Shown here: positions 1-32,000 of the stretch, one piece after another | Layout of the letters: each line of letters opens with the position of its first letter | Position numbering within the stretch: the stretch's first letter is position 1 | Assembly (NCBI RefSeq): GCF_000092105.1 | Contig: NC_014148.1 | Coordinates: 780,001 to 812,000, forward strand | Reading direction: 5' to 3' | Length of the DNA stretch: 32,000 bases | Source: Planctopirus limnophila DSM 3776 | GTDB lineage: Bacteria; Planctomycetota; Planctomycetia; Planctomycetales; Planctomycetaceae | Notes under the pieces: generated by a model | Database searches by the model: none | Seen by the model: the letters and a program-made list of their open reading frames with translations, nothing else | Told to the model about the DNA's origin: nothing | Position numbers and translations under genes: made by a program

Positions 1-326
1 AGGTGTTCGGTTCCCACATAGTTATGGTTGAGGTTGCGCGCCTCTTCCATGGCGTACTCGATGACCTTTTTGGCACGAGGTGTCTGGGGAAGCTTCCCCA
101 TGGTGACGAGTTCTGGGCCGCTTTGGACGATCTTTTCAACTTCGAGCCGAATCTTGCGAAGATCGACATCGAGATTTTTCAGAACGTTTGCCGCAACACC
201 CGACCCTTCCTTGACCAAGCCGAGAAGGATGTGTTCAGTCCCGATGTATTCGTGATTGAACCGCTGAGCTTCCTGATTGGCAAGCTGCATGACTTTTCGA
301 GCGCGATCCGTAAAACGTTCGTACAC
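1..326 (-). CDS. clpC: ClpC-type AAA+ chaperone, N-terminal Clp_N (Clp R) domain only; the gene continues past the left edge
   Basis: Absent from the ORF track because it has no stop in the window. Reverse-strand translation from GTG (326-324) gives MYERFTDRARKVMQLANQEAQRFNHEYIGTEHILLGLVKEGSGVAANVLKNLDVDLRKIRLEVEKIVQSGPELVTMGKLPQTPRAKKVIEYAMEEARNLNHNYVGTEHL, the textbook ClpC N-domain double repeat. GGAG lies 7 nt upstream of the GTG. The listed + ORF 3..485 is its antisense shadow. Confidence 0.85.
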   Translation of the reverse strand, partial: MYERFTDRARKVMQLANQEAQRFNHEYIGTEHILLGLVKEGSGVAANVLKNLDVDLRKIRLEVEKIVQSGPELVTMGKLPQTPRAKKVIEYAMEEARNLNHNYVGTEH

Positions 327-628
327 AGCGATTCTCCGATAGTGGAGGGTAGGTCTCCAGTGTCACGTGGCCAGAGCTGGCAACCTGCAAGTCGCCTGCG
401 AATGCAGGCTGGCAGACAAGTTATACCTTTTTCTGCGACCACTCATAACGATTCCATTAATAATTCAGCAGTTTGCATGCCATGAATCGTGGTTGGGAGT
501 CGTTCTGACGTGTTTTTGATTCTAGTGGTGGCCAGTGAGTCAGACAAGCTAGACCTTGCCGGTTGTTGAACGACGGAAGTGTAATGCCGATTTTGATATA
601 AGACTGTTTTCGGCTGGGTGTGCACTGA

Positions 629-2350
629 TTGCTCGGGAGAGTCTTCGCCTGGATTTGCAGAAACGATTCTCCTCCTCTGAAAAATTGTTTCGACAATTCC
701 CGAATTCCAAATGTCCAAACCGAAGGGTTTCTGCCTGCCATGGAACACTTTCTGACAGCCGCTGCCCTGCGTGTCATCGAAGCGGCTCGCGGTCTGACTG
801 ATGCAACGGTTATGGCTCCTGTGATGCCTGAGGTCTTTTCGCCACATGCCTCAGCGACCCGGTTAAACTCAATGGCCCGGTTAAACAGTGACCAGGTGGT
901 GGAAGCGGCTTTGTTCTGGGCACTTCTGGAAGAAGAATCCGTCGCCCATCTGAGGATGATCGAACAGGGGCTTGAAATTGATGACCTGCGTCAACGCATG
1001 GAGCGTTTTCTCCCCAGCATGTCGAGTTCCGTCGGCGATGAAACAGATCTGCAGTCGTCGCTCTCGACCGCTTTCGACCGCATGATCCGCCAGGCCCGCC
1101 ACGAGGCGCACAAAGTTTCGCGATCAGAAGTGGGGACTGAACATCTGCTGAGAGCACTGTTTGAAGCGAATGGCTGGCTGACGGCGTGGCTGGCTCAAGA
1201 ACAGATCGCACTGGCGAAACCTGTCGAGGAAATCTCGGGCCCCGCCACTTCTGCCAGCGGGCCACCTCTTGAGCACGAACAAATTTTATTGCCTGAAACC
1301 GCACCGCCTGAAAATCTGACAGCGGTTTACCGTCTGCTCGATGCTTCCGGCAATCGAGCTCGTGAGGGATTGCGTGTCATTGAAGATGCCGTCCGCATGG
1401 TGCGCAACGATGGCTGGTTCTCTCGTGAACTCAAAGAACTCCGGCATCGGCTGACCACAGCTTTACGCATGCTCCCCGAAGAGGCTCTCCTCGCCAGTCG
1501 AGATACCCCCAATGATGTCGGCACACAGATCACGACCATGTCCGAAACCATGCGGGGTTCTGCCAACGATGTGATTGCGGCTGCTTTCAAACGTTTGCAG
1601 GAATCGCTGCGGTCGCTCGAAGAATACGGCAAGATCATCAATGGTTACTTTGCTTCGCGGATCGAAGCGATTCGCTATCAGTCATACACACTCGAAAAAG
1701 CAGTGCGAATCGGGCAGTTCTCCCAGAAAACGCTTGAAGGTCGCGTGCTTTATTTATTGCTGACCGAAAAGCTGTGCCATCGCCCGGTGGGACAAACTTT
1801 ACGGGAAGCATTGCGTGCCGGTGTGGGAATTGTGCAGATCCGTGAGAAATCGATGTCGGATCGCCGCCTCCTCGATCACACTCGTCTCGTGCTGGATCTG
1901 GCCCATGAATACGATGCCCTTGTGATCATGAATGATCGTCCTGACCTGGCCGCTCTGACTCAAGCCGATGGGATCCACGTCGGGCAGGAAGAGTTGACCA
2001 TAGCACAGGTCCGCCAGATTACGGGGCCGAGGCCACTGGTGGGATTATCGACACATTCTCTCCAGCAGGCAGAAGCAGCAGTGATCGAAGGAGCAAGCTA
2101 CATTGGCGTGGGCCCGACGTTTCCGACGACGACCAAAGAGTTTGCCGAGTATGCGGGGCTGGAATATGTGCGTGAAGTGGCCCGGGAAATCGCACTCCCG
2201 GCGTATGCCATTGGCGGTATCACCACTGAAAATGCTGCCGATGTAGTCGCCGCCGGTGCCACCCGCCTCGCCGTCTCCAGCGCCATCTGCTCAGCCAATG
2301 AACCCTACGATGCAGCACGCCATTTGATGGAGATTTTGAATGGTGCATAG
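629..2350 (+). CDS. thiE: Thiamine-phosphate synthase (ThiE) fused to a ThiD2-like middle domain and a Clp_N-like N-terminal domain
   Basis: The C-terminal ~205 aa (about 1739-2347) carry ThiE/TMP-TENI motifs: GVGIVQIREK, MNDRPDLA, DGIHVGQEE, GLSTHS, YIGVGPTFPTTTK, AIGGIT. The middle ~140 aa (about 1301-1724; LDASGNRAREGLRVIEDAVR, SRDTPNDVGT, FKRLQESLRSLEEYGK, IRYQSYTLEK) resemble the ThiD2-type domain that precedes ThiE in cyanobacteria. The N-terminal part (FLTAAALRVIEAARGL ... SEVGTEHLLRALFEANGWL) resembles a Clp_N repeat pair. The start is uncertain; ATG at 740 (MEHFLTAAAL) is more plausible than 629. Confidence 0.85.
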   Translation: MLGRVFAWICRNDSPPLKNCFDNSRIPNVQTEGFLPAMEHFLTAAALRVIEAARGLTDATVMAPVMPEVFSPHASATRLNSMARLNSDQVVEAALFWALLEEESVAHLRMIEQGLEIDDLRQRMERFLPSMSSSVGDETDLQSSLSTAFDRMIRQARHEAHKVSRSEVGTEHLLRALFEANGWLTAWLAQEQIALAKPVEEISGPATSASGPPLEHEQILLPETAPPENLTAVYRLLDASGNRAREGLRVIEDAVRMVRNDGWFSRELKELRHRLTTALRMLPEEALLASRDTPNDVGTQITTMSETMRGSANDVIAAAFKRLQESLRSLEEYGKIINGYFASRIEAIRYQSYTLEKAVRIGQFSQKTLEGRVLYLLLTEKLCHRPVGQTLREALRAGVGIVQIREKSMSDRRLLDHTRLVLDLAHEYDALVIMNDRPDLAALTQADGIHVGQEELTIAQVRQITGPRPLVGLSTHSLQQAEAAVIEGASYIGVGPTFPTTTKEFAEYAGLEYVREVAREIALPAYAIGGITTENAADVVAAGATRLAVSSAICSANEPYDAARHLMEILNGA

Positions 2351-2449
2351 GCTCGAAATTAGTCATTCTAATGGAGAGGTTCATCGCACTTGAGATGATT
2401 GCGGTGTCGCATCGCTTGATTTGTATCACTTCGATATGGCTTCATTGCG

Positions 2450-3160
2450 ATGATCTTTGACATGAAATGTTCTAACGCTAACAAGCCACCAGATGGAGTT
2501 CATTTCCTTTCGGAATTCGGTGGTCGAATATCTGTTCGTCGGCAGGAGGATTTGACGGTGGGAATGGATTTCGTTGCCCTCATGCGCTACAGCCGTTCCC
2601 GCGAGGTGGTTCGGGCGATTAACGGTCTAGAAAACCAGACTGTCCCACTCTCAGCCGAGGTGAGGTCGCTTTGGCGGGAGTACGAATTTTCCGAGTCCGA
2701 CTGGGGCCGGGCGTGCTGGGTGGCCCACGACAACGGCCGGCAGGTCAAACGGCCCCGCGGCCCAGATTTGTCGGTGGCCCTGCGGACGGTCGACGGCTTC
2801 TTTCTCACATTCGGTCAGGGAGTGTGCTGCGTCTATCATCTGCTCCGGTGGCGGTTCTTCCTCACCGAGCCCCGGTGGCAGGCCACTATGCTCGGTGCAT
2901 GCGAGTCGCTGGCCGATCTCGTGCAGTCGCAGGACGTGGCAGTGATGAGCGACTTTCACCCGTCGTATGCGGCGTTCTTCGATGGGGCCGGGTTCGACGC
3001 CTGTCTGTCGGCTGCTGTCGGCCAGGAAGCGGAGGTCGGTATGATCCACGAACTGTTTGAAAAGGTGGAACCGCACTCCTGGGATTCGCACGGGTTCTGG
3101 CGGCTGCGATCTTCAGAGCCCAATCGCTCCAAACCAAGCGCTGGTGAACATGGGCTTTAG
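2450..3160 (+). CDS. Hypothetical protein (orphan, GC-rich)
   Basis: This is the longest ORF in a stop-poor, GC-rich patch and runs in the same direction as thiE and the SGNH gene. I recognise no motif in it. The start is uncertain (ATG 2450, 2462 or 2564). Coding status rests only on length and orientation. Confidence 0.4.
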   Translation: MIFDMKCSNANKPPDGVHFLSEFGGRISVRRQEDLTVGMDFVALMRYSRSREVVRAINGLENQTVPLSAEVRSLWREYEFSESDWGRACWVAHDNGRQVKRPRGPDLSVALRTVDGFFLTFGQGVCCVYHLLRWRFFLTEPRWQATMLGACESLADLVQSQDVAVMSDFHPSYAAFFDGAGFDACLSAAVGQEAEVGMIHELFEKVEPHSWDSHGFWRLRSSEPNRSKPSAGEHGL

Positions 3161-3438
3161 GCTGTGTCATAATACCACAAACAACAGACCCGACAGGATG
3201 GCCCAGACGTGGCTTTGAATGTCTGGGTGGCGAATGCCTTAAGAAGCAATTGGGAAAACATGGCGAGTCCGGCAAGGCGGAGGTCGCCCTGGTGGAATTC
3301 GCAGTTTCAGCCGGAAGTGTGCTGCCCATGGAATCAGGATCAGATCAACGCCAAAATGAATGGGTCGTCGATATTCAGCGATGAGTTGAAGTGCGATTGA
3401 TGGGCTGATGAGAGACTGACGAGATTGCGGGGGGCATC

Positions 3439-4380
3439 ATGAACGGGCTGGTGTACCATGTGGTGAGCGGGCAGGCCTTCTTTTCTGGAATGGTCTTATT
3501 ACTTGCCAGCCTCGCACTCGCACAGGCATCTCGCAAAGCCTGGAAGCGATGGTGGGGGCTGGCGTTTGTGCTGGGGCTGATTCTGGTCGCTGCATCGTCG
3601 ATTGCGATTCCCCTCTGGCTGCTGGTGATCGCGGGGATGGCCACACTGGTCTGGCTGTATTGGCTTCTGCGGGCTGACACATCCCGGCAGAGAGTCGCTG
3701 CTATAATTGCCGCTGTCTTCTGGTTGGCTGTTGCGATCGGAGAGTTGCCGTATCTGTTGATTCCGACACTTCAGCCTGTGGCAAATCGCGGCCTGGCGGT
3801 GATTGGAGATTCCGTCACTGCGGGGATGGGTGGTGAAGATCGATCCGAGACGTGGCCGGCGATCATCGCCAGAAAACATCAACTGCAGGTCCAGGATCTC
3901 TCGCATGTCGGCGAGACAGCGGGGTCGGCACTCAAACGGATCCAGAACTTGGAGATTCAGGCTCCAGTGGTGATGGTCGAGATCGGGGGCAACGACATCC
4001 TCGGCTCCACCAGTTCACAGCAATTCGCAACAGATCTGGATGCGCTGCTCAACGGGCTGAGTGCACCCGGGCGGCAGATCGTGATGTACGAATTGCCTTT
4101 GCCGCCGTTCTATCATGAATTTGGACGCATTCAGCGAAGGCTGGCACACAAGTACCGTGTCCATTTGATTCCACGGAGAATATTCCTGTCGCTGCTCGCA
4201 GATCAGGGGGCCACACTGGATGGCATCCACCTTTCGCAGGCGGGGCATCAACAGATGGCCGAAAGCGTGTGGCAACTGGTGCAGACTGCATACGTCAATG
4301 CAACCAGCGAATCACCAGCTGAGAAACCAGCGATCGATAACACAGAGAAATTGCCCGATGAGGATTCGAACCTCAACTAA
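3439..4380 (+). CDS. Membrane-anchored SGNH/GDSL-family hydrolase
   Basis: The N-terminal ~95 aa are hydrophobic helices (FFSGMVLLLASLALA; WWGLAFVLGLILVAASSIAIPLWLLVIAGMATLVWLYWLL; AAIIAAVFWLAVAIG). The SGNH blocks follow: I VIGDSVTAG, III EIGGNDIL, V DGIHLSQAGH. The last 30 nt overlap tRNA-Gln on the opposite strand. Confidence 0.8.
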   Translation: MNGLVYHVVSGQAFFSGMVLLLASLALAQASRKAWKRWWGLAFVLGLILVAASSIAIPLWLLVIAGMATLVWLYWLLRADTSRQRVAAIIAAVFWLAVAIGELPYLLIPTLQPVANRGLAVIGDSVTAGMGGEDRSETWPAIIARKHQLQVQDLSHVGETAGSALKRIQNLEIQAPVVMVEIGGNDILGSTSSQQFATDLDALLNGLSAPGRQIVMYELPLPPFYHEFGRIQRRLAHKYRVHLIPRRIFLSLLADQGATLDGIHLSQAGHQQMAESVWQLVQTAYVNATSESPAEKPAIDNTEKLPDEDSNLN

Positions 4381-4421
4381 GTGATCCAGAGTCACTCGTG
4401 CTACCATTACACCATCAGGCA
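4351..4421 (-). tRNA. tRNA-Gln (anticodon CUG)
   Basis: The reverse strand reads UGCCUGA-UG-GUGU-AAUGGUA-GCAC-G-AGUGA-CU[CUG]GA-UCACU-UAGU-UGAGG-UUCGAAU-CCUCA-UCGGGCA plus discriminator A. It folds with a 7-bp acceptor stem with U1-A72 (a bacterial tRNA-Gln hallmark), a 4-bp D stem, a 5-bp anticodon stem and a GGUUCGAAUCC T arm. CCA is not encoded. Confidence 0.85.
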
Positions 4422-5035
4422 GTGGCGGAGTTCGCCAGGTGAGGAGTCGGTTTGCAGTTTCAGGTGTCTTCTGAACTTTCAAAAAACATCTTTTTGACGT
4501 GCAAATTGCCGCCTCGACTTAAGTGAGTATAGCCACGGATGGCGAACAGCTAAAGTCAAACTGGGCGATTTTCTTGTTCAGGCTGGGCCGAATCTTGGGG
4601 ATCGAATTTTATCTGCCCGGTCGTCCTTTACACTCTCGATGAAACCTGGGGCGAACCAAAAATTGAAGCCTCAGGGCTGTGTCCTCAGAAATTCGGGCGA
4701 GAGATTGTCAAAACGACAAGATTCTTCGTGAGTTCCACGGGTCGGCATCGATCTTTCATTGGTAGTCAGCCATCTCAATCGTTGGAAGATCGATGTTCGA
4801 TGACGACCACTGGAGCAAAGTGGGAGTACGGGTGGTTCTCCCCAGATTTTCAGGGTTGAGAAGATCAACCAGCCGGGATTTATCACTCTGAACCTTCTCT
4901 GCGGATTTCGAATCCGGCCGAGGTTTTGAAAAAAATACACGACAATTCGGCAAACGTTGCAAGTTTTTCAACAAGATATGTCAAGGCGGGTAGTCTGGGG
5001 TGTTTTTGTTGTCAGCTTTGCAACGAATCAAGTTT

Positions 5036-5051
5036 TGGCACGGGTTCTGCT
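5036..5051 (+). promoter_or_regulatory. Sigma-54 (-24/-12)-like promoter
   Basis: TGGCACGGGTTCTGCT matches TGGCAC-N5-yTGC, with GG and GC at the canonical spacing. It lies in an ORF-poor region, about 165 nt upstream of a + strand terminator-like hairpin. This is a single sequence match with no experimental support. Confidence 0.3.
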
Positions 5052-5214
5052 TAAGTAATTCTTTCGCTGCGGGCTGTGGGGACGGCTTGCAACACGAACG
5101 GTAGAGACAGGCCACGAATCGCTGAGACCAACGGCTCAGCAACGTCTTCGGACAATTCGAGTGCCATGGGAAAGAGGGACGATCAGCGGCTAATGGCCAA
5201 TGATCGGAAATCGC

Positions 5215-5260
5215 AAGGCCGTCGTCAGCCAGGGGGGCTCACGACGGCCTTGATGTTTTC
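5215..5260 (+). terminator. Intrinsic terminator-like hairpin (+ strand)
   Basis: AAGGCCGTCGT (5215-5225) pairs with ACGACGGCCTT (5241-5251), an 11-bp perfect stem with a 15-nt loop, followed by GATGTTTTC. No annotated + strand gene lies upstream. Confidence 0.4.
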
Positions 5261-5323
5261 TATGACAGGTTTTTGTCAGATTACGCTGATGCTTTTCCCA
5301 GCAACCGACACAGCTGCGTTAGT

Positions 5324-5358
5324 TGCAAAAGCATGCTTGCCCAGAGCTTCAAGCATGG
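5324..5358 (-). terminator. Intrinsic terminator of the Gly-rich protein gene; member of a repeated hairpin family
   Basis: The reverse strand reads CATGCTTG-aagctctggg-CAAGCATG followed by CTTTTGC, about 50 nt downstream of the stop at 5409. The near-identical sequence recurs at 9791-9823. Confidence 0.6.
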
Positions 5359-5408
5359 CACGCGACACACTTCTGAAGAAAACCTGTCAGCCGATAGAAC
5401 TCTCTTGG

Positions 5409-7055
5409 TTAGGGATTTGAGTTTCCGGGAGAGATCTGCACACCATTGGAACTGGCGTCACTTGTCGCATTGGGATTGCCAGCAGCATCCCCCTGAGGTT
5501 TCTTCAGCCGAACCAGAAGGCACTGTTCGGTCTTGTCTTTGCCAAGATGAACCAGAGCCGGTGCTTCGTCTTTGGTGAGGTTGTAAAGTCCGGTTTCGTA
5601 CACTGTGCTGGTATCCGAACCGACGGTAAACGCCACCTTCTGGGTCTGCATATCGACAGCGCCAGAAATAGGGAGCGTTTTGTTCGTGCTGGAATCAACC
5701 CAGTTACCGCGAATAATGCCGGCTTTGTTCACAGCCAGTTGAACTGAAGTTGTCGAATTGGTCTGCCCACTCATCGAGAGCAAAAAGACACCCAGAGGAA
5801 GCCAATCGCCCTGATTCGTCACGGGAAGCTGACTGCCTGTATTGGCGAGGTTCGAGGCCTGATTGTAGTAATCAGCCGACGTTCCCATATCCTGGTTATT
5901 CACATAGACCTGTCCACCCTGGTAGACAACGTTGTTGCCATAATCGTAGTAGACGGGTGGAACATCGTAGAACCCGCAATAAGGAGCTGCCAAGCCCCAG
6001 GTGGCAGTACTCCAGGCGGCACCAGCGGCCCAACCTGCGGCTGCCCAGGCTCCCGGATGAGCGCCGTACCAGCCAGAGCCGTAATAGTTGTAGTTGTTGA
6101 AACTGTTACGGCATCCATAGGCGGTGGTATACCGTCCAGTGGGCGACATGGGCGTGTAGCCTGAAACAAAGCGGCCAGCGGCGACACCATCGGGCCCTGC
6201 AACAACCCCGCGACCGGCTACTGTTCCATTGGGCCCGCGAACGGCATCGCCAGCCGCTACGGTGCCGTTAGGCCCGACAGCAACTCCGCGAGCTGCTTCA
6301 GTACCGCCCGGCCCTCGGACCGCACCACCCGCAGCGACGCCACCATTCGGTCCAACGGCAATTCCCTGGGCTGCTGCACCTCCATTGGCACCTTCAACAC
6401 CACGGCCAGCGGCAACTCCACCATTGGGGCCTTCAACAGCTCCACGGCCGTAAGTGTTACCGCCCGGCCCAGTGACAGTGGTGCCACTGGCAGTGGTACC
6501 ACGTGGCCCTTCATACGATGCATGATTGACGTCGGCATTGCTGCCGAAACCACCAGAGGAACTGAGTCCATGCATCCCTTCATCGGAAGGGAGTCCGAGA
6601 AAACTGTTCAAAGAACTCCGGGAAGGAGCGCTGCCGTAGCCTCCCAGATCGCCCCGGTTGAAGGAATCGCCGCCAAAGTTTCCACGATCGAAACTTCCAC
6701 CGCCGAGACCTTGGCCACCCACGTTTCCACGATCGAAACTTCCACCGCCCAGACCCTGGCTGCCCATGCCTCCACGGTCAAAGCCACCAGCACCGCCAAA
6801 ACTTCCACTTCCGCCGCCACCGAAGCTGCCGCGATCAAAACTACCTCCGCCGCCAAAACTTCCGCCACCACTGCCTCGATCAAAGCCGCCGCCACCACCG
6901 CCTCGATCAAAGCCGCCGCCACCACCACCGCCAAACCCTCCGCCGCCGCGGAATCCACCACCACCGCCGCCACCAAAGCCACGTGCGTGGCATTCATCCG
7001 CGACCGTCGCGCCAACTACGGCTGCGACGAGACAAACCCAACTGTATCGAATCAT
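5409..7055 (-). CDS. Secreted Gly/Arg/Phe-rich repeat protein with a conserved C-terminal globular domain of unknown function
   Basis: AAGGAA RBS lies before the ATG. The signal-peptide-like N-terminus is MIRYSWVCLVAAVVGATVADECHA. Residues 25-141 are (G)nF(D/N)RG low complexity. Residues ~195-295 are about eight 13-residue GPNG(G/T)VAAG-type repeats. A W/Y/G/A-rich segment follows, then a non-repetitive C-terminal ~200 aa (VYYDYGNNVVYQGGQVYVNNQ ... WLPLGVFLL ... QLAVNKAGIIRGNWVD ... AVDMQTQKVAFTVG). Confidence 0.8.
   Translation of the reverse strand: MIRYSWVCLVAAVVGATVADECHARGFGGGGGGGFRGGGGFGGGGGGGFDRGGGGGGFDRGSGGGSFGGGGSFDRGSFGGGGSGSFGGAGGFDRGGMGSQGLGGGSFDRGNVGGQGLGGGSFDRGNFGGDSFNRGDLGGYGSAPSRSSLNSFLGLPSDEGMHGLSSSGGFGSNADVNHASYEGPRGTTASGTTVTGPGGNTYGRGAVEGPNGGVAAGRGVEGANGGAAAQGIAVGPNGGVAAGGAVRGPGGTEAARGVAVGPNGTVAAGDAVRGPNGTVAGRGVVAGPDGVAAGRFVSGYTPMSPTGRYTTAYGCRNSFNNYNYYGSGWYGAHPGAWAAAGWAAGAAWSTATWGLAAPYCGFYDVPPVYYDYGNNVVYQGGQVYVNNQDMGTSADYYNQASNLANTGSQLPVTNQGDWLPLGVFLLSMSGQTNSTTSVQLAVNKAGIIRGNWVDSSTNKTLPISGAVDMQTQKVAFTVGSDTSTVYETGLYNLTKDEAPALVHLGKDKTEQCLLVRLKKPQGDAAGNPNATSDASSNGVQISPGNSNP
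6678..6767 (-). repeat. 45-bp tandem duplication inside the Gly-rich CDS
   Basis: GTTTCCACGATCGAAACTTCCACCGCC... starts at both 6678 and 6723 (period 45). Each copy encodes GGQGLGGGSFDRGN on the reverse strand. A further 27-bp duplication, CCTCGATCAAAGCCGCCGCCACCACC, lies around 6875-6930. Confidence 0.8.
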
Positions 7056-7137
7056 GTTAAGTTCCTTGAATCAGGCTTTTTGCCTGGAGATAAGCTATCG
7101 GTACTATTCAGATCTGGTTCAAAAGTCACTCGAATGT

Positions 7138-8094
7138 CTATTTGCCTGGAGCAGGCTGACGCTTGAGAATGATCTCGGGCGTATCTGCCAATGGAACGTC
7201 GCCAATGCGGCGTTCAATCGATTTCCAGCTTTGGGCCTGATCATCGATGCGTGTTAAGACATTGACGGCAAACGTTGGCGTCCCTTCGACGGTCAGCCCT
7301 CGAATTGCTGCCGCCCAGCCATTGGGCTGAGATGTCCAGATACCGATTGAGACGGATCCATCAGAGCCAAAATTCCAGCTTTGAATCTGCTCGGTGAGTG
7401 GGCTGTAACCAATAATCTGAATACCGGAAGTGATCGAACGATCGGGATGGGTCACAGTGTAGGTTCGCTTCAGGAAGCTGCGACCGGCTGTCCACTCGAA
7501 GACCGATTCACTCACTGAGCCATGTTCTTCGGCCACCCACTTGCCGACCAGCCAGTCCAGATCGGCCAGTTGACGTCTGGCGGCGGGATTGGCGGTGGGA
7601 AGATCCCGCACGCTGGCCATTTTCCACGAGCCACCTTCTTTGACGTGGATTGCTGTGTAGCGAGAAAAGGGGGGAGCTCCAGGAATCGATGGGGAAAGCA
7701 TGCTGCGACCATCTTCAATGGCCGTCTGGTCGCTGAGCAGTCGCAAGGAATCGATCTGCACCTTGATCTGCATCTTCGGATGTGCAGCGAGGAAGGTCTG
7801 ATACAGCTCTTCGATCTTTAATCGCCCGACCGTCACCTGTCCGCTCTCATCGACATATTCGCCGTCTTTGGCCCAGAGTTGTGCAATCGCTTTCGCATCA
7901 GCCTTGTTGAAAGCCTCGACGAAGGCTGATGATGTCTGGCGAATGGCAGCAAGTTCAAGATTCTCGGATACCGCCTGAGCGGCAGCGGCTGGCGTGGCTG
8001 CGGGGACACGAACTGGCGTGGGAGACTGGGCATCGGCCACGATGGCGCCCATCCCGCAGAGAAGACTGAGACCGAAGAAGAATTGACGAGGCAT
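7138..8094 (-). CDS. Secreted tandem NTF2-like (SnoaL/DUF4440-type) domain protein
   Basis: The likely start is ATG 8094 (MPRQFFFGLSLLCGMGAIVADAQ, signal-like); the track ORF extends to 8205. The first half (AIRQTSSAFVEAFNKADAKAIAQLWAKDGEYVD ... YTAIHVKEGGSWKMASVRD) is typical of DUF4440/SgcJ-EcaC NTF2-fold proteins. The second half repeats the fold (LVGKWVAEE ... FEWTAGRSFLKRTY). The gene is co-directional with, and 82 nt upstream of, the Gly-rich gene. Confidence 0.7.
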   Translation of the reverse strand: MPRQFFFGLSLLCGMGAIVADAQSPTPVRVPAATPAAAAQAVSENLELAAIRQTSSAFVEAFNKADAKAIAQLWAKDGEYVDESGQVTVGRLKIEELYQTFLAAHPKMQIKVQIDSLRLLSDQTAIEDGRSMLSPSIPGAPPFSRYTAIHVKEGGSWKMASVRDLPTANPAARRQLADLDWLVGKWVAEEHGSVSESVFEWTAGRSFLKRTYTVTHPDRSITSGIQIIGYSPLTEQIQSWNFGSDGSVSIGIWTSQPNGWAAAIRGLTVEGTPTFAVNVLTRIDDQAQSWKSIERRIGDVPLADTPEIILKRQPAPGK

Positions 8095-8500
8095 AGCGAC
8101 CCTTGTGTTAAACGATTCAAAATCCCGGGTGATTTTTTTGACAGATGTGCTCTGACATGGCACTTGCGGACATGTTTGCTGGAGCGCAGCCAGTGAGCGG
8201 TTCAATCGGAGCAGGAACCGTTTGCTTTCATTGAATGATGGGAATCACGCTCAGTGACCAATAGTTTACAGAGCGGGGTCACAAAAATGGAATGAATTTC
8301 TCAGAACAGTCATGTGAGTTTTCGCATGCCAGTCGACGGGTCCATACGATCAAGCTAAAACCTAGCTCATCGATTTCAGTGCTGAGTGATCCACTGGAAA
8401 AATACTTCGCCCAAACAACGGATTCTCAGGTTTCCTCCCCACCATTGATGCTTTTTTGCTACAAGTCCCAAGGCGTAGCCAGATTCAGGAGTTTCCCGCG

Positions 8501-9406
8501 TTGACGCGATCTCAACCACTGACTGCCACTACCTTTTCGCTGACAATGCTGACAGTTTTTCTGTGGGCGGGAAATCCAGTAGCGACCAGTTTTTCGACAG
8601 ATGTGCTCCCTCCTGTCGCAGTTTCGGGCATTCGTTTTTTATTGGCCACGATCTTTATGCTGGGATGGTGCGCACTCGAAAGAGCTCCACTGGCACTCAA
8701 AAGCGGACAGTTTCGACCGGTGCTCATCGCAGGAACATTACTGGCCCTGCAGATCTGGACGTTTACTCTCGGCGTCGCCTGGTCGAGTTCGAGCCACTCA
8801 TCGCTGCTGATTAACAGCTACGTTTTTTTTGTGGTGGTCTGCGATCATTTTGTCACTCGCCAGTATCGCCTGGGCTACTATGCCTGGGGCGGCTTCTGGC
8901 TCGCGATGGCAGGAGTCACGGGGTTAATCCTTTCAATCGAAACCAGCGAACCAAAACAAAAGGATCTGCCGACACTGGCTGGTGATCTGGTGACGCTCTT
9001 CAGTGCCTTCCTGTTTGCGGCAAAATTGCTCTACTCGAAACAGGCACTCAAAGTGATTGGTTCGACGCAACTGATCTTCTGGCACGATGTGGTCGCCGTT
9101 GTGCTGTTTGCCCTGCTCAGTTTCAGCACAGAGCATGTCGAATGGCACAAAATCTCGACTTCTGGCTGGTTGGCTCTGGTCTACCAGGGTTTTTTGGTGG
9201 GAGGGCTCTGCTTTGGTTTACAGACATGGCTGCTCAAATGGCACTCTGCATCGCAGATTGCGATCTTCAGCTTTCTTACCCCGCTCATGGGGATTGCACT
9301 CGCCTCAATGCTGAGAGGTGATCAACTGACCCCAGCGATGGGAATCGCCGGTGCCTGTATTGCGATAGGGATCGTGTTCGTTCAACTGGATCAGAAATCA
9401 AGTTGA
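8501..9406 (+). CDS. EamA/DMT-superfamily transporter (about 10 TM helices)
   Basis: The protein is hydrophobic throughout, with two EamA-like halves (WAGNPVATSF ... ; FLTPLMGIALASMLRGDQLT). The track ORF starts at TTG 8456. TTG 8501 has GGAG 9 nt upstream, and ATG 8546 is also possible. Confidence 0.8.
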   Translation: MTRSQPLTATTFSLTMLTVFLWAGNPVATSFSTDVLPPVAVSGIRFLLATIFMLGWCALERAPLALKSGQFRPVLIAGTLLALQIWTFTLGVAWSSSSHSSLLINSYVFFVVVCDHFVTRQYRLGYYAWGGFWLAMAGVTGLILSIETSEPKQKDLPTLAGDLVTLFSAFLFAAKLLYSKQALKVIGSTQLIFWHDVVAVVLFALLSFSTEHVEWHKISTSGWLALVYQGFLVGGLCFGLQTWLLKWHSASQIAIFSFLTPLMGIALASMLRGDQLTPAMGIAGACIAIGIVFVQLDQKSS

Positions 9407-9614
9407 AGTTTCTTCGCCCGTGGCCGTCAATTCAACGCAAAGAGCTTTTGGTCGTGATCACACGGTCGCAAATATTCTGGAAATGAATCCAATCTAATAC
9501 GTTTTCCAGGCAGGACCATCGCATCAACGGTCTGGAAAACATGTTTGCCCAGAGCGGCTGTCTATTACAGACAACTTTGCATGCCTATTGATCTGCGGTG
9601 CGCCAGTAGAATGT

Positions 9615-9772
9615 GTGGCTGGGGTCAAACGTCTTCGTTTGCCCCCAGTTCTTTGGACTTTGATCGTCCCTAGCGAACTGTCTCAACTGTCATGAAGCAT
9701 GTCTTCAGATGCATTTGTGCTGGTGAAGCCAATTGACCAGGGGGCCAATGAGGCATTCGACCCCTGCCACCC
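9615..9772 (+). repeat. Dispersed noncoding repeat, copy A (second copy at 21713-21863)
   Basis: The first 36 nt, GTGGCTGGGGTCAAACGTCTTCGTTTGCCCCCAGTT, differ at one position from copy B. The last 65-66 nt (GATGCATT.GTGCTGGTGAA ... ATTGACCA.GGGGC ... GACCC.TGCCACCC) match at about 55 of 66 hand-aligned columns with one 1-nt indel. The middle is diverged. There is no shared reading frame. Confidence 0.75.
9619..9655 (+). terminator. Terminator-like hairpin at the 5' end of repeat copy A
   Basis: CTGGGGTCAAACG-TCTT-CGTTTGCCCCCAG forms a 13-position stem with one T/C mismatch, followed by TTCTTTG. It is oriented to stop + strand transcription coming from the EamA gene. Confidence 0.5.
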
Positions 9773-9790
9773 GTCGCGCGATGTTGGTCG

Positions 9791-9823
9791 CGAAAACATG
9801 CTTGCCCAGAGCTGCAAGCATGG
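9791..9823 (-). terminator. Intrinsic terminator of ispG; repeated hairpin family
   Basis: The reverse strand reads CATGCTTGC-agctctgg-GCAAGCATG followed by TTTTCG, about 35 nt downstream of the ispG stop. The same 30-nt core is present at 5332-5357. Confidence 0.6.
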
Positions 9824-9856
9824 CACATCGAGTGCTCTTATTTCATGGAAAACGTA

Positions 9857-11014
9857 TTAGGACGACGTTAAGGCTTGTCCACTCTTTTCGGCGATGACCA
9901 GATCGAGTTCCTGTTTTAGCCTGGGCAGAATCTCATCGTACTTGAAGTGGCCCAACTCAACAGGGCCCTTCTTGAGATTCACATGATTTGGTCCGCACCA
10001 CAGGCCCAGATCTGCATCGTCGGTTTCACCCGGCCCGTTGACTCGGCAACCCATCACAGCGATCGTGATTTTGTGATCTTTGGCGTAGGCCGTCATTTCC
10101 TTGACCTGTTGAGCCAGATCAATAAACGCTTCATTCTCGACACGGGAACAGCTGGGGCAACTGATAATGTTCAACGTATCGAGGCCAAAATCGACGAATG
10201 ATCGCACACGCCCTGCCGCAATGTCGGCCAGAATTTTGCGGCCGGCTTCGATCTCTTCGTGCTTGCGATTGTTCGGCACTGTCAGTGAAACGCGAATCGT
10301 GTCGCCGATCCCCTGGCTGATTAACTGCTCGAAGGCAATACGCGTCTTGATAATCCCATCTGGTGGCAGACCGGCCTCCGTTACTCCCAGATGGAGAGGA
10401 ATATCGGGCCGCTGTAAGGCAAATCGTTTGTTGACTTCGATGACATTCTTCGGATCGGAATCTTTGATTGAAACGACGTACCGCGTGAAACCAATTGAAT
10501 CCAAGTACTCGCAGTGTTCGAAAGCACTGGCCAGCAGTGGCCCGTTTTCGTCCCCGCCGTAATCATCAACCTTTTTGGCGGGATCGACTGAGCCACAATT
10601 GACACCCACTCGCAGGGCGCAGTCGTGATCTTTCGCCACCTGGGCAATGTAAGCGACCTTTTCCTGCCAGGGTTTGGATCGCTCATGATGGTAGAGGTGC
10701 CCCGGGTTGTAGCGGATCTTATCAACATAAGGAGCCACCTGTTCGGCCAGTCGATAATTCTCCTGCAGATCGACCGAAAGATTTGCTTTGACCTGACTGC
10801 GAATCTCCTTGAGAGCAGCCGCATCTTTCGGGCTGTCGACCGCGATCCGAATGACATCCGCCCCCGCTTTTTCCAGGTCGAGCACCTGCGCCACAGTCGC
10901 GTCGATATCCTGTGTGTGAGTTGCCGTCATGCTCTGGACGGCAATCGGGTGGCCACCACCAATCGTACAACTGCCCACTCGGACGGCACGTGTCGGATTA
11001 CGACGCAATTCCAT
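9857..11014 (-). CDS. ispG: 4-hydroxy-3-methylbut-2-en-1-yl diphosphate synthase (IspG/GcpE), MEP pathway
   Basis: Full-length match to the IspG pattern: [35 protein letters not shown], and the C-terminal Fe-S motif ISCPSCSR ... [10 protein letters not shown]. Confidence 0.95.
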
Positions 11015-11118
11015 GGCCTGTTCCTGCTGATCGACAACTTATGTGAACCACAGCAAATACTTTGAATCTGGCAACGCGCCCAGTTGACCGCAGTACCAGT
11101 CATCCCTTTAACGGTTGA

Positions 11119-12267
11119 TTACTGACTGACTGCTGAAAGACCAGCAGCCAGATCGGTGATGAGATCATCGGGATGCTCAATACCAACCGAAAGACGCAAT
11201 GTGTTCTCGGTGATGCCAGCCGTCCGTCGGTCTTCTTTGGACATCGACGAGTGAGTCATTGTATCCGGGTAATCGATCAGTGATTCAACGCCACCTAACG
11301 ATTCTGCCAGTTGGAAGATCTTCAGCTTGGAGAGGAACTTCTCGACGGCAGAGCGCCCGCCGTTGAGTTCAAAGCTGACCATTGCCCCAAAACCAAACTG
11401 CTGCCTCTTGGCCAGGTCATGACCGGGATGCGTTGGTAAACCGGGATAGTAGACCTTCTCGACACCGGGATGCTCATTCAGAAAGCGAGCCACGGCATCC
11501 GCACCACGCTGATGAGCTTCCATCCGCGGGCCCAGTGTCTTCACCCCGCGTAAAACCAGCCAGGCATCAAATGGTGAACAAGCCAGGCCCATGGCATTCA
11601 CGATATAACTGATTCGTTCGGCATGCTGCTGATGCTTGCAGATGACGGCACCACCGACAACATCACTATGGCCATTGAGGTACTTCGTGGTCGAATGCAT
11701 GACGACATCGACACCATGATCGAGAGGGCGCTGGAAGTAAGGTGACAGGAATGTGTTGTCGGCCATCGTGATCAGCTGATGCTTTTTGGCAATCGCCACA
11801 ATGGCATTCAGATCGACGATATTCAGCAAGGGGTTCGAAGGTGTTTCGATCCAGATTGCTTTCGTATTGCTCTTGATGGCCGCTTCGACCTGAGCCGGTT
11901 GCCCCATATCGACAAACGAAAAATCGATTCCTTGGTCTCGCAGCACTTTATCGAAGAGTCGATAAGTACCACCATAAATGTCGTGCCCGGTAATCACATG
12001 ATCGCCTGGCGCCACCAATTGCAGGGCGGCCACAATCGCTGACATCCCTGTGCAGGTTGCCCGGCAATCGACGCCTCCTTCAAGAGCCGCCAGATTTTCT
12101 TCGAGAGCTTTCCGAGTTGGATTGCCGCTGCGGGTGTAGTCAAAACCTCGATGAGAATCGAGATTGTCCCAGCGGAAGGTCGATGTGGGATAGATCGGTG
12201 TCGTGGCACTCAAGTAGGTGGCATCTTTATCGACGCCGGTATGAACACAGCGGGTTTCAAACTTCAC
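11119..12267 (-). CDS. Cys/Met-metabolism PLP enzyme (cystathionine gamma-synthase / beta-lyase family)
   Basis: GTG start with GAGGAAG upstream. Motifs: TPIYPTSTF, YTRSGNPT, and the PLP-lysine motif STTKYLNGHSDVVGG. The exact specificity (MetB/MetC/MetZ) cannot be told from sequence by eye. Confidence 0.9.
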   Translation of the reverse strand: MKFETRCVHTGVDKDATYLSATTPIYPTSTFRWDNLDSHRGFDYTRSGNPTRKALEENLAALEGGVDCRATCTGMSAIVAALQLVAPGDHVITGHDIYGGTYRLFDKVLRDQGIDFSFVDMGQPAQVEAAIKSNTKAIWIETPSNPLLNIVDLNAIVAIAKKHQLITMADNTFLSPYFQRPLDHGVDVVMHSTTKYLNGHSDVVGGAVICKHQQHAERISYIVNAMGLACSPFDAWLVLRGVKTLGPRMEAHQRGADAVARFLNEHPGVEKVYYPGLPTHPGHDLAKRQQFGFGAMVSFELNGGRSAVEKFLSKLKIFQLAESLGGVESLIDYPDTMTHSSMSKEDRRTAGITENTLRLSVGIEHPDDLITDLAAGLSAVSQ

Positions 12268-12523
12268 GTTCAGGCTTCCTCGGATCGATTGCCGAATTCT
12301 GGCAGGACTGCTCTTCTGGCTGCATCATCTCGAAAAAACTTGGGGAATCATGGGCCCCCATCGTTCCGAAAACTGCTGCCAGAACACCTTCTTTCAGGAT
12401 TCTACCGAGACTTCCGCAGAATGGCACTCAAACCACGACCAAACCGAACTCGTTGAATCGCTGAACGACCATCATGAGCGACTTTTTTCGACCCAGCACC
12501 ACGTTCAATGATTGGCTGATGGA

Positions 12524-13135
12524 TCATTTTCGATCGGTGGGAGTCGAACAATCCGCATCTTCACGGGTCGAGCATTCCTGACCAAAGGCCAGCCTGAGCT
12601 GCTGATCAGGCTCGGGTTCCCGAAACTCCTTAAACAACAGGCTTGGCTGGATGTCGTGATTTCTCTGATACTTATCGCTGGCGTACTCCGTGATGTCTCC
12701 CTCCAGTTGATGGTAGAAAATCTGGCAGATCGGGACGCCGGCATAAATGCGAATGGGATGGATCGCGAACATTTCAAGCGTCCAGTAACCGCAGAATCCC
12801 ACATCGCCAAAGCCTGCCGTCACATGGACAAATAATCCCAGTCGTCCGACCGAAGACCGGCCTTCGAGCATGGGCACGAAGTTATGCGTCTCCGTGTATT
12901 CGATGGTCCGCCCCAGGTAGAGTTGTCCCGGTTGAAGCACGAGTCCTTCGGGAGGAATGACATGCCGGCGGTAGCGATTGGGCCGCTGCATATCGAGGAC
13001 GATTTCCTCGTAGACCAGTAACTCATCATGCAATCTCAAATTGTAGCTGTTCGGGTTGAGCAGACGCTCTTCGAACGGATTGATGACGAGATTACGACCC
13101 AGTTGCGAACGAATTTCATTCCCGGTGAGAATCAT
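12524..13135 (-). CDS. dcd: dCTP deaminase
   Basis: MILTGNEIRSQL ... NPNSYNLRL ... GRSSVGRLGLFVHVTAGFGDVGFCGYWTLEM. ATG 13135 is preferred over the track start 13168. There is a ~30-aa acidic C-terminal extension. Confidence 0.9.
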   Translation of the reverse strand: MILTGNEIRSQLGRNLVINPFEERLLNPNSYNLRLHDELLVYEEIVLDMQRPNRYRRHVIPPEGLVLQPGQLYLGRTIEYTETHNFVPMLEGRSSVGRLGLFVHVTAGFGDVGFCGYWTLEMFAIHPIRIYAGVPICQIFYHQLEGDITEYASDKYQRNHDIQPSLLFKEFREPEPDQQLRLAFGQECSTREDADCSTPTDRK

Positions 13136-13274
13136 CGGTCGCCTGTTCCCTGTTGTCCTGGTTGGCACGAAGAGACCTCTCGAAGGGCATCTCTGGGCCT
13201 TCCGGGAGGATTCCTCTCTGAGAGTTGGTCATGGCGAGATTAGTTAGCCAGCAGCCCGCGTGCAACAGGCGAGG

Positions 13275-14135
13275 TCAGTGCCCGTTACGATTCTGGGTTT
13301 TTGCGATATTTTTCTTGCTCTTTGCAACCAAAGGTGTGGTGGTCGTGGTCGCCTTGTGAGTGCCTTTCAAAGGTGTGCCTTTGGTCATTGTCTTCTTGCC
13401 TCGGGATGGCTTCTTTGAGGGACGAGTTTCCTGAGGTTCTGCAGGATCGTCGAGCACAGAAGTCGGCATTTCCAGCTCAGGCAAACCCACACGACGACAG
13501 TCTGCCAGTAAAGGGCAACGTGTGCATTGCGGCCGCCTGGCGATGCAGATCTGTCGACCATGATGAATCAGGCGGTGGGAGAGCATGATCCACTCGTGCT
13601 GTGGAACAATGGCCATCAGTTCGCGTTCAATCGTTTCGGCATTATTGCCTTTGGCTAGCCCTAACAAACGACTGATGCGCTGCACATGAGTATCGACGAC
13701 CACACCACTTGGTACGCCGTGAAATGTCCCGAGGAGAACATTGGCGGTTTTTCTTCCCACTCCCGGCAGCGCGACCAGCTCTTCCAGTGCTTGAGGAATC
13801 TCTCCCTGATGCTTTTCCACGACGGCCTGGGCCATACCAATCAGATTGGCCGCTTTATTGCGGAAGAAACCGGTTGATTTCACAAGCGCTTCGACATCTT
13901 CCTGCCGGGCTTTGGCCAGATGAACGGGCGTTGGATACGCCTTAAACAGCCCAGGCGTGACCATATTCACTCGCTCATCAGTACACTGCGCACTGAGAAT
14001 TGTGGCTGCCAGCAGTTCATACGGCGAGGTATGTTCGAGAGCACATTCAACATCCGGGTAAGTCCGCTCCAGCTGAGCCAGAATCCGCCCGGTTCTGTCG
14101 ATGAAAGCTTGCTTCGATTCCCGACCTTTGGCCAT
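13275..14135 (-). CDS. nth: Endonuclease III (Nth) with a basic Lys/Thr-rich C-terminal tail
   Basis: HhH-GPD motif [13 protein letters not shown], catalytic VDTHVQR, and Fe-S cluster loop C-x6-C-x2-C-x5-C ([17 protein letters not shown]). A ~70-aa tail follows ([42 protein letters not shown]). GGAAGGGGA RBS. Confidence 0.9.
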
Positions 14136-14215
14136 ATCCCATCCCCTTCCAAGCCAGTTGATTTTCTGATCTGCTCTGTTTTCGAATTCTAGGATCGATG
14201 GGAAGAATCCACGCC

Positions 14216-15526
14216 TTAAATCAAAGATCTGGCTTTGACTTCCAGATAGCGGGAAATGAGCTGGCTGGTCAATGTCTCAGGTGTCGCCTCGATGGCAAAC
14301 AAGCCCATCGCAGTCAGGTCGCGCAGTGTTATGCGGTGTCCCTGTAGAAGATCGGCGGCGGCGGCAATTTCAAAGGCCTGCTGATCTGTTTGCGGCACAC
14401 TTTCAGCCTGTTTCACCAGACTCTCAGGCGAAAGAAAAGCGCAGATCACCAGATGAGGTGAACGCAAACGGCGAAACTGCCGGGCCATCTGCTCCAGATG
14501 GACATCATCGAGGGCATAGGTCAGCACCACAACCAAGGCCCGCTTGCGATACCGACGGCGCAATTCATCGACCATGAGCTGATAATCTGTCGATGTGTAT
14601 TCAGGCTCAATATCGTAGATGTTACGAATGAGCGTATCGATACTTCGCAGCCCACGCACGGGCGGGATCGATGCCTGGACTTTGGATGAACAGGCCAGCA
14701 ACCCGACATGATCCCCCTGCCTGAGAGCTGTGTAGGCCAGCAGCAAGGCGGAGTTCAGAGCACGATCAAAATGCGTGGCGACTCCTTCGGCATGACACAT
14801 TGATCGTCCACTGTCGAGGACTAACACGATCGTCTGATTTTTCTCGATCGTATATTCGCGGGCAATCAACGACTCCTGCCGCGCCGATGCTTTCCAGTCA
14901 ATCGAACGAAATTCGTCTTCGCGGCGATATTCCCGAAGCCGGTCAAAGGCCGAGCCTTTGCCATGCAACCGGGTCATGCGGACTCCACTTTCGGCCAGGC
15001 GGTTCTGCCGGGCGAGCAATTCGACTCCCCGAATGGCCTGCACATCCGGATAAACCTTGGTGGTCATCGGTAAAGGGATCAACCAGTGCAATTGCCAGAA
15101 TCCCCAGGGGGATCGTGCCCGCCAGTGAATCGATTGAAAGGTGACATTTCCACGCCGGGCAGGTGTGAAGTGATAGACCAGCTTCAGCCAACGACCAGGT
15201 GCCAGAGGCACAACAGCCGGTACGCCATCAAACGTTCCCGGATGAGGAGGTTCATCATGCAACTCGGCCTGCCAGCTGGATCTTCCTTTCCAGCGATACT
15301 CAATTGTGATCGGGTTACGGGCTCCGACGCTGAGTACGCGCCCTACTTTTCGATCGATGTCCATCTGGGAAAGTGCCGGGCTGCGAAGCCAATCGATGAT
15401 TGCCAGCAAAATGACAAAAACTGTGGCGCCAGTTCCCAGAGTTGCCCAGGAAGAACTAAAGCACGCCGGGATGTACAGCATCCCGGCTGCGAGAATACTC
15501 AATAGCAATTGAAGCCGGGGTGTCAT
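14216..15526 (-). CDS. DUF58 (vWA-like) protein, MoxR partner
   Basis: Two N-terminal TM helices, the DUF58 signature [23 protein letters not shown], and then a vWA-like segment [10 protein letters not shown]. The start overlaps the moxR stop by 4 nt. Confidence 0.85.
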
Positions 15527-16482
15527 GCCTTCGGTGCCTCGGTGGTTTCGAGAAGATCACCCAAGACGACTTCAATTGTGGAGCCTTCAATTTCCGCTTC
15601 GGGTTCCAGGCGAATGCGATGTCTGAGAATCCAGGGCACGAGCTGTTTAATATCATCGGGCACAACGAAAGTTCTTCCCAGGCAGGCCGCTAAGGCCCGG
15701 GAAGCGACCAACAACCCGACACTGGAACGCGGGCTGGCACCAATCTCGATGGCGGGATGTTGGCGTGTGGCTGTGACGATCCGAACGATGTAATCAATGA
15801 TTGAAGGCTCGACGACAATATCCCGCACGGAGGCTTGCAGACGGAGAATACTCTCATCGTCGAGGACACTTTGGACATCCGACGTATGGATACGCCGAGG
15901 GTCACGTCCTTCGTTGTAGGCATTGAGAATGCCGGCTTCCTGCGCGAATGTGGGGTAGGTCACCAGCATTTTAAAGAGAAAACGATCCAACTGAGCTTCG
16001 GGAAGAGGGTAGGTCCCTTCCTGTTCAATGGGGTTTTGAGTTGCCAGCGTGATAAACGGCCTTGGTAAAGGCATCGTCTGACCATCGACAGTGACCTGAC
16101 ATTCCTGCATGGCTTCGAGCAACGACGCCTGTGTCTTCGCGGGAGCCCGATTGATTTCATCGGCCAGGAGCAGATTGGCGAAGACCGGCCCTTCGCTGAA
16201 GTGAAACCGCCTTTCTTGCAAGTTGTAGACCGAATGCCCAGTCACATCTGATGGCATCAGATCGGGAGTGAACTGAATTCTCGAATACCTACATTTTAAA
16301 ACCCGGCTGATTGTCGTCGCGAGGAGCGTCTTTCCCAGACCGGGCGGCCCTTCAATCAACACGTGACCTTCCGCCAGCAGCGCCACAAAGACCGCTTCGA
16401 TCAGTTCCTCCTGACCCACCACCACTTTGCCCACTTCACGGCGTACGGCACGATAAGCCTCTTCGACCTCTGCTACCGACAT
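15523..16482 (-). CDS. MoxR-family AAA+ ATPase
   Basis: Walker A GPPGLGKT, Walker B LLADEINRAP, and typical MoxR length (319 aa) and C-terminal lid. AGAGAGG RBS. Confidence 0.9.
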   Translation of the reverse strand: MSVAEVEEAYRAVRREVGKVVVGQEELIEAVFVALLAEGHVLIEGPPGLGKTLLATTISRVLKCRYSRIQFTPDLMPSDVTGHSVYNLQERRFHFSEGPVFANLLLADEINRAPAKTQASLLEAMQECQVTVDGQTMPLPRPFITLATQNPIEQEGTYPLPEAQLDRFLFKMLVTYPTFAQEAGILNAYNEGRDPRRIHTSDVQSVLDDESILRLQASVRDIVVEPSIIDYIVRIVTATRQHPAIEIGASPRSSVGLLVASRALAACLGRTFVVPDDIKQLVPWILRHRIRLEPEAEIEGSTIEVVLGDLLETTEAPKA

Positions 16483-16878
16483 GGAACCTCTCTTCTAAAA
16501 CTTTGGCCACTGGTTTTGTGAGATCATACGCTAGAGGCCAGGGTGGTAACACTTAGAAAAATTCTGTTGGAAGCATCGCTCGTCTCGAAGAGACCAATCC
16601 CTATATCCCGTCATCACTGATATTGATCCTTTCTGGCAATCGTCGAAGTGCGAATCGTCGATCCTGAACCGGCGACGCAACTTTCACTCGAAACGCTGTG
16701 CCTTCCGACGGAAACAATTCAGCCAGATCTCCCATCCTGCCTATTTGCTGTTAAAGCCATCTTGAGATGAATGCAGATCTCTGTAACACTCCGATGCAAG
16801 CACTCGGGGTGGCCAACTTCTTTAAAGACTTGGTTGACCTCTGGATCAATGGAGTGATTGAACAGTGCAGGGGGCATC

Positions 16879-17238
16879 ATGTTACGTGGTCTGATTCTGA
16901 TCCTCTTTGGCGGCACATTAGGTGCATCTACCATGTGGGGTGCGTTTAACTTTCATCTGGTCTGGACGGAAGATCGCCTGCTGATTGTGCAGCGAAGTGC
17001 TCCCAGCCTGAAAGATACTGTTGCCGATGTGCGTGCCTGGGGCCGGAGTGAATGGCTCAAACATCCGCATCTGACCCGTTCGATGATGGGGGCAGGACAT
17101 AAGAAAGTTATTGAAAAATCACTGCGAAACGAAGCGGGTGATTTTGTGGATCATGCTTTCTCGAATGTCTCCCAGGGAATGACCGGGAAACCCGTCAATT
17201 CGAGTGCCAACATGCTCTCGGCAACCCCCGGGCTCTAG
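16879..17238 (+). CDS. Small single-TM hypothetical protein
   Basis: ATG 16879 follows GCAGGGGG and gives MLRGLILILFGGTLGASTMWGAF, one hydrophobic helix followed by a ~95-aa soluble part. No motif recognised. It lies 101 nt upstream of the kinase-like gene. Confidence 0.4.
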   Translation: MLRGLILILFGGTLGASTMWGAFNFHLVWTEDRLLIVQRSAPSLKDTVADVRAWGRSEWLKHPHLTRSMMGAGHKKVIEKSLRNEAGDFVDHAFSNVSQGMTGKPVNSSANMLSATPGL

Positions 17239-17339
17239 TTGGAAGTTCCCTGCTGCTGGTCAGGCCTGTTCTCTCCACCACAGATTCTGCTCACGACCGG
17301 AAATGGTCCCGATCCGATTGATCAAACGATTTTCTGGCG

Positions 17340-19250
17340 ATGGCGGAGTCTTTCTTCGTGACTGTCACACTGATGCAGAATTCAGCCTCTGAACCATTCG
17401 AAAAGCTGCAGTTGCCAACCAACTCTGGGGTGCCCATGAAATGGTCGGCAACATCTCAACTGATCAGTCAGCTCAAAGAGGGGACGTTGCCACTCCGCGA
17501 GTGGATCTTGAATGGCACTGCGAAAATTGCCAAAAGCGGGCCGCATCGAGTTGTCTATCGAGTGAATTTGAACGACCGTGCGGTGTACATCAAGCAGTAC
17601 CTGACGAATGATCGCAAGTCAAAACTGCGGACCTGGCTTTCGGGAACTAAAGCGGCGCGAGAGCTTTCTGTCCTCCGGGCGATGCAGGCGGCCAATCTCC
17701 CGGTTCCCTTACCACTGGGGATCGGTGAGCCAGTGACATCTCGATCCCGACCAGTCGATACACCAGCAGAAACCTCGACAACATCTGAGCTGAATTTATC
17801 GTTTCTTGATGATCCGCAGAGCAGTTTTCTGGTCTTGGAAGCGATTGAGCCCACCATGTCGCTGGCCAATCTGATGCTGCGCTTCAGCGATGTCATGCAG
17901 TTCGACAAACTCGGCATTCGAGGTCGGCAGCATCTGTGTGTGACAGTGGCTCGCATGGTCGCGCGGCTTCACAAGAATAGGTTTGTGCATCGCGATCTGC
18001 AGGCAGAAAATCTGCTGATTGCTCCCGTTCAAAGTCATGGCCCGATGCGGATGTGGTGGGTCGATTTGAGTGATATCCGCCAGAAGTGGCTGAAGGTTTC
18101 TCCCCAGCAGATTATGCTCAATCTGGCGATGCTGAGGCATTCTCTGCATCGCCATCTTTCCAGTACCGACCAGCTGCGATTTCTCGCGGCTTATCTGACG
18201 GAACTGTCGAATCCTCAAGCAGCTGGCGCTGGAGAGATTTCCGAAGCTGAGCCCTCTGATCCTGCGGCTGTCGGTGATTCTGTCGATTTTCTGATTGCCC
18301 CAAAGCGTAAAAAGCTGAATGAGTTATCGCTGCCCCATAGCCTGCAGATTTCGAAGCCAAAGCTCAAAAACTGGATTGTGCAACTGAAGCAGGTGACGCA
18401 AAGCTATTCTATCCAGGCGTGGAAGAAGGCGGATCGCAAGTGGCGACGCGGAAACCGCCGCCTGCATATCGCTCAAGTGGGTGCACGCTCCGGCCGCTGT
18501 GTCGCGGGTATGGATGCTCAGTTGCTGAGACATCTCACCAGCAAGCCGTCTCAGCTTTTTTCACCTCCTTATCTGGTGCAATCGACCGAAGGGGCGGCTT
18601 TACAAAAAACGGCGATCATTCAGCTTCCCGTTTCCGGTTCGGTGATGCAGGCCGAACTTGTGGCTCGCCCTCTGGTTCGAGATGCTCATGATTCCTGGGC
18701 ACGTCGATCGTGGGAAAACGCCTATGCTCTGATGAGGCGGGGGTTCTCGACACCGGGGCCACTGCTTTATGTGGAGACTGAGACGGAGCAATATCTCGCC
18801 CGGGCTTATCACAATAAACAAAAGACAATCGCGGACTGGATCAGTGATCAGGGGCGGCTCTCGTTCCTGCCACAATCTGATGAAGTTCAGGTGGCCCATC
18901 GAGTTCTGGATACACTCGCCCGGTTGTTTCTATATGGTTTTAAGCCGGAAATCACCGATCTGGAGCAGTTTTTCGTCATCAAGCTGAATGGCCGCGTGTT
19001 GATTGCTCTGGCTGATCCTTCGCGGTTTGAGCAGCGAGAATCGGTGTCTTTCAAGCAGATCGCCGCCTCGCTGCGTGAACTGCACGACGCGACCATCGTG
19101 ATGACCAATCTGCGGACATCCACCTGTGCCCGCTGGCTTAAGCGGGTGGCGTGTAAGCTTCCTCCACTCACGTGGCGCATGCTTATGAGTGAAATCGTTA
19201 AGCAACGTCGCGACCGAATCGAAAATTATCGAAAGTGGCATGCCGCATGA
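17340..19250 (+). CDS. Tandem Kdo/WaaP-like (lipopolysaccharide-kinase family) protein: one kinase-like and one degenerate domain
   Basis: First half: VYIKQY (putative VAIK-type Lys), AARELSVLRAMQAANLPVP, catalytic-loop-like FVHRDLQAENLLI, and WWVDLSD in place of DFG. The second half repeats the layout (ARRSWENAYALMRRGFSTPGPLLYVE ... LARLFLYGFKPEITDLEQFFV ... IALADPSRFE), but the HxD...N and DFG-type residues are replaced. No signal peptide. The start is uncertain (17340, 17373 or 17436). Confidence 0.7.
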   Translation: MAESFFVTVTLMQNSASEPFEKLQLPTNSGVPMKWSATSQLISQLKEGTLPLREWILNGTAKIAKSGPHRVVYRVNLNDRAVYIKQYLTNDRKSKLRTWLSGTKAARELSVLRAMQAANLPVPLPLGIGEPVTSRSRPVDTPAETSTTSELNLSFLDDPQSSFLVLEAIEPTMSLANLMLRFSDVMQFDKLGIRGRQHLCVTVARMVARLHKNRFVHRDLQAENLLIAPVQSHGPMRMWWVDLSDIRQKWLKVSPQQIMLNLAMLRHSLHRHLSSTDQLRFLAAYLTELSNPQAAGAGEISEAEPSDPAAVGDSVDFLIAPKRKKLNELSLPHSLQISKPKLKNWIVQLKQVTQSYSIQAWKKADRKWRRGNRRLHIAQVGARSGRCVAGMDAQLLRHLTSKPSQLFSPPYLVQSTEGAALQKTAIIQLPVSGSVMQAELVARPLVRDAHDSWARRSWENAYALMRRGFSTPGPLLYVETETEQYLARAYHNKQKTIADWISDQGRLSFLPQSDEVQVAHRVLDTLARLFLYGFKPEITDLEQFFVIKLNGRVLIALADPSRFEQRESVSFKQIAASLRELHDATIVMTNLRTSTCARWLKRVACKLPPLTWRMLMSEIVKQRRDRIENYRKWHAA

Positions 19251-20224
19251 TGTGGGAGTGCAGGGCGCTGCAGATCCTGAAGATGGTGATCCTCACTTCA
19301 CTGGTGAGTCGAGAGCCGTTGCGCGAGTGTGCTGCTCATCTTCGCCGATTGGCCGGCAGAGTCCCCACGCGACTATTCGTCGGCTACCTGATGCTGGTCA
19401 TGGTTGCCTGTTCCGGTTGCCAGACTCAACCGAAATACACGGGCCTGCCCCGAAAGACCTCCATCAAAAACGATGGGTTGAAGGTGCTTTCCGATGTCAA
19501 GCTGGCCAAAGACCATGAACTGCTGGTTGACCTCGAAAACCTGAGAGATGAGATCGCGACTGAGTTGAATCTTCCGCCACAAAAGCAACAGGTGGTCGTT
19601 TACCTCTTTGGCTCCGAAGAGCGTTATCGCGACTACATGCGTTCTTCTTTTCCACAGTTGCCACCCCGACGCGCTTACTTTGTGGGTTCGAGTAAAGAGC
19701 TGGCGGTCTATACCTTCTGGGGCGAGCGTGTGCAGGAAGATCTCCGGCATGAATACACGCATGGGATCCTGCATGCCACGCTCAAAGATGTCCCTCTGTG
19801 GCTGGATGAGGGGCTTGCCGAATACTTTGAACTGGCTGGAAAACCCGGACAGATCAATCCCGAGTATGCCTCGCGACTTTCCGAAGCCATTGCCAGCGGC
19901 TGGGAACCGGACATGGCTCGTCTGGAAAGACTCGAAAGCGTGGGGCAGATGCAGCGGAGTGATTATCAGGAAGCGTGGGCCTGGGTTCACTTTATGATGC
20001 ATGATGGCGACGACTCGCGAGCCGTCCTTCTGGGATACTTGAAGACGCTGCAAACCCGGAAAGATGCCGGGAGTCTCGTGGCCCGGCTGCAAGAAGACAT
20101 CCCGTCGTTCAATGTCCGGTTTGCCAGTTATGTGGCGACCATCCGTATGCCGGGTGAAGTTCAGCAGGCCTCAGGAAAACGCCCCGTGATTCAACATGTC
20201 CTGGGCCAGCAGCCTGAAGAATAA
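19235..20224 (+). CDS. DUF1570-like HExxH (MA-clan-like) putative metallopeptidase, probably exported or lipid-anchored
   Basis: HEYTHGILHA followed by LWLDEGLAEYFE, i.e. HExxH plus a downstream Glu, the pattern I associate with DUF1570. A hydrophobic segment with a possible lipobox (LFVGYLMLVMVACSGC) is present. The start is uncertain: ATG 19235 overlaps the kinase-like stop by 16 nt, and ATG 19283 or 19391 are alternatives. Confidence 0.7.
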   Translation: MACRMMWECRALQILKMVILTSLVSREPLRECAAHLRRLAGRVPTRLFVGYLMLVMVACSGCQTQPKYTGLPRKTSIKNDGLKVLSDVKLAKDHELLVDLENLRDEIATELNLPPQKQQVVVYLFGSEERYRDYMRSSFPQLPPRRAYFVGSSKELAVYTFWGERVQEDLRHEYTHGILHATLKDVPLWLDEGLAEYFELAGKPGQINPEYASRLSEAIASGWEPDMARLERLESVGQMQRSDYQEAWAWVHFMMHDGDDSRAVLLGYLKTLQTRKDAGSLVARLQEDIPSFNVRFASYVATIRMPGEVQQASGKRPVIQHVLGQQPEE

Positions 20225-20357
20225 TCCCGGCATGAAAACCTGCTGATTTTCAGAGTTCAGGCGGACTTCGCTCCCGGCAATGCGTCAAGGCCCGATGCAG
20301 AATCGTGAGGTCAGGCGCAAGGCATGCTGATTGCAGTGAGTTGGCGTTGGTGAGATT

Positions 20358-21689
20358 GTGAATTCCACACTCTCCAAGGCGCGAGCAGTTTCTCGATGGA
20401 AAGTTTCAGGCATGCCCGGTCGCAGATGTTTCGATGTCTTTTTTCTGAGCACTCAAGTTCAGTTTTTCAGCAGGCCGTGTGGTGTTCATCTGCTTCGGAA
20501 AATCGGGATGGTGTTCTGTGCGATAGCGATCTGCGGAGTTTTGCTGACTGATCTGCCAGCGAAAGAAGCTGAAAGAACTCTTTCTCGACTGACCGATGCT
20601 GAACAGAAGCTCCTCGATCAAAGCCCTTTCTTCTGCGAAGTCAAGCAACACTTTGGCAAGTGGGATTTGAACCAGAATCAGGAACTCTCCACCGAAGAAA
20701 TCGAGTTGGCGCTGCACAATTCGAACGTCCGGAGTGCACAAGCTGCAGCGGTCACGTCCCTGCGGAGAGCTGTTCGCGGCGACAAGGAACTGGCGCCCCT
20801 TTCACTCGACAAGATCGCCAGAGGTGTCGTTACGAAGCCCACTGCTCAACCAGCTCCTCCCAAGTATCAGTCGATGTTTGAAACGGCCCTCAAGAAGATC
20901 GAAACCACAAAACGCGATCTCTTTGCTGATGGCCCACCCCAACTCGAATCGATCAGCCAGGGACGTCTGGGAGACTGCTTCCTGCTCGTCAGCATGGGAA
21001 CCTGTGCTTATTGCGATCCTGATCGCCTGATGAAGATGATGCAGCAACAACCCGATGGAAAAATCCTCGTCACGTTGGGCAATGGCCGTCAATTGACCAT
21101 TGAAGCACCCACTGATGGAGAAGTGGCCATTGGTGCGACATCTCGGAACACAGGTTGCTGGACAAACACTTATGAGAAGGCTGTCGGTACCGTCATGCTG
21201 GAACGCGCCAGCAAGAAAGGCACCCGACACGTCACTCCACTCAGTCTGATTGGTGTCGGTGGCACACCGAGTGTTCCTCTTGAAATTCTCACTGGCCACA
21301 AAGTGCGCAAGCACAGTTGCCAGCCCTATCGAGAAGCTAAAGATGAGTCAGGCCGCAGTACTGCGGACCTTTCTGCTCTGCGTGAAGATTTGAAACGGGC
21401 TTTTGCCGAAAAGCGACTGGTGGTGGGTGGTTGTGGCCCCAAAGGTTCGCAAACACTCGTTAAAGGGATTTACTACAACCATTCGTATGGTGTCCTCGAA
21501 TATGACGAAGTGACGGACACGGTTCTTTTCTGGAATCCCTTTGGTCACAAATACACCCCCAAAGGTCCCGATGGACTTGAGAACGGCTACACCACGACGA
21601 ATGGAAAGTTCCGTGTCCCATTGAATGAAGCTGTCATGTGGTTCGGCTCCTTCAGCATTGAGACGACCGAAGCAGCACCCGAGATGTGA
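20358..21689 (+). CDS. Calpain-type (peptidase C2-like) cysteine protease with an N-terminal EF-hand
   Basis: Catalytic triad motifs are QGRLGDCFLLVS (Cys codon 20976-20978), NHSYGVLEYD and LFWNPFG. A canonical 12-residue EF-hand loop DLNQNQELSTEE lies at 20664-20699. The likely start is ATG 20508 (MVFCAIAICGVLLTDLPA, signal/anchor-like) rather than 20358. Confidence 0.8.
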   Translation: MNSTLSKARAVSRWKVSGMPGRRCFDVFFLSTQVQFFSRPCGVHLLRKIGMVFCAIAICGVLLTDLPAKEAERTLSRLTDAEQKLLDQSPFFCEVKQHFGKWDLNQNQELSTEEIELALHNSNVRSAQAAAVTSLRRAVRGDKELAPLSLDKIARGVVTKPTAQPAPPKYQSMFETALKKIETTKRDLFADGPPQLESISQGRLGDCFLLVSMGTCAYCDPDRLMKMMQQQPDGKILVTLGNGRQLTIEAPTDGEVAIGATSRNTGCWTNTYEKAVGTVMLERASKKGTRHVTPLSLIGVGGTPSVPLEILTGHKVRKHSCQPYREAKDESGRSTADLSALREDLKRAFAEKRLVVGGCGPKGSQTLVKGIYYNHSYGVLEYDEVTDTVLFWNPFGHKYTPKGPDGLENGYTTTNGKFRVPLNEAVMWFGSFSIETTEAAPEM

Positions 21690-21712
21690 TTGTTCAACAG
21701 GTTCACGACTGG

Positions 21713-21863
21713 GTGGCTGGGGTCAAACGTCCTCGTTTGCCCCCAGTTTGCTTGACGCTGTTTGTTCGTCCCAATTTTCATGGGGATGAACTGGATCGAT
21801 GCATTCGTGCTGGTGAACTCGATTGACCAAGGGGCGGATGAAGACATCCGACCCTTGCCACCC
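21713..21863 (+). repeat. Dispersed noncoding repeat, copy B, flanked by a 33-bp direct repeat
   Basis: See copy A for the alignment. The flanks CCGAAGCAGCACCCGAGATGTGATTGTTCAACA (21667-21699) and CCGAAGCAGCACCCGAAATGTGATCGTTCAACA (21866-21898) are 31/33 identical. The first contains the stop codon of the calpain-like gene. Confidence 0.75.
21717..21753 (+). terminator. Terminator-like hairpin at the 5' end of repeat copy B (probable terminator of the calpain-like gene)
   Basis: CTGGGGTCAAACG-TCCT-CGTTTGCCCCCAG followed by TTTGCTT, starting 28 nt after the stop at 21689. Confidence 0.55.
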
Positions 21864-21991
21864 TGCCGAAGCAGCACCCGAAATGTGATCGTTCAACACG
21901 ATCCCGAAATCATCCTCAAAAACGATGATTGATCGAGGTACAGCTCTTAGCTGGTGATCGACTTACATCGGCCTGATCGTAAGTCAAATGG

Positions 21992-22675
21992 CTACTTTTT
22001 GGGTTCTTCCGGGGCCGGAGTGGTTGGTGGAGTCTTGAGATCCTTGATGATTTTCAGCTCAGGCCTGCTGACTTGAAGCTCTTGAAGATCAGCATCGGAG
22101 ACTTCTGTCTGCCACAAATAGAGCCTTTGTAACTTCGGAAGTTTTGCTAACCCCTTCACCCCGGCACCTGTCACCTTTGTTCCGTAGAGATTCAGATACT
22201 CGAGCTTTTCGAGCCCAGAAAGATGGGCCAGTCCGGCATCAGTGATCGCCGTCTTTTCCAGATGAAGTTTCAGCAGGTTTTTGAGCGTACCGACATGCAC
22301 GAGACCGGCATCGGTAATTTTGGTTCCACGGAGATTCAGAATCGCGACTTCGGGTAAGCCTGGGAGTAATGCCAACTGCTCATCGGTGACGGGTTGATCT
22401 GAGAGGTGAAAACTGACATCCAGCCGGGCATCCGTCTGAGCGAGTGCCAGCACCTGGCCCCCCTTTGATTTCACCTGAGCGATCACCTGCTTATGAGCCT
22501 CTGTGTAGGTGACTGGCTTTACGGTTGTCGCAGGAGTTCCCTCAGCCCCAATGGAGATGAAAGGGTTGGACCAGATGAACGTGGTCAATAGACCCAGGAA
22601 TCCCATACGAGCGACCACCGCAAGGCTTTGAACTTCAGGACGCATAGCCATCGTGAACTCCGCAATCATCGTCAA
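21992..22675 (-). CDS. Leucine-rich-repeat protein with an N-terminal hydrophobic anchor
   Basis: About five ~24-residue repeats of the form L..L.L..T.(I/V)TDAGL..L..L (e.g. LNLRGTKITDAGLVHVGTLKNLLKLHLEKTAITDAGLAHLSGLEKLEYLNLYGTKVTGAGVKGL). The N-terminal hydrophobic stretch is MGFLGLLTTFIWSNPFISIGA. The start is uncertain. Confidence 0.75.
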   Translation of the reverse strand: MTMIAEFTMAMRPEVQSLAVVARMGFLGLLTTFIWSNPFISIGAEGTPATTVKPVTYTEAHKQVIAQVKSKGGQVLALAQTDARLDVSFHLSDQPVTDEQLALLPGLPEVAILNLRGTKITDAGLVHVGTLKNLLKLHLEKTAITDAGLAHLSGLEKLEYLNLYGTKVTGAGVKGLAKLPKLQRLYLWQTEVSDADLQELQVSRPELKIIKDLKTPPTTPAPEEPKK

Positions 22676-22802
22676 GGTGTCAATTCTGGAAGTCGTCAGA
22701 GAAATACGACAGTTCTTTGACTTCGTGAATTTATCAGTGGTCTGTCGGTGATTCCAGAAGTCTCTTCGTGAAGAGTTGAAATTCCGGGAATGGTCAGTGC
22801 AT

Positions 22803-22838
22803 TAAAAAAGGAAGGCAACTCTCAAGAGCTGCCTTCCT
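22803..22838 (-). terminator. Intrinsic terminator of sucB
   Basis: The reverse strand reads GGAAGGCA-gctcttgagagt-TGCCTTCC followed by TTTTTT, about 55 nt downstream of the sucB stop. A second GC-rich hairpin, CGCGGTCGT-ctg-ACGACCGCG at 22855-22875, lies between it and the stop. Confidence 0.75.
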
Positions 22839-22892
22839 GTCACTAATTTCTGGGCGCGGTCGTCTGACGACCGCGTTGAACTCAAGCGGAAA

Positions 22893-24146
22893 CTAAACTT
22901 CGAGCATCAGCCGGAGTGGAGACTCGACACATTCCTTAATTCGCTTGAGGAAGCTGACGGCTTCTTTGCCATCGACAATCCGATGATCATAAGTGAGCGC
23001 GACGTACATCATGGGACGAGCCACAATTTGCCCGTTGACGACCATCGCCCGTTCCTGAATCGAGTGCATCCCGAGGACACCACTTTGTGGGGGATTGACA
23101 ATCGGAGTCGAGAGCAATGAGCCGTAAACGCCACCATTGGAGATGGTGAATGTCCCGCCTTCGAGATCTTGAGGCTTCAGAGAATTCTCCATGGCTCGTT
23201 TGGCGAGTTTGTTGATCGACATTTCGATCTCGGCAAAGGAGAGCTTTTCGGCACTGCGAATGACAGGCACGACAAGCCCTTTACCGCCACCGACGGCAAT
23301 ACCCATATCGACATAATCGTGCATGACGATATCGCCACCCTGAATCTCGGCATTGATCGCCGGATAAGCGAGCAGAGCGTTGATGGTGGCTTTCACGAAG
23401 AACGACATGAAGCCCAGCTTGATGCCGTATTTCTCGACGAATTTGTCCTGGTATTCTTTGCGCAGAGCCATAGCTGCGGACATATCAATTTCATTGAACG
23501 TCGTCAGCAAGGCGGCATTGTGCTGAGCCTCGACCAGTCGTTGGGCAATACGTTTGCGAATGGTGGTGAGCGGCTGGCGACGCACCACTCTTTCACCGGC
23601 AGGTGCAGTGGTTGTCGTGACAATTGTGGATGGTGCGGGTGCAGGTGCTGGTTTAGGAGCAGCAGGTGCTGGAACTGGTGCAGGGGTACCGCTGTGCCGC
23701 AGGACGTCTTCCTTAAGCAGGCGACCACCGGGTCCACTGGCAGTGACATCGGCAGCAGAGAGACCTTTTTCGGCCAGTGCCCGGGCTGCGGCTGGCATCA
23801 CAATCGTTTCACTGGTTGTTGCCGAAGGAGCAGGCCCGGTGCCATTGGTGGCAGGTGGGGTGCTGGCGGAAGCGGCTGGAGGAGCAGCAGGTGCGCTGAC
23901 GACAGCACCGGCATCGGCCAGTCGCGCGACAACGGCCCCAACGGCGACCGTTTCGCCAGGCTGAGCCAGAATTTCCTGAAGCACACCACCATGAGTGGCC
24001 ACAATGGGGAGTGTCGATTTTTCACTTTCGACCTCGACCAGTTCATCATCGGGCGAAATCGCTTCACCCACTTTTTTGAACCACTGACCAATGACGACTT
24101 CCACAATGGAGTCGCCGAAACTGGGAACCTTCACTTCGACCGGCAT
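22893..24146 (-). CDS. sucB: Dihydrolipoyllysine-residue succinyltransferase, E2 of 2-oxoglutarate dehydrogenase
   Basis: N-terminal lipoyl domain ([12 protein letters not shown]), Ala/Pro-rich linkers, peripheral subunit-binding domain ([16 protein letters not shown]) and catalytic domain ending in [17 protein letters not shown]. Confidence 0.95.
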
Positions 24147-24347
24147 GACAGCCTCTTGCCTTCCCTCTTGAATATAAATCGATCCAGACTTGAATTGGGC
24201 CTAAGCCAGCTCAACTCGCATCCGTTAAGTTATTGCCCGACAAAACTGGATATCATCTATTGCGAATACGATTTCAACTCGAAACGAAAAACAGGCATGA
24301 CAAGCTGATTACGTTCAGTCTCGCCATGCCTGGCTCTTCGATCGATT

Positions 24348-27300
24348 TTATTGGCCAAACGCTTCTGAAAGAACTCGTTCCTGCTCAATTTCATGACTCT
24401 TCTTGGAACCTGTGGCAGGGCTGGCGGATGCGGGCCGGCTGACACAGCGCAACTGATGTTGCGACAAGACGTTGAGCCCCCATTGAGCCAGAATGAATCG
24501 CCAGGCCCCCATATTCTCTGGTTCTTCCTGCACCCATGTCACCGGCGTCTGTGGTGCATAGCGGCTCAGTTGCTGCTGAAGCTCCGCTGTGGGCAAAGGA
24601 TAAAGCTGTTCGACACGAATAATGGCGACTTCCGAGCGGCCAAGTTCTTGTCGACGCTGGGCGAGTTCGTGATAGATTTTGCCCGTACACATGAGAATCC
24701 GCTGGACTGCGGAATCAGGCCTCGTGGTGAGGACATCCGGGTAGATTCTCTGGAACGATCCGTTGGCCAGATCGTCGAGTGTGGCGGCGACCTGAGGCGA
24801 GCGGAGGTAATACTTGGGAGTCATCACGACAAGTGGCTTGCGCCAATGTCGCAAAACCTGCCGGCGCAGCATGTGGAACATCTGAGCGGCCGTGGTCGGG
24901 TAGCAGACCTGAATGTTGTCTTCGGCACAGGCTTCGAGGAATCGTTCGAGGCGAGCACTGGAGTGTTCGGGGCCGGCCCCTTCAAACCCATGCGGCAAGA
25001 GCATGGTCAGACCGCTGTAACGGTTCCACTTGTCTTCGGCACTGGTGATGAACTGATCGATAATCACCTGAGCCACGTTCACAAAGTCGCCAAACTGGGC
25101 TTCCCAGATCGTTAACCCATCAGGGCAGTCGAGGCTGAAGCCATAATCAAAGCCCAGCACGCCTGTTTCTGAAAGTGCGCTGTTATAGACCTGGAAACGA
25201 GCCTGTTCGACCGTCAGATGCTGCAGTGGAACGTATTTGGCGCCCGTTTCGATATCGTGAACCACGGCGTGGCGGTGAGCAAAGGTGCCTCGTTCGCAAT
25301 CCTGCCCATGTAAACGCACAGGATGCTTTTCTGTCAGCAATGAAGCGTAAGCCAGGATTTCGGCAGCACCCCAGTCCACAGGCTTTTCGCCGCGGGAAAT
25401 GGCTCGCCTTTGATCGAGAATGTTCTGAATTTTCGGATGGGGTTTGAAACCATCGGGCAGATGCGTCTGGATTTCCAGAAGCTGCTTGAGCCGATCGACT
25501 GGAACACCTGTCGGGACATCGTGGGCAATGTCTTCATTGCCACCACGATAGGTTTTCCAAAGCTGGTTTGGCTGTTCCCAGCGATGCTGGTAATCAGAGG
25601 CTGTCGCGACCTGATACTCGGATTCAAGCTGACTCTTGTGCTGCGAGACGAGTTCGTCCGCTTCCTGCTGAGTAACACCTCCCAGTTTCGTGAGGTGATT
25701 GGAATAAGTGACTCGCATGGGCTGGCGACGGTCAATCGCTTTATACATGCCCGGGTTGGTAAAGCGGGGTTCATCCTGTTCGTTGTGACCGCGCAAACGA
25801 TAGCAATACATGTCGATGACGACATCTCGCTGGAATTCACAGCGGAAATCCATGGCGAGTTCAACCACTTGAGCGACCGCTTCGGGATCTTCACCATTTA
25901 CATGGAAGATCGGGATCTGCAGCATTTTCGCGACATCGGTGGCATAGGCTGTCGAACGCCCCTGATGCGGCGGTGTGGTAAAGCCAATCTGGTTGTTGAC
26001 AATCACATGCACAGTGCCCCCTGTGCGGGTGGATTCGAGCTCACTGAGGTTGAGCATTTCCTGAGTGATGCCTTCACCGGCAAAGGCTGCATCACCATGA
26101 ATCAGCAGTGCCATCGATTTGCGGCGTTCGACATCTTGCCGACGATCCTGCTTGGCCCGGACGCGGCCCAGTGCCACGGTATTGACAAACTCGAGGTGGC
26201 TGGGGTTAAAGCAGAGCGAGAGGTGGACTTTCTTGCCATCCGCAGTGGTGTAATCGTTGCTGTAGCCCAGGTGATATTTGACGTCGCCTCGGCCCAGATG
26301 CAATTGTGGGTCGAGATCGGCAAATTCACGGAAGATCGCCCGGGCTGGTTTGCCCATGATGCTGGCCAGGACATTCAGGCGGCCACGATGCGCCATACCG
26401 AGAATGATTTCTTCGACGCCCTGCGAGGCGGATTTGTTAATGGCCAGTTCAAGCAGCGGAATGAGCGTTTCGCCCCCTTCCAGAGAGAAACTCTTGGCGC
26501 CCTGGAACTTTCGGAGAATGAAGTCTTCAAAGACGACCGCGTCGCTCAATCGCTTGAGGATTCGTTTTTGTTGATCAGCTGTCAGAGAAATGCGGTTCTC
26601 GCTGCTTTCCATCCGATCCTGCAGCCACTCGCGAACCTTGACGTTATCGATGTGCATGAACTGTGCACCAATCGACCGGCAATAGGTATTTCGCAGCCAC
26701 TGGAGAATTTCACGGAGAGTACGAACGTTGGGGCCGCTGGAACTGACTGTCGAAAACTGGCGGTCAAGATCGCTGGGGCTGAAATCGCAGGAAGCAGGGT
26801 CGAGTTCCGGGACTGGCTCGCGCGGCTGGCCCAGCGGATCGATAATGGCCGCATAGTGACCCATAGCCCGGTAGTTGCGGATCAGGCGATCCACCCGCTC
26901 CTGTAAAATCGCAGCTTCAAGTTCCACCGGCGAGACGACATTCGAATCGCCCATGGTGGGTGGACGGAAGAACTGAGCTTCCTGATGAGGAGCCTGGCGG
27001 GCGACCTCCGCAATCTGGCGGAAATATTCACGCCAGGCAACATCCACATTCTCAGGAGATTTCACGTACTCCTGATAGAGCGATTCGACATACGAGGGAC
27101 TGGAACTGGCCACGTTTTCGAGTTCGCGAACCATTTCATCTGTTGTCAGATGTGCTTGGTGAGAACCATTTGTGGTGTCAGGAGTTAGAGTCGATATCTG
27201 CCGAGTGCTGGCAGTTGGGGAAGGAGACATAAAATTGGGGCTGTTCGCAGAGGGTAGAGTCGAGTTTTCAGGAGCAACAGGACGTGCGGGGCGGGGGGTA

Positions 27301-27398
27301 GCCATCAGCGTGTCAGAGGGACTCATCTCAGTCACTTCAAGGGAGAACCCGGCTCGCCCGAAGTCTGGTGGAAAGCCCCGGGCGATGCTTTCCACCAA
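24348..27398 (-). CDS. sucA: 2-oxoglutarate dehydrogenase E1 component
   Basis: SYVESLYQEYVKSPENVDVAWREYF, HRGRLNVL, IHGDAAFAGEGI, the TPP-binding region and the C-terminal transketolase-like domain are all present. The start is uncertain. The track start 27398 is TTG; ATGs at 27326, 27305 and 27134 are possible, so up to ~88 aa of S/T/P-rich N-terminal extension may or may not be translated. Confidence 0.95.
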   Translation of the reverse strand: MVESIARGFPPDFGRAGFSLEVTEMSPSDTLMATPRPARPVAPENSTLPSANSPNFMSPSPTASTRQISTLTPDTTNGSHQAHLTTDEMVRELENVASSSPSYVESLYQEYVKSPENVDVAWREYFRQIAEVARQAPHQEAQFFRPPTMGDSNVVSPVELEAAILQERVDRLIRNYRAMGHYAAIIDPLGQPREPVPELDPASCDFSPSDLDRQFSTVSSSGPNVRTLREILQWLRNTYCRSIGAQFMHIDNVKVREWLQDRMESSENRISLTADQQKRILKRLSDAVVFEDFILRKFQGAKSFSLEGGETLIPLLELAINKSASQGVEEIILGMAHRGRLNVLASIMGKPARAIFREFADLDPQLHLGRGDVKYHLGYSNDYTTADGKKVHLSLCFNPSHLEFVNTVALGRVRAKQDRRQDVERRKSMALLIHGDAAFAGEGITQEMLNLSELESTRTGGTVHVIVNNQIGFTTPPHQGRSTAYATDVAKMLQIPIFHVNGEDPEAVAQVVELAMDFRCEFQRDVVIDMYCYRLRGHNEQDEPRFTNPGMYKAIDRRQPMRVTYSNHLTKLGGVTQQEADELVSQHKSQLESEYQVATASDYQHRWEQPNQLWKTYRGGNEDIAHDVPTGVPVDRLKQLLEIQTHLPDGFKPHPKIQNILDQRRAISRGEKPVDWGAAEILAYASLLTEKHPVRLHGQDCERGTFAHRHAVVHDIETGAKYVPLQHLTVEQARFQVYNSALSETGVLGFDYGFSLDCPDGLTIWEAQFGDFVNVAQVIIDQFITSAEDKWNRYSGLTMLLPHGFEGAGPEHSSARLERFLEACAEDNIQVCYPTTAAQMFHMLRRQVLRHWRKPLVVMTPKYYLRSPQVAATLDDLANGSFQRIYPDVLTTRPDSAVQRILMCTGKIYHELAQRRQELGRSEVAIIRVEQLYPLPTAELQQQLSRYAPQTPVTWVQEEPENMGAWRFILAQWGLNVLSQHQLRCVSRPASASPATGSKKSHEIEQERVLSEAFGQ

Positions 27399-27990
27399 AA
27401 TGATCCACCCGCCACGGGAGGATCGAGTTCTGGCGAGGTTATCTGTTAAACCGTAGCAGAATTACCAATTTTGCAACACAGGAAGTCGGGTAGAAGTTGG
27501 AAATCAAGGAAAAGTCATTTGTGATCTTGAATCAAAACCTGTTCTTCGATCCCAAATCGATTTTGCGGCAACCTGATCTTCTGCCGCTTTGTTGAGTTTA
27601 GGTTGCTGGCCTCATCGCGTATTGGCAGAACTCGGCGTCAAACGGCGTGATTTTGCACAAATAAGACTTATTCAGTAGTGATCGCTGTGAGGTGCGAAGA
27701 GGATCAATCGGATGGCGCAAAAGATGTCCGATTTGCACAAGTTCTCCGGGAAAACTTCCTTTTCTGCCAGTTGACGCCCATCGATGATGCCATTGGAAAG
27801 TTGATCGATCGGCCTGGGAAACAGCTTCTGGTGGACCGTGGAATGTGCACAGACTGAGAAAACAGGTGCAATCTTACGTCTGCACACTTATCATCCCCTC
27901 ATTATATCATCAAGTGATGAATTCTGGCTCGCGCCAGGGCCGTTCGAACGTGAGCGGGAAGATCGTCAATTCTTGCGAAAGTCACTGGCT

Positions 27991-29091
27991 ATGAATGGCT
28001 TGCGAATGGTTGAACAACGGAGTTTTCGTGTTCTGGCGACAGTGCTGGCGATGGCTGCCTTGTTGTGGCTGCCGAGGAACAGTGTTTTGGCAGATGAGAA
28101 AAATGGTGAACTCGACATTTATTTCATTGATGTCGAGGGGGGAGCTGCCACGCTGCTGGTGACACCCGCGGGGGAATCGATTCTCCTCGATTCGGGCTAT
28201 CCTGATTACGGCGGCCGGGATTTAAATCGCATTGTGCGCGTGGTGAAAGAGGTCGCTGGTCGAACTCGAATCGACAAAGCGATCGTCTCTCACTGGCATC
28301 TGGATCATTACGGCAATCATGCGGCACTCGTCAGCAAAGTTCCCGTTACGGCCTTTTATGACCGGGGAATTCCGGAAGATCTTGCGGAAGACAAAGGGTT
28401 TCCCGAGAGAATCGCCTTGTACCGAGCGGCCTCACAGAACAAGTCGACAGCCCTTTCCCCCGGAGACAAACTGCTACTGAAAAATGCTAAATCAGGTCAA
28501 GGTGCCCCGCAACTCACAGCCGAGGTGATCACATCGAGTGGGAAAACCATTCCGAACGAAGGGCCGGCCAACCCGTTTGTCAGTGAGCACGTCGCGAAAC
28601 CTGAGGACACTTCCGACAATGCCCGCAGTTTGAGTCTGCTCTTCAAACTGGGGGATTTCGCCTTTCTGACCTGTGGTGACCTGACGTGGAACACCGAACA
28701 TCGGTTGATGTCGCCTAATAACCCGATTGGTCAGGTCGATCTCTTTATGGTGACTCACCATGGCCTTGATGTCAGTAACAATCCAGTGCTGGTCAAAGCG
28801 ATTGAACCGGTCGCCACTGTCACCTGCAACGGCCCCACCAAAGGGGGCATGCTACCGGTTCTGAAGACACTTGAGACGGTCCCGACTCTCAAGGCTCAGT
28901 TTCAGTTGCATCGGAACATCAAGCTGGGAGATGACGTCCAGCCACCGCCGCACCGGATTGCTAATTCCAGCGATACTGCTGATTGCAAAGGGCATTACAT
29001 CAAGGCGTCGGTCTCTCCCGATGGCAAGCAATTTCGTATTCAGGTCGAAGGCCAGCAGCCGGAAATGTTTAAGACCCTCTTGCCCAAATGA
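27991..29091 (+). CDS. Secreted metallo-beta-lactamase-fold hydrolase (ComEC-type MBL domain)
   Basis: ATG 27991 gives a signal-like N-terminus (FRVLATVLAMAALLWLP). Motifs: IDVEGGAATLL, HxHxDH as SHWHLDHYGN, FLTCGDL, MVTHHG. Confidence 0.8.
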   Translation: MNGLRMVEQRSFRVLATVLAMAALLWLPRNSVLADEKNGELDIYFIDVEGGAATLLVTPAGESILLDSGYPDYGGRDLNRIVRVVKEVAGRTRIDKAIVSHWHLDHYGNHAALVSKVPVTAFYDRGIPEDLAEDKGFPERIALYRAASQNKSTALSPGDKLLLKNAKSGQGAPQLTAEVITSSGKTIPNEGPANPFVSEHVAKPEDTSDNARSLSLLFKLGDFAFLTCGDLTWNTEHRLMSPNNPIGQVDLFMVTHHGLDVSNNPVLVKAIEPVATVTCNGPTKGGMLPVLKTLETVPTLKAQFQLHRNIKLGDDVQPPPHRIANSSDTADCKGHYIKASVSPDGKQFRIQVEGQQPEMFKTLLPK

Positions 29092-29397
29092 GCTCTTCCG
29101 TGTTCATGCACGCGACAATATCGGGATCGAAGATCAGTTTGGCTGGAAGCTGGCCAAGCTCCAATTTCGCTCATCATAGGTGAACGCACGACATGTTAGT
29201 CTAAAAGCTGAATGCCAAGGTTCGTTGCGCAAGGCGAAATAATAGTATACATATAGACACAAAAGTCCTATGTGACGACATCTGTGGCATCAGCTTTCAG
29301 TAAAGTCTCCGGAGATTGAAAAAACGATTTGACGCTGGCTGTTCATGTGGCAGATTTCCGATAGGTAAAGTTTTTACCTCAATCGTTTCGTTCTGCT

Positions 29398-29829
29398 ATG
29401 AGGTTTCTGCCAATGAGTGCCTATGCTTCAACCACCACTGACCGCCAGGCTCGGACGTGGGAACGCATGATGAAGTGGCTGGAACGCATGGCTGAACGCG
29501 ACCAGCAACTGTATGGCGCCGTTCGCCAGTTTGAGCGAAAAAGTTTTCATGCCAACGTGATTGTCTGTGTGTTGACTCCGGATGATCCCATTGCCGGGCC
29601 GAATCATCCTTCAGCCCGCACGGCTGTCGCCTTCAACATTTCTCAAGGTGGCGTGGGTTTGATCTCTTCGGAAGCCTTCGACAGCTCATCCCTGCAGATT
29701 GGCTTGCGACTTCCTGATGGTAATTATCGCTGGAAAGAAGGCCGCGTCGTGCGTGTCCGCGAGATTCCTGGTGAATCGTTTGTCGAATATGGCGTTTCCT
29801 TCCGGAAAACTACCGAATCTGCCAGCTAA
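29398..29829 (+). CDS. Stand-alone PilZ-domain protein (putative c-di-GMP receptor)
   Basis: RxxxR motif as RQFER and (D/N)xSxxG motif as NISQGG at the expected spacing, followed by beta-rich sequence (LQIGLRLPDGNYRWKEGRVVRV). The start is 29398 or 29413. Confidence 0.7.
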   Translation: MRFLPMSAYASTTTDRQARTWERMMKWLERMAERDQQLYGAVRQFERKSFHANVIVCVLTPDDPIAGPNHPSARTAVAFNISQGGVGLISSEAFDSSSLQIGLRLPDGNYRWKEGRVVRVREIPGESFVEYGVSFRKTTESAS

Positions 29830-29896
29830 TAATGTGACTTGGTGATTATGGCCGGGTAGTGATAACGGCGACGCGTCAAGCTGCCTCTGCTTCTGT

Positions 29897-32000
29897 TCAG
29901 GACATCAGTGACAAACCTGGGGGGAGTTGGTCTCCCAGCAGTTGGCCAGCCGATTCCTGAGTGAATTCTCCACCTTCTTTCACCAGTTTCGCGAGATCTT
30001 CCGTCTCCGGGTGTTGATTCAGCCACTGCACGACTTCCTCTCGAAGTGCCTGGGGAAGATCGCGATAGCGGTCGTGTGTTCGTCTGGCGATTTGCGCCAG
30101 CGAAAGTCCCACGAGACCAATCGGCCCGCCACAAGTCATCAAGGCTGCCAGCATCGATTCGACCCGTTCGGGACTCAGCACATGGTCGAGAGAGCCATAG
30201 ACCGGGGTTCTCTGGCCAAACCGGCCCAGCGACCAGATGGCGGCATCCATCGTAATGGGTGAGTTTTTCTGCTGCAGTGAGACTTCTGCCAGACCCGCCA
30301 ATTCACTTCGAGTTGTTTTCGAAAGTTCTTCAAAGGCACCGAACATCCGCATCATTTCTGAGAGTTCATGGGAAGTCGGCCCCGATTTATTGGCAGATTT
30401 CCGGTGATCCAGACCTCGTTTGAGAGCCGTTTTCACCATTGAAATATAGGGAGCTGCAATGGCCTGCTGAATGCCGGCATTCAATCCTCCCGAAATTCTC
30501 CTCCAGAGAACCAGCACTTCAGCTCGAACCTGAGGGTCGGCATGAGTTAACTTGCCACTAATGGCTTTCCATGTTTCGGCAACTCTCCAGTCGTCAATGG
30601 CGACGCCATAACCCGGCCTCAGGCAGAACCCGACCAGATTGAGCCACCGGGCCTCATGTGCCGCAGATCGGCTGCGCTGGGCAGCGACATCCATGAGTGT
30701 TGTCCAGAGTGACCTGAGCAGAACTGGCGACCACGAATCACGGGGCGCTTCGAGGGCTTCAGAAAGTCTGGGCATCAACTCACGGGGAAGCAGGGGTTCG
30801 TCAGTAGGCCGGAAAGTGTTTTCTATCAATTTCATCGCCTGCTGTTGCAGTTGATCTTCAAACACACCGGCCTGTTCACCCTGGCCTTGATGTGCGGCCA
30901 GTTCGGTATGGGTCGCACTGCGGACATCAACGGCCAGATTCCATGATCTGGTTCCATCACATTCTCGACAGCTTAAATCGAGAGTGCCTAATTCTGTCAA
31001 ACGGGCAGACAGTTGAGCGGGAATCCGACTGGCTTCTGTTTCCCGGCGGCTTTTCAAGACCGTACGAATGGGTGGGAGGGGAGTGAGTTGTTCGCGATCA
31101 ATCGGGATGAGTGTCCCGGCCCGATCGGTAAGTCGTGTGCTCGAGCACCATAAAGGAAACTCGACGGGTTGAGAGAGCAACAGCCAGAATCGCTGATCCT
31201 GCAAATCCACTTCGGCACCGGGTTCAATACCGGCTGGCAAAACGCAGAGAGCTTCGTTGGTTTTCCCACCGAGCTGCAGATAGTAGCTGCGTGCCAGACC
31301 CGCGACGATCTTGACTCCCAGTCCTCGTTTGACCATCCCAAAGTAAGCCGCTCCACGTGCAACCGCCAGATCGAGCCGACCATGATCGAGTTCCTGGATT
31401 TTTTCGGCGGCTTGCGAGCTGGATAATCCCTGGCAAAACCAGTGGCGCAAGGTGTGCAGAACGCGGTCTTTCAAAACAGTCGATTCGAACACGCCGCCGT
31501 TAAAGAGAATCAGATCCGGGCAAGCAGGATCAGCGCTCAAGCTGGTCTGATGGGGTAGTGTGGCGTTCGCTCGCTGCTCAAGTTCACTCAAAGTGGCGCG
31601 GTGCTGTTCGAGAAACTGGGCCAGATATCTGGTGATGGCCGCATCGGGGGCGTAAGCCAGACCAAATTCTCGAAAGCCCATGGGGTGCGCAGCGGGGCGA
31701 TCTTTCAGTTCACAAACAGGGAAGAAACCGTCGACCAGGCAAGTCTGGATTTCTTCGCGGGTGACTTCGTATTGCCTGCTTGAAGAAAGGAGTTTCGAGC
31801 CACTGCCCGCGAGAATCACCTTGGCAGATTCAGGGGGATTCGGGCCGAGTAAAGTTTCTTTGAGCACTCGGCATTTGCGAATTAAGGAAGAGAATTCGCG
31901 ATGGGAAAGCTTGTCTTCGAGGTTGTATTTCTGCTCGACAAAATGGGCCAGTGCCAGGTCGAGATTATCTCCACCCAGGATCAGGTGCTGACCAACTGCC
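29897..32000 (-). CDS. Giant Hsp70-family protein (partial; N-terminus beyond the right edge)
   Basis: The track ORF (29897..31867) begins at an internal GTG. The same frame stays open to the window edge and reads AVGQHLILGGDNLDLALAHFVEQKY ..., an actin/Hsp70 nucleotide-binding-domain motif. Downstream, ILFNGGVF and LAVARGAAYFG correspond to subdomain IIA. About 470 aa of non-DnaK-like C-terminal sequence follow (HEARWLNLVGFCLRPGYG ...). Confidence 0.8.
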   Translation of the reverse strand, partial: AVGQHLILGGDNLDLALAHFVEQKYNLEDKLSHREFSSLIRKCRVLKETLLGPNPPESAKVILAGSGSKLLSSSRQYEVTREEIQTCLVDGFFPVCELKDRPAAHPMGFREFGLAYAPDAAITRYLAQFLEQHRATLSELEQRANATLPHQTSLSADPACPDLILFNGGVFESTVLKDRVLHTLRHWFCQGLSSSQAAEKIQELDHGRLDLAVARGAAYFGMVKRGLGVKIVAGLARSYYLQLGGKTNEALCVLPAGIEPGAEVDLQDQRFWLLLSQPVEFPLWCSSTRLTDRAGTLIPIDREQLTPLPPIRTVLKSRRETEASRIPAQLSARLTELGTLDLSCRECDGTRSWNLAVDVRSATHTELAAHQGQGEQAGVFEDQLQQQAMKLIENTFRPTDEPLLPRELMPRLSEALEAPRDSWSPVLLRSLWTTLMDVAAQRSRSAAHEARWLNLVGFCLRPGYGVAIDDWRVAETWKAISGKLTHADPQVRAEVLVLWRRISGGLNAGIQQAIAAPYISMVKTALKRGLDHRKSANKSGPTSHELSEMMRMFGAFEELSKTTRSELAGLAEVSLQQKNSPITMDAAIWSLGRFGQRTPVYGSLDHVLSPERVESMLAALMTCGGPIGLVGLSLAQIARRTHDRYRDLPQALREEVVQWLNQHPETEDLAKLVKEGGEFTQESAGQLLGDQLPPGLSLMS

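Follow-up and report, generated by a model that had tools for sequence, protein, structure and literature searches.

Four neighbouring genes on the same strand in Planctopirus limnophila, encoding a small membrane protein, a kinase-like protein, a DUF1570 protein and a calpain-like protease, raise the question of which of them belong together and what they would do. The first-pass annotation had proposed that all four constitute a phospho/Ca2+-linked proteolysis module. We analysed the 32,000-nt stretch of DNA that contains them (the window; NC_014148.1, positions 780,001 to 812,000). The four plus-strand ORFs were all found, as were the divergent left and convergent right boundaries, and profile searches agreed with the domain calls for the kinase, the DUF1570 protein and the calpain. 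The terminator that had been placed in the right-hand repeat was not found. This repeat is actually a ~199-nt hairpin-forming insertion (fold z-score -3.66), in which no intrinsic terminator was predicted. A direct repeat of 42 nt lies on either side of it (21667-21708 and 21866-21907), and the insertion is missing at the same site in L008 and L001. Further copies lie at 9609-9772 in the window and at 2471-2636 in L008.

Table. Features of the locus, with positions counted from the first nucleotide of the window
Feature	Position	Strand	Evidence or remark
moxR	15523-16482	-	Divergent left boundary, with DUF58
Small bitopic membrane protein	16879-17238	+	ORF; 119 aa; first gene of conserved unit
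Tandem WaaP/Kdo-like kinase	17340-19250	+	Pfam Kdo; 636 aa; cytoplasmic
HRDLQAEN catalytic loop, N-terminal kinase copy	17988-18011	+	Alignment conservation
DUF1570 lipoprotein	19247-20224 (GTG alternative 19235)	+	Pfam DUF1570; 325 aa from ATG 19247
Lipobox Gly-Cys of DUF1570 protein	19415-19420	+	G61-C62, numbering of 329-aa ORF
HEYTH...WLDEGLAEYFE zinc-binding/catalytic motif, DUF1570 protein	19748-19831	+	Invariant in homologues
EF-hand plus calpain-fold (C2) cysteine protease	20412-21689 (GTG alternative 20358)	+	Peptidase_C2
EF-hand Ca2+-binding loop DLNQNQELSTEEI of calpain-like protein	20664-20702	+	PROSITE PS00018
Hairpin-forming MITE-like insertion, calpain 3' end	21690-21865	no strand	Fold and copies
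LRR gene	21992-22675	-	Convergent, right boundary

Comparison of gene neighbourhoods indicated that the conserved unit is made of the small bitopic protein, the WaaP-like kinase and the DUF1570 protein, and that the calpain gene is not part of it. The first three are kept across Planctomycetota (Planctomycetaceae, Isosphaeraceae and many metagenomic lineages, gene fusions included), while the calpain gene stands beside them in Planctopirus only. The kinase gene is followed by the DUF1570 gene in Planctopirus, L002, Paludisphaera (L003), L005, L009, L010 and L011, and it was found upstream of or fused to DUF1570 in 31 of 64 informative DUF1570-anchored metagenome loci. Among the 48 informative DUF1570 lineages (70% identity), the kinase was adjacent in 20 and fused in 2 (directly upstream or fused, 22/48), the small protein alone was present in 7 and neither was present in 19. 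Gaps between the genes of the unit did not exceed 136 nt, and the genes often overlapped. In eight loci, kinase and DUF1570 form a single ORF, with a hydrophobic ...LLGAGC segment kept between the domains, so that the lipoprotein signal segment preceding DUF1570 is kept as a TM helix. The full tandem kinase is fused to DUF1570 in four independent 50%-identity representatives (P0274, P0282, P0288 and P0310). An adjacent kinase is lacking in about half of the lineages with a DUF1570 orthologue, among them Schlesneria (60% identity), so the coupling is facultative. This same absence could be taken to mean that the adjacency is inherited synteny devoid of shared function. We consider that hardly credible, since the adjacency outlasts a drop in kinase identity to ~24% and a complete change of flanking genes, and since independent fusions were found in two 70%-identity DUF1570 clusters (metagenome loci) besides the four representatives. 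The association of the three genes appears not to have been described previously.

The fourth gene encodes, as had been annotated, a signal-anchored EF-hand plus calpain-fold protease. The protein scored 24.0 bits with Peptidase_C2 (cut-off 23.8), a profile matched by 90/90 homologues. Its triad (C207, H375, N393) is conserved, and it has a TM segment at about aa 45-67. Pfam reported no EF-hand in the window protein. PROSITE PS00018, however, is matched by DLNQNQELSTEEI and, at this place, by 81 of 97 family members, and Pfam EF-hand_6 was matched by 32 of 90 homologues. The family consensus of the loop is DxDxDGxLSxxEI. A papain-like core and the Cys/His/Asn triad are shared with bacterial calpain homologues (C2; Tpr of Porphyromonas gingivalis), some of which are also signal-anchored or secreted. 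The 2015 survey of bacterial homologues by Rawlings (PMC4631099) concluded that none of them has an EF-hand; the window calpain family departs from this, with a conserved canonical EF-hand loop on the N-terminal side of its protease core. The window protein has neither a CIII/C2L domain nor a C-terminal penta-EF-hand domain.

Besides the window, two loci, L001 and L008, both from Planctopirus, are the only ones in which the calpain gene adjoins the unit. In L002, the next closest relative, no calpain gene follows DUF1570, and none was found in the informative DUF1570-anchored metagenome loci whose downstream sequence reaches 1.5 kb or more (0/53) or in the non-Planctopirus loci anchored on the kinase (L003 to L017). 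Four calpain homologues (69, 65, 64 and 58% identity) each have a different, unrelated set of neighbours, which never includes the kinase or DUF1570. L001 has a split calpain ORF next to intact copies of the other three genes. Homologues point to ATG 20412 as the calpain start, which makes the gap after DUF1570 about 187 nt instead of the 133 nt given previously; with either value, it differs from the overlaps inside the core unit. All this speaks against one module of four genes. In its favour are the common strand, the lack of a predicted intrinsic terminator between DUF1570 and calpain and the order shared by the three Planctopirus-level sequences, but even so we give that idea very little credit. 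On the gene orders compared, it is refuted as a conserved module, and the proposed Ca2+ tie to the kinase/DUF1570 pair is not supported; the one form left to the four-gene idea would be a co-option specific to the genus. The Planctopirus calpain gene would then be read through from the upstream operon and its product recruited to the same envelope process. The shared strand, the absence of a predicted terminator and the predicted extracytoplasmic location of both the DUF1570 and calpain-like proteins are compatible with this, but comparative support is lacking and the adjacency is phylogenetically shallow and could be plain synteny by descent, so that we hold it to be unlikely. From these comparisons, the calpain gene is a genus-specific neighbour of the three-gene unit.

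What the unit may do depends largely on the kinase. The protein matched Pfam Kdo (PF06293) over two stretches (E = 9e-18), and HHalign comparison of the N- and C-terminal halves of the family alignment (probability 99.5%, E = 9e-23) revealed an internal duplication, in agreement with the two Kdo/WaaP-like folds described earlier; no TM segment was predicted in the window protein. Catalytic residues K85, E108, H217, D219, N224 and D242 are intact in the N-terminal copy (about aa 31-295) and invariant across ~148 kinase representatives (catalytic D and N in 148/148; H217, D219 and N224 invariant in alignment A1). In the window protein, the catalytic Lys, His, Asp and Asn are all missing from the C-terminal copy (about aa 340-636), which is, to judge by its residues, a pseudokinase, degenerate in the Planctopirus lineage. 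Most family members, by contrast, have a second copy with its catalytic residues in place. The best match by both profile and structure was WaaP/RfaP, the LPS core heptose(I) kinase (P. aeruginosa, PDB 6DFL). The family profile matched 6dfl_A with E = 2.6e-22, versus 7e-9 for the best protein kinase, and 6dfl_A was also the top Foldseek match of the predicted fold (a model of moderate quality, pLDDT 69), followed by Bud32/PRPK and eukaryotic-type protein kinases. WaaP and the window kinase family share the Lys, Glu, HRD and DxG catalytic residues. We rejected the kinase as a WaaP orthologue: its score (35 bits) is far below the NCBIfam RfaP equivalog cut-off of 170. Unlike WaaP, the family consists of one polypeptide of 550-640 aa with two fused kinase folds, the second being degenerate in Planctopirus. 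It also has a protein-kinase-type Asn (N224) in place of His168 of WaaP (PMC6147952). By profile and predicted fold, the nearest match of the kinase is thus WaaP, a kinase of LPS-core sugars.

The neighbours of the kinase in other genomes point to glycan chemistry as well. A GT1 gene lies directly upstream of it in L003, L075, L076, L077, L087 and L094, as well as in L012, L013, L015, L016 and L017. GT1 is the commonest family upstream of the kinase (11/52), and P0325 and P0370 are GT1-kinase fusion proteins. No glycosyltransferase adjoins the unit in the window. A GT1/GT4 glycosyltransferase directly upstream of the kinase, as in many relatives, is reminiscent of waa clusters, and the order is presumably comparable to waaG-waaP. 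Unlike in these clusters, for which we know of no such coupling, the kinase is linked to, or fused with, a small bitopic protein and a metallopeptidase-like lipoprotein of the periplasm. The two copies in the window kinase parallel the several Kdo-family kinases of waa core clusters (WaaP/WaaY in E. coli; WaaP/WapP/WapQ in P. aeruginosa; PMC3147165). Because the kinase is closest to WaaP and its relatives are tied to glycosyltransferases, the link between protein phosphorylation and proteolysis suggested by the first-pass annotation is not favoured.

The DUF1570 protein scored 25.9 bits with PF07607 (cut-off 22) and also matched Peptidase_MA_2, weakly, while Peptidase_M9 was not matched in Pfam. 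The earlier description of a HExxH protein with a lipobox-like N-terminus held: the lipobox G-C was invariant in 20/20 and 46/46 aligned homologues, as were H172, E173, H176 and W189-E199 among homologues. The start codon had been given as ATG 19235, with a 16-nt overlap; this position is in fact a GTG, and the in-frame ATG lies at 19247, giving a 4-nt overlap (ATGA) with the kinase stop. The best Foldseek matches of the AF2 model (pLDDT 85.7) were the peptidase domains of M9 collagenases (ColG, ColH, ColT; Vibrio/Grimontia), over ~270 columns (E 7e-8 to 3.5e-5, TM 0.53-0.58, probability 1.0), a likeness of predicted fold only. They have in common the gluzincin fold and HExxH with a downstream Glu. 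Sequence identity to M9 enzymes is only 11-17%, with no sequence-level match even for the family profile, which also found no relative in the PDB. Unlike them, DUF1570 is a stand-alone lipoprotein domain of ~260 aa without activator, PKD or collagen-binding domain. We predict that the protein is a gluzincin metallopeptidase of the periplasm with a fold like that of M9 collagenases.

The small single-TM protein was confirmed as an ORF with one hydrophobic segment, an N-terminal TM helix behind basic residues. The longest ORF begins at TTG 16858; ATG 16879 is the start conserved among homologues. A conserved domain of ~60 aa contains the motif K..D.Y.D.R.W....W..HP.L, and no match was found in Pfam, NCBIfam or PADLOC. 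In more than 20 loci, a homologue is encoded 5' of the kinase or directly 5' of DUF1570, and an overlap of 1-4 nt with DUF1570 is frequent. The protein is probably a periplasmic partner or regulator of DUF1570.

The fusions share with PknB/PrkC-type receptor Ser/Thr kinases a topology in which a cytoplasmic kinase is joined by one TM helix to an extracytoplasmic domain. This raises the possibility that the unit serves signalling or proteolytic control, with a protein kinase inside, DUF1570 as a periplasmic sensor or effector protease, and the small protein coupling both across the membrane, in the manner of bacterial eSTK receptor kinases. The Asn replacing the WaaP His is of the protein-kinase type, protein kinases are the next structural matches, and kinase-pseudokinase tandems, as in the window, are typical of signalling proteins. 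We nevertheless find this interpretation rather doubtful. WaaP is clearly the best match, the kinase falling in the Kdo/WaaP branch and not in Pkinase, and the GT1 adjacency and fusions indicate glycan chemistry. The second copy is catalytically intact, and not regulatory, in most of the family. The invariant HExxH...E suits an enzyme better than a ligand sensor, making the outer domain a predicted active zinc hydrolase instead of a PASTA-type sensor. In the window, kinase and DUF1570 are moreover separate genes, unlike in PknB/PrkC.

We therefore favour, with moderate confidence, the interpretation that the three genes encode a trans-membrane module modifying an envelope glycoconjugate. One point against it is that a substrate shared by a periplasmic peptidase and a cytoplasmic sugar kinase is not obvious. 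The cytoplasmic kinase would work at the cytoplasmic membrane, on its inner face, and phosphorylate a sugar carried by a lipid-linked glycoconjugate of the envelope, LPS core being the most plausible substrate by analogy with WaaP. Both copies may be active in most family members; in Planctopirus only the N-terminal one appears to be, the C-terminal copy presumably acting as a scaffold. On the periplasmic side, the anchored DUF1570 zinc hydrolase would take part in this pathway by acting on either the product after export or a protein of the envelope, and the small bitopic protein would tether the kinase and DUF1570 components into a trans-membrane assembly.

All four open reading frames lie on the plus strand, as the first-pass annotation had it, and the boundaries that it named are present as well: a divergent MoxR/DUF58 pair on the left and a convergent LRR gene on the right. 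A contig of P. hydrillae JC280 (L008) was collinear with the window (DUF58–MoxR, small–kinase–DUF1570–calpain, LRR–SucB), with amino-acid identities of 90-99% across the block. Two details of the layout had to be revised. The codon at 19235, proposed as the ATG start of the DUF1570 gene, is GTG; an overlap with the kinase stop does exist, via an in-frame ATG at 19247, which shares the sequence ATGA with the TGA of the kinase, and gene callers pick the equivalent start in close relatives, giving DUF1570 products of 325 aa. The most probable start of the calpain-like gene is ATG 20412, so that the gap preceding it measures about 187 nt rather than 133 nt. A scan for promoters and terminators gave counts no better than in shuffled sequence and was therefore uninformative on operon structure. 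The MoxR AAA+ ATPase and the DUF58/vWA protein, whose pairing is typical, form a divergent operon that has no relation to the kinase–DUF1570 finding. Elsewhere in the window, we noted a local GC peak (0.63) with a strongly negative GC skew (-0.215) and a single Rfam match, a tRNA gene (63 bits).

Coordinates of the features discussed (window numbering unless another locus is named)
Feature	Position	Strand	Basis or remark
Small bitopic protein gene	16879-17238	+	start ATG 16879, from alignment with homologues
Kinase gene	17340-19250	+	ORF; stop codon TGA 19248-19250
DUF1570 gene	19247-20224	+	
Calpain-like gene	20412-21689	+	start most probably ATG 20412: Met19 nearly invariant in the family; 93%-identical homologue has 425 aa
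Candidate EF-hand loop (calpain residues 103-115)	20664-20702		
MoxR and DUF58/vWA genes	14216-16482	-	4-nt overlap
Insertion at the calpain gene 3' end	21667-21907		about 199 nt
Diverged copy of the insertion	9609-9772		
Diverged copy of the insertion, P. hydrillae (L008)	2471-2636		MoxR–small intergenic region
GC peak and negative skew	6001-7000		inside ORF 5409-7055 (-)
tRNA gene	4351-4421	-	
Split calpain ORF, Logan assembly (L001)	3835-5141		
ABC-transporter ATPase gene, Planctomycetaceae MAG (L009)	8132-9400		

The association of the kinase with the DUF1570 protein recurs in distant relatives. A genome scan with the kinase alignment yielded at least 10 loci, and among the kinase-anchored matches listed the DUF1570 gene was directly downstream of the kinase even at 23-27% kinase identity (Paludisphaera borealis, an Isosphaeraceae MAG, two Planctomycetaceae MAGs and ENA metagenome contigs). 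The DUF1570 proteins of these last loci were 36-55% identical to that of the window, and the remaining flanking genes were all different. Metagenomes scanned with DUF1570 as the anchor provided 80 loci, 64 of them informative for the upstream gene: the kinase was directly upstream of DUF1570 or fused to it in 31, and in 9 of the remaining 33 the gene for the small protein was found there instead. When collapsed at 70% identity, the 48 informative DUF1570 lineages comprised 20 with an adjacent kinase, 2 with a fused one, 7 with the small protein only and 19 with neither; about half of DUF1570 lineages, Schlesneria among them, are without an adjacent kinase. Within the unit, intergenic distances did not exceed 136 nt, and negative values were frequent. 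The small protein belongs to a conserved family with a transmembrane helix and the motif K..D.Y.D.R.W....W..HP.L, and in loci without the kinase the end of its gene and the start of DUF1570 often share 1-4 nt. Downstream of the unit no gene proved to be conserved; HtrA-like, RNase III and CoaBC neighbours each appeared in just a few related loci. Upstream of the kinase–DUF1570 pair of one Planctomycetaceae MAG (L009) lies a gene for an ABC-transporter ATPase of 422 aa that is extended at its C-terminus and could be a glycan-export (Wzt-like) ATPase.

The first-pass annotation had proposed a four-gene module for phospho/Ca2+-linked proteolysis, and here the calpain-like gene did not follow its neighbours. 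With an HMM built from 96 calpain homologues, we found no calpain gene in any of the 53 DUF1570-anchored loci in which the sequence continues downstream for 1.5 kb or more; the HMM detected it only in the loci of Planctopirus. In the nearest relative outside this genus (L002; kinase 64% and DUF1570 84% identical to those of the window), the 550 nt downstream of DUF1570 contained no calpain N-terminus or EF-hand. Calpain homologues with 69, 65, 64 and 58% identity were found in four unrelated neighbourhoods from which the kinase and DUF1570 are absent. Conservation of the neighbourhood therefore holds for the small protein, the kinase and DUF1570 and fails for the calpain gene. Because the kinase–DUF1570 adjacency recurs while that of calpain is confined to Planctopirus, a three-gene unit is supported and the four-gene module is not, nor is the proposed Ca2+/calpain link to the kinase and DUF1570. 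The calpain-like gene is probably functionally independent of its neighbours.

The domain calls made earlier (kinase, DUF1570, signal-anchored EF-hand plus calpain) all stood up to profile, pattern and alignment checks. The kinase matched Pfam Kdo/WaaP (PF06293) over two stretches with 64.9 bits (gathering threshold 21.3; E 9e-18). The best match of its family profile was P. aeruginosa WaaP (6DFL; E 2.6e-22), the top protein kinase, TP53RK/Bud32, reaching only E 7e-9; a single-sequence search against the PDB gave only weak protein-kinase matches. WaaP was also the top Foldseek match (E 1.3e-11, target TM 0.65) of the AlphaFold model, which is of moderate quality (pLDDT 69, about 75-90 in the domain cores). 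No transmembrane segment was found in the kinase. A word-indexed homology search understates the family (7 matches); an exhaustive search returned thousands of homologues, including 1458 family representatives at E ≤ 1e-30. Since the N- and C-terminal halves of the family alignment align with each other in HHalign (probability 99.5%, E 9e-23), the fold is duplicated within the protein. Five residues of the N-terminal copy (K85, E108, D219, N224 and D242) were invariant in about 148 family representatives, and H217 was present in 144 of 148. The C-terminal copy has the catalytic Lys in 116/148, His in 133/148, Asp in 116/148 and Asn in 119/148, and the ancestor would appear to have been a double kinase. 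In the window these four residues are replaced by Gln, Pro, Ile and Gln, and the earlier description as a kinase/pseudokinase pair is right for the Planctopirus lineage. In P. aeruginosa WaaP, H168 coordinates the second Mg2+, replacing the Asn of protein kinases (PMC6147952), whereas the present family has an invariant Asn at this place (N224, 148/148). Furthermore, the window kinase scored 35.2 bits with the NCBIfam model for the WaaP/RfaP heptose I kinase (NF011703), below the equivalog cut-off of 170. To judge from its sequence, the family does not consist of WaaP orthologues.

The DUF1570 protein matched Pfam PF07607 with 25.9 bits (gathering threshold 22) and, weakly, Peptidase_MA_2. We found 3093 homologues, and most among the matches listed carry a precomputed PF07607 assignment. 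The Gly-Cys of the lipobox, the HExxH motif (HEYTH in the window) and the stretch WLDEGLAEYFE were invariant in alignments of 20 and 46 homologues. The AlphaFold model was confident (pLDDT 85.7) and matched the peptidase domains of M9 collagenases (Grimontia, Vibrio, ColG, ColH and ColT) with a probability of 1.0 (E 7e-8 to 3.5e-5, TM 0.53-0.58), the M4 and M1 gluzincins trailing far behind. As HExxH and the downstream Glu are invariant and the predicted fold matches M9, M4 and M1, we consider the protein a predicted lipoprotein gluzincin (clan MA(E)), M9-like in fold and not a member of M9. Membership of family M9 was ruled out at the sequence level, Pfam Peptidase_M9 giving no match; searches of PDB sequences were empty both with the single sequence and, at E up to 10, with the family profile, and the relationship to M9 is therefore one of predicted fold alone. 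DUF1570 is a large family of Planctomycetota, with more than 3000 clusters at 90% identity for the subfamily of the window protein alone. We found no functional literature on it, a full-text search giving one incidental mention.

Fusions bear on how the two proteins are arranged. Kinase and DUF1570 were encoded by a single ORF in eight metagenome loci, and among the best 150 of the 1458 kinase representatives four independent 50%-identity clusters (P0274, P0282, P0288 and P0310; 802-880 aa) comprised the full tandem kinase with DUF1570 at the C-terminus. The ORFs of the eight metagenome loci retain a hydrophobic lipoprotein signal segment (e.g. AAVWLLVLSLLGAGC) between both parts, which implies a cytoplasmic kinase, a transmembrane helix and a periplasmic peptidase domain; such single-chain forms occur in marine lineages. 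At the other end, P0325 and P0370 (856 and 861 aa, from the same best 150) have a GT1 glycosyltransferase at the N-terminus of the tandem kinase. The kinase was also immediately preceded by a GT1 or GT4 gene in L003, L075, L076, L077, L087 and L094, all with DUF1570 downstream, and in L012, L013, L015, L016 and L017, which are without DUF1570. GT1 was the commonest family of upstream neighbours (11/52), and there was one GT9 heptosyltransferase. The window kinase itself has MoxR as its left neighbour and no adjoining glycosyltransferase, while many of its relatives do adjoin one. Taken together, these loci show that the kinase–DUF1570 set is genetically tied to GT1 glycosyltransferases, and that the small bitopic protein, the cytoplasmic WaaP-like kinase and the predicted periplasmic lipoprotein zinc hydrolase make up a set that is conserved, closely spaced and in some cases fused.

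WaaP of P. aeruginosa phosphorylates a core sugar, and core phosphates are required for the completion and export of LPS (PMC3147165; PMC6147952). By analogy, the likeliest role of the present kinase would be to phosphorylate, on the cytoplasmic side of the membrane, a sugar in a lipid-linked envelope glycoconjugate (probably the LPS core). DUF1570 would work in the same pathway on the periplasmic side, and the small protein is probably its periplasmic partner or regulator. It is hard to see which substrate a sugar kinase and a peptidase would share. The main alternative is that the kinase and DUF1570 make up a signalling device resembling a receptor kinase, as would suit the topology of the fusions and the protein-kinase-type Asn of the family; the similarity to WaaP and the links with glycosyltransferases speak against it, and we consider it rather unlikely. 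For these last two reasons, the link between protein phosphorylation and proteolysis assumed in the first-pass annotation is also unsupported. A bolder proposal, that the unit is an unrecognised trans-envelope machine of Planctomycetota physically coupling the phosphorylation, in the cytoplasm, of an LPS-core-like glycolipid or of a protein to periplasmic proteolysis, is one that we hold to be doubtful. If true, it would constitute a new way in which the assembly of envelope glycoconjugates is connected with processing or quality control outside the cytoplasm.

The calpain-like protein deserves separate mention. Its match to Peptidase_C2 (PF00648) was marginal (24.0 bits versus 23.8), and the same model matched 90/90 homologues tested (best 1.5e-12). 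As to the triad, Cys207 and His375 were present in 96/96 homologues and Asn393 in 94/96. A hydrophobic signal anchor precedes the calpain domain, and residues 103-115 (DLNQNQELSTEEI) fit the EF-hand pattern PROSITE PS00018, as did 81 of 97 family members (consensus DxDxDGxLSxxEI); this loop is a candidate Ca2+-binding site. Pfam EF-hand_6 matched 32 of 90 homologues, and the Pfam EF-hand models gave no match with the window protein itself. Classical Ca2+-dependent calpain has a C-terminal penta-EF-hand and a CIII/C2L domain, whereas a single N-terminal EF-hand loop was detected here; Pfam revealed no Calpain_III or PEF domain in the protein or its homologues, and a single-sequence search of PDB sequences gave no match. 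The family comprises roughly 100 bacterial clusters (homologues P0128-P0223), from Planctomycetota and at least one Fimbriimonadaceae record. It qualifies the conclusion of Rawlings (2015; PMC4631099) that EF-hands are absent from the bacterial calpain homologues. In L001, a relative with 95% identity, the calpain ORF was broken at about residue 185 into two ORFs that overlap, beside intact small, kinase and DUF1570 genes; this is either a frameshift or pseudogene or an assembly error. The 3' end of the window gene carries an insertion of about 199 nt, which P. hydrillae and L001 lack. The insertion is bordered by a 42-nt direct repeat duplicating the last codons and stop of the gene, and its inner 160 nt or so form a long hairpin (z = -3.66). 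Diverged copies lie elsewhere in the window and in P. hydrillae, and the element resembles a MITE-like mobile repeat of Planctopirus.

All components of the unit come from known superfamilies. What the searchable literature does not describe is their combination, a tandem WaaP-like kinase together with a DUF1570 gluzincin and a small bitopic protein; literature searches on WaaP or LPS kinases in Planctomycetes returned nothing relevant. We rejected a role as a defence system, as the PADLOC models gave only generic matches to the catalytic loop of the kinase, none scoring above 22.6 bits.

Adjacency and two-sided fusions tie DUF1570 to the WaaP-like tandem kinase and GT1, and thus place it in the context of envelope glycoconjugate biogenesis. 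The value of the finding is that this context, for a large uncharacterised planctomycete family, is concrete and testable. Because the cell envelope and LPS of planctomycetes are poorly understood, the membrane-spanning kinase–peptidase pair is a concrete target for genetics in P. limnophila.
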